Below, piece by piece: positions 1 to 64,000 of a stretch of 64,000 bases of DNA. The notes under the pieces were generated by a model. That model saw only the letters and a program-made list of their open reading frames with translations. It was not told the origin of the DNA and ran no database searches. The translations under genes and the position numbers were made by a program. This stretch comes from Tetramitus jugosus (lineage: Eukaryota > Protista > Heterolobosea): assembly GCA_937625935.1 (NCBI GenBank), contig OW569380.1, forward strand, positions 372,001 through 436,000. Direction: 5' to 3'. Position 1 is the first letter of the stretch. The number at the start of each line of letters is the position of its first letter.

Positions 1-84
1 AACACACGAAAGCTCTCAACAAACAACACATCGAGAACCAATTGAGGTCACAAAGACGGCTGGTGTGGAGATAGCTAGAGAGAG

Positions 85-2832
85 ATGGACAATGAACAAC
101 CACCATTTTCATCATCATCGATCGGTGATCACTTCAACAACCATGACAACTCCATGATGAACACCATCAATCAACACGATACCACTAATCATACCTACAA
201 TAACAACAACATTAATGATGATGATGATGATGACAACAATGAAGATAATGATACGAATCATGACAATGTCATTCTCCACATTCCACTCTTACAATCTACC
301 ACTAGCACTACATCCACTACTCACACCACCAATCATCATCAACAACAACAACAACAACAACAACCATCTCAACCACACAATACAATAACATTACCATCAA
401 TATCAACAACAACCAATAGAACAACCAATAGAACAATGACATCATACAAACAAATGATATCATCTGCACACAAACAATTCAGTTATCAATCCTCTCGTTT
501 CTATTTCCTATCTGATTTCTTTGTGATACAATATCGAATGCATCACATGTCTCTCATTCTCTCTCTATTACTCCTACTGGCTCATCACATTTTTATTCGC
601 ATCATTCTCAGCCATACTACTACTACTACTACTACTACTGCTACTCCTGATGATCACAATAACAATACAAAAAATAACAATCAAGCGAGAGATCAAATGA
701 TTCACATGGTACCTCAATGGTTACTTCACTATTCTATCCTGTGGATACCATTGTACACTTGTGTATTCATTCATCAATTTCACATTTGTCACTGGTTCAT
801 TCGTCAATATTTCAAATACTTGAAACGACATTTGCGCAACAGAGTCATGTCTCATCGACGTCGACGTAGAAAACTACAACAAATGTACATGTCCATTTGT
901 TCATTTGTCTTTCACTTGTGTGCACTCGTGTTCTTCATTGTCTTGTCTGTTCGATTACAACAATCATTACTCGCACCACTCTTTTATGAGAATGACAACA
1001 ATAGTAGTAGTAGTAGTAATAATGGTAGTAATAATGGTGGTAGTAATGGTAGTAGTAGAAAGAGTTGGTTTTGGGTAATGATGCCCATGATTATTTATCT
1101 AGTGTTTCAATGGATTGCCACATGTGTGTATCACGTGTACATTCTATGGTGGTACAAGTGGTGGTATCATCACAACAATAATAACAATAACAACAATAAC
1201 AATAACAATAACAATAGTAACAATAGTATTGATAATAATGATAGTATTGATAATAGTGGTGGTAGACAAGAGATGAAAATGAAATCATTTGAATTTATGG
1301 CTCGATTTGTCATTATAGTCAACTACTTGTTATTTGTTTGTTTATTGTGGTTACGATTAGATGGTATTCTATTGTTTCAGAATTCAAGTAGTAATGATAG
1401 TGATAGTAGTATTAGTAGTGACAAGATTAGTAATGACATGAATAATCCATATGCAGCTGCCAACAATGACTCATTTATTGATTTCTATGTTGCGTGTCCC
1501 CTCATGTTCAACTGTGTCATGTACTGCTGTTTCCATGTCAAACAGTATTTACAATCGTTGAAGCAAGGAGTGTTGTTGAAACAGACGATTGAGTCATCTA
1601 TTGTGAGATTTCAGCGCAATCATCGTCGTCTTCGTCACAGTCGCTACTATCGTCATTTTTATAATCAACTTACCAATCAAGCGAATAACAATAATAATCA
1701 TCATCATACAAATGAGATGACTACTGCAACTACGACTACTACGACTGCTGCTGCTGCTGCGATGAATAATAATGATCATGAAAGTGAACAATCGAGAAGG
1801 GAAACAAGTGCTGTTGCTGTTGCTGTTGAACCACATGTTATTCTCACATCGACCATTATTCGACAAGTGTACACTTGTGTTCTCAGTCGATTCGATTGCC
1901 TATTCCAGTTCACAATCTCCTCATTTCTCATGTTTCTATTGCTGTTTGGAAGCTTGTTCTTTGGAGGTGAACTGGTTCATGTTCTCATGATTGATGGTAA
2001 TAGTAGTAATAATAGCAGTCAGTTGAGTACACTACAGTTGAGATGCATGACAGCTGTTGTTTGCATCTTATTGTGTTTGAGTGTCATTTGTGGAGTGTAC
2101 AGTATGATTCGATTCTATTTGGTGAGTGCTTGGTGCAATTATGTGAGTATACCTCGTATGATTCGATCCATGACACGCAATTCAACAAGTGGTCGATCAT
2201 CAACAAGCAATGCTCTCGATGAAGAGGCTGAGGATGAAGATGGTGTGTACAATCATCGTGATGACGACGAAGATGACGATGAAGAAGAAGATGACGATGA
2301 TGAAGAAGACGAAGACGATCGTCGGGAAATGAGAGAGCTCAATGGTGATGTGTTGAGACTGGTTAGACAATACTCTCAACACACACAATCGTTGCAACAA
2401 CCACAACATCCACTCATTTCTCCATTTGCACTCTTCTATTTCCAATCCATGGTAGACAGAGCTCAGGCAAGGGATCGATTGATGGCGTCGAATGAAACTG
2501 ACGATATCAATGCCAATCAGTTGATGGAGATTGTTCGGCGTTGGCAGAATAACCAATCGACCAATGTGCACTCTGGTGTGTCTCGGTCGTATGTAAATAT
2601 GTTGCCTACTTTCCAATTCGTATCACCGACAGAAGCAAAGGAAGACGATCAGGAGGGTTACTATACGTGCTCTGTTTGCCTGGAAGATTATGTAGATGGA
2701 GATGAGTTGAGAATGTTGCCTTGTTTCCATCGTTTTCATGTGTCATGCATTGATGGATGGTTAATGGATAGAGGCACATGCCCAATATGTCGAACATCTG
2801 CGATTCAAGTATCACCACCGACTGGCCAATAA
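85..2832 (+). CDS. Multi-pass membrane RING-H2 E3 ubiquitin ligase (TM region resembles TMEM185/Tmemb_185A)
   Basis: C-terminal [30 protein letters not shown] is a canonical RING-H2. Several hydrophobic helices carry LRLDG and WFWVMMP motifs. Poly-N/Q/T/D tracts are present. Confidence 0.85.
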
Positions 2833-2894
2833 AGTAGATTGCATTTCGAACAGTGAAGCTCAATGAAGATTTTCATGTATTCCTTTACTTCTAT

Positions 2895-4553
2895 TTACAT
2901 GGAAACTGATGTCAATCCCATCATTTGAATCCGATCTGGACCACTTAGCAGTAGTTCATGTGCCTTGATTTCGACTCGATTGAATACAAATGGTCCATAT
3001 TCGATCAATTTCTGAGCCCGACTCCAAGTCACACGGCTCAAGAAGGCTTGTAGTGATGCCTTTGAGTCAAATGTTAGCTTGAGTGATACATCTTTTGCGA
3101 TCAAGAACCCATCAACTCTTTGACTCAATACGCCATTTGGTCCAAAATATTGTGCCGATTGTTTCTGTGGCCAGGTCCTAATCAAGTCAACTAATACTTG
3201 ATTGTACCATGCAGGACTAGGAGAAACAGAGTACTCTGTTATTTGATTGATCCGTAGCTCTACATGGGTTGTGATTGGCTTGTTGTTAACTTGGAATTTC
3301 ACATGATTCGAGTGAACAATCATTGGGACTTGGCTCGACGTTGAATTGAAGCGATCGGTGATGGCACTAGGTAGATCTGAGTTCCACATCTTCAACACAG
3401 CGACAACAGCCTTTCCCAAGTGCTCAAAGTAATATTCTAGTTCATTACCATACACTTTTTGTTCTTTCCACTTCTTTGATTTTTCATTGAGCTCATCCCA
3501 CTTACTCTCCCATTCCTTCATTGACAAGCACGTGTCATTTCGCTCCAAATAGGACTTGAGAGGAACACTCGAATCAGGATACACTCTTAAGTATTCTTTA
3601 TGGCAATTCTCTGCCTGTATCATGATTTGTTGTGCTGCTTGATCGATATCCGTCTGTAAATACTTCCATTCTTTGCTCGAATCAGCATGTACATTCTGTT
3701 GTTTGACTCGTTGTTGTTCCTTGACCATGTTGACATTGACATTGTTTATAAAGTCCATGTATCGATCGGAAAATGACTCTGAGCCTTTCTGGTAACGTTC
3801 AGCAAAGCGAATTGATTCCAATGGTACAATGTCACTCAATGCTTTGATCAATTGAAAGTCATTTAAATCCTTTAGAGATATCGATAGAGGATGATCCAAT
3901 AGATGGAACATTCTGCTACCACTCTTGTGTTTCATCAACATCTTTTCCATTTGTTTCACAAGTTGCTCAGCATCATCATTGCTCTGCAACCAGTTGTTCA
4001 TTGTCATCATGTTCATCATTGAATCATCATATGGCTTCAATTGATACTTTGAAGTATACTTTGTTTGAATCAAATACTCATTTCTCTTATAACCATCCTT
4101 GCTCCCCAAAGTACACCTGCGATCAGCACTTACTCTTGTTTGTGCCCTCGTTTTCACTACAGTTGATTGTAATCTTGCATACGCATCGTTGACAACAATA
4201 ACGAGTATTGGATCATTTCTAATATTCTTTTCTGTGAAGAGGAATACTTTTTGTTTCTCTTCTGACGATAGTGGTTGTTGACTCTTTCGATCCATGAGTG
4301 ACAATGAGTGTGGTTGAGCAGACGAATGATGATAGTCATTGATCGAAGAGTAGACACAAGACAGAATACAGAATCGATTGGATGTGAAGTAGCGAGACGA
4401 CGTGCATTCATTGATGCATGCATTGGTCATCCAGTCGACTGGATCTTTTGTGCTCCTCTTCTTGAATCGATTGTCAGTTGCACATGATGAAAAACAACAG
4501 ACAAGGAGAATAGAAACCAAGAACAAGGCAATTGAACACTGATGATGTCGCAT
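2895..4553 (-). CDS. Secreted hypothetical protein (552 aa)
   Basis: Long ORF with an N-terminal hydrophobic signal peptide, a small Cys cluster and a beta-rich C-terminus. Confidence 0.7.
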   Translation of the reverse strand: MRHHQCSIALFLVSILLVCCFSSCATDNRFKKRSTKDPVDWMTNACINECTSSRYFTSNRFCILSCVYSSINDYHHSSAQPHSLSLMDRKSQQPLSSEEKQKVFLFTEKNIRNDPILVIVVNDAYARLQSTVVKTRAQTRVSADRRCTLGSKDGYKRNEYLIQTKYTSKYQLKPYDDSMMNMMTMNNWLQSNDDAEQLVKQMEKMLMKHKSGSRMFHLLDHPLSISLKDLNDFQLIKALSDIVPLESIRFAERYQKGSESFSDRYMDFINNVNVNMVKEQQRVKQQNVHADSSKEWKYLQTDIDQAAQQIMIQAENCHKEYLRVYPDSSVPLKSYLERNDTCLSMKEWESKWDELNEKSKKWKEQKVYGNELEYYFEHLGKAVVAVLKMWNSDLPSAITDRFNSTSSQVPMIVHSNHVKFQVNNKPITTHVELRINQITEYSVSPSPAWYNQVLVDLIRTWPQKQSAQYFGPNGVLSQRVDGFLIAKDVSLKLTFDSKASLQAFLSRVTWSRAQKLIEYGPFVFNRVEIKAHELLLSGPDRIQMMGLTSVSM

Positions 4554-4744
4554 TGTGATTGGTCACACTCGAGAGGATCGTCTTTCGTTTCAATAATTGA
4601 ATCAGATGGTAGTTCACACATGTGTTTTCCGACTCCCCTTTTTAATTTGGCCGATGCCAGCTGTCATCTATCAAAAAACAAAGGAAAATCGGTGAAATTA
4701 CCACACTGCGAAGACAATCAAATAATTAGGAGGACAACAACAAA

Positions 4745-5221
4745 ATGAAATTGCTCCCAGTGATACTATTCATTCTCATTGTTTGCTATTGTTGCTTTAC
4801 GATCGGTACTCAAGCCTCCACAAGCGATGTCACTGATACCACCGACAGTACCACTCAGAATGTCACATCGACCATTTGCCGACCGTACCTGAGAAATTAC
4901 AACGAAACAGAGATGGAAACAGAGGAGAATTTGTTGTTGCAGGGTGGTGTTTTGACCAATTATAAAGCCAATGCAGCATATCTGCCATGGGACAAGGACT
5001 GTGAATTCTATTTCAAGGCATTTGCTTGTGCAAGAGCATTTGGATCCGTTTGTAGATACACGTGTGATCACTATGTCAACAGTTGTTGGATGAGAAACGG
5101 TGGAAACTTTAAGGTGAACATCTTTTGGCGAAAGGATCAATACAAGAGAAAGTTGAAATACTTTTGTGAACAGAATAGCGCAGCTGCAGGTGATGAGTGC
5201 GTCGAGACAAACAACTATTGA
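4745..5221 (+). CDS. Small secreted Cys-rich protein, Frizzled-CRD/folate-receptor-like fold
   Basis: Signal peptide; DCEFYFKAFACARAF..VCRYTCDHYVNSC spacing is typical of CRD-like domains. Confidence 0.6.
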   Translation: MKLLPVILFILIVCYCCFTIGTQASTSDVTDTTDSTTQNVTSTICRPYLRNYNETEMETEENLLLQGGVLTNYKANAAYLPWDKDCEFYFKAFACARAFGSVCRYTCDHYVNSCWMRNGGNFKVNIFWRKDQYKRKLKYFCEQNSAAAGDECVETNNY

Positions 5222-5360
5222 AATTGAGAAAGACGAGAGGAGAGCAGTGTCCGGAATTGTGCTGCATTCATTTTGTGAGCTGTAATATCATCATTGTATG
5301 ATTTGTAATAATAATAATCTCATTGTGTTTTTAATTGTTCAATTCGTGCAAGTATTATTG

Positions 5361-5618
5361 TTAGTGTTGAATGTGTAGTTGCTTACCAAGTGACTTGTTT
5401 TGAGCATCAGCCTGAAGCACTTCATCAAAATCTATGCTTGAGCATGAAGCGACATTCAATGTTGTCAAGTGTGGCATATCAGACAATTGTTCCAGCTCGT
5501 TAATTGTAACAGCATCAGTTGACATGAGATTCAACGATTTCAGCTCTGTGCAATGCTTAATCACTGCTTGTATTGCTGCAGGTGTGATTAGTTTGCAGCT
5601 TTTCAGTACTAACTCCAT
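5361..5618 (-). CDS. Short LRR (cysteine-containing subtype) protein or fragment
   Basis: LKSCKLITPAAIQAVIKHCTELKSLNL..LTTLNVASCSSI is an LRR-CC pattern. Frame is closed upstream by TAG at 5652-5654; first ATG is at 5618. Confidence 0.5.
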   Translation of the reverse strand: MELVLKSCKLITPAAIQAVIKHCTELKSLNLMSTDAVTINELEQLSDMPHLTTLNVASCSSIDFDEVLQADAQNKSLGKQLHIQH

Positions 5619-6471
5619 GTCCTTAGCCTCGCTTCGCAATACGTTGAAAAGCTATGGATCCGAGACGAAGAAATTGTCGCTTGTCAGGAATTTGGATGTT
5701 ATTTATCGTCCCACTAATTTGGCGGCACGCAATCTGATTGCAGCAGATCATTTCGTAGATTTAACTCGGTTGAGACATTTGCGAACCAATGTATTTATTT
5801 TGGACATGATTTCCCAACCAACTCTTCAATACTTAGATATATCCGAGTGCAAGAAACTAGGTAACTATGAACGATTGGAACTCATTCACATGTTGCCCAA
5901 GCTCCGTAGTTTGAAGGTGAATTATTCTTCGTTATCGAACTTTAGTAGTCTTCTGGAGCGAATGAAGAATAAGGCGAAGCACTTGGTTGAACTTCTGATT
6001 GATAATTTTCTCCCATCGGAAGACGAGGCCCAACTCTTATTTTCGAACCCACATATCAAACGATTGACTCTGAAATTGCACAATAAGAGTCTTTCCAACT
6101 CTCGACTGCTCTATCACTTGAAAAACAATCGAACACTAAAAGAATTGGAATGTATTGGATGCAACCTTGACCGAAGTGCTGTCCAATATATCAAACCAAC
6201 TTGTCTCAATCATTTGGCTGTTACTATTCAAACAGAATCAGATGTAGTAGACTTTGTGAAAGAGCTGTTATCAGAGAAACTTTCAATCAGAGAGCTTACG
6301 ATCACGAATCTAAGCCCTACTATCGTACTCACTGGGGAGTTGTTTAAGAGCTTGATTGATGACTCCAATTTGAGAGATATTTCCATTTTGCAATCCTATC
6401 TCGTTTTCAAGTCGAACAAGGATAGGGAAGAGATCCGAACCAAGTATCCTTTCCTGAACTTCTGGTGTTAA
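5617..6471 (+). CDS. Leucine-rich repeat protein (RNI-like)
   Basis: Repeated LxxLxL motifs (LQYLDISEC, LPKLRSLKV, LKELECIGC, IRELTI). The ORF 5' part (5434-5616) is the antisense of the neighbouring LRR, so the start was placed at the in-frame ATG 5617 (uncertain). Confidence 0.6.
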   Translation: MSLASLRNTLKSYGSETKKLSLVRNLDVIYRPTNLAARNLIAADHFVDLTRLRHLRTNVFILDMISQPTLQYLDISECKKLGNYERLELIHMLPKLRSLKVNYSSLSNFSSLLERMKNKAKHLVELLIDNFLPSEDEAQLLFSNPHIKRLTLKLHNKSLSNSRLLYHLKNNRTLKELECIGCNLDRSAVQYIKPTCLNHLAVTIQTESDVVDFVKELLSEKLSIRELTITNLSPTIVLTGELFKSLIDDSNLRDISILQSYLVFKSNKDREEIRTKYPFLNFWC

Positions 6472-6732
6472 AATCTGCAGAGGGAATTCGACCTTAAAAG
6501 ACGAGCTGTATTCCTTATTTTTCTTCAATATTCAATCTTCATGGTGTCGGAAACAGTATCATTTTGTGGGTATCACCCCGCAAGCGTTTCTTGTTACCTG
6601 TTTTTCCGATTTCCAAAAACGCAATGAATGATTATCCCGACTCCTCGATATTACCCGAAGGATTTGACATCGCACACTCCAAAGAAAACACACAAACAGA
6701 TTGTGAGAGAACTATTACTATATCAATAAACA

Positions 6733-8402
6733 ATGGGTAGCAGACACAGCGCAATGGCTGGAGCCATTGATGAAGAACATCCAGACAAGTGGTCAGCTGT
6801 TCAATTGCGGCAATGGTTGCAATTGTATGATCATGAATCAATTGCAAGTATGTGTGTCATGTGTGGGAGGAGTTGATCTGTTTGTTATGTGTGTAAAATC
6901 TCATTAACATATTCTTTGCCGTAACAATAATGAATTTGTGCTCTATGAATGATTGTATGATGTGTGAATGATCATTCCTTCTGTTGTTTTTGGTGCTTCT
7001 GTGTGTGCATCTGTGTGTGTGTGTGTGTGTGTGAATCTTCATAGCTATTCTCTACCAAAATTCTATCAATGGCAATCAATTTCTTCAACTTTCATATGAC
7101 AAGTTGAAAAAGTTCAAATTGAGTGATGAGCAAGCAGATAATATTCTCATGTTAATTTGCAATTTGAAGCAAAATATTGCCAGTAGAAACATTACGGTAG
7201 ATGATGAGCAGAAGATTAAGGCTGTGTATGCAAAATTACAAAATACCAAGGATTTTATTTGTTATACACAGGAAGTCAGAGAGAGGAAGGCAAGGAATTT
7301 GGCTGTCAAGGACTGCTTGTTAGAATCGTACTTGAGCTTGGACTGTGTAGCGATCAAGAGAACGATCATGGAGCTTTCAGAGGACAATGAAGCCAATCCA
7401 TCGACGACTGGTGGCAATTTCCTAATGTCATCCAATGCTGGTAGTGGTATCAGTGATGTGAAGGGAGGTGATAGCAATGGTATCATGGAGATTACGAGTG
7501 TAAGTGATGAGCCAATGGTTGTCGGTGAAGCAATGAACGATTATTTTGCTGAGAAGGAGAGCGATCTGATGCAGATTGAACAGGAGTGCAATGAGCTGAT
7601 CATTTCTGATCGAATGAGAAGTGCAATGCTGGGCACGGAATCCAAATCATTGGATACTGAGATTATGAAAGTGAAGTTAGTGGTGACAGAGATCCATCAC
7701 AACTCTCAAGACAAGTTGTTCCGTCGAATGATATCTCCTGTCATGTCGGCGTTCAATATGTCTCCCCAGTTTGGCTTCTTCCACACTGCTTTGATTGTGG
7801 GGCCATGGTACCTCGAATGGACCAACTCTTCTCTCATTATACCTCGAAGATGTACTTCTACAGCTGCTCTGCTCGCTGCTGATGTAGGTACGGAGTTTAG
7901 TGGAATTGAAGTCCATAAAGCAGCACAAGTAATTGCTGAAAAGGTGGCTGAGTGGAATGCAAGTTACGAATATTCCCAGCACCACAAGAATTGTCAACAT
8001 TTTGTTGACGAAATTTGTTCAAGTCTGGGTATTGAATTGAACTTTGGAGGTGCTCTGCAAAATTATATTAAACAGTGCCGAACATATGGACGATGTGAGA
8101 TCAAGTACATTGTTCCTGAAGAAATTCAGAAAGCATTGGAGATGACAGATAATGAAATAGAATTCAAAACTCATATTGAACTGGATGATTTTGTGAGACA
8201 AGTGGCTGATAAGCTACCAGATTATTTCCCAGCCAATACTGATGATTGGATGTTGCTCAAGAGCTTTGATAGAGCGTTCTGGCTTCGCTCCTTCCGATAT
8301 CCTACCAGAAGTGAATACATGCCAACAGAATGCTCGCATGAAACATTTCACACCTCATGTCCCTTCAATCATCCAAGAGCCACCAATTCAATTGTAAACT
8401 AA
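6733..8402 (+). CDS. SAM domain + PPPDE/DeSI-like (permuted papain fold) peptidase; exons 6733-6847, 7045-8402
   Basis: Intron 6848-7044 (GTATGT..CATAG) joins in frame to give MGSRHS..WSAVQLRQWLQLYDHESIATILYQNSINGNQFLQLSYDKLKKF (SAM). The C-terminal part has FFHTALIVG and KNCQHF (His/Cys dyad). Confidence 0.8.
7012..7033 (+). repeat. (TG)n microsatellite inside an intron
   Basis: Direct observation. Confidence 0.9.
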
Positions 8403-8727
8403 GAGCCAGGCTTTTTCTATTAATTGTGCAATGTATTGGTGTCCATGGATGCGGAGAAAAGGACTAACTGTAACAGCGAAAACTACAAGGATTTGATTCC
8501 TTTATCCGAAATTGTACGCAGCGCACACCGAACATAATTTATATGATCTGAAATACAATCTTGTGTGATCTTTCCGAACACGAAAACATAGCCAAGTCAA
8601 ACACCGTCTTTCCTCATTTGCCAGTACCTTTTTTCTTCTAGAGACCATTGTTGTGCCACAGACAACAACAACTATTCCCGCGAACCAACTACTAGATCCC
8701 CGAAACCAATCCAGCCACACGAATACA

Positions 8728-8997
8728 ATGGACCACGAACATCTCCACCAGCTTCCCCAACGTCACTCTGCCAAGTCTCGAACCAGGAGATTTTCAGGAG
8801 GCTTTCTCAAACCAGAATCACTGTTATGTGTCCAGCACCAACACGGTCCCTATTCAGAGCACAGTGACTCTCTGTCCTTGGTCATCCCATCCTACTCGAT
8901 GAGTCCAGCTGACGAGTCAGGAAGAAGATGGCCACCGACTCCGATGCCTGGATCAATTCAAGAACAATCCATTTACCAATCACTTCACATGTTGTAA
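8728..8997 (+). CDS. Possible small disordered protein (89 aa)
   Basis: ATG-started ORF in an otherwise empty gap, preceded by a CA-rich leader. No domain recognised. Confidence 0.3.
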   Translation: MDHEHLHQLPQRHSAKSRTRRFSGGFLKPESLLCVQHQHGPYSEHSDSLSLVIPSYSMSPADESGRRWPPTPMPGSIQEQSIYQSLHML

Positions 8998-9245
8998 TAA
9001 CGTGTTGTAAATAGAGGAACAGAGCCATTTTTTTTGTACAGTTGGCTCGAATAAACCACCGTCAACCATTACAAAGCGTCCGATAACACACAAACCGAAA
9101 AATGAGAGTCGCGACTCCCCAAAAATAATGCCAAGAGAATACTCGGGCACCATAAATACTGAACTCTCATTGAGAGTGTCAACTCTTCATGCCAAGATGC
9201 GTTGTTGTTCAGAATCAAAACAAACTGAATTATTCTAACCAAGAA

Positions 9246-10310
9246 ATGATAAGAGCCCATTGCCTAAGTTCCCTATTGCTGATCCTTATGTTCCAAGTAG
9301 GAATGCTGGCAAGTGTCATACATTGCTCACTGAGAACAACAACATTCACAACTCCAATCACAAAACAATCGTTTCATGACGAGGTCATAGGACACTCTGT
9401 TCTCATGAGAACAACCGACAAGTCAACCAACGAACTGACCCAAGCGTTTTCATCGATTCGTTCGAAGCTTAGCCAACTCCCCTCTGTACAATATTTGGCC
9501 ATCGGAGAGCACATTGCATCACTACAACCAAACAGTGAGTACAAATCAGCTCTGTTTGACGTGTTCGATAATGACAACGACTTAGTATCGTACAATGCCG
9601 ACAGTGATCACATTCGGATCAAGGAGTCGATGATCTTGCCATTGTTGGACACTTCAATCAAATCAAAGTACAATGGCAGAGAAGCTCTTTTGGCCATGGA
9701 TGTTCATCGATGTGCGAGAACTAATCAAATGACAGACGCTAACTTGTGTTCTCATTTTGCCAGTGGAAAAGTTGTAGTTCATTCAGTAGCGATGAACATG
9801 GCTGGGTCTGTCTCCGAGAATGACATTAATCGCTTCTGTTACTCCTTGTGCAAGTTGCAAGGAGTTCAAGGTGTATTGGAGATGTATTGCAGCGTTAACT
9901 ATGTTCCATATGGACAACAACCTAGAAATCAAGGATATCAATTGGGATTGATAGCAGTTTTATCCGATGAAGACTCTCTTTCTCATTACAATACTGATTC
10001 TTTTCACTTGTCAATCAAGAGAACAATTGAACCAATGTTGAACCATTCTAACCCTCTACCTGTTGTTCGAATCGATTATTCAGGGAGCGCACCATGCAGG
10101 AAGGAAGTAGCCATACCAGGGCATTTACCTCCCATTCACTCGTCTGTAGCTACAACTTTAATTATTATCTTCGTGGGAGTACTCCTTCTCACAGTTGCAA
10201 TAATCGCTGTATTCATGGAGTATAAACGAAAGATGAAGAGAAAGGAGCAGAGACGAGAAAACTACCTTGAAAGTGAGCAGTACATCACTGACCAACTTGT
10301 TCGGGTATGA
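9246..10310 (+). CDS. Type I membrane protein with two Dabb (stress-responsive A/B barrel) domains
   Basis: Signal-like MIRAHCLSSLLLILMF; two repeats of H-x-V..(F/L)..L..Y....H (HSVLM..FDNDNDLVSYNADSDH; HSVAM..LSDEDSLSHYNTDSFH); C-terminal TM followed by a basic tail. Confidence 0.7.
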   Translation: MIRAHCLSSLLLILMFQVGMLASVIHCSLRTTTFTTPITKQSFHDEVIGHSVLMRTTDKSTNELTQAFSSIRSKLSQLPSVQYLAIGEHIASLQPNSEYKSALFDVFDNDNDLVSYNADSDHIRIKESMILPLLDTSIKSKYNGREALLAMDVHRCARTNQMTDANLCSHFASGKVVVHSVAMNMAGSVSENDINRFCYSLCKLQGVQGVLEMYCSVNYVPYGQQPRNQGYQLGLIAVLSDEDSLSHYNTDSFHLSIKRTIEPMLNHSNPLPVVRIDYSGSAPCRKEVAIPGHLPPIHSSVATTLIIIFVGVLLLTVAIIAVFMEYKRKMKRKEQRRENYLESEQYITDQLVRV

Positions 10311-10364
10311 GTAGTGGAACGACTGAACGCTCAAAGAAGGAGGACTTAAAGTACAAAGGTCAAA

Positions 10365-12633
10365 TTAGGAACTCATTGACCTCAATTCATTTATTAAACG
10401 CAGTGCCTTCACTCTTTTTCCAGCTCCTCGAATTCTTGGAGGACTTGTAGCTTCTCTTATATGATCTGCCACTTTCGTTCGGTATTGTTTTAAGAACGAG
10501 ATCATCTGACCCTTCTTTTCCATTTCAGACAGAACACGCTTCATTTCATCTGTCCGTACTTCAATGTTGAGAGAATCCCTCTTTGAGTTGCTATCCGAAA
10601 CAGATGGAAGTAGCGTATTATATTGTTCATTCAATTGAGCGTACTCCTTTTCCAAAGTTCTCAAGATTCTCTCTAACTCCTCACTCCCATTCAGATCATC
10701 TATTTCCTTGAGAATTTGTGCATTTGAAGGATCCAGTGAGTTGGTTCCATAGTACTGATAGGGTTCCTCTGATCCTAAGAACAAATATTGTAAACAATAG
10801 ACCATTGAAAGATTACATAATAGTTGACCACATACTCTTCTTTTCATTCTCAAGATTCAAGTTCAAATTCTTTTGAACCAATCCATTCACATTGAAAGAA
10901 TTACCAGTGCCTGATGCAATGAAAGGGATATTCTCATTCATTGCAGCCTTTTTGTACCTTTCCTGAAAGTTATTTGAGTTCTTCGGATGAGCGGCAGCAG
11001 TTCTACTGGCTGTAGTGACCATGAAATTATTGACCATCTGGGATTGGTTGGGTTGAGAACTGCTTCTAAAACCTGGAGATATTGGTCGGCTCTTTTCTCT
11101 TGATCGAGGTCTACTTACAGCCATTTTTCGCATGGTTCCTGCCGAGCCCGGTCTTGACACAACATTTCTCTTACTCTTCTCTGATGATTTCTTTTTCAGC
11201 TTCTTCGAAGCAGAGGTGCTCCTACTGGCATTTACAAGGTGTGCCATATCTAGCTGAGGGTTGGATTGCTTCACAAAAGCCTGATGTAAAGCTACCATAT
11301 CGTGTAGAGCTCTATCTAGCTCTGTTGCATGAGTCTCTGCTTTCTCCTTCTTTTTGATTGCTTTCACGATGTTCCTATGCAGTTCGTCCATCTTATGTTG
11401 AGATTGGACATACATATTTGTTGTCTCTCGATACTTCTCTTCGATACCTTTAATCTGTTGCTCGTAAGATGCCTTCGTCCTTTCAAGAGTTATCTCCCAC
11501 TCGTGAGTAATTTGGGTTTGTTGTTTCTTCTCCTGCTCAATCTTGTGTTCCATCTCAATCCTCAATTGATGGCATGATTTTCTTTCTTGTTCAAGCTTAT
11601 GTTCGTAATCATGTCTCATTTGCGACGAGGAGTGTTTCTCTTTTTCTAGTTCATTCTGCGATTTCATGTTGTTCTGCTCTAACTCATACTTCATGTCAAT
11701 CTTGGACTTCTTTTCCTCCTCCAGTTTTTGGTTTAATCCAGCCACTTCTTCTTCTAAGGATTTGATCTTGTTTTGGAGAGACTTTAGAGCAGACAATACT
11801 GCTTTACTATTGTTTGCAGAGATAGAGAACGAGGAAAGTTGACCAATGCTTCCCAACGATAATCTTCCCGATGGTTGGGAGCTATTGGTAGGTAAGTTTT
11901 CATTGGCTGTGATGTGACTAGTTTGTAACAACGGTGTGGCATTCATACTGTGTGACTGATAGCTTGTAGAAAACCTATTACCGGATTGATGTGCTGACAA
12001 AGTAGGAGTAAAACTATTTGCTTTCTCTACCGGAGAAGGGACAATTTCCGGTTGAACTGAATTCAAGTTGCTACTTGACTGATTCTTGGTTCCATCAGGT
12101 AGTGCGTAATGATGATGATGATGATAAACTCCTGCTGAACTTGTGGTATCCTTCGTGCTGGTGTGGTCACTTGTCTCAGAATCAGAAGAAGATAAGTCAC
12201 TACTATCAGAGGTATAACTCGCTTGATCAGATACCTTTCTGTGAATGGGATTTGATCCTCTCTTGCTTCGAAATTCTCTCAACTTTTTCTGTTGTTTCTG
12301 TTGGTACTTCATAAACTCTTCAAAAGTTGGTTCAGGCTTTCTTCTCTTCTGAGTCGATTGGGAAAAGTTGTTAAATGGTGGAGCCACAGATCGACGTCTC
12401 TCGCCTTCCAAAGAATGATCCTCTGAAATTGCCGAAGTTGACAATGCACTGCTCTCAGAGTATACAGAAGATGAGTCATAATCACCTCCGGAATCAGAAA
12501 CTGATGTATAGCTTCTATTAGTTGTCGTTGTGGCATCAGTGTCTTCACCACTGACAGCTTCGCTGCTCGAAATGTAAGGAGATTCTCCCCTCTTTTCTTT
12601 GTTTCCCTTTGAAGATCGATGGTTATTCTTCAT
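10365..12633 (-). CDS. CEP57: CEP57/translokin-like centrosomal protein; exons 12633-10836, 10774-10365
   Basis: SKAVLSALKSLQNKIKSLE (start of the centrosome-localisation domain), IPFIASGTGNSFNV motif, and a C-terminal MT-binding-like segment (LEKEYAQLNEQY..EMEKKGQMISFLKQY). A 61-nt GTATGT..TAG intron joins the two ORFs in frame. Confidence 0.75.
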
Positions 12634-12739
12634 TGCCAAAACTATTCTTTCTTTTTCAAAGCTTTGCTGGTTCTGCTTTCTCAAATGACAGTTACTTTGA
12701 TTGTAGGTGTGAACTGAAATTTTTTGGCGTTAAACTTGA

Positions 12740-12748
12740 TTTGGCGCC
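12740..12748 (+). promoter_or_regulatory. E2F-type site TTTGGCGCC upstream of the CEP57-like gene
   Basis: Matches TTTSSCGC; a second near-match TTTGGCGT lies at 12723-12730. Confidence 0.5.
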
Positions 12749-12868
12749 ATTGAGGTACATATGACATATGTCAACACGAAAATCGATCGAACATGAAGGA
12801 ATCGTACTGACTCATCCACAGACGCTCAGATCATGTTTGTTTATTGTTGCCATATGATTGGAAAGCTG

Positions 12869-13198
12869 TTATTGATTGGTTTTTTCTTCATCTTCTTGTT
12901 GGTCGAAAATTGGGGGATCCGTTACCGTAACGCCAACTTTCACACGTTCTTCACCGCCTATCACAGAACTGAGAGTAATGCTGGCCACTTGTACTCCACT
13001 GAAAACAAATGATTGACATTCTCCAAACGCTTGCAGTGCGTTATCTTCAGGAATACTGCTTGCTCTGAAAACCAGACCTTGATCTCCTTCCTCATTTTCG
13101 AACCCTAACCCAGCCAGAATATTTTCGAGTTTGGGATCTGTGTTAGAATCAGAGGGGTTCGTATTCTTGAATCGTAATCTTATGTAGTATTCTGCCAT
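12869..13198 (-). CDS. Small acidic hypothetical protein (109 aa)
   Basis: ATG ORF with an A-rich leader and plausible alpha/beta composition. Confidence 0.6.
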   Translation of the reverse strand: MAEYYIRLRFKNTNPSDSNTDPKLENILAGLGFENEEGDQGLVFRASSIPEDNALQAFGECQSFVFSGVQVASITLSSVIGGEERVKVGVTVTDPPIFDQQEDEEKTNQ

Positions 13199-13436
13199 GT
13201 TTTGGTTAGTTTTTCCTGGAGGAAGTCGATCAGGTGTTCACAACTAAAACTGACCAGAGAAAAGTCGGAGAGGGGAGAAGCAAGTCAACCTGGCCAGAAT
13301 TGAGAATTCCCAACTGTAGAGCTATCATCCGACAAAATACTCCGCTCCCGATATCGTTCTTTTGGCGCGAGTCGCATCAAATATGTCAGATTAGATCTAA
13401 AAAAAATCAAACACAACAAAACACAAAAACACAGTC

Positions 13437-15065
13437 ATGCTGTCATTTGTTACATTGCTCGTCCTCGGTATACTTGCAGGTATATTCTTGGCCGCTTTCA
13501 TCGGTGCCAATGACAGTGCCAATTCAGTAGGTGCTGCTCTCGGTTGTGGTCTCTCTGTTTACAAGGTCATTTTCATGGCTGCCGTATTTGAGATGATTGG
13601 TGCGATTTTTCTGGGTGGATTCGTGAGTCAGACCATTACGAGTAAGATTTTGATTATGCCAAACACTGGTGATGAACAGCATCAAGTCAGAGAACTTATG
13701 CTTGTCATGCTGAGTGTGTTGATTGGGTCTGGATCGTGGCTCAGCATATCAACTGTGCTTTCGTTGCCAGTGTCGACAACTCACTCGGTTATTGGATCCG
13801 TGGTGGGTTGTGGTGTGTTGATGGGTGGTGTTGCAGCAATTGAATGGAAGGAGCTCATTTGGATCTCTGTGTGGTGGGTCACGTCACCATTGGTCGGTGG
13901 AGTCGTCTCATTCATCTTTTGGTTTTTGTTGAAAAAGGTTGTTGTGTCATCAGGCAACTCGGTGTCTCGCATGCTCACGGCACTACCATTTCTATCGTTT
14001 CTTACCATCGGAATCTTGCTATTGTTTGTCATTTATCGTGGACTGACGCCCTTCAATTTACATGTGCCCATTTATGTTGCAATTCCAGTTGCTGCGGCAT
14101 TGGCCGTTTTTTGCGCATGCTTTGTGTGGAAGATGATTATTCCAGAAATTGTGAAACAAATGACAAAGGAGGCAAGTCGGTCCTATCGAGACATTTACCT
14201 TGGAAAAGAGTCTTCAACGAGTGAAATTGTTCAATCAGGCGAAAATGGCTCTCTTGAACTGAAGGAAGAAACTGACGCACAATCTTATGAGAGCTATCGG
14301 TCAGAAGAGATGCAAGGATTCGATCAGCAGCAGAAGCAACAACAACAGCAAGAGCAAGAGCAATTCAATGACGAACCAAGGGAAAAGAACTCAACTGAAG
14401 TGACATTGGTTGTTGCGCACGATGATACACCTGCTCAAGAAACAGACGATATCAAAGAGAGCTTGACGACTACGAAACAGGAAATGAAAGAAGTAGTCGC
14501 TAGTATAAAAGTAGAGAATGGCGATGGTGAATCAGATGCCGACACGGCAGAGAGACACGTGTTTAGATTCCTCGTTGTCCTTACATCTGGTTGTATTGCT
14601 ATGGCTCACGGTGCCAATGATATTAGTAATGCGAGCGCACCACTCAGCGTGATTGCAAGCTCATTTCAAACCAAGAAACTCCCAACAGCAGATAATATGA
14701 ATACTGTGTTATGGGTAACGCTGTTGACAACCGGTTTGTTAATATTGGGACTTGTTACACTAGGATACAGAGTGATGAAGACCATTGGTACTCGTATCAC
14801 AAAAATGACACCCGCTAGAGCTTTCGTTGTACAATTGTCAACAGCCACCATCACCTTAACCTGTAGTTTACTTGGTATTCCACTGAGTACGACACATATT
14901 ATTGTTGGTTGTATTTATGGTATCAATCTTGTAGATATTACTTCAATACGGGAGATGAAATGGAAACTGATTGTTGGTATTATCACCAGCTGGTTCGTTA
15001 CCATTCCATTCTCTGCCCTTATTAGCATTGCAGTGTTTGCATTTGGTCGGGCGCTGTTGGGCTGA
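13437..15065 (+). CDS. PiT family (SLC20/PHO89/PHO4 domain) inorganic phosphate transporter
   Basis: Both signature motifs GANDSAN and HGANDISN; PVSTTHS and PLSTTH; large central hydrophilic loop. Confidence 0.95.
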   Translation: MLSFVTLLVLGILAGIFLAAFIGANDSANSVGAALGCGLSVYKVIFMAAVFEMIGAIFLGGFVSQTITSKILIMPNTGDEQHQVRELMLVMLSVLIGSGSWLSISTVLSLPVSTTHSVIGSVVGCGVLMGGVAAIEWKELIWISVWWVTSPLVGGVVSFIFWFLLKKVVVSSGNSVSRMLTALPFLSFLTIGILLLFVIYRGLTPFNLHVPIYVAIPVAAALAVFCACFVWKMIIPEIVKQMTKEASRSYRDIYLGKESSTSEIVQSGENGSLELKEETDAQSYESYRSEEMQGFDQQQKQQQQQEQEQFNDEPREKNSTEVTLVVAHDDTPAQETDDIKESLTTTKQEMKEVVASIKVENGDGESDADTAERHVFRFLVVLTSGCIAMAHGANDISNASAPLSVIASSFQTKKLPTADNMNTVLWVTLLTTGLLILGLVTLGYRVMKTIGTRITKMTPARAFVVQLSTATITLTCSLLGIPLSTTHIIVGCIYGINLVDITSIREMKWKLIVGIITSWFVTIPFSALISIAVFAFGRALLG

Positions 15066-15515
15066 GCAATCGGTCCCAGGAACACGTGCCAAGCACGAGT
15101 CATCATTGACATTGATGGACTCAATCTTGAAGATCTCTCCTTGAATCATTTTGATCTCGTCCGAGTATTGTATTCATCGGAGTCCATCTCCTCTTCCCTG
15201 CCCGATTTTTCTTTCGAAAGCATCGCTCTTTTTGCCGCTCGAGATATCTTCTTGCGTGTTGTTCCCGATGCTTTGTGTCGCAATGCCAAAACAACAGAGA
15301 GAAATAAAATTCTTTCTTCCAGGAGAGAAAAACAAAAACACAAACAAACAGATCACATACAATACAAACTCGAGTCTCTTATCATATGCTCAACAAAAGC
15401 ACAATTACTCTCTAGAGTTTTGAGACAACATCCACCATACAACAACAACAACAATCATCATAATTATCATCATCTTATTCAAAACGACTACTACTACCAT
15501 TAATTATCAACAGAG

Positions 15516-18500
15516 ATGAAGTTTGGAAAGACATTGCTCGAGTCAAGCACTCCAGGTATGATGACACAAATCAATCACTCTTTTATATCACCAATGATCA
15601 ACTTACTCAGTGCCACCATCCTTTATCATCATCCTTTATCACACACACAAAACATCATTTGAAAAAACAACATGGTTACAACAGAATGGAGGACACAATT
15701 CATTGATTATAAGCGATTGAAAAAGGCATTGAAACCCATTAAGCGCAGAAAGCAAATTTTGCTCCGGAGACGATTGAAAGCTCTCTCCAAACAACAAAAG
15801 CTAAAACAACAGCAAAAACAACAACAACAACAACAACAGAAACAACAATCATCAAATCATTCTCATCATCCTCATCACTCTCCAGAAGTCAACGTACTGG
15901 ATCATCATGACACAATCTCTGCATTGAACAGCAACAAGTATGAACGAGAGATGAATCATTTGAGTCGATCCTCTAGTATTTCATCTTCATTGGCCTATCA
16001 TGAACAACCATCCACCATCACAACAAGCAATATTCATAATCATAATCACAACAATCATAACAACAATGATGACGATAATAACAATAATAATAATAATAAT
16101 AATAATAGAATTACACCATCCATGCTGACAACAGTTGATTTAGGACCACCGTCACCAGTCATGATCGATACTACTAGTAATCGATTTTCTCGATTTTTCA
16201 AGAATCCATTCAAAAAGAATAGTGATGAGGATGATGAATTGTCGTCCGATGATGATGATGATGTTGACCAAGTGGAAATGAATGAAAATTTGAATAGCGA
16301 GAGTAGTGGTACAGCTACAGCGACCATGTCAAAATCAAGATCATTATTTGCATCGATTGCACCCTTTTCTTATCGAAATCGCACAACTCAAAACAGTAGT
16401 CGTGATAATCATCATCATCATCATAGTAATGTGAATACTCCGAGAGCCAATTCACTAGAGGATGATGGTGGTGATGATCGAAAGAAACGATCCAGTCTCC
16501 TATCTCCCTCGGCGCTATCCCTGGATGAGAAATTGGCCAGAAAATCTCGAAAATTATCCTTTTCCTTCTCGGATGACGATCCTAATTTGAGCAGAATTTT
16601 GAGTCAAGACATGAACAGTAGTAGTGATGGTAGTATTAGTAGTCAGAGTCATCGTTTCCATGGTAGTAGTGGCAGTAGCAGTGGTAGTCGTGTGCGTGAC
16701 AATGAAGAAGAAGACGATGATAATAATACGTCGTCATCGGCTATTCCAACGATTCATATTGTTCCATCGGTCAACAGCACATGCAATTTGTTGAGTCAGG
16801 AGGAGAGAGATGAGATTGAACAACAGGATATGGACATTGAAATTGATTTTCCTGATACTGCATCGGATAGTACGACGACATTGGGTGGTACATTGAGTCA
16901 ATCATCGTCCTTTAGTGATGATATGCACCGTATTACAGTTACGTTTGAGAATCGCATCGTGAGTCAAATATCAGATGTTCAAAAGGAGAACATGCTGTAT
17001 AGAAACGAGTCTGCAGGATTCTTTGACTTGTTGGAAAAAGAATTGGACAAGATCAACAAGTTTTATTTGAAAACGGAGAAGGAGTGTGCTGTGAGACACA
17101 CGAAACTGGTGAAACAAATTCAAATCTATCACTACAATTTTAAGAAGAAGAATATTTTGAGCAAGTTGGGAAGGCATTCAACTTCGAAACAAATGATTAT
17201 GCTTGGATTCCAGGAGCATTACCGTGCGTTGGTTCTATTGCAAAACTATAGAGTGCTGAATTTTACTGGTTTTACCAAGATTATGAAGGTATGGTCCTTA
17301 TAGTTATTCGTCGAATTTAGAAGAGTGGAAACTAACAATATTTATAATTTATAGAAATACATCAAGTGTTCTGGCAATTCCCTGGAGCTCAAGCAAGAAA
17401 TCTTGAGTGTGATAGAAGATGATCCATTCTATTCATCGCCCATGTTAAACACACTGATTGAACAAGCAGAGGATTTGGCAACCGAACATTTGCACAATGG
17501 CAACAGAAAGAATGCCATGAACAGCTTAAGAGTTCCCAATGAACATTTTCAGGAAGTCGTTAATCAAAACGTTTCCTTTAGATGTGGTCTGTGGCTAGGC
17601 ATTTCATTGATTTTGACCGGGCTCTCCACATACACTTATCTGACCGAATATGCAACGTTGCCCGAGGAACCGTCGTACTCGCAATTCTCCTTTTTCGTGT
17701 TTCGGGTGTTGCTCTTTCCAATTTTGTTGATGAACTTTATTGCCATTAACTTGAGGATTTGGGACGCAGGACGCATTAATTATGTTTTTATATTCGAGTT
17801 AGATCCGAGAAAGCACATGAGTAAGCACAAGTTTTTGGAAATTTCCCTCATTTGCTATCTGCTTTGGATCAGTTTTGTACAGTTTTACATTTGGACCGTA
17901 GTGAACGATGATCGGTGGCATTTTAATGCGCGACCTTGGTTGTATCCACTTATATTGACTGGTTCGTTTGTTCTAGTACTTTTATTCCCGCACCCAGCAG
18001 TGTTCAATGGTAATGCTAGAATGTGGTTATTGAAGAAGATATTCCATTGTCTCATCGCACCGTTTGCAACCGTGAGATTTGCTGATTTTTGGCTCGCAGA
18101 TCAACTCACGTCAATGTCCGAGTTTTTATTCGAGGTACAATTTGTGTTTTGTATCTTGCCCTCTGACTTTGTTTCGCCACGTAAGTATTTCTCGTACCAT
18201 TCTACATTTCCCTCCTGTCCAGTACTAACACCATGAATCATTCTAGTGAAAACATTCTGTGATCAATCCCAAAATCTTGGTGTGCCTGTGCTAAATGCAT
18301 GGCCCCTGATATGCCGTACATTGCAATGCTTCAGAAGATACCGCGATGATCCAGGAAAAGATAAGGCTCACTTATGGAACGCAGGAAAATATGGAAGCTC
18401 GATATTTGTCATGCTGTGGTCCTTTACTCAAAAATCTGTGATTCACGCATTGATACCACAGTTAGATTCAGCAGCAATGTGGTTTTTCCTTGTAGCAAAC

Positions 18501-19193
18501 GTATTTAGCACTTGTTACAAGTATTATTGGGATATTGTGAAGGATTGGGGTCTTTTCGGCTTCTCCAAAGATGTAAAGTACAAGGGACTCCGAAAAGAAA
18601 TAGTATTCAATCCTATTCTGTACTACTTGGCCATAATACTCAACTTGCTACTCCGCTTCATGTGGGTGCTGGTGTTTGGTCTTCGTTTGATGGCAAACAT
18701 CAAGTTGGACATGCAATACTTTTTGTTCTTTGTAGCATTTGCTGAAATCTTCCGTCGCTTCGTCTGGAACATTTTCAGATTAGAGAACGAGCACTTGAAC
18801 AACTGTGGTAAGTTTAGAGCTGTATTGGATATTCCTCTACCATTCGAAGCACCACCAGAGGAGGAGCAAGAAGATGAAATGAAGGAGAAGAACACTAAGA
18901 AGAAGTCCTTCTTTGTCAAATGGGGATTATTCAAAGATTCACCACTGGAGCAAGCAACATCTCCCAAGCAACGAACACCTGGTACTCCAACGACCATTTC
19001 GTTTGAAGACGTGCAAGAAATGCCAAATGTTATTTCAGAAGAAGAGCGAAGTCGAAATCCAGAAACATTCATCGCCAGACCAAGAGCATTCTTGGGTGAT
19101 GTTACTCGAATGTCTAAATCCATTTCAATGAATGCTTTGTCTCGCGTTCGGAAATCTCCTTCACTCCCCACACTCTCAAGCAATGAAACCTAA
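15516..19193 (+). CDS. XPR1: SPX-EXS phosphate exporter (XPR1/PHO1/SYG1 family); exons 15516-15555, 15685-17288, 17355-18180, 18247-19193
   Basis: Spliced N-terminus MKFGKTL..EWRTQFIDYKRLKK; ELDKINKFY; LNFTGFTKIMKKY; EXS motifs RFADFWLADQLTS, NAGKY, WDIVKDWGL, EIFRRFVWNIFRLENEHLNNCGKFRA. All three GT-AG introns keep frame. Confidence 0.95.
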
Positions 19194-19242
19194 TAAAATA
19201 ATACGTAAGCGCAGATATCATTTATTATACAAGTTTAACAGA

Positions 19243-21078
19243 CTATGCTGGTGTGCCTGGAGTTCTTTGCAGGAGTAATTCATCAGCTGATGTGTACTTC
19301 GCGGTCTCATGAACAGGAGACACCGGAGAAGTTGGGCTTGGCACAGCGTTCAACAATGATTCATGCTCCTCTGCAAATTTACCTTCTCCGATACTGAGTT
19401 TTCCACTCTTGATTCCATAAGCCCATGTGAGAAGTCCAGCATAGGAGATGGAGTTAATCAATGCCACACCCAACAAAACTCGGAACAACGCATCGGCTCC
19501 ATACACCAAGAAAGATGAGGTTACAATAATTGGAATGATAGCTTCTGCAGATGATGCCATTGTCATAATCAGAGTGGACATTTTGGCAGATAGTCCATAA
19601 CCAGGAATTGCAGCTTGAGGATACGAAAGTGCAAGAGGATACAAGCTTGCCAACGAACTACCAATCACGATGGATCCCAACCAAGCTGTAGACGGATGGA
19701 ATGGGCCGAGCAAAAAGTAGCCAATACCACTCAGCACACCACCCATGCTCAATGCCAAGATCAATCCCGGACGAATCTTCTTGCCCAATGGAGCCATGAG
19801 CAATCGAGTCAAAGTCAATGACAACCAGAACGCAGAGTTAATCATTGCAATCTCTCCATAATTTCTTGCGAGTCCCTTTGCTCTGATGTAGGTGGCCAAC
19901 AAACCGCCAAATGTACTCTCGAGAGCAACTGCACCAAACAGGGCAGATCCCTGGAGGTAAGCCAACATCCATGAACCGAACCATTGCCCAAATGACTTGT
20001 GTTTCTTCTTTTCAATTTCAAGTGTCTCACCAGCGAGTTCCTCTTCTTGTTCTTCCTCCAGATGCATATCTTCTTCTCTGTTGCTGCTGCTACTGGCGCC
20101 ATGAATGACAGGTGAGGTTGGAGTCAATGGTTGATTGCTATCACTGAGTGTCGTAGCTGCTTCTTCATCTTCTGGAGCAGAAGGACTCATTTCGTCCAAT
20201 GATCTGTATTCTCCCTTGCGCTTGAACCAAGCAGACCAATATCCTTTTGATGATGATGCGTAGGTGACCAGTGTTGACAAACTCAGCAACACACCGGATG
20301 ACACCAACAAGGAAGTCATTGCATAACTCATGGAACGGAAGTTGAATCCATTGGACCAGAAGAGCAATGGAGCTACAAAGCTTCCCATTCCCGCAAAGGA
20401 ATTCAAACCAAGAATCACCGAAGTGGATTGCCACAACCACAGAGATAACAGATTACATCCCATTGTAATAATTCCGCCAGTAATACCGTAGGCAAAGTAA
20501 AGTGCTGCCAACGCCGAAAAGTTGGTTACACCGGGAACGAGCGCGAGAATGAGAGCGGTTGTAAACACGGAACCAGCGAGCAAAAAATTGGAAGCTTGGA
20601 TGGATTTGGTGTACGCGAAATGGAACAAGTATCCTCCTAAGACACTACCAATGATTGAACCGAGTCCTCGGTGAGTGAACAACCAACCCATCTGAGGAAT
20701 GGCAGTATCGGTCAACTTGCTCAATGGAGAAATGGAAAGTCCAATTGCTCCAATGGACAACCCAAAAGCCATGAGAACCAAGAAGTAACTGAATGTCAAT
20801 ACCTTGCTCTTCCAATTGAGCTTCAACTTGGAGATATCGGAGAACCCTGTAGTTGGTGAGTATGATGACTCTCTTTGCTTTCCCTTGTTCTTTCCCCATT
20901 TGTCCTTGTCAGTTTCAATGAGTGGCTGAACAATGTGAGTCTTATCATAGAGACCAAACTCTAGTTTTTGAGCAGTGTCGGGAGAGATGGTGGACACAGT
21001 GGCCTTTTCGGTTTGTGTGGGGTGGGTGTCCTGGGACGAACTGCCACCACCACTAGTTCTTCTCTTATTCTTCCCCAT
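19243..21078 (-). CDS. Major facilitator superfamily transporter (MFSD4/NaGLT-like)
   Basis: About 12 hydrophobic segments in 6+6 arrangement with a central loop; FTHRGLGSIIGS, GSFVAPL, SAFWLSLTLTRL motifs. Confidence 0.85.
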   Translation of the reverse strand: MGKNKRRTSGGGSSSQDTHPTQTEKATVSTISPDTAQKLEFGLYDKTHIVQPLIETDKDKWGKNKGKQRESSYSPTTGFSDISKLKLNWKSKVLTFSYFLVLMAFGLSIGAIGLSISPLSKLTDTAIPQMGWLFTHRGLGSIIGSVLGGYLFHFAYTKSIQASNFLLAGSVFTTALILALVPGVTNFSALAALYFAYGITGGIITMGCNLLSLWLWQSTSVILGLNSFAGMGSFVAPLLFWSNGFNFRSMSYAMTSLLVSSGVLLSLSTLVTYASSSKGYWSAWFKRKGEYRSLDEMSPSAPEDEEAATTLSDSNQPLTPTSPVIHGASSSSNREEDMHLEEEQEEELAGETLEIEKKKHKSFGQWFGSWMLAYLQGSALFGAVALESTFGGLLATYIRAKGLARNYGEIAMINSAFWLSLTLTRLLMAPLGKKIRPGLILALSMGGVLSGIGYFLLGPFHPSTAWLGSIVIGSSLASLYPLALSYPQAAIPGYGLSAKMSTLIMTMASSAEAIIPIIVTSSFLVYGADALFRVLLGVALINSISYAGLLTWAYGIKSGKLSIGEGKFAEEHESLLNAVPSPTSPVSPVHETAKYTSADELLLQRTPGTPA

Positions 21079-21486
21079 GTCGTAGTAGAGACTAATGTGT
21101 TTGTTTTAGAATGGATAGATAGTGCAGGAAGAGTGGATCGGATTGTTATCGTTGTATGTATACACTAACGTGACTTATTTGATCTGATTCAGCACGTGTA
21201 TTGTTTGTTTGAAGTGAGAGCCACGGGATCAGAGAGTGTATGGTGTTGTTGTTTGATCAAATTATTTCGATCTTGGATATACTGTCATACTTGTTTGAAT
21301 ATTATGTGAAGCCTTGGGAATTCCCGACAACGGATCAGTCTGAGATTACAAAAAAATATTCAAGGAATCTATTGGCGGATCGATCCGCGAAATGGGTTAC
21401 GATTGGATTATCCGTTGAAGCGTTTGGGGTGTCAACTGCCACTTTGGATGTCCTTGTCAACCGCTCCAAAATGTCTACAAAAAAAC

Positions 21487-23898
21487 TCATGCTTTATCAA
21501 GTGAAACATCATCTTCTTCTGGTTGAAGCATTATTGCATGATAGAGTGACAGTGGCCGCCTAAATGGAAGTTTGCTTGGCTCACAAGGAGCACAGAGAAA
21601 ACCAGATATCCAATTGCCCCAAAATCCTTGGCTAAAGCTCGCCTGTGGACCCTTCTTGCTCTTGATGTGTTCACTCGTTGTCTTTCCAGAGCTAATGAGA
21701 TAAAGATGGAAGCAGAAGAGAGTACCAACAAATGCAAGAAGAGCGATCGATATGAGTATAATACCAGCAGAGAAAATGGTTGCTATAATCTGCCAAACAA
21801 TACTACCAGTGATCTTGAATGGTTGTGTGGTGCCCAACTCGTAGCACGACCAAGCAATTTGAAACATGCAGATCAAAACTGCAAACACCAAACTGATCGT
21901 AGCGGAGCCCACAAAATGCATAAATGGTCTATAATTTCGCTTTCCTATACATGTGCCTGTCCACGGACAATGATGATCAAATCTCTCCACACAGTTATCA
22001 CATTGACTGCAGTGTGAGCTTCTTGGTGGCCTATAGAGCTTACACGTGTAGCAATAGCGCAAAAACACTGGTTTTCCACCAACAAACACACAAGTTGTCT
22101 CCTGAGGAAACTTTTCTTCCAATTCTTCCAAATCAGGTTCATCTCTCAAATTATTCTGAACAATGGATTTTCTAGGAACGATTCCTGGATCCATAGTAGC
22201 TGTAATGTACAATGTGCCTAGAACATAGACAACAGCTCCTATGGGGAACACGGTCATGATGATACCTGCTGCCAAATGGATCAAATAAAAGTATGATGTG
22301 ATAAATGTTACAAAGAGCAAGAAGACACCAACAATCAAAAGTGCCGTGAAACTCAATCTTCCCTTGTCAGCACCTAGCATGACTCTGCCTCCAAAGAGCA
22401 ATGTGGTCTTTGATGGCCACAATTGCAACAGCAAGTTCTTATCTTGGTGAGAGCACTGTGCGTGATCGTGATGGTGGTGATCATCATGATGATCATGGTG
22501 ATGATGGTCGTCATGATTTCCATCATACTCCATACATGGCTCACCCTTCCCCGTAGATGCATTTGGCGCCAGTGTATTTTGTCGGAGAAAATTTTCACCA
22601 CGGGCTGTGTTCAGGGCGGAAGAACCTGTAAACGTGTTATCAAAGCTCTCGTGATTTTCATCGCTCTTGGCGCACATACTCCGAACACTCATGGAAGTAG
22701 AGTGTCTTGCGCTGGTATTGAGCCTCACCATGGGAGGTGATGATGGAGAAACGGAATCAATGCGTTGCCGATGATGATCACCACCGCTTCCTCCATGGTC
22801 TCCATTCTTCCTCTTCTTTTGTTGTTGCTTCCTGGCATGGCTCGTCGGCACTTTTCCCAACAAAACTTTTTTACCCGTCAAAAAGCTTTTTTTCTGTTTT
22901 TTCTTCAATGCGTCATCGGAAGAAGAAGATGACGCAATGGGCTGCAAGGGATCCTCCGTATCAGCCGTCAATGTTAAATCCAAGTGTGCTGATGTTTCAT
23001 CATTGGAGAATACTGGTGTCGTAGTTGTTGTTCTCTGATCACCACTATCCATTACACTGGTAGCTGTCGATGTTCTTGTTCTTGTTGTTGTCGTTTGATT
23101 GCTGTACGTGTTTAGAGTCATTGTGTGATTGTTCGTATGATGGTCTGTTGAGCATCCATCTGTCATGACACCTCCTTGACTACTGTTACGGTGATTACTA
23201 CTACTACCACTACTACTAATACTACTCTTATTATTATTATTATTAGTATTAATATTACTACTATTATTGTTATTGTTATTATTGGTGATAGTAATGGATG
23301 ATGAATCATCAGTCATGTCTGAATGTAACAATTTTTGTTGTTGATTATTGTGCTCATTGACATCATCATCATCACCACCTTCATTATGATTGTTGTCATT
23401 ACTATTAATGTTGTTGTTGTTCATGTGTGGCACTAAGTGGTCATTCTCATTATCGTCATTATTGCAAGGTGAAAAAGTAGAGGGTGATGTGGACGATGAT
23501 GATGGTGTTGTTGTTGATGATGATTGAAACGTGTGTGGAGATGTGATTGTTTCAGTCATTACCGTTGCAGTTGATGTTTCATTTGCTTCACTTGTTATTG
23601 TCGTTGTTGTTGTTGTCATATTGGTTGTAGTCGTCGTATCATCAGTAGTACTCGTGGCACTCTTGTCAATGTTGTTGGTATTATTGTCTCTGTTGTCATC
23701 TTCATTGTTGTTGGGTGTCATTCTTGTTGTTGTTGTTGAGGATGGGTGATTCGTGTTCTCATGCGAATTTTGGGGTTTTTGATGTGTGTTGCTTTTTTTT
23801 TGTTGGAGCGCAGAGGGGAACCACTCAAGGTGTGACATTGTGGGCTGTTTTTTTTTGACGTTTCGTCGCGCACGCGGACAATTATTTCTGGGTGACAT
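21487..23898 (-). CDS. DHHC palmitoyl acyltransferase (ZDHHC9/14/18, Erf2-like)
   Basis: DPG, YCYTCKLYRPPRSSHCSQCDNCVERFDHHCPWTGTCIGKRNYR and TTSE motifs; 4 TMs; long low-complexity N-terminus (start uncertain). Confidence 0.93.
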   Translation of the reverse strand: MSPRNNCPRARRNVKKKQPTMSHLEWFPSALQQKKSNTHQKPQNSHENTNHPSSTTTTRMTPNNNEDDNRDNNTNNIDKSATSTTDDTTTTTNMTTTTTTITSEANETSTATVMTETITSPHTFQSSSTTTPSSSSTSPSTFSPCNNDDNENDHLVPHMNNNNINSNDNNHNEGGDDDDVNEHNNQQQKLLHSDMTDDSSSITITNNNNNNNSSNINTNNNNNKSSISSSGSSSNHRNSSQGGVMTDGCSTDHHTNNHTMTLNTYSNQTTTTRTRTSTATSVMDSGDQRTTTTTPVFSNDETSAHLDLTLTADTEDPLQPIASSSSSDDALKKKQKKSFLTGKKVLLGKVPTSHARKQQQKKRKNGDHGGSGGDHHRQRIDSVSPSSPPMVRLNTSARHSTSMSVRSMCAKSDENHESFDNTFTGSSALNTARGENFLRQNTLAPNASTGKGEPCMEYDGNHDDHHHHDHHDDHHHHDHAQCSHQDKNLLLQLWPSKTTLLFGGRVMLGADKGRLSFTALLIVGVFLLFVTFITSYFYLIHLAAGIIMTVFPIGAVVYVLGTLYITATMDPGIVPRKSIVQNNLRDEPDLEELEEKFPQETTCVFVGGKPVFLRYCYTCKLYRPPRSSHCSQCDNCVERFDHHCPWTGTCIGKRNYRPFMHFVGSATISLVFAVLICMFQIAWSCYELGTTQPFKITGSIVWQIIATIFSAGIILISIALLAFVGTLFCFHLYLISSGKTTSEHIKSKKGPQASFSQGFWGNWISGFLCAPCEPSKLPFRRPLSLYHAIMLQPEEDDVSLDKA

Positions 23899-24351
23899 CC
23901 AGTAGTGTGGGAAGATGGAGGGTCATTTTCATCTGGTGATCTATCTTATCTGTCTTATCCGTGTTGTCGCGTCATTTTTTGGACTTGCTTCTCTTGCTGG
24001 GATATTTGTTTCTTCTCTCGAAGTGACCTTTGTCTTTATTCGAACTGCCGTCAGGATAGTATGAACAGTTGTAGCTCATACTGTAGATTGCCGAACATAA
24101 CGACTCACCCCAAGAATAAATGTGCTTACTAGGTTGGTTGTTGGTTCAGTAGATATTATTCTCTCGTAATTTCCAGTCGCAACTACCAGCACGTGTATTC
24201 TTAACTATGGACTCTAAAACCCCTTCCTTGCTCACTCTAGAAGTCATCTTCCAACAATTCAACCTTTTTTACAATCTCAAGATCCTCCTCTTCTCCCAAG
24301 AATGTTTTTCAGCACCATTAAGTTGCTGTTGTAAATTAAATCACCACCAAA

Positions 24352-24591
24352 ATGCAAAAACACCCAACCTGCGATCCCACAAGCACGCATATTGTCGCCT
24401 CCCCATCTAAAGGTTGTGGGCCAATTGTTGGGAGCATTTGCACCAACAGGAATATTATTATGCATCTGACGATAATGACAGGAGGGGATACTGTAATCGA
24501 ATCAGATGTATTCATTGAATGCCTAGAAGAGTTTACTGACGACGAAGATGATTGTAACTGTTCTGGAACTGAAGAAGAGGATTACCGTTGA
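24352..24591 (+). CDS. Possible small protein with acidic tail (79 aa)
   Basis: ATG after a CA-rich leader; AATAAA about 35 nt after the stop. No domain recognised. Confidence 0.25.
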   Translation: MQKHPTCDPTSTHIVASPSKGCGPIVGSICTNRNIIMHLTIMTGGDTVIESDVFIECLEEFTDDEDDCNCSGTEEEDYR

Positions 24592-24665
24592 GTCTATCGA
24601 GGTAGCACACCTCAATCGAAACTAATAAAACCGTCATGATGGAGTCGAATGGGGAATGGAATCTA

Positions 24666-27600
24666 CTATCTATGTTTCGTAATCTTTGATCGCTTTGTTT
24701 TTTGGACTTGTTCTTCTTGCTGGGATCCCTCTTCATTTTCAGACTCGCTTTCCTCAGCTTGTTTCCTCTTCCTCTTGACTGTTTTCTTCTTCTTTGTGGG
24801 TATGGTATCTTCTTCGCTTCCTCCTTCATCGTCGTCATTGTCTGAAATCTCACCCTTGTATTGGAACTGACGAGCTGGAGCTCTTTTGAAGTTTGCCAGA
24901 AGATTTTGACCACAACTCTTAGATAATTCTGACAGAACTTGGGTGTATTCTGTGATTCGATAGAATAGTTCAGGGATAGCCTTTCTGGCTCTTTCGAGTA
25001 GCAACTTATTATCAGAGGTCACACTGTCCAAATACTTCACTAAATGGTAAATGTTACTGACAGTGTGCGCAGCAGAGTCAGTCATCGTCACAAATTGATC
25101 GGACACATGTACCCTGGATGTATTGCTCTTTCTTTTGGAGAGCACAAACTGAGAGCAGTCGTGCAACAAACGAACAATTTGAACGCATACTACATTCACT
25201 TTCTCAAAGCAGGATAACTCTAACCGTGTTTGACAAGGATAATTAATGATGCCACAAAGTGAACAAATGACATGGCACAATTTTGACTCCATTGTAGCTA
25301 TCATCTCATGATAAAACTCACACTTCTCCTCATTGCTCTCATCTTGAGATAGAACAAGCTTTTTGTACTCCGCATGGAGCTCTTTCATCTTACCTAACTT
25401 CCAATTTAAATAAGCAATAAATTCACTCATACATTCCACGAGCACGAGAGCTACACTGTTTGCTGTGTTTTCATCAACAATACCATGAATCAATCTATGA
25501 GCATTGGCTCTCGTGACAAACTCTCCCATTTCACCCATGATGTCGTTCGATATCTGTTTTACATTCTCAAACTTGTTTGTCTTGCCACACACGCATATAT
25601 ACATCTGGACGACAGCCTTAACGAAATCAGTATGAGAACTTGTATTTTGTTGGCAAATGTGTTCACTCCAAGAAATCAATGATTGTGTTGACTCAACAGA
25701 GCTAACTCTAACAATCTCGGTACACAAGTTGACGAGAGGAGTTGCTTCATCCATTGCATCAACTTTGATAAAATCATCCACTTTGCGACAGATTTTATCT
25801 GTCACACTTTCGACAAGAGAGTCAAGCTGCTCTGCGTTCTGAGTATTGAATCGACTCTTCTTACCAGTCAAAGATGATTCAATGAAACTAAAGCATCTCT
25901 CTGTTCCGAACATGTTGAAAATCCGAACAACTTCAACAAAACACTCCATCGCATTGACTGTATGATTTTTCACCTTGCCCTTTTTCTTCTCATCACTCTT
26001 TCTTGTGCTTGCTGATGAGAATTTGGTTACAAAAGACATCAAGTTACGTCCAAGCATGTCCAACTCTTTTGCTCTGGAAACGATACTAGCAAGTCTCTTT
26101 GCTCCCATTATGTTAATCTCCTCTAATTGTTTCTTGCACAAATTGAAAACATAGGTTTGCAGCAAGTTAACATATGTCTCATCGATCTCCTCTTCTGAAT
26201 CATTATTTGCTTTCAAAATCATTCTCAATATGTTATTTGTCACTCTCAAACTCAAAAGAATGTTAAAGTCTTTTGTTTTCGCTGTTGTCTTTTGCTTTGA
26301 TTTTGCTTTGGTTGATGTTTTCTTTCCATCTTTCTTACTTGCTCCTTTCTTCATGATTTCCCTTAGATTATTGATCCTATTGATACATGTTTGAAGTGCA
26401 GAAGTCTTTCCATCATTTTCAACAATGTCTCCAGCCACAATTATCTCAATCAACACTTCGTTTAACCCAATCAAAAGAGATGCGATCATTTGATTGTGCC
26501 TACCTGAGTCTGAATCGCTCAAGTAGTCAGAAGAGGGAGTAAGGTCATGCGCTTCCGCCTCTTGCTCATGCATGGATCCCAATGCTTCACTATAGAAATC
26601 AAACAAAAGTTTTGTTCCAGCAGTTTCTTCTTGTCCATACAAGTGATACAATCGGAAAGAATATAGCAGCAATAATGGTAGTGGTTCCTTCAAATTGGCA
26701 TTGTTGTCAATGCACTTGTCAAGATGAGCTCCTTCTTTCTCGTTAATATACTCTTTCAAATGACCAACGAAAATTTTTGCAATTTCATCTCTTAACTCTA
26801 ATCGAGCAGTTGCAACCTTCACTAATCCTTCGTACAAACTGCTCCTAATAATAGGTTGTTGAGTGAGACAACGGCGAAGAACATTTAGTGTATCTGAATC
26901 TAAGTAATTGATATCTCTTGCCGTACTGCTGCTACCTACGGAGAGTGCAGACCCAGATCCAGCCTCCAAAATATGCAAAAATCCTTTCAATGCTATCAAT
27001 CTAGAATCTTGTTCTCTGCTGTGAAGTGCTTTTCGTAGTACCAATACTACACTATCTTGAAAATCAGGATTCGCCTTCACTAGTGGCCCAACTGCCTCAA
27101 AAAATGAAGAAGCAACAACGGGATCAAAGTACGAAAAGTAATCAATGGTTTCTTTGAAACGTCCTGTATGTTCTGCCAGTTGTCCTGGTCGATTTCGAAC
27201 CAGCAAATAAATTAACTCGGTATACTTATTTACATTTCCAACACCCGTCACAATATGATTGAAGGCGGTATCTATGATTTGACCTCGCGCTGCATGGGCA
27301 ATCTCGAATAATTTGGTCAGAATACCCATTCCCAATTGATGGCAATCCTCTGCAGAGTAATTCAGAGAGAATGTTAGTTTATGTTTGGTAACTCTCTTAC
27401 TATCCAACAAGAAAAATCCAAAATCACATATACTCTTCAAAATATGTTCTCGTCCCTTATCACTCCTCTGTATCGTTTCAATAATTAACAAGGATATATC
27501 CTTGTGTAAACTTTCATATTCATCCGTATCCTTATCATAAAAATATCTATAAATCAGTGAGTCCTTGTATGCTTGATCTATTCTTGACTTTAGTAACTTG

Positions 27601-28775
27601 TAAACATCGCTGGAAAATGCAGGCACCGTAGCAACAACAAACAGGAATGAAATGGAATAGGCACTGTACAGCGAATAATCGTCCTTCATAATCTTGATTA
27701 CCTCCTTGGCTAATCCATGATCCTGCTTCACAGCAAACTCAACAAACTGGAGAACCACACTTTCAGCTGATCTTAAATTATCAGATGATGCCTGAGCAGA
27801 CTGGACATCAATATCTATACGATTAAAATGATTGATAATACCAATGATAATCTCTCTGCGCTTGCCCTTGGACGACAACAGCAACAGTTGATAAATCAGT
27901 GGTGGTAGCTCCGAGACATGAATCTTTACCATTTCTTCAAAAATCTTTGAAACAACGAGATCAAATTCTGCTTCTCTCAGTGCAATCTCCTTCACGATCG
28001 ATGCAATTTTAATCGTACTGGCACATGTCCATCGAATCTTTGTACACAACTCTTGAATCACTCTGGCATGATAATCCTCTCCAGTCATACTACTTTCATC
28101 ATCGTCATCATCATCACTCCTATACCGCCGCTTGATCAAATTCTCTCCACTACACGTATAGATGATTGATAGACACTTTGGTAATAAATCAATAATTTCA
28201 CAAGCCTTCTCATTGGACTCATCCCTCAGTACATCAAATATAAAATGAGTCATTTCAATGACTTGTGACTCTGGTAGTCCATCCAACTCGTCCAATATGA
28301 AAATAATGTAATCATTGGTCGAACCAGAGAAATGTTCACTGTTGACGTGTCGTATCAGAGCTTCCAATAGAATTTTTCTCTGTTTTACAATCATTTTCCA
28401 TGCATCTTGCTGTTGTTGTTGTTGACCATTGTTATGATTGGTTGCATTATTGTTATTGTTGTTGTTGTGTTGAGAGCTCTGTTGTTGTGATGATAACTGT
28501 GAATTCTGTTGTTGTTGTTGTTGTTGTTGATAATAGTAGTCGAATCCTTTGACCAATGATTTGGCAAAATCAATGGGTTTTGTCGAGTGTTGTTCAATGA
28601 TTTGGGAGATGACATTTGGGCGATTCTTGTTGTTGGTCGACCTCATGAGTGGATTGATCGTGTTGGAAATGAATTGGTAGAGCTCTGCATAGTGAGCTGG
28701 ATCACGAGAGAGTTTGATGACTTGTTTCTCAATCTTATCGAGGGTCTCTTTATCGATTGTTGGTGTTGCTGACAT
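24666..28775 (-). CDS. FANCI: Fanconi anemia group I protein
   Basis: ELPPLIYQLLLLS, FAVKQD, LVLRKAL (ubiquitination-site Lys context), LRRCLTQQ..R..LYEGL and C-terminal IPELFY..FKRAPARQF motifs. Start placed at MSATPT. Confidence 0.9.
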   Translation of the reverse strand: MSATPTIDKETLDKIEKQVIKLSRDPAHYAELYQFISNTINPLMRSTNNKNRPNVISQIIEQHSTKPIDFAKSLVKGFDYYYQQQQQQQQNSQLSSQQQSSQHNNNNNNNATNHNNGQQQQQQDAWKMIVKQRKILLEALIRHVNSEHFSGSTNDYIIFILDELDGLPESQVIEMTHFIFDVLRDESNEKACEIIDLLPKCLSIIYTCSGENLIKRRYRSDDDDDDESSMTGEDYHARVIQELCTKIRWTCASTIKIASIVKEIALREAEFDLVVSKIFEEMVKIHVSELPPLIYQLLLLSSKGKRREIIIGIINHFNRIDIDVQSAQASSDNLRSAESVVLQFVEFAVKQDHGLAKEVIKIMKDDYSLYSAYSISFLFVVATVPAFSSDVYKLLKSRIDQAYKDSLIYRYFYDKDTDEYESLHKDISLLIIETIQRSDKGREHILKSICDFGFFLLDSKRVTKHKLTFSLNYSAEDCHQLGMGILTKLFEIAHAARGQIIDTAFNHIVTGVGNVNKYTELIYLLVRNRPGQLAEHTGRFKETIDYFSYFDPVVASSFFEAVGPLVKANPDFQDSVVLVLRKALHSREQDSRLIALKGFLHILEAGSGSALSVGSSSTARDINYLDSDTLNVLRRCLTQQPIIRSSLYEGLVKVATARLELRDEIAKIFVGHLKEYINEKEGAHLDKCIDNNANLKEPLPLLLLYSFRLYHLYGQEETAGTKLLFDFYSEALGSMHEQEAEAHDLTPSSDYLSDSDSGRHNQMIASLLIGLNEVLIEIIVAGDIVENDGKTSALQTCINRINNLREIMKKGASKKDGKKTSTKAKSKQKTTAKTKDFNILLSLRVTNNILRMILKANNDSEEEIDETYVNLLQTYVFNLCKKQLEEINIMGAKRLASIVSRAKELDMLGRNLMSFVTKFSSASTRKSDEKKKGKVKNHTVNAMECFVEVVRIFNMFGTERCFSFIESSLTGKKSRFNTQNAEQLDSLVESVTDKICRKVDDFIKVDAMDEATPLVNLCTEIVRVSSVESTQSLISWSEHICQQNTSSHTDFVKAVVQMYICVCGKTNKFENVKQISNDIMGEMGEFVTRANAHRLIHGIVDENTANSVALVLVECMSEFIAYLNWKLGKMKELHAEYKKLVLSQDESNEEKCEFYHEMIATMESKLCHVICSLCGIINYPCQTRLELSCFEKVNVVCVQIVRLLHDCSQFVLSKRKSNTSRVHVSDQFVTMTDSAAHTVSNIYHLVKYLDSVTSDNKLLLERARKAIPELFYRITEYTQVLSELSKSCGQNLLANFKRAPARQFQYKGEISDNDDDEGGSEEDTIPTKKKKTVKRKRKQAEESESENEEGSQQEEQVQKTKRSKITKHR

Positions 28776-28907
28776 GGTTGATCTGTTGTTGTTGATCTTG
28801 TTTTGTTGCACAAACACAAATCTCTCCTTGTTTTGTTCGAAGATTTGCAAGAACTCTTTCATAAAAAAAATTGTTCGAGAACAAAGTGGAATTGGAATTG
28901 CCAAATC

Positions 28908-28919
28908 TTGGCGCCAAAA
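28908..28919 (-). promoter_or_regulatory. Palindromic E2F-type site TTTTGGCGCCAA upstream of FANCI
   Basis: About 135 nt upstream of the FANCI ATG. Confidence 0.55.
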
Positions 28920-28933
28920 TTGGTTTAATCTGC

Positions 28934-29926
28934 TTAGTACAAGAATGGAATGATAATCTTTCTGCTTCTTGGGTAGAGTTCCTTTCCGTCCTTACCGTTG
29001 AACTCCTTTCTGTAGTTGATGTGCTTCTTGATGGCCCAAACAAGCATTTGACCTCCACCGACCAAAGTGAACAAGAAGGAAGCAACAGTCATGGTCATCA
29101 AACTGAAGAAGAACCATTCAGAGATCTCAACAGTGTAGTTTGGACAGGAGACGAGATTGAACAAGAAACCCTTTGGAATTCTTCTGACAGTGGTGCCTCT
29201 TGGTCTCAAGTTGCTCAAAATAATGTGGCAGATCAAGTTGCAAATCATCATCAAAACAACCAAACCAGCAAAAATGTTGGTCCAGTTGTCACTTCCAGGA
29301 GCAACATACAATGGATGCAAAGTATAGTAAGCAATATAGTAGGCACAAGCAGTGTAGTATCCAGTGTTCTTGAAAATGTTCAACAATGGCATGTAACCGT
29401 TGCTAAACTTGTGAACGAAAATAGTCTCAAACTCTCTCTTCAAAAAATGGACGATAAATAACAACATGGCAACAGTTTGAGTATAGTTCAATGATGCATT
29501 CTTTGCATCATAAGAGCTATACAAATATGGTCTCAATGCATAAATGATTGGGAAGGCAGTCAATGGTCCAAAGTATTCGACCAAGAACACAGTACGATAA
29601 CCGACTTGTGGACCCAAATCCTTAAAAATAATCTTGTCACCATTCTTGACAAGAGTGTTCAATGGTACATCACCCTTGATCACAGCTCCTCTAGCTCCAT
29701 TTTCTATTAAAGTATAGATACTCTGATTAGTTACATTCTGATCTCAAGAATATGGTGAAGATGATGATGATGATGACATACCACCAACAAGGTAAAAAGC
29801 TTGACGTTCAACACCAGTTCTCTTCAAGTTCTTGTAAGCAACCTTCAAGTCATTCAAGGTGGCGTTATCTGCAATGTCAACGGTACCAATTTCCTTTCCA
29901 CGAACGGATGTAACTGTGAGCTTCAT
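28934..29926 (-). CDS. TECR: Very-long-chain trans-2-enoyl-CoA reductase; exons 29926-29782, 29703-28934
   Basis: Ubiquitin-like N-terminal exon; KDLGPQVGYRTVFLVEYFGP, HFLKREFETIFVHKFS, VSCPNY, YPRSRKIIIPF. The 78-nt intron keeps frame. Confidence 0.95.
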
Positions 29927-30159
29927 TCTCTGTTTTGGATATTTTGTTGTTGTTTTTTTGATTCCAAAGCAGAGAACAATCGACGTGTGTGAAAAGCTTT
30001 TCCAGTGGATGAAGTCGCGATCTGCCACGATCCTTGATGCAACGTCTCATCGGAGCTGAAATTCTAAAGTCCGACCCGCCACCAGCACAAAAAAAAGCAC
30101 GAAAGCAAAATACTGTAGTAGAAGAAGACATACACGCAAAAAAGCTCACATAATCACAC

Positions 30160-31443
30160 ATGTACAACACTTCGAATCATCAACCTCACCCAACAGCAAC
30201 AGCACCACCTATCATGATGGGTGGTATGCCACCTCATCCACGACCCCCTCCACCACATGGCTTTCCAATGATGCCACTACCTCCTCACATGGCTCCTCCA
30301 GGAAGTCATCATCAACTACCACCACCACCATCAACACTCCAACAACAACACCAACAACAATCGCATCCACCACATCAACCATTGCCATATCCTCATCAGC
30401 ATAACAACAACAACATGATGCCACTTCATCCATCATCATCATTCAGTCAACCCAACATGATCAATCCACTCTTAAACAAGCTTCAACTCCCTCCTTCTAT
30501 TCTCAAATTGTTTGAGGCAAGACCACCACCACCATTTGTTCCTCCAAAAGAAAGGACATCAGCTCTTCAGTACTCGGGAATTGCTCAATTTGTTCAATTC
30601 ATGGAAGATACGCAACCAGAGCTACCAGAATACAAAATGCCAGAATCAAGACTCAAACGCAAAGAACGAATCTCAAAAGAGAGAAAAGAGAAGCACGAGA
30701 GAGAAATTAGAGAAATTTTACAGATTTGGGATCCAAGTAAGGATGAAAAGGCAACAGGTGACCCTGCTGCGACACTGTTTGTTGCCAAAATGAACTATGA
30801 AACAATAGAAGAGAAATTGAAGGAAGAATTTCAAATCTATGGTCCTATTAAATCACTGCGAATCGTTAGGAAAGAAATGCCCGATGGAACAACAAAATCA
30901 AGAGGCTACGCATTCATCGAATACGAAAATGTGGAAGACATGAAAAAGGCGCTAAAGTACGGTGATGGAAAAAAGATTGACGGTTTTAAGGTTTTGGTGG
31001 ATTATGAACGTGGTCGATTGCAGACCAATTGGAGGCCGAGAAGACTCGGTGGTGGCCTGGGTGACACGAGAGCCACCAAAGAGAAGGGAGAAGACAAGAA
31101 AAAAAAGAGTATGTTATCATCTTCTTCATTCGGTGGTGGCGGTGGCTCTCACCCCTATCACTCCTCCTCTCGTGGCGGCGGTCATTTCAATAGAGGTGGT
31201 GATCGAGGAGGATCGCATCATCGCTCTTTCCATTCATCTCGAGGAGGAGGAGATCGAAGAGGCGGTAGAGATGAGGGCGGTGGTGATCGTTATCGATCAG
31301 ACCGTGGTGGTGGATACAGAGATGATCGATCTGGTGGCGGTGGTGGCTACAGAGGAGGTGACAATCGGTCATCATCCGGTGGAGGCAATAGATATCCCTC
31401 TGGTGGAGACTCGAGAGGCTATAAGCGCGAAAGAGAATTCTAA
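30160..31443 (+). CDS. SNRNP70: U1 snRNP 70 kDa protein
   Basis: LPPSILKLFEARPP, WDP..GDPAATLFVA, RRM with SRGYAFIEY, VDYERGR..WRPRRLGGGLG, and an RG/RD-rich tail. Confidence 0.96.
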   Translation: MYNTSNHQPHPTATAPPIMMGGMPPHPRPPPPHGFPMMPLPPHMAPPGSHHQLPPPPSTLQQQHQQQSHPPHQPLPYPHQHNNNNMMPLHPSSSFSQPNMINPLLNKLQLPPSILKLFEARPPPPFVPPKERTSALQYSGIAQFVQFMEDTQPELPEYKMPESRLKRKERISKERKEKHEREIREILQIWDPSKDEKATGDPAATLFVAKMNYETIEEKLKEEFQIYGPIKSLRIVRKEMPDGTTKSRGYAFIEYENVEDMKKALKYGDGKKIDGFKVLVDYERGRLQTNWRPRRLGGGLGDTRATKEKGEDKKKKSMLSSSSFGGGGGSHPYHSSSRGGGHFNRGGDRGGSHHRSFHSSRGGGDRRGGRDEGGGDRYRSDRGGGYRDDRSGGGGGYRGGDNRSSSGGGNRYPSGGDSRGYKREREF

Positions 31444-31524
31444 TCGATATCTATCTACATATTCCCAGACGCACACTGCTGCTGAACCACTCTACTCCTC
31501 AGAGATCTCAGAGGTCAGGACCTC

Positions 31525-31589
31525 AATAAACCATCCATACGAAAGGTAAGTTGTAAACAAGTACGGTATGTTGACCATTCTTTTTTCAG
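31525..31589 (+). promoter_or_regulatory. AATAAA plus clustered 5' splice-site motifs; candidate 44-nt 3'-UTR intron (31546-31589)
   Basis: AATAAA 31525-31530; AG|GTAAGT 31544-31551; GTATGT 31566-31571; TTGAC..TTCTTTTTTCAG acceptor ending at 31589. Confidence 0.45.
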
Positions 31590-31740
31590 TGTCCTCTCTG
31601 ACCTTCCATTGTTGAATTTCGCTTGTTGAATTTCTCCTCCAGTTTCATACTTCAACGAATTTGTGCATGAAAATTTTTTCACACCAATAAAAAAAATTAT
31701 TGAGCGCACAAGAACGAAAACAACACTCAACAACAGAAAA

Positions 31741-34700
31741 ATGAACCTGAATCCAACCACATCACCCATCAGCATCTTCTCTAATGTTAGACAAAAGGCA
31801 TTGAGACCTTCCAAAAATCCAAACAGCAATTGGGCCACCATGGCCATCGTTTTAGACGCCATTACCGAAGTTCTTCAACAACAATCACAACACAACAATG
31901 TTTTGGCCTATTTTGGAGCATTTTTATCCGCATTGGAAAAGGAGACGAAAGCTGCTCACATTGCCGCTACTCTTCAACTCATTTTCATTGTGAGTCCTCA
32001 TGTGCCTGTTGCTGCCTTCCGAATGAAGTTTGATTTTATTGCACAATTGTACGTGAGATTGTTAACTCAACATGAACGGTCCGAAATGATTGTGAAGCAG
32101 GTGCGTTTTTTTTTGCTTTTACGGTTTTCGCGACATTGCAATTTTTTTGCTGACACGAATGTGTTTTTGGTTTTTATTGTTGTTATATGTTTTAGCTCTT
32201 GACTTGTGTGACGTGGTTGCTCCAATCCCAAGAGAATGAAATGTGGGCTTCCAATGAACTATTGAGATCTCTCTTTCAAAAATTACTCTTGTTCTCCACT
32301 GATTCCAAATCAAGTGTTCGTTCCAAGACAAAGGAATGCCTAGAACAGCTGTTGAATGTGAAAATGACAGCTACTAAACCAGCCATGTTCAAACTAGTGA
32401 ACACCAGTATGATTCAACTGACCATGAGTGTCGTTGAGACCTGTACGACAAAAGAAGCTCAAAAAATGATTGATTTGTTGATTTTGTTGCAAGATGTTTT
32501 GAAGCTTTTGAGCAGTGCTGTAAGTATTGTTGTTAACTGTTGCATAGCTTGCAATTGGTTGTCGTTTTTGTGTTTCTGAAGCTAACACCAATATTTTTTT
32601 CTAAAACGCTGCTTAATTCAAATAGTCCATCTTGTCCATTTCAAGACAATTGCTCAAATTATTACCCATGAAAAATCCTCAACTCTGCACTCTGACCAAC
32701 CAAGTCTTCAACAGCTTGTTCTCATCCAGTTCTCAACTATCCATCTCCTCAGAATCATTGTCTCAATTGTTGCAAGTGTTGCAGAATCAACAAATGACAT
32801 CCGATGTATCCTCCAGTCTCCAATTCATTAAAATGCTAAAGTCTGGTTTTATTGCATTGCAAAAGTTGGATGACATTGAATGCAGCAACCAATTGAACAC
32901 TGTTGTTCAAACTTTGCTCTCATTCTTCCAATTGGATCAACATGAGTTGGCTGCTACCACAAGTGATGCACTAAAGAGCTTGATTCAATACTGTATCAGT
33001 GATGCAATGATTAGCGAAGCAGATTCAGTCAATAATCCAAGTGCACCTCTCCTCTCCATGATTCAATCCATCTCCAACGCAATCAACTACAAGAATAGAA
33101 ACAATTTGGATTCCGTGTTGGCAGTGCAAGAACAATTGTTCAAGAGACTTGGAAGAGCTTCTTATCCACTGTTGAATTCCTTGTTGATTTCGATTGAACA
33201 GTTGAATGAGTCGCCTGATTTCCATTTGCACTCTTCTTTGGAAAAGTGCATTGTGGCTGCTGTTTCCGCCATGGGCCCTCGTAAGGTCTTGGAATTGTTG
33301 CCATTGAATCTCTCTGGAAATGGAAGAGCTAGAACTTATTTATTCCCAATTTTGAAGAGAGGTATTCGAAACACGGATTTGGCCTATTTTGCACAATATT
33401 TTGCTCCTTTGGCCACTCAATTCTTGAACCGATCGAACGCTGCTGCTCAGAACGATGAAAAAGCTACAGCAAAGAACTACAAGAATTTCTATGATCAGAC
33501 ATATGCTTTGTTGCCAGGTTTCGTTTCCTACTGCCCTGACTTTGGGACTGTTTTCCCAAAGATTGCCAAGCATTTGGGTATCATTCTATCACAGGACAAA
33601 GATTTGCAATCAACTATTTGTTTGACTCTATTGAAAGCCATTGGAACCTGTCAAGAAGTGATCGAACAAAATGGACAAGTACCAGAGAATGTTGTCTTCA
33701 GTGTTGATCAAGCACACACCAATATTGCCGTTGTGGCTAAGTTTGCAAGAAACTACTTGCCAATTTTGTTTACTGTATATGGTGAATCCAATGAACAATT
33801 GAGATCCATCATTTCGGAAACAATTGCATCTATTTGCAGCGTGTCTACGAGCGAGATTGTTGACGAGTACTTTAAACAAGTGTTGAAGAAGTTGTTGGAG
33901 GCTGCAACTGAGTTGAACAAGCCAGATTTGGAACCAGCGGTCACTCGTGAAGTATCTCACAAGAGAGATATCATGGTTGACTTGGCTTTGGCAATGGCTC
34001 CATGTCTATCGAGTCAAACTACCAACCTCTTGTATCAAGTTTTCCAACCGCAACTAAGAGCATTGAATCACTCTGCTCAAAAGAAGGCTTACAAGGCAAT
34101 TAACACAATCTGCAAGAAACAAAGAGGATTTGTCCTCATGCATCTCGATAGCTTGATCACCACATTCGATGAGTGTTTGCCAGTTTGTGATGATGCCAGT
34201 AAGAATTATCGTGTCAAATGCTTGATGACATTTGTTGAGTTGATGAACACGAGCGATGTTGAAAAACATTTGCCTCAATTCTTTGCTGAAGCCATCATGA
34301 ACGTCAGAGGAAAGAATAAGAAGACCAAGGATTCTTCCTTCCTGTTCATCAGAGGCTTGGTTAGAAAGTGTGCTTTTGAAAATGTGTCCTTTGAAAATAT
34401 TGCAAGAGAACAATTACCAGCATTCTTGAATTCAGCTCAACAACAACGAGTCAACACATTCTTCCAGAAATTGTTGGGAGGTCTTGCTGCTTCATCCGAT
34501 ACTATGATTGGTGGAACTATTATGGTTCTCTCAAGCTTGTTGGTTGAATACTCTGGCTATCTAGAGACCATTCTTCCAGATATCTTGCAATCTGTTTTCA
34601 TCCTGATGCAATATGACAGCAATGATGTGATTTTAGGTGTTGTGAGCTTTGTCAAGACTTGTCTCGCTATTATCGATGACGAGTCCTTGAAGTTGATGCT

Positions 34701-35619
34701 CCCTCAATTGTTGCCAATTCTAGTTGAACAATCTAGCAAGAAGGGAGCTGGTGTCATCAGACCAAGAGTCACCTATCTACTTCAAAAGATGATTGATCGA
34801 TTTGGATTCGACTTCTGTAAGGATCACTTCCCACAGGACAAGCTCTCATTTATTAAGAACATCTGGAAGGGCATGAAGAGAGAAGCAAAGAAGGACCAAA
34901 ATGTTCCAAAGAAGAAGCTGACAATTGCTGAAAACGATGCCATGATTAGACAAGATGTTGATGAGCCATTGGACTTGCTCGATCCATCCATGATGGATAA
35001 AATCACTACCAAGAAGAGCTTGGACAGAAAGAACAACACCAACATGGAAGACGATATTGAAATCAAGACCAATAAGCAAGGAAAGTTCGTTATTAACGAA
35101 TCTGATTCCGAAAGTGACGAAGTCAACGAACTCGAAGAGAAGAAGAAGGCCAAGCTCGATAAGAAGAAGGATAAGAGGAAGAAGAAGAGAGCACGTGAAG
35201 ATGTCGAAGTCGAACAAGCCATCGATGACTTTGAGTTTGATGGTGAAGAGATTGGAGAGGACAGAGATGACAGAGACTCAAAGGTCTCCCACAAGCGGAC
35301 AAGAGTTTCGATGGAAGACGACGATCAAAGCAAGTTGGACGAGGGAAGACTTGCTGCTCTCAAATATCTGGAAAGGAAACAAGAAGAACGAAAGAGAAAG
35401 AAGGCTGAAATCCAAGTCAACTATGGTGAGGAATACCGCTCATCCAGGAGAGCTGGTGGTGATGTCAAGCGGTCTGGCAAGGCAGATCCTTATGCTTACA
35501 TCCCATTGGATCCAAAGAGATTGAACAGACGTTTCATGAACAAGGCATCCTCCTTCCAAACATTCGACCAAAATGTCAAGCAAAACAAAAAGTTGCAAAA
35601 GAGAAAAATGAAGAAATAA
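31741..35619 (+). CDS. RRP12: RRP12-like ribosome biogenesis HEAT-repeat protein; exons 31741-32100, 32196-32519, 32626-35619
   Basis: NUC173 region (AMGPRKVLELLPLNL..RTYLFPIL), QKKAYK, EPLDLLD and C-terminal AGGDVKRSGKADPYAYIPL. Two in-frame GT-AG introns. Confidence 0.93.
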
Positions 35620-35977
35620 ACTTGACAGGAGCTTTCATCCTTCCTTCTCGTTCGTCCTTTATCGAAACACCGATCGTCGGAGTCGGAAATTGTAATTTCG
35701 TTGTAAAACAGTTCTTTTCTTAGCTTCCATGTCGAAAAAAGCATTTGGCGACCAAAACAAAGAACTTACCACGTCACAAAAACGGGTCAATAGCAATAAG
35801 GTGCACACGCGTTCTTTTTCCTTTTTGCCAACAAAACATTTGCTGATTGTCCACTACACTCTAGTCCGAACGAAATAGACCACTTGTCGAAGATCGAGCG
35901 CATCCATAGACTTGTTTTTTTGTAAGAAGCAGCAAAGAAAAAAAAGAAAAACTTGAAATCATCATCCATTGATCACC

Positions 35978-38900
35978 ATGAGTAATCAGTACAATTTTTT
36001 CACTCCCCAACAACCTCAACAGCAGCAAGGTTTCTATCCACCTAATGTTGCTCAACAGTCTCAACAACAACAACAACAACCACCACAAATGATGATGAAT
36101 CAACAACAACCACAACAACAACAAACAGGAGGAGCATTCTATCATCCTTCTCAACAACAACAACAACAACCATATGTTCATCAACAACAACAGCAGCAGC
36201 AACCACCACCACAGCAAATGATGCAACAACAACAACCGATTGGTCCTCCACCAACATCCAGTGCATTCATGGGATCATCTACCACTACCTCACCACCACT
36301 TTCATCATCAACTGGTGTTTCACCTTCTGCTTCACCATATCAACCAGTTGCATCTTCCTATGCTGCACCACCACCATCATCCACTCAACCACCATCCACC
36401 ATGAATTATTATCAACAACAACCACCTACTTCATCCTATGGTGCATCATCCTATGGTTACCCACAACAACAACAACAACCACTAACTGATTTTGAAGGTG
36501 GATTCACTCAACAACAACCAGCATCATCATCATATGGTTATCCACAACAACAACGGCAACAGCAACAGCAACAACAACAACAACCTTATCAACAAATGAT
36601 GATGGGTGGTGCTGCTGTTGCTACAGGTTCAATGGATGGCGTGACTTCTCAAATGTCTCAAATGTCAATCGGCAACAATCGACCTCTCCAAAACACCAAT
36701 GTCACCACAGGTAACATTGATTCATTGCCACGTCCCACACATGTCAGTCAATTGTTGCCCCATGTGGATCCAACTAGACAATCCCTGAGAAAGCAACCTG
36801 ATGTCAATGGATTGTTTGCTCGTCAAGCCAGGAGTCAAATGTTGGCTGATCCAAGTGCCACACCTCACAATTTCAACATTGCTCAATCATCGACTACATT
36901 TGTGCGTGCCAGTGTACAATGTATACCCTCTACTCCGTCATTGGCTCAAAAATGGCACTTACCATTGGGTGCGGTGCTTCATCCGTTTGCAGAACAGGAA
37001 AAGGTACCATTGATCTCAATGGGTGCTGCTGGTATTGTTCGATGTGCAAAGTGCAGAACGTACATTAACCCATTTGTCATGTTTGTCGAATATGGAAAAA
37101 AATGGCAGTGTAATATGTGTAAAACAGTGAATGATGTGCCCAATGGTTACTATTGTCCATTGGATGACAATGGTGTGAGAAAGGACTATTTCAGAAGACC
37201 AGAATTGTTGCACGGCTCTGTAGAGTTTATTGCGCCACAAGAGTACATGGCACGTGTTCCTCAACCACCTGCCTATCTCTTCTTGTTGGACTCATCGTAC
37301 AATGCCATTCAGAATGGCAGTTTCCGCAATGCTGCGCGCGCCATTCTCAGCGTAATTGATCAGTTCCCTGCGAGAACTCAGATTGGTTTCATTACATTTG
37401 ATTCCAGTGTCCACTTTTACAATTTGAAGAGTTCTTTGACTGTGCCCCAGATGCTCGTGGTCGGTGAATTGGAAGAGAGTTTGTTGCCATTGCCTTCTGA
37501 TTTGTTGGTCAATCTACAGGAGAGCAAGACTGTTGTTACGGCATTGTTGGAGAGATTCTCTGCTGCTGAAGGCATGTTCCACAATACGACCAATGTGGAG
37601 AGTGCATTGGGCGCTGCATTGAATGCCGCTGGTAGAATCTTGGGAAGAATCGGTGGTAAATTGAGCATCTTTTTGTCCAATTTGCCCACTCTAGGTCCAA
37701 ACTCTCTCACCAACAGAGAGGACAAGACTGTTTATGGAACAGAGGCAGAGACTGCCTTGTTGAATCCTGTAGACAACCGATTCAAGGAGTTTGCTCTCTT
37801 GTACTGCAGAGATCAAATCTCTGTGGATATTTATGCCATGTCCGAACAACAATCCACCTCGCAATACCTCGATCTTGCATCATTGAGTGGCCTGTGCAAG
37901 TTCACTGGTGGTGTCTGTGAATACTATTCGACCGATGCAACAGAAAAATTGTTCCAAGATGTCGTACGTTCCTTGACCAGAGAAACTGGCTTTGAAGCTG
38001 TGATGAGAGTGCGAGCCAGCAGCGGCCTCAAGATTTCAAACTTTTATGGAAATTTGTTCATTCGTGGCCACGATTTGCTCGCTCTTCCAAACATTGATGC
38101 AGACAAGGCATTTGGTGTCGAATTTGAACACACTGGCTCCTTTGTCAGCACACCTAACGCTTGTCTTCAAGTAGCTGTCCTATACACTTCATCCAGTGGT
38201 CAAAGAAGAATCAGAGTTCACAATCTGGTGTTGCCAATCACTGGCGAGTTGTCCGACATGTACAAGGATGCCGACATTGATGCCACTATGAATCTGTTGG
38301 CAAAGGTTGCTGTAGACAATATTCCAAGAAAGGGATTGACCTGGGTGAAGAATGATGTGCGTGATCGTGTTGTTCGATCACTTTCCACGTACAGACAAGT
38401 TGTCAAACAAGGTGGAGGCTTCAGTCAGCTCGTCTTGCCAGACTCTCTTCGTCTATTGCCTCTCTATGCATGTGCATTGACAAAGCAAGATGCACTCATG
38501 GGAGGACAAGAGATTCGTGCAGATGAAAGAATCTATGCATTCAGTTGCTTAACGACTGGTAACGTATGGCAAACAAACTTGATGATTCATCCTCTGGCAT
38601 TTGCGATCAATGAGATTCCTGATCCTCAAGACGAGTCTGAGGAGATTGATTTGGATCTGAATCGTATGCAACTTCATCCACTGTCCCGCAAGCTTGTCAA
38701 CACGGAAACAGCTATCATTCTACTCACTGATGGTATTGTGATGTACTTGTGGTTAGCAAAGCAACCTTGGGAAGACAATAACTTGAAATCCGACGTTTCA
38801 TCTCTCGTTGCGTCATTGAATTCCCCTCCAAGCGAAGATGAAGAGTATCAACCAACGACATCGACTGCAAAGAAGGTGAACTCACTGGTGCATAGCATCA

Positions 38901-39058
38901 GAAGGGAGGTTGGTCGTTGCTTGCCTGTCAGATTTGTGAATGAGCAAGCCGGACTATGGCAACGAGTTTTTGTGAGAAAGTTGATCGAAGATAAGACTAT
39001 CCAGACAACAATGAGTTATGATGAGTTCCTTGTTCATATTCACAATAGTATGAAGTAA
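35978..39058 (+). CDS. SEC24: COPII coat protein Sec24
   Basis: Q/P-rich N-terminus; zinc finger RCAKCRTYINPF..WQCNMC; RPEL..GSVEF; trunk domain; TGFEAVMRVRAS; GQRRIRVH; SYDEFL. Confidence 0.96.
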   Translation: MSNQYNFFTPQQPQQQQGFYPPNVAQQSQQQQQQPPQMMMNQQQPQQQQTGGAFYHPSQQQQQQPYVHQQQQQQQPPPQQMMQQQQPIGPPPTSSAFMGSSTTTSPPLSSSTGVSPSASPYQPVASSYAAPPPSSTQPPSTMNYYQQQPPTSSYGASSYGYPQQQQQPLTDFEGGFTQQQPASSSYGYPQQQRQQQQQQQQQPYQQMMMGGAAVATGSMDGVTSQMSQMSIGNNRPLQNTNVTTGNIDSLPRPTHVSQLLPHVDPTRQSLRKQPDVNGLFARQARSQMLADPSATPHNFNIAQSSTTFVRASVQCIPSTPSLAQKWHLPLGAVLHPFAEQEKVPLISMGAAGIVRCAKCRTYINPFVMFVEYGKKWQCNMCKTVNDVPNGYYCPLDDNGVRKDYFRRPELLHGSVEFIAPQEYMARVPQPPAYLFLLDSSYNAIQNGSFRNAARAILSVIDQFPARTQIGFITFDSSVHFYNLKSSLTVPQMLVVGELEESLLPLPSDLLVNLQESKTVVTALLERFSAAEGMFHNTTNVESALGAALNAAGRILGRIGGKLSIFLSNLPTLGPNSLTNREDKTVYGTEAETALLNPVDNRFKEFALLYCRDQISVDIYAMSEQQSTSQYLDLASLSGLCKFTGGVCEYYSTDATEKLFQDVVRSLTRETGFEAVMRVRASSGLKISNFYGNLFIRGHDLLALPNIDADKAFGVEFEHTGSFVSTPNACLQVAVLYTSSSGQRRIRVHNLVLPITGELSDMYKDADIDATMNLLAKVAVDNIPRKGLTWVKNDVRDRVVRSLSTYRQVVKQGGGFSQLVLPDSLRLLPLYACALTKQDALMGGQEIRADERIYAFSCLTTGNVWQTNLMIHPLAFAINEIPDPQDESEEIDLDLNRMQLHPLSRKLVNTETAIILLTDGIVMYLWLAKQPWEDNNLKSDVSSLVASLNSPPSEDEEYQPTTSTAKKVNSLVHSIRREVGRCLPVRFVNEQAGLWQRVFVRKLIEDKTIQTTMSYDEFLVHIHNSMK

Positions 39059-39085
39059 ATCCAAATGTTATTATTAATTATACAA

Positions 39086-41976
39086 TTAATTGTATTCGTT
39101 TATTTGAGCAGAGGGCCGGTGGTACTGTCTTGCCTTACTGGGCGAAAACTTAGAGAGTAACTTTTTCAATTTGCGTCGCTTGTTGTCATCCAGAACGTCA
39201 GCCTCGCTCTGTGACTGCTGGCTCAAATCGTCCATCAGAGTATGGGTGTGCTTCAGTATGTTCTTTGTGGAGGCTACCCAGTTCAGCAACATTCCTATCC
39301 TGTCGTTGACTGTCTGTTCTTCGGATATTTCTATTATTCGATTGTCTCCAGTACCTTGAGCGGAAGACGTGTCCAAGAAAGACAAAATGAGTCGATTGGC
39401 TGCTGGAGGTTTGTTAGTTCGCTTTTGTTCATCCTTGAAGGGACTGTAAGCTGTGTTGTTATGTGGAGTTTCTTCTGTTTGCACTGCTTTTGCCCCCAAG
39501 TTTGGAGTGACATTTCCTCGTTCGTTGTTCCTTTGATTTTTCATCTGAGCTACGATCCACTCAACATTTTGATTTACTTTTTGGAGTAATTCAGCATTGT
39601 GGAGCATTGCTTCTTGTCTCTTTGTTTCCTTCTTCATGTGCTCATTTTGATTAATTAGAAACTCAATCTGAGCTTTTTGTTCTTTGACTTGGTTCTTGAG
39701 TCTATTGGTAAGCATGGAGTCTTGACGTTGTTGTGAAAGATGAGATATTTCATGTTTCAGCTGATCATAGAGTTCACTCGAAGCGTTGGAAACATTCGAG
39801 TAGTTCAAGCTGTACTCGGTCGTTTGTTCCAGTCGTGATTGTTGGGCTAGTGACAATGCCAGTTCTTGTTCTCGTTGTAATTTGATATTTACACTTTTCA
39901 ACTGCTCAATCTGACTTCGCAAGTCTTGTTCTTTCTGGGAAAAGATATCTTGGAGTTGTTGGATGTTTTGCTTATAGAGGGATCGCTCCGAATGAAGTTT
40001 CTCATTAACGGAAGCTGTTTGACTTTCATACAATTGTTGAGACTCTTCCAACTTCTGTTTTAAGCTTAGAAAACCATCCCTTTCTGTTTCTAATGAAACC
40101 AGCCTTGATTGTAATTCTGTCATCTTTCTTTCAGAATTCTCAATCTGTCTTCTATGAGTAATCACTAATTCCACTGAATCATCTATTTGAAACAACATTT
40201 GTTGAGGACAAGGGTCTACTGAATTGTTCTTCATTCTCGAAACAGTGTCGATTAACTTTTTCTTCCATTGATACTCAGTCTCTGATTCTTCGTTCAGTAT
40301 TTCCTGATACTTTACAAGTTGCTGTTCGGCTTGGTGTATTCGATTCTGGAGGATTGATCTTTTAACCGCAAGGTCCTCTTCTTCATTCCTCGAAAGCGAT
40401 TTCATTGTTGATAGTTGATGATTAAGTTCCGCTATTTGATTTGCTAGATTCTGTTTCAAACTCTCTTCATGCATTAACTCAGCACGACACTGCTCTAATC
40501 GATTTCTTAGGGATTCTTGATCTTTTTCCACAGATAATTTAGTAGATTCCAGCTGTATTTTTAGTTGTGTGGTTTGATTGATGACTAATCTCTTTGCAGC
40601 TTCTTCATTCATTAATTCTGTTTTACAACGATCTATCCGCGTTTTCAATTCTACCTCTTCTGTTACAAGCTTTTCAATATGCGTTTGGATGCTCATAAGA
40701 TCAGCTTCTCGAGAGCTGCGTTCCTCTTCTTCAATCCTCCTATTCTCTAACATTTCTTGCAGATGCAACTCTAGGTCTTCCTTATCCTCAGTTAGTTTCT
40801 TGACTTCACCGATAACTTCTAACAATCTTTGTTGATGCTTTTCTCTTTCTTCTGCGTTCTGCTGATTTAATGCTTGAATTTCTCTCTCTGTAATGTCGTT
40901 GATGGCTTTCGGAACGATGAGTCTATCAATTTCAATCCGATACTCTTCTAATTTTTGTTCGTACTCAATCTTGTTTTTTTCAAGCAATCTAAGTTCGTTC
41001 TTTAGATCTTCTGTTCTTAACTTCACATCCGGTTGCTCGACACCAAAACCCATTTTCATATTTTCGAGTTCCAGTTTGGTGTTGTTCAGTTCCTCTAGCA
41101 ATTGAAATCGGGCGGCAGCAGTCATATCAAGCTAAAGAACTGTTAATCTAAGGATAGTGTACGTAACATAAAACATGGGAAACATACCAGATGACTCTTT
41201 GTGCCTAGTTCTTGCCTAGCTTGCTTGAGTTCAGCAACGATCGACTCGTTCTTTCTGATGGTTTGTTCCAATTGAGTTTTATGTGATTCTAATTCCTCTT
41301 TCAATTTGGTGTTCGTACTCGAGAGGGAATCAATTTTATCATCTCTTTCTTGTAGTTCCCTCCCGATAGAAATGTTCATAAACTTTGCTGATGCCGACTC
41401 CCTTCTCGTTTCATTAATTTCCAAATGATCCAACTCTTTCAAACTTGAAATCCAAAAGAGTGCATAGTTACTTGCTTGTTCATATTGGGTCATCGGATTT
41501 CCCTCAATGCACAATTGTTTCAGGTTATTGTTACCCGATAATCTTTGCAAATCATTGACCACCGACAAACTATTGTAGGATATGTCCAAACTCTCCAAAT
41601 ACTCCAATGATTCCCAAACATTCTTCTTTGGGAGTCTTTCTAAGCAATTATTTTTCAACGAAAGGGAAACAAGATTCTTTAGTTCCGATAATCCACTTAG
41701 GGAGTTGATCTTGTTATTGTCCGCGACCAAGGATCGTAACTTGGAGAGTTTTGATAAACCACGAATGTCCATAAATTCATTATTAGACAAATCCAAGCTT
41801 GTTAAGTTACAATAAATATCCAAGTTTTCAATCACTTGGAACTTCTCGTTTGTGAACTTTGTTGTCAAGTCGAGAACTGTAACATTCTTAGGATCTTCCT
41901 TCTCAGTGAGTTGTTGGAGGACCTCGACGGTCAAATACCTCTTTTTGGCTTGTGTTGATACCAGCAATGTGTTCAT
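39086..41976 (-). CDS. CNTRL: Centriolin-like LRR + coiled-coil protein; exons 41976-41188, 41131-39086
   Basis: RYLTVEVLQQLT..KFQVIENL followed by SDS22-type LRRs and an LRRcap (GNPMT..LKELD), then a long coiled coil. The 56-nt GTATGT..TAG intron keeps frame. Confidence 0.65.
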
Positions 41977-42057
41977 GAGAGCCTACCGTAGGTCCAATTG
42001 TGTTGTTCTTCCACTCGTAATTTCTGGAAGCGTTTACACCTCTAATTGGCGCTTGTT

Positions 42058-42066
42058 TTTGGCGCG
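42058..42066 (+). promoter_or_regulatory. E2F-type site TTTGGCGCG in the divergent promoter of the centriolin-like and CRAL-TRIO genes
   Basis: Canonical match; related TTGGCGC at 42046-42052 and TTGGCGAAA near 42114. Confidence 0.5.
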
Positions 42067-42180
42067 AAGGAAGAAAAATATCTTTTCCGACAGGTCGGGT
42101 GTCAAACAGCAAATTGGCGAAATAAGGTCCGCGCGAACCAGAAAGCCCATCAAAAAGAACTCAACCTCGGATATACTAAA

Positions 42181-43149
42181 ATGTCATCCACAACAGCAAC
42201 AGCAACAGCAGCCCATGACAATGACACATCCAAACCACCATTCTTGAACTGTGAGGGATGTCCTCTGTCTGAGGAAGAAGCAGCTGAAGAAGAAGTCTTT
42301 TCTTCACTCTCGTCATCGCAACAAGAAACGATGCGTTCTCTGTATGAACTACTACTGATGCCGTCGACATTGGAACCATCTTCCAACAATTCAAGAATCA
42401 CATTGAGTGACACTAGGAGAATAGAGCTCACAGATGATGAGAAGCAATTTTTTCTGAGTCAGGAGTGTCTTTATCGCTATTGTGTTGCGAGAGGCTGGGA
42501 TATTCAAAAAGCGTACACAATGCTCGTCGACAGCATTCTTTGGCGACGAGAATTGGAACCGGAGAAATTAACTGCGCGGGAAGTGAAAAACTACGATCGA
42601 GATGGAAAGCTATACATGCTAAAGGGACGAGATTTGTTGAATCAGCCTGTGGTGTTTGTCAAGTTGCATCTGGATCGTATGGAGAATGTGAGCATTAGTG
42701 AAAAGTTGAAGATTGTGGTGTATCATGCTGAATTGGCACGAAAACTATCCAAATCTCAATCGTTGTGTCTCATTGTTGACTTTCAACAGGTTCCCATTCT
42801 GAAAATTGATCGAGCTTTGTGCTCGGAGATTATAAAGACCATGAGCAGTCAATATCCAGAACTACTTGGATTTGCAATGGTGGTCAATGCACCTTCGCTG
42901 TTCTATATAATTTGGAAACTGGTGAGTTCACTGTTGGATGAGCGAACGAAAAGCAAAGTTTTTGTCGTCAATACTGATCGAGAAAAGATTTATGAGACAA
43001 TGAGAAAAATGATGCCTCATGAGAGTATTCCAGAAGAGTATGGCGGTTCGCTTGTTATGCCCGAATGGAACTGTGACGAGTATTTTGATTGGCTCGAAGA
43101 ATTGGAGGACAAGCACCTTCCGGATAGGCGGAAGTATAGGCCTTGTTGA
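42181..43149 (+). CDS. CRAL-TRIO/Sec14 lipid-transfer protein (PDR16-like)
   Basis: CLYRYCVARGWD..A..ML..SILWR; QYPELLG..VNAP..IWKLV..LDERTKSKV; IPEEYGG. Confidence 0.92.
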   Translation: MSSTTATATAAHDNDTSKPPFLNCEGCPLSEEEAAEEEVFSSLSSSQQETMRSLYELLLMPSTLEPSSNNSRITLSDTRRIELTDDEKQFFLSQECLYRYCVARGWDIQKAYTMLVDSILWRRELEPEKLTAREVKNYDRDGKLYMLKGRDLLNQPVVFVKLHLDRMENVSISEKLKIVVYHAELARKLSKSQSLCLIVDFQQVPILKIDRALCSEIIKTMSSQYPELLGFAMVVNAPSLFYIIWKLVSSLLDERTKSKVFVVNTDREKIYETMRKMMPHESIPEEYGGSLVMPEWNCDEYFDWLEELEDKHLPDRRKYRPC

Positions 43150-43249
43150 AGCTTCGTATCACCTGTCCACCCTTGTTTCAAACTGTAAATAGAAGTACCC
43201 TTGTGATATAAACAAAACCACAGTATTTAATGATCAAAAAAAAATTCAC

Positions 43250-44056
43250 TTATTGTTGTTGCGTGTGTGCTGTGGAAGCGAATACAAATCTGGTTGCCTC
43301 GTCTAACTTTCCCAAGCAATCGGCAATGGCTTTGTTATTACTGACACAAGCCTCGAACATCTCACCGTCGCTCATTTCTGCATTCTCGTACTGATTCATA
43401 CATTGCAGAACAGCAGTCGAACACAAATCTGCCGTTAAACATTTTGAATACTTTAATCGTTTGGCCACTTTCAATTTCTCATCTGTTTCGAGCCTGTATG
43501 ATGAATAATCTGCATGACAGGCACCATTTGGTGATACACTGGCATTTGCCTTGTCATAAATCACCGGGAACGAGTCCTGACTCATCTTTATATCATTGTT
43601 TGACTTCATCGCAACATCTACATATCTCTCATTCCATCCGAATCTAGAATGACCCATGCTTCCCACCTTTTTCACATATTGATCCACTGTGTCACTCAAC
43701 CTAGAAAGACAATTGAAAATGACTGCCGAACTCTTCGCACTGTCCATATCAACCGGTTGACCAGATTCCAAATTTTGAGCCAAATGATCAAACGAAGAAA
43801 GTGTAACAGGTGTCTCTTTGGCACTGTCCATGAGACATTTTTGGAATTGAGGCTCTACAATGTTCAAATGACACGAGAGTAACAAACCATTCATGTATTG
43901 AACGTTGGGATGTTCAATGTCGAGAGATTGATTCTCGTGGAGAGACATGAGCATCTTGGCGAACGTGTCACACTTGGGTGAGACAAAGTGAGTCTGTATG
44001 TAGTGCAACGACTCATCATCCAAGTTCAACTCGTGCTGCTGTTGTTTGGCTTGCAT
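43250..44056 (-). CDS. Hypothetical Cys-containing helical protein (268 aa)
   Basis: Long ORF; ATG MQAKQQ follows an A-rich leader. Confidence 0.65.
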   Translation of the reverse strand: MQAKQQQHELNLDDESLHYIQTHFVSPKCDTFAKMLMSLHENQSLDIEHPNVQYMNGLLLSCHLNIVEPQFQKCLMDSAKETPVTLSSFDHLAQNLESGQPVDMDSAKSSAVIFNCLSRLSDTVDQYVKKVGSMGHSRFGWNERYVDVAMKSNNDIKMSQDSFPVIYDKANASVSPNGACHADYSSYRLETDEKLKVAKRLKYSKCLTADLCSTAVLQCMNQYENAEMSDGEMFEACVSNNKAIADCLGKLDEATRFVFASTAHTQQQ

Positions 44057-44477
44057 TTTTTTTGATCTTCTTGTCGATTCCAGCAAAACAATGAACTGTT
44101 TATTAAAGTTTTCTCTTGAATTGGATTGAGAGTGAGAACAGTGTGAGATCTTATGACAACAGTCGTGTTGTTGTATCATCACACAACAAAGAAGCCAAAC
44201 ACCAGAAATAGTTGAAGAAGGAACTTTGGCACTCCAACGAAGTTAATTCGGAGAATTATCAATGTCAAATGCCAAAAGATTCATGTCTCCAAGAAGAATC
44301 AGCAGAACGGGTCACAAACAAATCCCACTTCCTCCGGTTCACTCAAACAACTCAACAACATCCAGCACTCGAAAACAAACACTCTCCGTACTCGACACCT
44401 CAACACATTTTTGAAAAATCTTTCGGATAAGCAACAACTAGACTAACAACCACATAATCACATAATAACATAATAAC

Positions 44478-47400
44478 ATGAGTTACAAGACAACACTGGA
44501 GAACTTGACAAGAGACACTCTAGTGCACATTGATCTACAGTACACCAAACAATCAAACACCTCCAAAAATCAAAAACTATCGAGTACAACGGGCATTGAT
44601 CAAGACAATATCAAAAACAGATGGATCAATGGTTCGGTGCTTGAAGTGAGACAGAACACAGTACTCGTTCAGTTGGATCACAGTTCAAAGTTACGAGATG
44701 AGGACGAAGAAGCAGAAATGATGAACTCTAGTGAGTTTAGTAGTAGTGGAGCAATTGGGAGTAGTAGTATGATGATGGGTGGAACAGATGGTTCCTTTTC
44801 AGTGGAACCCGAAACGGTATGTTTTCTTTCTTTGTGTTCATTGGATATTTTCTTGGATGTCAAAAAAACAACGACACAGGCCTGTTGACAACGCTCATTT
44901 ACAAAAAATTCTCGCGACAAATGAAAAAAATTATCTCCATGTGATCACATCAAAAAAACATCTGTTGTCATGTGTGAAAATGAAACGATAATGAAAATGA
45001 TGAATACAGAATGAAACCGAGTTGGAATGTCCAGTTGAACAAGTGTTTCTCAAGAATCCAGATAGTATTCAAGCGGCCGATGATATCACTACGCTGTCCT
45101 ATTTGCATGAACCTGCTCTGCTGACAAACTTGTATTTGCGATACAAGAAGAAGGCCATTTACACCTTTTGTGGCAATATTTTGATTGCAATCAATCCGTA
45201 TCAGAGACTATCAAAGGACATGTACAGCAATGAAGCCATTGAAATCTATAAGGGTGTTGCTATGGGTAAGCTGAACCCTCATGTCTATGCAATTGCTGAA
45301 GATTGCTATAGCTCCATGATGAGAGAGGGCAAGAATCAGTCCATTCTCGTCTCTGGTGAGAGTGGTGCGGGCAAGGTACGTACGAATAGCAATCACGTGT
45401 TTTTTTTGAGTGTGAACAACTTGTTCACATGCAGTGCAATTGACTCTAACACCCAGACATACACAATGAACACAACAGACCGAGAATTGTAAGTTTATTT
45501 TGCAGTATTTTGCAGCCATGGGCAAGCAGAGCAAATCCGAAACGAAAAAGACTGCCATCGAAAATCAAGTGCTTCAATCTACGCCGTTGCTCGAAGCGTT
45601 CGGTAATGCAAAGACGTTGCGTAATGATAACTCGTCTCGTTTCGGTAAGTTTATCGAGATTCAGTTCAACTCGATTGGTGTCATATCTGGTGCCTTCTTG
45701 TACACATATCTATTGGAGAAGAGTCGAGTGACGAAGCAAACGGTCGGAGAGAGAAACTATCACATTTTTTATCAGTTGATTGACAGTTGTACGGATGAAG
45801 AGAAGGAAGAGTTGCTTCAGGGAAAGCGCATTCACGACTTTACTTATTTAAATCAGAGTGAGACGTATTATATTGATGGAGTGTCGGATGCTGAGACATA
45901 TGAGGCTACCAAACAAGCCATGTCCAGTGTAAACATTTACGATGCGGATCAGAGAGCGATTCGGCGAGTTCTTGCTGCCATTCTTCACATGGGTAATGTG
46001 TCATTTGCTGAGATTGATGCCGACAGTTGCTCAATCGTAGACTATGAGCCTCTGAACAAGGCATGTGAACTATTGAATTTGAATCCAACATTGATCGCAA
46101 ACACATTCCTCACGAGAAAAGTGGTTGCTGGTCGCGACTCATACACTACACCATTGAAGGTCGAACAAGCAGAGAGTTGCAGAGACGCACTTTCCATGTT
46201 GTTGTACTCTCGCATGTTCGATTGGATTGTGAAACGTATGAACGAATCAATTAACAATCCTTCACAAGCCAAGTATACGATTGGTGTGTTAGATATCTAT
46301 GGATTTGAGTCGTTCGAAAACAATTCATTTGAACAATTCTGTATTAATTATGCGAATGAGAAGCTCCAACAACAATATAATCAACATATCTTCAAGCTAT
46401 CTCAACAAGAATACGTTAGAGAAAAGATCAATTGGTCAATGCTTCAATTCAACGACAATCAGGCTTGCTTGGACTTGATTGAAAACTCGCCAATGTCTAT
46501 CCTGAAAATTTTGGATGAAGAGTGCAGTTTCCCAAAGAGTAACGAACAAACATTTGCTGAAAAGTTGTACAAGAATCACACCAATAATCAATACTTCTCA
46601 AAGCCTCGTTTCAGTAACACAGCATTTACAATCAATCACTATGCGGATGCTGTTACCTATGATACAACTCATTTCTTGAACAAGAATAAGGATTATATTG
46701 TACCAGAACAACTTGAAGCGCTGAAATCATGTCCCGATGCGTTTGTGAAAGGTTTGTTCATGGAGCCACCGAAGCCTTCATCTGCTGCAGCATCTAAATC
46801 TCAATCATCCTTTAAGTTCATATCTGTAGCATCGCAGTTCAAGGATTCTCTTGCTATGTTGATGGACAAGATTAGCAAAACGTACCCTCATTATATCAGA
46901 TGTATCAAGCCAAATTCTCAAAAGAAACCTGGCCTTTTCAATTTTGAATTGATCTTGTCTCAATTGAAATGTGGTGGTATTCTCGAGTCAATCAGAATCT
47001 GTTTGGAGGGTTATCCAACGAAGAAGACATATAATGAATTCTTGGAAAGATACAGGATTGTTGCTCCAGATATCTCTGGCGTAGATATCAAAGAGTCTTG
47101 CGAGAAACTTCTCGATACGATGGCTATCGATAAGGATCAATACCAACTCGGTATATCAAAAATCTTTTTGAGATCTGGACAAATTGAGAAGATGGAAATG
47201 AACAGATCTTCAAAGCTAAGCAACTCTGCAATCACAATTCAGAAGAATGTGCGTCGTATGATACAACGACGAAAATGGAAAGCAATCCGGTTTAGTTCAA
47301 CTCGTATTGGTTCCTGTGCCCGCACTGCCATTGTCGAAGAAGAATACGAAGCCCTTAGACAGAACTTTGCCTCGAAGAACATTGGTCAAGTCACTCGCAC

Positions 47401-50400
47401 CACATTGGAGCGAAGAATCGTTCTTGATCAATTTGACCAAATCGTGTGCCTTCAAAATACGATTGCCCGAAAACTCAATTCGAATGCCCTTCAACAAAAG
47501 AAGTTAACATTGAGGCTAGCCCTTTCCGTTCAATCAGCATTCAGAGGCTTGGTGAAGAGACATAACTATGAAGTTTCCTTGGCCGAAGCAAAGAGCATTG
47601 AGGCTATGAAAAAGCAAAAGGAAGAGCTTGAGGTCAAATTCCGAGAACTTGTTTCACAAAGAGAGAACGAAGCCACTCAGAAGACTCAACTCGAGGAGAA
47701 AGCTGTTGAGTTGGAGAAGGAAAAGGAACAACTCGAAAGCAAGATTATCGACACTACTCAGTCTTGGGAAAGAAAGTTCAGTGACCTTGAGAATATTCTG
47801 GTTGAGACAAAGCTCAAGTTGGAGTCTGTTGAACAAGACAACGCCTCACTTCAAGAAAAGCTTTCTACCTCAGAGAAGCACATTTCTGAAGAGAGTGTCC
47901 ATGCCCAATCTTTAACAACCAAAATCGAGTCTCTTGAAGAAGAACTAAAGCAAAAAACGGAAGATTTGGAAAGAGAAACATCTGCTTTGTCAACCGAAAT
48001 CGAGAGCCTCAAATCAAGTGTTGCTGAGGGTGAAAATACGGCAAACTCTTTGAATGAGTCACTCAATGCGTTGACGGTCGAACTCAATGAACTAAAGAAA
48101 ACACTGGAACTGACTGAAGAGCAGAAGCAAAAGGCTGATGAGAGTAATCAGGAACTAAGACAGACTATAGAGGAAAAGATTTCTGAAATTGTCCAATTGA
48201 ACAAGAAGTGTGGCGATATTGAGGAAGATAATAACGATTTGCACAAAGAATTGGATCAGAAAGACAATAGAATTCGAGAATTGGAGCTACAAGTCGAGCA
48301 ACTAACCAAAAAATGTGAAGAGTTGTCCAATCAACTTGAAGATCTGAGAAAGTCAATCTCTGAAAATACCTCCGCAAGTGATATTCAAGCTCAAGACTTC
48401 AACAAACAACTCGAATCTAAGCTAGCTCAGATCGAAGAACTTACTGCTGCATTGGATGAGAAAAAGAAGAAACTCAAGAAAGAACAAGAGAGAAGAACAC
48501 AAGAAGAGAACGAGTTTGCAGTACAGTTCGAGAACATTACGCAACAGCACATGGAAGAACTAAGTGAACGTGCTGCCAAAGAAAAGGAGTTGAAGAAGGA
48601 TATCAAAAAGAAGGAAGAACAGATTCAACAATACATCAACCAGCTAGAGCAAACAAAAACTGAACTATCCACCGAAAATAATCGCAGGATTGCTTTGGAG
48701 CAAGATAAGCAACTTCTCGAACAAGAGAAGCAGCGCTTGATCCAAGAGAAGCAAATCAGTGCCCTTGAGTTCGAAAATCAACTCGCCCAGGCAAATATCA
48801 AGTATAGTAGCTTACAATCCAACTATGATTCCATTGTATGTGATCTAGAAAGAGAGTCGAACGAAAAGAAACGTGTTGAAGAAGAGAAGTTCGCGTTAGT
48901 ATCATCCATGAATTCCAGTAGCTCTGAATGGCTAACCAAATATGAATCTATTCACAACAATTATGTTTCCTTGCAATCTCACTTGGAAGAAGTCAAGAAC
49001 GAGAAGGAAGCGCTGAGAGAATCTCTGGAGAAACAAACTGCAGCTCTTCTAATTGAAACAGAAGAAAAGTTGAAGGTCGAAGAGGCTGTCTCAATGTTAG
49101 AGAAAGAGAGAGAAGAATCTATTCAAGAGAGAGAAAAGAGAGAAGAAGAGTTCCGAAATCAACTATCTGAGAAGGAGTCAGAATACTCACAACTTCAACA
49201 AACTTTGGACAAAGTACAATCACATCTTTTGGAAGAAAAAGAGCAAAAGAAGAACGAACAGGAAAAACTTGCGCGAGTGGAGCTCGCTCTTGCAAATGAA
49301 CGTAAGAAGATGGAGGAGGACAGAGCTAAATTCTTGGAAGAAAACAACAAAGCTCTTCAAGAATATAAGAAGATGACGGAAGACTTGACAAAACAGAAAC
49401 AACTTGTCACAAGTTTGAAAAAACAGCTCCAAGAAAAGGATCTGGAGAAGACTCGCGTCCTGAAACGCAATGAAGCTGCAATGGGATGGGAGATTGACAA
49501 GTGTTTGTCTGCCTTCCCTGGCAACAGACAAGAGAGAGCAGAAAGACTCATTGTGTTCTTGATGTACGAGATTGACAAAGAATTCTGCAATGGTGTCATT
49601 CCAACTCCAGCATTCATCTTCTATCACATGATCAAATGTTGGCGTTCTGACCTCGAAGGATGCGAGAGAGTACTTCAACTCATTGAAAACTTGTTGAAAG
49701 CAACCATTACTAGTTGCGAGGCTTCCGCTCTTCCATATTGGTTCTCCAATATTTCATGCTTGTTGCAACTCTGTTCAACCGAAGATTTCCTTTCTAGCAT
49801 CGAACAACTGGAGAACTTGGCAGAAACCAACTCAGAATACACTGTTCCAAGTATTCGTGCCAACATTAAGGGCACTTTGGACACTGGATCATACATGACC
49901 TTTAGCGAGGAGTTGGATGCAATCATTGCCAATCATGATAACAGAGAGTTCTCAGACAACATCTTTGTCAAGTTCATTCAGCAATTGACGCATTTATTCA
50001 TGAATAGTTATGCTCAACTTGTGAATAACTGTTGTAATAGTATCATTGGTCTGTTGAAGTCCAATATTATTGACCAAACTCTATTCGATGAAAAGTCTCC
50101 TGAATCTCCAAAGATCATTGAAGCATCAGCTGTCGTTGTTGGACATGTGAAGGACTTCTTGCATACATTGCGATGCAATAACATTGCAGAATCAATCATA
50201 GTGAAATCCATGAATCAGATATTCATGTTTATAGACATTACATTGTTCAATGAAATTCTATTCAGAAATGGTATCTGCTCCTCTGCAATTGGATCTCAGC
50301 TCAAGGTGCGCATTGATCACCTAGAAGCTGATATCTCATCAACAACAGGTGTGGAAGCAAAATTGAAACTCGTGCGACAAGCTATTCATGTATTGATTTG

Positions 50401-50947
50401 TGACAAGAAATCGCTCTTGGTAGAACAAACGAGAATGAAGTTGACTCCTAACTTAAACTCTGCTCAAATATTGAAGATCTTGCGAGCATACCAGAAGAGT
50501 GATTTTGAGAGCAACATTCCTAACGAGGTGTATTCATTCTTCTCTCATAACTCACCTGCTTTGGTTCCATTATTCCCAGAGTCCAGTACTCTCTTGGATG
50601 CCAAGGAAATTGTGCCATTTGGCTCGTTAGATGAGATTGAAAACAAAGAATTGGCACTTGAAATGCCGTATATGAGTTTCCCTATTCCAATCAAAGAACA
50701 ACTCAATAAGATGAGAGACGAACAGATCAAGAAGGAACAGGAACAACTTGCTCTGACTGCCGCTGCCATCAAGTTTTCACAAGCACTTCCCTCTTCTGGA
50801 GCCTATGTGATGGGCAGCACAACACCAAGAGGTACTAATCCACTCACAATACCAACACCAAGGGGCAACTCAACTTCTCCTTCGATAACTCCCACAGAGC
50901 AACCCAAAGAAGAAAAGCGGAGGCTCTCATTTTGGGGAAGAAAGTAA
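44478..50947 (+). CDS. Myosin heavy chain, class V/XI-like (motor, degenerate IQs, long coiled coil, DIL tail); exons 44478-44816, 45010-45375, 45479-50947
   Basis: The P-loop GESGAGK|T is restored by splicing. LEAFGNAKTLRNDNSSRFGK, LDIYGFE and YIRCIKPN are present. DIL domain: QIFMFIDITLFNEIL..LNSAQILKILRAY. Confidence 0.95.
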
Positions 50948-50968
50948 TAAATGTGAAAACTGATGACT

Positions 50969-53821
50969 TTATTCATATTCAATATCAACCTCATCCTCAT
51001 AGGCAACTTCAATGCCTAAGATTTCGTTTCTACTCTCTTCGTATTCCTCCAGAGACATGAATCCTTGCTTTACAAAATTAATCAGGGAAACAATTTTATC
51101 CCATTGCTCCTCATCCATTTCTACTTCATCAAGAATTGGATCATTGAATTCTGCCTCATCTTCGTCTACGTATTCGACTTCTTCCTCTCCACCTTCTCCA
51201 TAATAATATTCTTCTCCATCTTGAAGCAGATGCTCGTCCGCTTCTTCTTCTTGTTCCTCGACAGGTTCTCCTCTGAGGATTCTTTCTCTTCTCTTTCTCT
51301 CTCGATCCTCATCTGACTCGACATCACTCTCAACAGAACTGTCGTCACTTGGTGTCTCGGCCAAGAGTTCCTGTTCCTTCTTTAGACGTTCGAGTTGAAG
51401 TAGTCTCTCCTCTTCTAGACGTTCATTCTCAATTCTCTCCTTCTCCAATCTCTCATTCTCTAATCTGATCTTTTCCTCTCTCTCCTTCTCCTCTTGAGCT
51501 CGCTTTTGCCTCTTGCGTTCCAATTCAGCAAGTTGTCTCTCCTCTTCGAGTCTTTGCTTCTCCTTTTGTTCGGCAAGTATTCGCTCTCTTTCTTGCTGTT
51601 CCTCAAGTTCCTTTCGGGCCAATTCTTCGAGCAATCTTTGTTTCTCTTGCTCTTGGATCTTTTGTTGCTCTAGCCTCTCTCTCTCGAGACGTGCTTGCTC
51701 CTCTCTTCTTTTTGCCTCCTCTTCTTGTCTTTTACGTGCTTCTTCACGTTGCAATCTCTGCTGTTCACGATACTCTCTCTCACGGCGCTCAAGTTCCTCC
51801 TTCTTCTTTCTTGCTTCTTCGATCTCAATCTCTCTTTGCTTTCTAATTCTCTCAGCCTCCTTCTCTTGTTGAATTCTAATTCTCTCAGCCTCTTGTCTCT
51901 CTGCTTCGATCCTTTGCTTCTGCTTTTCGAGACTGTTTCTTTGAATGTTTTGGAATGTGCGAGCTACCTTCAACTTTAATAGTTGACTCTGATTTTGCTC
52001 TGCCATTTGCCTCACCTTGGTATCATATTCCTGTGGAGTAACTAGGCCTCTTTGTATCAAATCTCTCATTGTCTGCAAAAATTCCTGTTGCTTTTCACTA
52101 AATGTACTCAGATCAATCTCAGAAGCGCTCTTGTTGTCATTGGTTAGCTCCTTATTGTTGCTTGTGACATTGGTAGGATTGGAAGCTACAGAGTGAATCT
52201 CTCTGCTCATTCTCTTCTCATGCTCCTTCATCTTCTTCAACTTTAATCGATAATCCTCAATAGTGATCGCTCCCTTGAGAACTAGGGCTCGCAATCTTCT
52301 TGCCTCAGCCTTACCTTTCGCACTCAATGAGACCAATTCTGCTTCTGAGAATGGTGATGCACCCTGTGTTGTTGGAATAGACACTTCCTTGATCACAACA
52401 GTCGATTTTTTGGCTTTTGTGGCCTCTTCAACCATCTTTGCTACCTTTCTATCATAATCCATTTGTGTAATAATGCCTCTTGTAACAAACTGTGACATCT
52501 TCTTCAATTGTTCCAATTGAGATGAATTGAGCACCGATATATCAATATTTACAGATTGGGATCTATCTGATGCTTCTGGCTCCTTGCTCACTCTCTTGGG
52601 AGTACCTGTCACTGAAGATCCAAATTTTCTCATAAAATTGCTAGCATTGCCAGAAACGGTAGGTGAAGCAGGAGTAGCAGATGACGATGGAGTAACACTT
52701 GTCGATGATGGAGTAAGAGATGACTTGGGCCTTGTAGAAGAAATTCGAATCATTCGACCAATACCATCAAAAATCTTTTTTCTCTCCCTCTTCAACTCCT
52801 CCTCAGATATAATACCCTGTCTTCTAAATGTATTCAACTTTTCAAGTCGTTTTGTCTCTTCGTCATTCAAATGAGACTCATTGTACTCCAACACACAATC
52901 TCCCAGTACTTTACTCCTCTTTTGATTGAATTCGTCCAGTGTCAGAAGACCACTCTCCATCAATGAGCTCAAATACTCAATATTTTGCTTCTGTTCTTCA
53001 CTTGCCAATTTTGGAATGTTTCTTCGCTCCATCTTGGTAGTTGACAACTTACTAAACAGTTGATTCGCTATTAAACTTGTTCCACCTCGAGGTGTAGTTA
53101 ACACTAGACCCACTCCATTACTATTATTATTATTATTATTATTATTGTTACTATTATTCGCTGCTGAGCTATTGCTTGTAAGCTCTTCTTTCAAGTATGA
53201 CTGAATCTCCGCCTCCGACTCCAATAATTTTCCCGGTTGGTACGAATCGAAGAGACCGGTGTGTCTTTGAATGATTTTGACGTTTCTGCTGTTGGTGCCT
53301 GAGATTTTTTGCTCAGGCGCAATGAGAATATGAGTGCCATTCGACGCAATATTGACTCTCAAGCTCATTGCAGTCAATCGGCTTTCAATGACTGGAATTT
53401 GAATATTCAAATTGATCCAACGATCGCTGCCAGTCTTTTGTTGTTGAGTCAACAAGGAACTCTTGACAATCACACCAGATACATCTCTGTGGGATTCAAA
53501 GTGAACCTCGGGCTTGTTGTTCGTAGTACCTCCAACTTGCTCTTCCACAACAACAATTTTGAAGGGCTTGGCTTTGGTTGCGGCAATGTTGTACAAGTGA
53601 AAATAGAGTGCGTTAGTTGATCCTTCTCCTTTGTTCATGATTGAAGAGTTCTGATTTTTGGTTTGGCTGTCTTGAACTATTTGGGTTGTTTTTGTTGCAC
53701 TTTGGCTGGTGTTTGGGTAGACGGCCAGACTTTTTTGTTCGACCATTGGGATGTCAAATGTCACCGAGGATGGATTCGCGCAGAATTGGAGAGTGTTGTG
53801 TTGAGCAACAGAATCCAACAT
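50969..53821 (-). CDS. Multi-SHOCT-repeat protein with ER/K single-alpha-helix region
   Basis: Six L..L...G.(I/L)(T/S)..(E/D)(F/Y/L)...K/R motifs; about 200 aa of E/R/K/Q helix; acidic tail. Confidence 0.75.
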   Translation of the reverse strand: MLDSVAQHNTLQFCANPSSVTFDIPMVEQKSLAVYPNTSQSATKTTQIVQDSQTKNQNSSIMNKGEGSTNALYFHLYNIAATKAKPFKIVVVEEQVGGTTNNKPEVHFESHRDVSGVIVKSSLLTQQQKTGSDRWINLNIQIPVIESRLTAMSLRVNIASNGTHILIAPEQKISGTNSRNVKIIQRHTGLFDSYQPGKLLESEAEIQSYLKEELTSNSSAANNSNNNNNNNNNSNGVGLVLTTPRGGTSLIANQLFSKLSTTKMERRNIPKLASEEQKQNIEYLSSLMESGLLTLDEFNQKRSKVLGDCVLEYNESHLNDEETKRLEKLNTFRRQGIISEEELKRERKKIFDGIGRMIRISSTRPKSSLTPSSTSVTPSSSATPASPTVSGNASNFMRKFGSSVTGTPKRVSKEPEASDRSQSVNIDISVLNSSQLEQLKKMSQFVTRGIITQMDYDRKVAKMVEEATKAKKSTVVIKEVSIPTTQGASPFSEAELVSLSAKGKAEARRLRALVLKGAITIEDYRLKLKKMKEHEKRMSREIHSVASNPTNVTSNNKELTNDNKSASEIDLSTFSEKQQEFLQTMRDLIQRGLVTPQEYDTKVRQMAEQNQSQLLKLKVARTFQNIQRNSLEKQKQRIEAERQEAERIRIQQEKEAERIRKQREIEIEEARKKKEELERREREYREQQRLQREEARKRQEEEAKRREEQARLERERLEQQKIQEQEKQRLLEELARKELEEQQERERILAEQKEKQRLEEERQLAELERKRQKRAQEEKEREEKIRLENERLEKERIENERLEEERLLQLERLKKEQELLAETPSDDSSVESDVESDEDRERKRRERILRGEPVEEQEEEADEHLLQDGEEYYYGEGGEEEVEYVDEDEAEFNDPILDEVEMDEEQWDKIVSLINFVKQGFMSLEEYEESRNEILGIEVAYEDEVDIEYE
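53122..53146 (+). repeat. (ATT)n microsatellite encoding poly-Asn on the - strand
   Basis: Direct observation. Similar coding tracts occur at about 339-363, 1171-1218, 16060-16105 and 23195-23285. Confidence 0.9.
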
Positions 53822-54077
53822 GGAGTCGACTCTACAATTTGAGAATTCTAATATTCTCGATTCAACTGAGAACGAACAGCACTAAAAGTGTAACATTCGG
53901 TATCGATTGATAATACCTAAATCTTGAAGAGATGAACATTTCTTCTCGAGAAAATCGAAAACATTGTTGTCAGCAGAATTGTAACTCCGAGTCAACCGCG
54001 AGCGGGGTTACCCAAAAATCAAAAAACAAAACAAACAAAAAATTCTAATCAGAAACAAAATCACATCAAAGAACACA

Positions 54078-54227
54078 ATGGCCGCCACCGTCGAGAAGAA
54101 GTCCAACCCACACACCCAAAAGAAGCCAAGAGCAAGAGTCTTCCCAAGCAAGACCTACACCAAGAGATGGAACAAGCGTAACCAACCAAGACCAACCAAG
54201 AAGTACGTCAGAAACGCAAAGGTTTAA
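54078..54227 (+). CDS. Unannotated 49-aa highly basic microprotein MAATVEKKSNPHTQKKPRARVFPSKTYTKRWNKRNQPRPTKKYVRNAKV
   Basis: Manual translation (below the ORF-track size cutoff). A/C-rich leader like neighbouring genes; strongly biased codons (all Lys AAG, all Thr ACC, all Asn AAC, all Pro CCA); AATAAA just after the stop. Confidence 0.75.
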   Translation: MAATVEKKSNPHTQKKPRARVFPSKTYTKRWNKRNQPRPTKKYVRNAKV

Positions 54228-54541
54228 ATTTCTCATCACAAGAAAATAAATTTTCATAACTTGAACCACACTTGTCATTGTTGTTCATTTGCATTTGAAT
54301 GATAATGGTTGTTCTTCGTATGTTGCAGACAAAAGGAATTGCAGGTAAACGAAAGGGTTGTGTTTCGTTCATTTATTTGTTATTGGGAGACTGAAAGAGG
54401 CCTTTCTTGGCCACATTCATGTTATAAGTTAGGGTAGGGGCCTTCAAAAGCCAAACCGCACGCGATCTTCATGTCTCTGTCTATTGATCATTTGTACAAG
54501 TAGGTGACGCAAACTCTGACGAGGATTGCACTGGACTCATC

Positions 54542-57097
54542 TTACCTCACAGTAACCGAATTGTTCTTCGATCTCGATGTGGCAGCGGTCAAGTGAGTCA
54601 CGACATTGCTTTGTGTTTGGAAGATACTCTTTTCTCCTGCATTGTTGCTTGTGGAGACGCTCAATGGAGATAGTGGATCAACACTTGAGTCACTCAGTCC
54701 GTGGATATACTCATCCTCGCTGCAGCTATTGCTGACGCTGAGAGAGCTACTGCTATCACTTCTGCCATGACAAGTTCCTTCGTGAACATCGGCAACGTCA
54801 ACAGAGAGCTTTGGTGCATTCTTCTTTTTTCTGGCAGCGGCAACATTGTTGACATCAATGACATAGTCTTCAGAGATGATTGATTCGCTGGCTGCAGCTG
54901 TAGCAATTGACAAAGAGTTATGGTTTCCAGAGATTCTTCTGCTCTTGCGTACAGTGGTAGCATTCTTCTTCTTTCTGTAAATGTGTGGTGCTTCAGGCTT
55001 GATGGATCGCTCAAAGAAGAATTTTTCTTCAAAGAGAATTCTATAAGCAGCGATATAGGTTGGGATCAAATTGAATAGTAGAGTTCCTGGGAAACTGAAT
55101 ATCCACCACTCCAAAAAGTGTACAATCCAATAGTACTTGTGCTGATACTCTCGACCATTGACAAGGGTAATCAATTGACCATTGAGATACGTGTTGAGCA
55201 AAATGACAACGAATAGACAAACATTTGCCAAATTGTACAATGGCAACCAAATATGATTCACTCTGTAAATATCATCAGTAATTTCAGCGTTCGAGTACAA
55301 CCAGGAATAGTATTGAGAGAAGATGAATGAGAATACGAGCATAGTCAATTGAGTTCCACCAATGAACTGCACACTTGTCACATTCCAAAACAGCTTAAAG
55401 ATACGCGTCCAGTTGACTGGAATTTGAATGCTTTGTGGGTCTTCTTCGTACTCTTCAGCGCTTCCTTCAGTGCATCTGCTTTCAAACTTGTGGAATCTGC
55501 GTCTAACATAGTCAGGAATACTGCTTCCATTCTTCCATGTCAAAAACATTCTCTTTAAAATGTAAGTAATTTCAGTGAGTGCCAAAGAGTGTCTCTTTCC
55601 TTGAATATATCTTTCATAGAGACTCTCATAGTATGTTTCACCTTGAGTAGAGTAGCAAGAGACTGGGAAAGGCAAGCTGCGTACCTTTGCTTTTCCTCCA
55701 GTGTTGAAGAATGTTCTTACAGTGCAATGCCAGTCTTCAGTGATATACTTTGGACACCAACCATTGTTTGCAGTCAAAAAGTTGTGACTCATACTGTAGG
55801 TACTGAATGAAATCTTTTCATAATTCTTATCGTTCAAAGCAGCAATCTCATGCATTGTAATCACAAAGCTAATCATTCTACTCATTGCAGGAATCTCATT
55901 AAAGTTTCTGTAGCAAACCATAGGTGATTGCCAAATGCTAGTATTGTTGGTTCCCTTCATATGACTGCTCAAGTAAGCATAAGTCAAGGAATCAAAATGA
56001 CTCTCGTGATAAATGGAATCAGCGTCCTGTACAGTGACAACGGCAAAGTTAGGGTCCAATTCAGCAACACTTCTCTGTTCAATGTACTCCTTGATACCAT
56101 TGTGCCAAGCAAAATTGCTGTTGCTTCCCTTACCAGGTGACTCATCAGGCATACCAGAAGGATGAACCGTGTAAAGCATGTCCTTGAATTGAAGAATGTA
56201 ATCATTGACTAGTCTCTTGGCTTTTTGTTCTACATTTTGTTCTCTTGCTTCCATTGCCAAAACAGGAATGATTTGTCTACGAGCCATGGATTGTTGAGCC
56301 AAAGAGTTGAGTGATTGTCTCAAGATGCTCTCACGCTCATTAAAGTTTGGAATAATCACAAAGTGTGTCACCTTGTTCCACACATCATCTTCTCTGCTCA
56401 ATTGAGTTTGTCTGTTTGGTCTCATTCTCTTGAATCGACTGGCACTTGATTGTGGATACTGAGAGTCCTCATCTGAAGAAGAACTAGTGCTAAACTCGTT
56501 GCTTGCATTGGCAGAATTGTTGCCACCATAGGAGACAGAAGACTTGGACTTGGATTGCATGACCATTCTCTGTTTCGTCAAATACTTTTGATAAAAGTCA
56601 ACAAAACGAGAGCGCTTGGCTCTCTTGATACCAGCCATTCCAAAGTAAAAATTATGACTCAGCAGATACACATTGTAAGCCAAGTAACCCAATGTAAAAA
56701 TGAAGAAGAGTGATGGTGCATAAAAACCAGACCAAATCATGAAAATAGGAGCCATAATCAATGAGAGCATGGGTAATGATCGAAGTAAATAATCAGTGAT
56801 ACGACGAGATAATGTATGTCTCTTTGCAACCTTGTCAGCAATAATCATTTCTTCATACTCTTGACAGTCAGTGCTATCATTCATGATTGATGAAGAAGAG
56901 TTTGTTGCTATTGTTGTTAGTTGTAGTGGAGTGTTAGTTTCACTTGTTTCTTCCATTGTTTGATGTCTGTTGTTGAGTTGTTGAGACTGTTGGTGATGAT
57001 ATTGATGATGATTTTCGTACAATTCAACCACAGTAGAATAGGTGACTGGTGTTCTTGGTGTTGGTGCTGTTGGAACGGATAGTGGCGAATCTTCCAT
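54542..57097 (-). CDS. Membrane-bound glycosyltransferase family 2 (processive/egghead-like)
   Basis: IIPNFNE, PGKG, QDADS (DxD), TEDW and QGKRH (at the QxxRW position); N- and C-terminal TMs. Confidence 0.85.
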   Translation of the reverse strand: MEDSPLSVPTAPTPRTPVTYSTVVELYENHHQYHHQQSQQLNNRHQTMEETSETNTPLQLTTIATNSSSSIMNDSTDCQEYEEMIIADKVAKRHTLSRRITDYLLRSLPMLSLIMAPIFMIWSGFYAPSLFFIFTLGYLAYNVYLLSHNFYFGMAGIKRAKRSRFVDFYQKYLTKQRMVMQSKSKSSVSYGGNNSANASNEFSTSSSSDEDSQYPQSSASRFKRMRPNRQTQLSREDDVWNKVTHFVIIPNFNERESILRQSLNSLAQQSMARRQIIPVLAMEAREQNVEQKAKRLVNDYILQFKDMLYTVHPSGMPDESPGKGSNSNFAWHNGIKEYIEQRSVAELDPNFAVVTVQDADSIYHESHFDSLTYAYLSSHMKGTNNTSIWQSPMVCYRNFNEIPAMSRMISFVITMHEIAALNDKNYEKISFSTYSMSHNFLTANNGWCPKYITEDWHCTVRTFFNTGGKAKVRSLPFPVSCYSTQGETYYESLYERYIQGKRHSLALTEITYILKRMFLTWKNGSSIPDYVRRRFHKFESRCTEGSAEEYEEDPQSIQIPVNWTRIFKLFWNVTSVQFIGGTQLTMLVFSFIFSQYYSWLYSNAEITDDIYRVNHIWLPLYNLANVCLFVVILLNTYLNGQLITLVNGREYQHKYYWIVHFLEWWIFSFPGTLLFNLIPTYIAAYRILFEEKFFFERSIKPEAPHIYRKKKNATTVRKSRRISGNHNSLSIATAAASESIISEDYVIDVNNVAAARKKKNAPKLSVDVADVHEGTCHGRSDSSSSLSVSNSCSEDEYIHGLSDSSVDPLSPLSVSTSNNAGEKSIFQTQSNVVTHLTAATSRSKNNSVTVR

Positions 57098-57734
57098 GAG
57101 GAATAATATTGTTGTTGTTGCTGTTTAGCTGTGTGTGGAGCGCACAAAAATGGTTGTCGAATCGTTTGCGTCAGAGCTCTGAGAAAATGAGAGATTGTTG
57201 CTCGTTGTTGTTGAGTGATGATGCCTACTATCCGAGTTGTTATTGGTGTTGGGAACCGGACTCTGAATAGACGCGAGAAGCTTGTGAGTGTTTTATCTTT
57301 AATAATATCGAGTGAAGAGGATCAACAGCAAAAGAGAGGGTTCTGCATGAGAGATGGAAGCGAGCGAGGGAAAATCGTACAGAAAATAAAGAGCCTATAA
57401 GATTTTCGGAGACCATTTCGAATTCCCCACACAGTATCCGTTGAGATTTGGAGGGAAATTGCCCGGGCTTACAAAATTCCACATGAAAGATTGATGACGT
57501 GCCTTACAAGTCAGGTCAGATGTCAAATAAAACGCCAAAGTCCCTCAACAGAAAAATTTCGGACAAAGCGTTCGCCTAAACACTGGCGTCGAACAATTTT
57601 GGAGAATCCGACGAGGATGCCAATGAAGATTCAACGCACACAGGCGGGAATAATTATATCGGAGAAAACCTCTGAGCGCCAACATGTCAAAAACTTGTGA
57701 TTACCACAAACTTTGAGACCATACGTATACGAAT

Positions 57735-58715
57735 ATGAGAGTTTCATTCTTCCTGATTGTCCTATTCTCCATTGTGGTATCATTATTCATCTGTTCTTCA
57801 AGTTCAGCTGCCGCCCCAATCAACAACAGACCTGTGATTGGAATTCTGGCCCAACCTGTTCACGAGAGCAGTCCAACCACCAATTCCTACATTGCTGCCA
57901 GCTATGTAAAGTTTATTGAAGGTGCAGGTGCTAGAGTCGTCCCTATTCCTTTTGATTTGCCAAAGAAGGACTTGGAGTCATTGGCTCTTCAGCTCAATGG
58001 TGTCTTGTTCCCAGGTGGTGGTGTCGATTTGAATCAATCTCCCTACCAGAGAGTCATGGAATTCTTCTTGAATTATTCCATGTCAAGCGGTGTCTATTTC
58101 CCCGTTTGGGCCACTTGTCTGGGTTTTGAAGGAGTCGCGATTGCTGTGGCTGGACAGTACAGTATTTTGCACTCTGGATTCAATAGTTGGAACGTTAGTA
58201 TGCCACTAGAGTTTTATCCAAATGCGGATACTGTCAGAAGAGAGAGTCGATTGTTTGGTAAGACTTCGATGCCATCTGAAGAAATGTTCCAATCATTCCA
58301 AAGAGAAGCTCTCACATTGAATAATCACCATGCTGGTGTTCGTGTTTCTGACTGGTTGGCCAATCAAAACTTGCAAAAAGTGTTCAGAGTCTTGTCCATC
58401 AACAAGGACAGAGCTGGTCAATCTTTTGTTTCTACCATTGAAGCATACAATTATCCAATTTATGCGAGTCAATGGCATCCAGAAAAGGTCAGTTACGAGT
58501 GGTGGAGTGAAGAGGATATTAACCATTCCTATACTTCACTATTGGCCAACCAACACATGGCCAACTTTTTTGTGAATGAGTGCAGAAGAAACAGCAATCA
58601 ATTCAGCAACAACAATGATTTGGTGAATCGCTGGTTGATTTACAATTATCCTCCTACCTATACATTCAATGAGGAGCCTGACTTTGTTCAAATGTACTAC
58701 TTCCCAAAGAACTAA
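57735..58715 (+). CDS. GGH: Gamma-glutamyl hydrolase (peptidase C26)
   Basis: Signal peptide; RPVIGIL, SYIAASYVKFIEGAGARVVPI, NGVLFPGG, TCLGFE (nucleophile Cys) and QWHPEK. Confidence 0.96.
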   Translation: MRVSFFLIVLFSIVVSLFICSSSSAAAPINNRPVIGILAQPVHESSPTTNSYIAASYVKFIEGAGARVVPIPFDLPKKDLESLALQLNGVLFPGGGVDLNQSPYQRVMEFFLNYSMSSGVYFPVWATCLGFEGVAIAVAGQYSILHSGFNSWNVSMPLEFYPNADTVRRESRLFGKTSMPSEEMFQSFQREALTLNNHHAGVRVSDWLANQNLQKVFRVLSINKDRAGQSFVSTIEAYNYPIYASQWHPEKVSYEWWSEEDINHSYTSLLANQHMANFFVNECRRNSNQFSNNNDLVNRWLIYNYPPTYTFNEEPDFVQMYYFPKN

Positions 58716-58871
58716 TCTGTAGATGACGACGTTCAATAAACTCCGCAGATGCTGACAGCACGCACCAACTACCATTTTGAGACCGGAAGGGGCCCTAGAG
58801 GGAAAAACGGATTTTTCTTACAAAGACCTTTGACCTAACCTCAATTTCACAATTCAAAGAAATCTAGGAAA

Positions 58872-60794
58872 ATGAGACCGAATCGATACCACTGTGCTAA
58901 AACCTTTCTCTTCATCTATGCACTATTGCTGGTGCTTCTTGTGAGGAACGGCAACTCGATCAAGAACAAGTACTTGAGAACCAATGATCTCAGGTGTCAT
59001 CTCATCCCTCAAAATACAACTGGTTCACTCATGGACTCCTCGATCGATGATTCGATTCTTGTAGAGTTTCTCAGTGTGAGAAACTTCCAATCGTACTCTT
59101 ACTTTAAAGTAGGTCTGATCGATTGGACAAGAGATAACATTTCTATGGTGGTAGAGTTTCGTGACACTTCCTTGCTTGAGCCTAACGACTCTGTGCCTTT
59201 TAGTTTCACAATGTTTGAACAGAATGGAACCCTCTACTTTCAGTATATGAACGATAGTGTTGTAACGACACGTCCTTTTTTGGATAATGACGAGTGGGTT
59301 GAGGGTGGTGAACACGGAGTCCCAGTGTACATCAATTTCGACACAAGTGGTGTTTATGGTAGACCGTTCATACTCACCGTGCAGACCAGATTAAAGTCGA
59401 GCTATCGATTAAACAGAATCACCATCGAGGAGCAAGGGACATGGTCACATGATGTTCCAGTCGAATCATCCCTTTGTTCAGATTATCTCAAGGTCAAGAA
59501 AATGAATTTACAGATAACTGGCTTCTCTCTGGCTAGTTGCAGCTTTAATGTATTTATCAGTATCTTGAATGCGATTGGTATTATTCTACTTTGTAGAAAT
59601 TATCTGATCAAGAAGAGACTCATTACAATTGTCCCTTGTTGCCTAGCATTCCTCCTGTTTGATGTCTGTCTGCTCATTTTTTATCCAATACTTATTTATT
59701 ACCACCAAAGGATGATATATCTTACGGATAAGATGCCATTGACGCCTGCACTTGGAGCAATTAGAGCATGGTTGATCCTTGTGGCTATGACATGTTATGT
59801 CGCCTACTCTATTCGATACTTCCATATGAGAAACTTTTATAGGATCATGTCACTTTCCACAACTGATGTATCAAGAAAGCAATTAGCAGTTCATAGGAGG
59901 ATTGCAAGTAGTTCTACTTATGTGACCTTTGTCACAATGATGGCTTTGCTCATTGCGTTATTTGTTGGTATCTTCGCCGGTTTTTTTCCATTCTCAACAT
60001 TGGCTGTGAATGTTATCGCCATTGTTGCTGCTGCCCTTGGTGCTTTGTGTGGTTTTGTTGCTCTCGTGGTTGACTTTGCATTAAATTGGAGCAAAACTCG
60101 AAAAGATGGTATTCTCAATTATTTCAGTATGGATCCACTGAGAATTAGATTGGAGATGTTCTTCATTATTCCAGCAACAGTTGTGGGTGTCACATACGGT
60201 ATACTGCTCATTACCTCTCCAATCAACATTGAGAGTCGAAGTTATGCTGGATTGTCAGCTCATATTGCTTTTCAGGAGATATTCTACGCATTATTGGGCA
60301 TTTCTGTGAGGTTGGTTCTGTCAGGAGGCTTGGTTTGCATATTAGTATTCTTGAAGTCTTTGAAACCTTCTCCATTTTCGGATACGATATCGGATGAGGG
60401 AGTGAACAATCTACTTCGCGATGCAGACGTGTACAAAATGATGTACAGGTATTGCAAACAAGAGTTTTCATTGGAGAACATCCTGCTGTGGACTCACCTC
60501 AACAACTTGTCCAAATCAATCCAGATCTCAACAGAAGAATTACAAGATCTTTTCGAGTCGTACATTAAGCCAAAAGCGATATATGAAGTGAATTTACCTG
60601 CCAAGACAATCAAGGAGTTTAAGGCTCTGGTTGAAAGAGCAGGTGAAGATGGTGTTCGCTTTGAGGAAGTGAATGTTCTCCTTGCAGGACAGTTGACTCA
60701 GAATCTATCAGATACATTCACAAGATTTTCAGACTCGGAAGCTTTCAAAACATGGAAAGAGAGCAAAACAGCTTCTGAACGCTTCAAGTTATAA
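58872..60794 (+). CDS. 7TM-RGS protein with N-terminal extracellular domain
   Basis: Signal peptide, about 200-aa ectodomain, about 7 TMs, and an RGS box (YCKQEFSLENILLW..YIKPKAIYEVNL..NLSDTFTRF). Confidence 0.88.
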   Translation: MRPNRYHCAKTFLFIYALLLVLLVRNGNSIKNKYLRTNDLRCHLIPQNTTGSLMDSSIDDSILVEFLSVRNFQSYSYFKVGLIDWTRDNISMVVEFRDTSLLEPNDSVPFSFTMFEQNGTLYFQYMNDSVVTTRPFLDNDEWVEGGEHGVPVYINFDTSGVYGRPFILTVQTRLKSSYRLNRITIEEQGTWSHDVPVESSLCSDYLKVKKMNLQITGFSLASCSFNVFISILNAIGIILLCRNYLIKKRLITIVPCCLAFLLFDVCLLIFYPILIYYHQRMIYLTDKMPLTPALGAIRAWLILVAMTCYVAYSIRYFHMRNFYRIMSLSTTDVSRKQLAVHRRIASSSTYVTFVTMMALLIALFVGIFAGFFPFSTLAVNVIAIVAAALGALCGFVALVVDFALNWSKTRKDGILNYFSMDPLRIRLEMFFIIPATVVGVTYGILLITSPINIESRSYAGLSAHIAFQEIFYALLGISVRLVLSGGLVCILVFLKSLKPSPFSDTISDEGVNNLLRDADVYKMMYRYCKQEFSLENILLWTHLNNLSKSIQISTEELQDLFESYIKPKAIYEVNLPAKTIKEFKALVERAGEDGVRFEEVNVLLAGQLTQNLSDTFTRFSDSEAFKTWKESKTASERFKL

Positions 60795-60830
60795 CTTGCT
60801 AGCAATGAATGATAGATATTACGTGTATTT

Positions 60831-62216
60831 TTATGAAATCAGTGGCTCCATTGAATCCTGGTTGATTGGAAGAACACCCTTTCCTCTGGAACTGAAGAAG
60901 GTTGACAGGATCAATATCACAACTACTCCAAATAAAGCAATACTCACAAGTGGTAACACCACGGTCATCACTCGATTCTTGGATCTTGCTTTGGTCAAAA
61001 TGGTTGAAACACATACACCTGCAGCATCGTTTCCGCACTTGTGACACCAGTTGCTTGGGCTGACGCGACTGTATTCATCAATGTATCTGATAAATTGATC
61101 CCATTCACACTGATCAGAGGTGCAGTAGTGAGGTAGCTGATAGGATGTGAACTGACCATTGTATCCCAGGCGAACAATTAGTTTCACACTGTATTGCTTT
61201 TGATCATTTCTGTGCAATTCAAAGATGATCTGAGATCCATATGGAGGAATGTTTTGCAACTCTGGATGTGCAGCAGCAATATTCAATGTAGCCATAACAC
61301 TTTGCAAAGTGGTGTCATGAGCACTAAAGTGAGTGTACTTTGGAAGAATATCACCCTTGCTCTGAATAGCAGTCTCCATCGAGTTGGCAATTAGATTCAT
61401 GAGAGGACCAGCACCCAAATTACCTTGGATATCTCTGCTGAAGAACATGTACTGACTGTACATACCCAACTGATCAATCTTTTCCCAATTGTCGATCACT
61501 GGTTTCATTGTCAACAAATTGTGAACCTTCAAAGTGTTCAACAAGTCGTACGTATAGTAAAAATTGGACAACTCTGTGATTGGAATACCAGTCCAATTAT
61601 AAATGTCTTGAATCAATGGACCGTAATCCTTCTCAATAGCCGCAAATGCTTTACTCTTCTTGTAAGCATTTTGTGTCGACTTGATCTTAGGGCACTTTTC
61701 ATAAGCTCTCAGAGTAATATCTTGAACTTGCTCAACAGTGTGAACAGGAACCATAGTAATATCATTGGACAAGGAAGGCTCATTGGTAATGTCGTCAATC
61801 AATCCAGTGCCATTCGGAAACAATCCCTGGCATGCACTGTTCAATGAAATGATGGTTCGATCGACACTTGTTGCATGAAGCTTGAACATGTCGGAATCAA
61901 AATACTTGTTTACAATACCGGAGATATAACTGTTGGAGGAAGGAATGAGATACCGTTGTCGAAGGGTGGCACCCATCTCTTGACATTGGGCAATACCAAG
62001 GCCTGTGAGCTGTCCTGGAGACAATCCAAATTTCTTCTTCCAATCGACAACATTGTTGGGCACTGAAGCTCTGCTAATAGGTGTTCTGTCGCAATGACGA
62101 GAAATGACATAGACTTGCACAATTTCACATTGCACAACAAGAGCAAATGTGATGAGAAGAACGACAGCAACAACAAGAGGCAACGATAGCCTGGTAGTTG
62201 TGGTGAAGAGTGACAT
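60831..62216 (-). CDS. Histidine acid phosphatase (branch 2, lysosomal/prostatic type), membrane anchored
   Basis: Signal peptide; RHCDRTP, GQLTGLG, DRT, FSAHDTT and PPYGS motifs; C-terminal TM. Confidence 0.93.
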   Translation of the reverse strand: MSLFTTTTRLSLPLVVAVVLLITFALVVQCEIVQVYVISRHCDRTPISRASVPNNVVDWKKKFGLSPGQLTGLGIAQCQEMGATLRQRYLIPSSNSYISGIVNKYFDSDMFKLHATSVDRTIISLNSACQGLFPNGTGLIDDITNEPSLSNDITMVPVHTVEQVQDITLRAYEKCPKIKSTQNAYKKSKAFAAIEKDYGPLIQDIYNWTGIPITELSNFYYTYDLLNTLKVHNLLTMKPVIDNWEKIDQLGMYSQYMFFSRDIQGNLGAGPLMNLIANSMETAIQSKGDILPKYTHFSAHDTTLQSVMATLNIAAAHPELQNIPPYGSQIIFELHRNDQKQYSVKLIVRLGYNGQFTSYQLPHYCTSDQCEWDQFIRYIDEYSRVSPSNWCHKCGNDAAGVCVSTILTKARSKNRVMTVVLPLVSIALFGVVVILILSTFFSSRGKGVLPINQDSMEPLIS

Positions 62217-62482
62217 GTTTTTTGTGAAATATTTCCCTCTGGAATTATCCGACCATGACGGAAAAACTGTCGAATTCGGATTTAAATTCCTGGAAGAGAT
62301 AAGTCATTGATTTCAAGATGTAAAACATGTGTTATTGTAAGGACTTGTCGTGCAGGAAAATTATTAAACACCACAATTTGCACAAATTTTGGGCGTTTCT
62401 TCAACTACAAAACAAAACCCAAACAATTGGTAATCAACCAACAACATTTCTGAAGAAAAAAAGTGAATTTTTGACCAACCGA

Positions 62483-63574
62483 ATGAGAAACTTGCCAGTG
62501 AACACCCTGAAAGCATTAGGTCCTGATCTTTCTCGTCATATTCTCGACTTCTTTCCTCTCTTGCGGCATGATTCCTTATACTTATCGTATCAGCTGATGT
62601 TCTCTGTGCTCTCAAGTCCAACAAGAAACCCCTCTCACCCTTGGTCGACTCAGAACTCAAATTCCAAGAACCAGTGCATTGGTTCCTCCCCGTTCTACTA
62701 TAGGCTACTCGGCCCGGAATTTCAACAACTGAGAACAGTAATTCATGTTTCCAAAGATACGCGCTTCTCTGATCTACAGGGCTACTTTGGGACCAAAACC
62801 AGTGTTCTGTCAGTTGCCTATGCTCGTGAAAATTACTCTGCTCCACACCCTTTAGTCGGCTTCATGTCAGGCATTTCTTCTGCTGATGCCTATGGAGTAC
62901 TACACTTCATCTACTTGGACTCAGAGGCTGAACCGAGGGAGTTTATCTGCACACGATTGAAATCATTGAAACCCTACAGAATGGCACATCTTCTTCGCTT
63001 TGCTCATATTGATCCCGTCGATGTAGCTCCAGTGTTAAATCTGTTGTCGGCGGGTGTCCTGGACATTAACCTTCTGATCACGGGCTACTCCTTTCCATTG
63101 CTCTTCTCCACCACGGTCAACTATCCACATATGATACTTGCGGATCTCTTTGGGAAGCTGTTAGACGAAATTCCTTGGCACCTGGAACCTTCTACATTTC
63201 CATCGGAAAGCTTAGCTGTATCGCTTTCCACAAACGAGAGACTCGATTCACTCGAAAGAGAACAGTATGAAGTCAAGGAGAAGATTCACAGAACCGTCAT
63301 ATTTCGGGTATCTGATCTTCGATGTTTGCTGAGCACCAACAGAGGGCTACTTTCGGCTGCAATGGATCTGATTCCCGTCGATGTAATATTGTCCTCACAC
63401 ACATTGACACAATTGATTTCGGAGTCAACTGATCATTTGTCTTCTGCAGTTGCCAAATCCCTGTTGGCCGGTTTGCCACCAAAACCAACCAAGGCATCTG
63501 ATCGAACACCAAGAAGAAAGAGGAAAGTGTCGCGCACTAGTGGTGAACCCAACAAGGTTCAAAGACTTTGCTGA
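62483..63574 (+). CDS. Hypothetical protein, possible F-box-like N-terminus and C-terminal NLS
   Basis: LKALGPDLSRHILDFFP resembles an F-box start; PRRKRK near the C-terminus. Start uncertain (ORF is open from 62327). Confidence 0.55.
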   Translation: MRNLPVNTLKALGPDLSRHILDFFPLLRHDSLYLSYQLMFSVLSSPTRNPSHPWSTQNSNSKNQCIGSSPFYYRLLGPEFQQLRTVIHVSKDTRFSDLQGYFGTKTSVLSVAYARENYSAPHPLVGFMSGISSADAYGVLHFIYLDSEAEPREFICTRLKSLKPYRMAHLLRFAHIDPVDVAPVLNLLSAGVLDINLLITGYSFPLLFSTTVNYPHMILADLFGKLLDEIPWHLEPSTFPSESLAVSLSTNERLDSLEREQYEVKEKIHRTVIFRVSDLRCLLSTNRGLLSAAMDLIPVDVILSSHTLTQLISESTDHLSSAVAKSLLAGLPPKPTKASDRTPRRKRKVSRTSGEPNKVQRLC

Positions 63575-64000
63575 CAAGAGTACACGATAAAGAGAATATT
63601 GCTCCTCTTGGTATGTGTTTTATTTTGGCAAGACTTACTGGGAAATGAAAATTGGTGGTGTGTCTGTTGGATCTAGATTTATTTCTCGACGCACCCGTTG
63701 TAATTAATTGTGACGTGAAGCTTTGACGAATGGGTGGACACTGACTGAAAATGTGGTTCAATCGCCTCTTTACCTACTAATTCATCTTACTACTTACGAT
63801 GAGCCCTCACTTTCCGATCTCTTTCCAGTCCAATGGAAATGCAAACGTTAAAATATCAAGTAGATCGTTATCATTGATAACATTCAACTTGAGTTCGGCT
63901 TTAAGTTCATTCAAAACATCACTATCTATTTCACTATGAAGAAGATAGTCAATATAGATTTCTCTACGACCACCTGACAGATAGTCAATAGTGATATAAA

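Follow-up and report, generated by a model that had tools for sequence, protein, structure and literature searches.

A used 5' splice site at the proximal poly(A) signal of the U1-70K gene of Tetramitus jugosus, a probable U1-sensing feedback element

The gene for the U1-70K protein (SNRNP70) of the heterolobosean Tetramitus jugosus ends in an arrangement in which a functional proximal polyadenylation signal is closely followed by a consensus 5' splice site, and RNA-derived contigs include both a short form that stops beside this signal and a spliced form in which the splice site has been used and the RNA continues to a distal AATAAA. We propose, at a probability of roughly 0.6, that this gene end constitutes a composite site at which splicing and polyadenylation are set against each other, and that it gives a negative feedback through the sensing of U1 snRNP. 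Motifs of the 5' splice site type are retained after the U1-70K stop codon of other heteroloboseans; that the element responds to the level of U1, that the spliced form decays and that the feedback is negative are what we infer.

The window, i.e. the whole stretch of DNA analysed (64,000 nt of contig OW569380.1), contains the U1-70K gene on its forward strand. The identity of the gene was established by a domain search of its translation, which recovered the Pfam domains U1snRNP70_N (5.8e-19) and RRM_1 (2e-16). The nearest named protist proteins are those of Acrasis kona and Willaertia magna, with about 50% identity in the conserved part, and plant U1-70K sequences score equally to these matches; the top protein match, P0001 from Drosera, corresponds to a genuine plant tandem gene and was set aside as irrelevant. 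Transcription starts at about 30100, where the RNA contig of run X1 and the environmental contig L042 both begin, and the downstream neighbour is RRP12, whose ATG lies at 31741 and whose protein shows HEAT repeats at its N-terminal start. The C-terminal tail of the U1-70K translation is rich in RGG and RD, and it contains RS dipeptides as isolated occurrences and no RS-repeat domain. The features of the gene and of its 3' region are the following, all on the forward strand.

30160..31443, U1-70K (SNRNP70) coding sequence, 427 aa, intronless, with the stop codon TAA at 31441-43
31444..31545, part of the 3'UTR common to both mRNA forms, 102 nt (RNA contigs X1, X2, X3, L042 and L043)
31525..31530, proximal poly(A) signal AATAAA, read directly, with RNA contig ends 14-24 nt 3' of it
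31544..31551, used 5' splice site AG|GTAAGT (junction 31545|31643 in L042)
31545..31557, proximal cleavage and polyadenylation zone (contig ends at 31544 and 31545 in X1, two contigs, at 31553 in L043 and at 31554 in X2)
31546..31642, 3'UTR intron of the GT..AG type, 97 nt, which the window contains and L042 exactly lacks
31560-66, weak motif like a 5' splice site, A|GTACGG, read directly
31565..31572, second motif like a 5' splice site, G|GTATGTT, matching the commonest donor type of the genome
31571-75, TTGAC, the branch-like motif of the preliminary description, read directly
31578..31589, TTCTTTTTTCAG, the acceptor of the preliminary description, at which no junction ends
31598..31602, branch-like CTGAC, 41 nt 5' of the used acceptor
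31630..31642, pyrimidine tract and used acceptor CAG (31640-42), with L042 resuming at 31643
31643..31708, distal exon of the spliced mRNA, in the 3'UTR (L042 positions 1434-1501)
31686..31691, distal AATAAA, with the L042 end 17 nt beyond

All the motifs that the preliminary description had listed, namely AATAAA, AG|GTAAGT, A|GTACGG, G|GTATGT, TTGAC and TTCTTTTTTCAG, were found in place by direct reading. The exonic proximal AATAAA is separated from the donor GT at 31546 by 15 nt, and the intron that begins there has GTAAGT as its first letters and CTCCTCCAG as its last, with GGTATGTTG, which is GU-rich, and a run of U (31581-86) within its first 45 nt. Proximal cleavage and the downstream element that goes with it are thus both placed within the intron, so that cleavage and splicing are mutually exclusive, as cleavage removes the acceptor. 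Within this downstream region, G|GTATGTT at 31565-31572 may double as a GU-rich downstream element, and TTCTTTTTTCAG is more likely to serve the proximal poly(A) site as a U-rich downstream element than to be an acceptor. The CTGAC motif occurs also about 45 nt before the AG of the RNA-verified 95-nt intron of RRP12. The distal AATAAA could instead represent a TATA-like element of the RRP12 promoter. Folding of the cassette gave no significant structure (z of +0.9 and +0.7, no better than shuffled sequences), and the splice-site motifs should therefore be accessible.

Contigs of four RNA or probable RNA runs, each 95-99% identical to the window, were aligned over 4,801 nt. For U1-70K, two contigs of X1 terminate at 31544 and 31545, and others at 31554 (X2), at 31536 (X3) and at 31509 (X6, an oligo-dT library), and L043, 96% identical, terminates at 31553 after the string AATAAACCATCCATACGAAAGGTAAGTTG. 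Five RNA-derived contigs terminate between 31544 and 31554, i.e. 14-24 nt after the proximal AATAAA. Contig ends do not give exact poly(A) sites, and the AAA at 31555-57 is indistinguishable from a poly(A) tail. L043 and the contig of X2 carry the first 8-9 nt of the 97-nt intron, unspliced, and end there. The contigs of the four runs leave 31555-31714 without coverage, and the contigs of RRP12 begin at about 31714-31725 in three runs. Junctions are visible in these RNA data, since the same alignment returned two control junctions of RRP12, 32098>32194 (95 nt, placed at 32099-32193 or 32101-32195 owing to a 2-nt boundary ambiguity) and 32519>32626 (106 nt), and a 78-nt control intron was found by RNA contigs in the upstream minus-strand gene.

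The spliced form is represented by L042, a JGI environmental contig of 1,501 nt and 98% identity, in which 30100..31545 is joined to 31643..31708 (...ACGAAAG|TTTCATAC..., i.e. 31545>31643) and which carries the whole U1-70K coding sequence and ends at 31708, 17 nt past the distal AATAAA. It is the sole contig for this form, from one sample and another strain, and its RNA origin is judged from its ends and from the exact removal of the intron: L042 begins at the transcript start, stops at a poly(A) signal and misses exactly one GT..AG unit, for which a spliced mRNA is the best reading. That the genome of one strain should have lost just 31546-31642 is conceivable but far-fetched. An exact-protein look-up returned no further contigs like L042, and in a relative of 81% identity (L044) the contig stops within the coding sequence, before the 3'UTR. 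No junction from the second donor-like site at 31565-31572 was seen in the RNA contigs.

These contigs bear on several points of the preliminary description. Its donor beside a used poly(A) signal is real, with contig ends at 31544-31554 and splicing at 31545 in L042, and transcripts do extend past about 31545, as L042 reaches 31708. The junction does not belong to the 5' UTR of RRP12, the RNA of L042 encompassing the whole U1-70K coding sequence and stopping short of the RRP12 contigs. As for the 3'UTR intron past the stop, its donor AG|GTAAGT and its position more than 50 nt downstream hold, whereas its acceptor is at 31642 and not at 31589: the RNA contigs contain no 31545>31590 junction for a 44-nt intron, 31545>31643 being the sole junction seen. 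The length of 97 nt is typical, the introns verified by RNA in this region having 78, 95 and 106 nt, and a heuristic intron set, whose strict version recovers all three of these, spans 56-300 nt. The gene shows a 3'UTR switch between a short form ending at about 31545-31557 and a long spliced form ending at about 31708, and the short form is commoner among the assembled contigs from both total and oligo-dT libraries, contigs giving no isoform ratios. In the spliced form, known from one contig, the exon junction lies 102 nt 3' of the stop codon, beyond the 50-55 nt used as a criterion for nonsense-mediated decay (NMD), and a genome search identified genes of the NMD and exon junction machinery (UPF1_Zn_bind, 241.8 bits; Upf2, 41.1 bits; Mago_nashi, 84.1 bits).

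Two U1 snRNA genes were found in the genome, L001 (62.4 bits) and L002 (51.9 bits). L001, the main U1, has the 5' end AUACAUACCU and the stem-loop I loop GAUCAAGAAG, and L002 has the canonical 5' end AUACUUACCU and the loop AUCAUAC. At the used donor, AGGUAAGU, starting 14 nt after AATAAA, can form 8 contiguous base pairs with AUACUUACCU of L002, and GGUAUGU, 20 nt further on, can form 7 contiguous base pairs with ACAUACC of L001, which is also matched by G|GTATGTT, the commonest donor type in the heuristic intron set. On sequence, the cassette offers one perfect pairing partner to each U1 gene.

In the mechanism that we favour, an RNA on which proximal cleavage wins would become the short mRNA. 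U1 snRNP bound to the donor, aided by the second site 20 nt on, would occlude or outrun proximal cleavage; transcription would proceed, the intron would be removed and the RNA would end past the distal AATAAA (31686-91). The spliced form, with its junction 102 nt past the stop, would then be degraded by NMD or be poorly expressed in some other way. As U1-70K belongs to the core of the U1 particle, a rise in active U1 would lower the amount of productive U1-70K mRNA and so give a negative feedback.

Pattern counts over the 26.35 Mb of the genome, taken against reversed-pattern controls, indicate that such an arrangement is rare. AATAAA-N5-30-AGGTAAGT occurs at 5 sites (27 for the reversed control), AATAAA-N5-30-GTAAGT at 102 (314), AATAAA-N5-30-GGTAWGT at 55 (93), and tandem GGTRNGT pairs 8-40 nt apart at 240 (951), and the combination AGGTAAGT-N20-50-TTTTTTCAG has a single occurrence; the background rate of GTAAGT near AATAAA, a check that had been suggested for the cassette, is accordingly low. 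The other four AATAAA..AGGTAAGT sites are mostly in coding or non-3'-end contexts, and two of them resemble ordinary coding-region introns. Among the 55 AATAAA-N5-30-GGTAWGT sites, 34 were inspected (33 besides U1-70K), and nearly all fall in opposite-strand ORFs, coding exons, the first exon of the next gene or repeats; no other splicing gene was encountered beside the 33, and the 34 included no other clear gene 3' end with RNA support besides that of U1-70K. An ORF control was drawn from all ORFs of at least 150 aa in the window and in a further twenty stretches of 10 kb, scored for GGTRNGT within 120 nt after the stop: such a site follows 1 of 41 ORFs (U1-70K and an overlapping alternative-frame ORF left out) and 3 of 135, i.e. 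4 of 176 or about 2.3%, and two sites within this distance follow 1 of the 176.

A separate observation concerns the U1C gene of the same genome, which has G|GTATGTG 12 nt after its stop codon; a comparable motif is absent after the stop of U1C in Acrasis and Willaertia.

Every other heterolobosean genome reached, i.e. those of Acrasis, Willaertia and two Naegleria species, has GGTRNGT 20-107 nt after the U1-70K stop codon, in agreement with the conservation expected of the cassette motifs and far above background. The sites are as follows, with distances counted from the stop.

Acrasis kona (L004): AATAAA after a spacer of 35 nt and, another 7 nt on, G|GTAAGTG at +49; CAG|GTGGGT at +65; a distal AATAAA beyond
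Willaertia magna (L005): ATG|GTAAGT at +24, the stop being judged from the conserved ...DYDNR* end, as the deposited model is frame-shifted
Naegleria lovaniensis (in both copies, L006 and L007): AAG|GTAGGTAT at +50 and +63; AG|GTATGT 44 nt further in each
Naegleria gruberi (L008): AAG|GTAGGTAT at +20; AAG|GTACGT at +62; ATTAAA 15 nt before the first donor

In Acrasis kona the order of the elements (signal, donor, distal AATAAA) is that of the T. jugosus window, and the adjacency of poly(A) signal and donor is clear only in these two amoebae, N. lovaniensis and Willaertia having no canonical hexamer. Acceptors are not obvious on sequence in the U1-70K 3' regions of Acrasis, Naegleria or Willaertia. 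Of all the GGTRNGT sites on both strands of the loci of about 5 kb, those after the U1-70K stop make up 2 of 3 in Acrasis, 1 of 3 in Willaertia, 2 of 4 in N. lovaniensis and 2 of 2 in N. gruberi. The heterolobosean 3'UTRs of U1-70K do not align with one another. For one or more sites to fall within 120 nt, the chance per locus is 0.023-0.05, and the joint chance, counting four independent lineages, is about 1e-6; the GGTRNGT class was defined after the data were seen, and the value stays significant despite a generous penalty for the post-hoc choice of the motif.

Outside the Heterolobosea, no site was found within 300 nt after the stop of U1-70K of the chytrid Spizellomyces, and Balamuthia U1-70K has a tandem GTAAGT/GTGCGT at +211 and +223 after the annotated stop. 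Among environmental U1-70K transcripts, one from soil (L009) has GGTAAGT and CAGTAAGTT near its AATAAA, and no such motif was found in another (L010). The tandem sites of Balamuthia and the motifs of the soil transcript give a hint of a wider spread.

The rarity and the retention of the motifs are the main evidence against the most credible alternative, which we nevertheless consider unlikely, namely that no regulation exists at all, an ordinary poly(A) site being accompanied by a chance donor heptamer, with read-through RNAs spliced as noise before the RRP12 promoter. The predominance of the short form among the assembled contigs and the single spliced contig would fit such a scenario, GU- and U-rich sequence is to be expected 3' of any poly(A) site, and the pattern was picked in the preliminary description after the sequence had been viewed. 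It would, however, leave an arrangement that is rare genome-wide, and that appears at no other clear RNA-supported gene 3' end among the inspected sites (34 of 55), to coincide by chance with the recurrence of donor motifs in four other heterolobosean genomes whose UTRs cannot be aligned, at the joint chance given above.

The gene-end composite that we propose can be compared with several known systems. A U1-bound 5' splice site near a poly(A) site suppresses 3'-end formation in the late 3'UTR of BPV-1, in the 5' LTR of HIV-1 and in telescripting, and U1A autoregulates the polyadenylation of its own mRNA at the PIE element. As in these cases, a U1 site of the amoeba gene is only tens of nucleotides away from a poly(A) signal that functions. 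The elements of BPV-1, HIV-1 and U1A, however, are located upstream of the hexamer or have a distant donor, are unspliced, and act through contacts with poly(A) polymerase that are RS-like or PIE-specific, whereas such contacts are not evident in the U1-70K of the amoeba. The preliminary description had invoked the inhibition of poly(A) polymerase by U1-70K, which finds no support here: the tail lacks an RS domain, and the inhibiting contact cannot therefore be assumed. This lack weakens the case for the contact and leaves that for steric occlusion unaffected, steric competition at the cleavage site being sufficient without it.

In a second alternative, next in credibility and likewise improbable, U1 would mainly silence the poly(A) site in the manner of the late BPV-1 region, the HIV-1 5' LTR or telescripting, the read-through RNA being lost in the nucleus and splicing and NMD being incidental. 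The position of the donor between hexamer and cleavage site, with a second U1 site just beyond, is what would be expected of a silencer, the Naegleria sites pair at 10 positions with a canonical U1 5' end, taken as the reference, exceeding the need of splicing, and closely spaced 5' splice sites are rarely spliced in the vertebrate case (PMC3798272). The donor is nonetheless spliced in L042, and the known contact of U1-70K with poly(A) polymerase is not assumable for a tail that lacks RS repeats.

In this vertebrate case, a cluster of U1-bound cryptic 5' splice sites in intron 7 of SNRNP70, themselves rarely spliced and reported to be conserved in vertebrates only, leads to the inclusion of an exon with a premature termination codon and to NMD (Rosel-Hillgartner et al. 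2013, PMC3798272). The proposed composite resembles it in the gene concerned, in the use of closely spaced U1-type 5' splice sites as a sensor of intact U1 and in a non-productive isoform that is expected to undergo NMD, the amoeba cluster comprising two strong sites and a weak one within 28 nt (31544-31571), with tandem sites also in Acrasis and Naegleria. In vertebrates, however, the cluster is placed in an internal intron and activates an upstream alternative 3' splice site, giving the premature-stop exon; in the amoeba the coding sequence is intronless, the sites are on the 3'UTR poly(A) site, the first of them is a donor and the protein is unchanged. An upstream alternative 3' splice site or premature-stop exon was not found in amoeba U1-70K, the ORF being uninterrupted and the only junction being in the 3'UTR, and the two elements have no sequence homology.

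A second comparison is provided by the USSE (U11 snRNP-binding splicing enhancer; Verbeeren et al. 2010; 2017, PMC5473595). This tandem of U12-type 5' splice sites occurs in U11-48K and also in U11/U12-65K, in whose 3'UTR it determines a short productive or a long non-productive 3'UTR, with competition from cleavage and polyadenylation and a U1 site (PMC5473595). Here too the element is in the 3'UTR of a gene for an snRNP-specific protein, carries tandem 5' splice site motifs of its own snRNP and is associated with a switch between a short and a long 3'UTR. The USSE, however, belongs to the minor spliceosome, involving U11 and AT-AC/U12-type sites, activates an upstream 3' splice site and yields a long form that is retained in the nucleus, whereas the motifs of the amoeba are of the U1/GT-AG type, with none of the U12 type, and its donor flanks the cleavage site. 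Intron 3 of CstF-77, in which an intronic poly(A) site competes with splicing under modulation by U1 and serves the autoregulation of a processing factor (PMC3708835), shares with the amoeba the kinetic competition of splicing with an intronic poly(A) site. Its logic is mirrored, a 3'-end factor sensing cleavage with a non-coding short form, whereas in the amoeba a splicing factor would sense the activity of U1 and the full protein is encoded by either form. The proposed amoeba element lacks the defining features of both the vertebrate SNRNP70 cluster and the USSE and shares their principle. A limited literature search returned no earlier account of a U1-70K gene that ends in a composite of donor and poly(A) site, nor any of a comparable feedback in Heterolobosea.

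The sign of the proposed feedback would be reversed if the spliced distal form were the well-expressed one, splicing aiding its export, and the short form, with an intact 5' splice site, were retained or unstable. A consensus 5' splice site in a terminal exon does inhibit nuclear export in mammalian cells (PMC4380460), and the short form would retain AG|GUAAGUUGU if cleaved at about 31554. We regard this as quite improbable, however, as it is the short form that prevails among the contigs, the distance of 102 nt between stop and junction agrees with the NMD rule in an organism that encodes the machinery, and a positive feedback gives no homeostasis.

The 44-nt mini-intron originally proposed, 31546-31589 with TTGAC as its branch, has very little left in its favour. 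A GT..AG unit with a T-rich tract is indeed present there, in a combination unique in the genome, and units of 42-47 nt of the GT..AG type can be drawn in Acrasis, Willaertia and Naegleria; yet neither the four RNA runs nor L042 contain a junction at 31589, the observed acceptor being 31642, a length of 44 nt is below that of every intron seen or inferred here, and the unit of 42-44 nt in Naegleria equals the spacing between two donor-like motifs. Least credible of all is a binding of free U1-70K protein to a mimic of U1 stem-loop I at 31530-31547, blocking polyadenylation as U1A does at the PIE, for while AUACGAAAGG is like the human loop AUCACGAAGG and AUCCAUAC is like the loop AUCAUAC of L002, the main U1 of the genome has the loop GAUCAAGAAG, the likeness is partly just the AAG|GU donor consensus, the stem has only 3 bp and folds no better than shuffles, and the stretch has no conserved counterpart in Acrasis or Naegleria.

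The reading of the U1-70K gene end as a splicing and polyadenylation composite would have a bearing beyond this amoeba. To our knowledge, U1 snRNP homeostasis is understood mechanistically only in vertebrates (U1C/U1-70K) and for U1A. Sensing of an snRNP through copies of its own 5' splice site is known from plants and animals in the case of U11 and from vertebrates in that of U1. A distant protist appears to solve the problem of U1 homeostasis with a much simpler device in an otherwise intronless gene, a poly(A) signal, a donor, a cleavage site and an acceptor within about 190 nt. It is conceivable, though we hold it doubtful, that donor-decoy sensing of an snRNP in the genes of its own proteins is ancient, dating back to LECA, with the Heterolobosea (Discoba) holding a minimal form in which U1 occupancy at the composite element would directly set the output of productive U1-70K mRNA. 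If the proposed feedback is true, regulation through the 5' splice site motif of the particle itself recurs, or is ancestral, across eukaryotes, and the cassette would constitute a small reporter, provided by nature, for the activity of U1 and for the competition between splicing and polyadenylation, as well as a first way into the study of regulated RNA processing and of NMD in the Heterolobosea, including Naegleria.

Across the whole T. jugosus genome assembly, donor-like motifs following AATAAA and tandem donor-like pairs were 2-5 times rarer than the reversed-sequence controls (motif versus control: 5 vs 27, 102 vs 314, 55 vs 93 and 240 vs 951), and this depletion hints at general selection against both donor-after-AATAAA and tandem-donor arrangements. 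Several of the AATAAA..GGTAWGT matches are identical or near-identical copies on separate contigs, which places them in dispersed repeats or duplicated segments:

L062 and L070, copies of one match
C44:17994 and C50:297598, copies of one match
C38:210064 and C46:125438, copies of one match
C21:44989 and C38:373430, copies of one match

In apparently non-coding surroundings, locus L036 (1504-1560; G000:C28:300003-300060) carries AATAAACACCCACAG/GTAAGT followed by a 35-nt candidate GT..CAG unit with TTGAC inside, resembling in form the mini-intron that the preliminary description had proposed 3' of U1-70K.

At the window U1-70K gene, environmental strains differ by indels at 30346 and 30402 (stretch 30340-30420), within the Gln/His/Asn-rich N-terminal region. 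The opening 48 nt of the 3' UTR (differences at 31450-31491) also vary among these strains, through numerous substitutions and indels that include a 16-nt deletion in the environmental RNA run X3; among the strain differences listed, none lies between 31492 and the contig ends.

Among relatives, the deposited U1-70K models of Willaertia magna (L005 3250-3432) and Naegleria gruberi (L008 2001-2870) look wrong at their 3' ends. The former contains a frame change and an added 46-nt terminal intron, the conserved ...GYRDYDNR end placing its stop at L005 3352-54, and the latter is a 202-aa partial whose ORF continues to a stop after ...DYDDR at L008 2868-70.

Outside the heterolobosean set, Balamuthia mandrillaris carries CTG/GTAAGTAA and TTG/GTGCGTT in tandem, 12 nt apart (L040 3269-3290) and 211-223 nt past the annotated U1-70K stop, these being two of the four GGTRNGT motifs on the same strand of the 4.6-kb locus. 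Judged from its sequence, the mature U1-70K mRNA of another protist keeps 5' splice-site motifs: the transcript on L009, a JGI soil contig encoding P0002, has a 368-nt 3' UTR (1018-1385) with GGTAAGT at +190 and CAGGTAAAGCCAGTAAGTT immediately upstream of the terminal AATAAA.

The genes of two further U1 components were located in T. jugosus:

L031 (C29) 1099-1614, minus strand, U1C CDS
L001 1501-1648 (C37:178816-178963), U1 snRNA gene 1, 5' end AUACAUACCU, stem-loop I loop GAUCAAGAAG
L002 1501-1648 (C52:156912-157059), U1 snRNA gene 2, 5' end AUACUUACCU, stem-loop I loop GAUCAUACAG

A consensus donor, G/GTATGTG, lies 12 nt past the U1C stop; a T-rich tract and then CAG come after it, with AATAAA ~150 nt downstream. 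The yardstick is the ~2.3% of sampled T. jugosus ORFs of at least 150 aa that have GGTRNGT within 120 nt after the stop. The U1C genes of Acrasis (L038) and Willaertia (L039) show no such motif past their stops.

A 5S rRNA gene (L002 2757-2876) lies 1.1 kb past the second U1 snRNA gene. Both U1 genes have the upstream boxes CGCATAAATTT and CTCTGGC in common, and differ in their stem-loop I loops and 5' ends. Because the 5' ends differ and that of L001 fits GTATGT, the commonest donor of the genome, the sequences suggest that two donor classes may be served by two U1 classes in T. jugosus.
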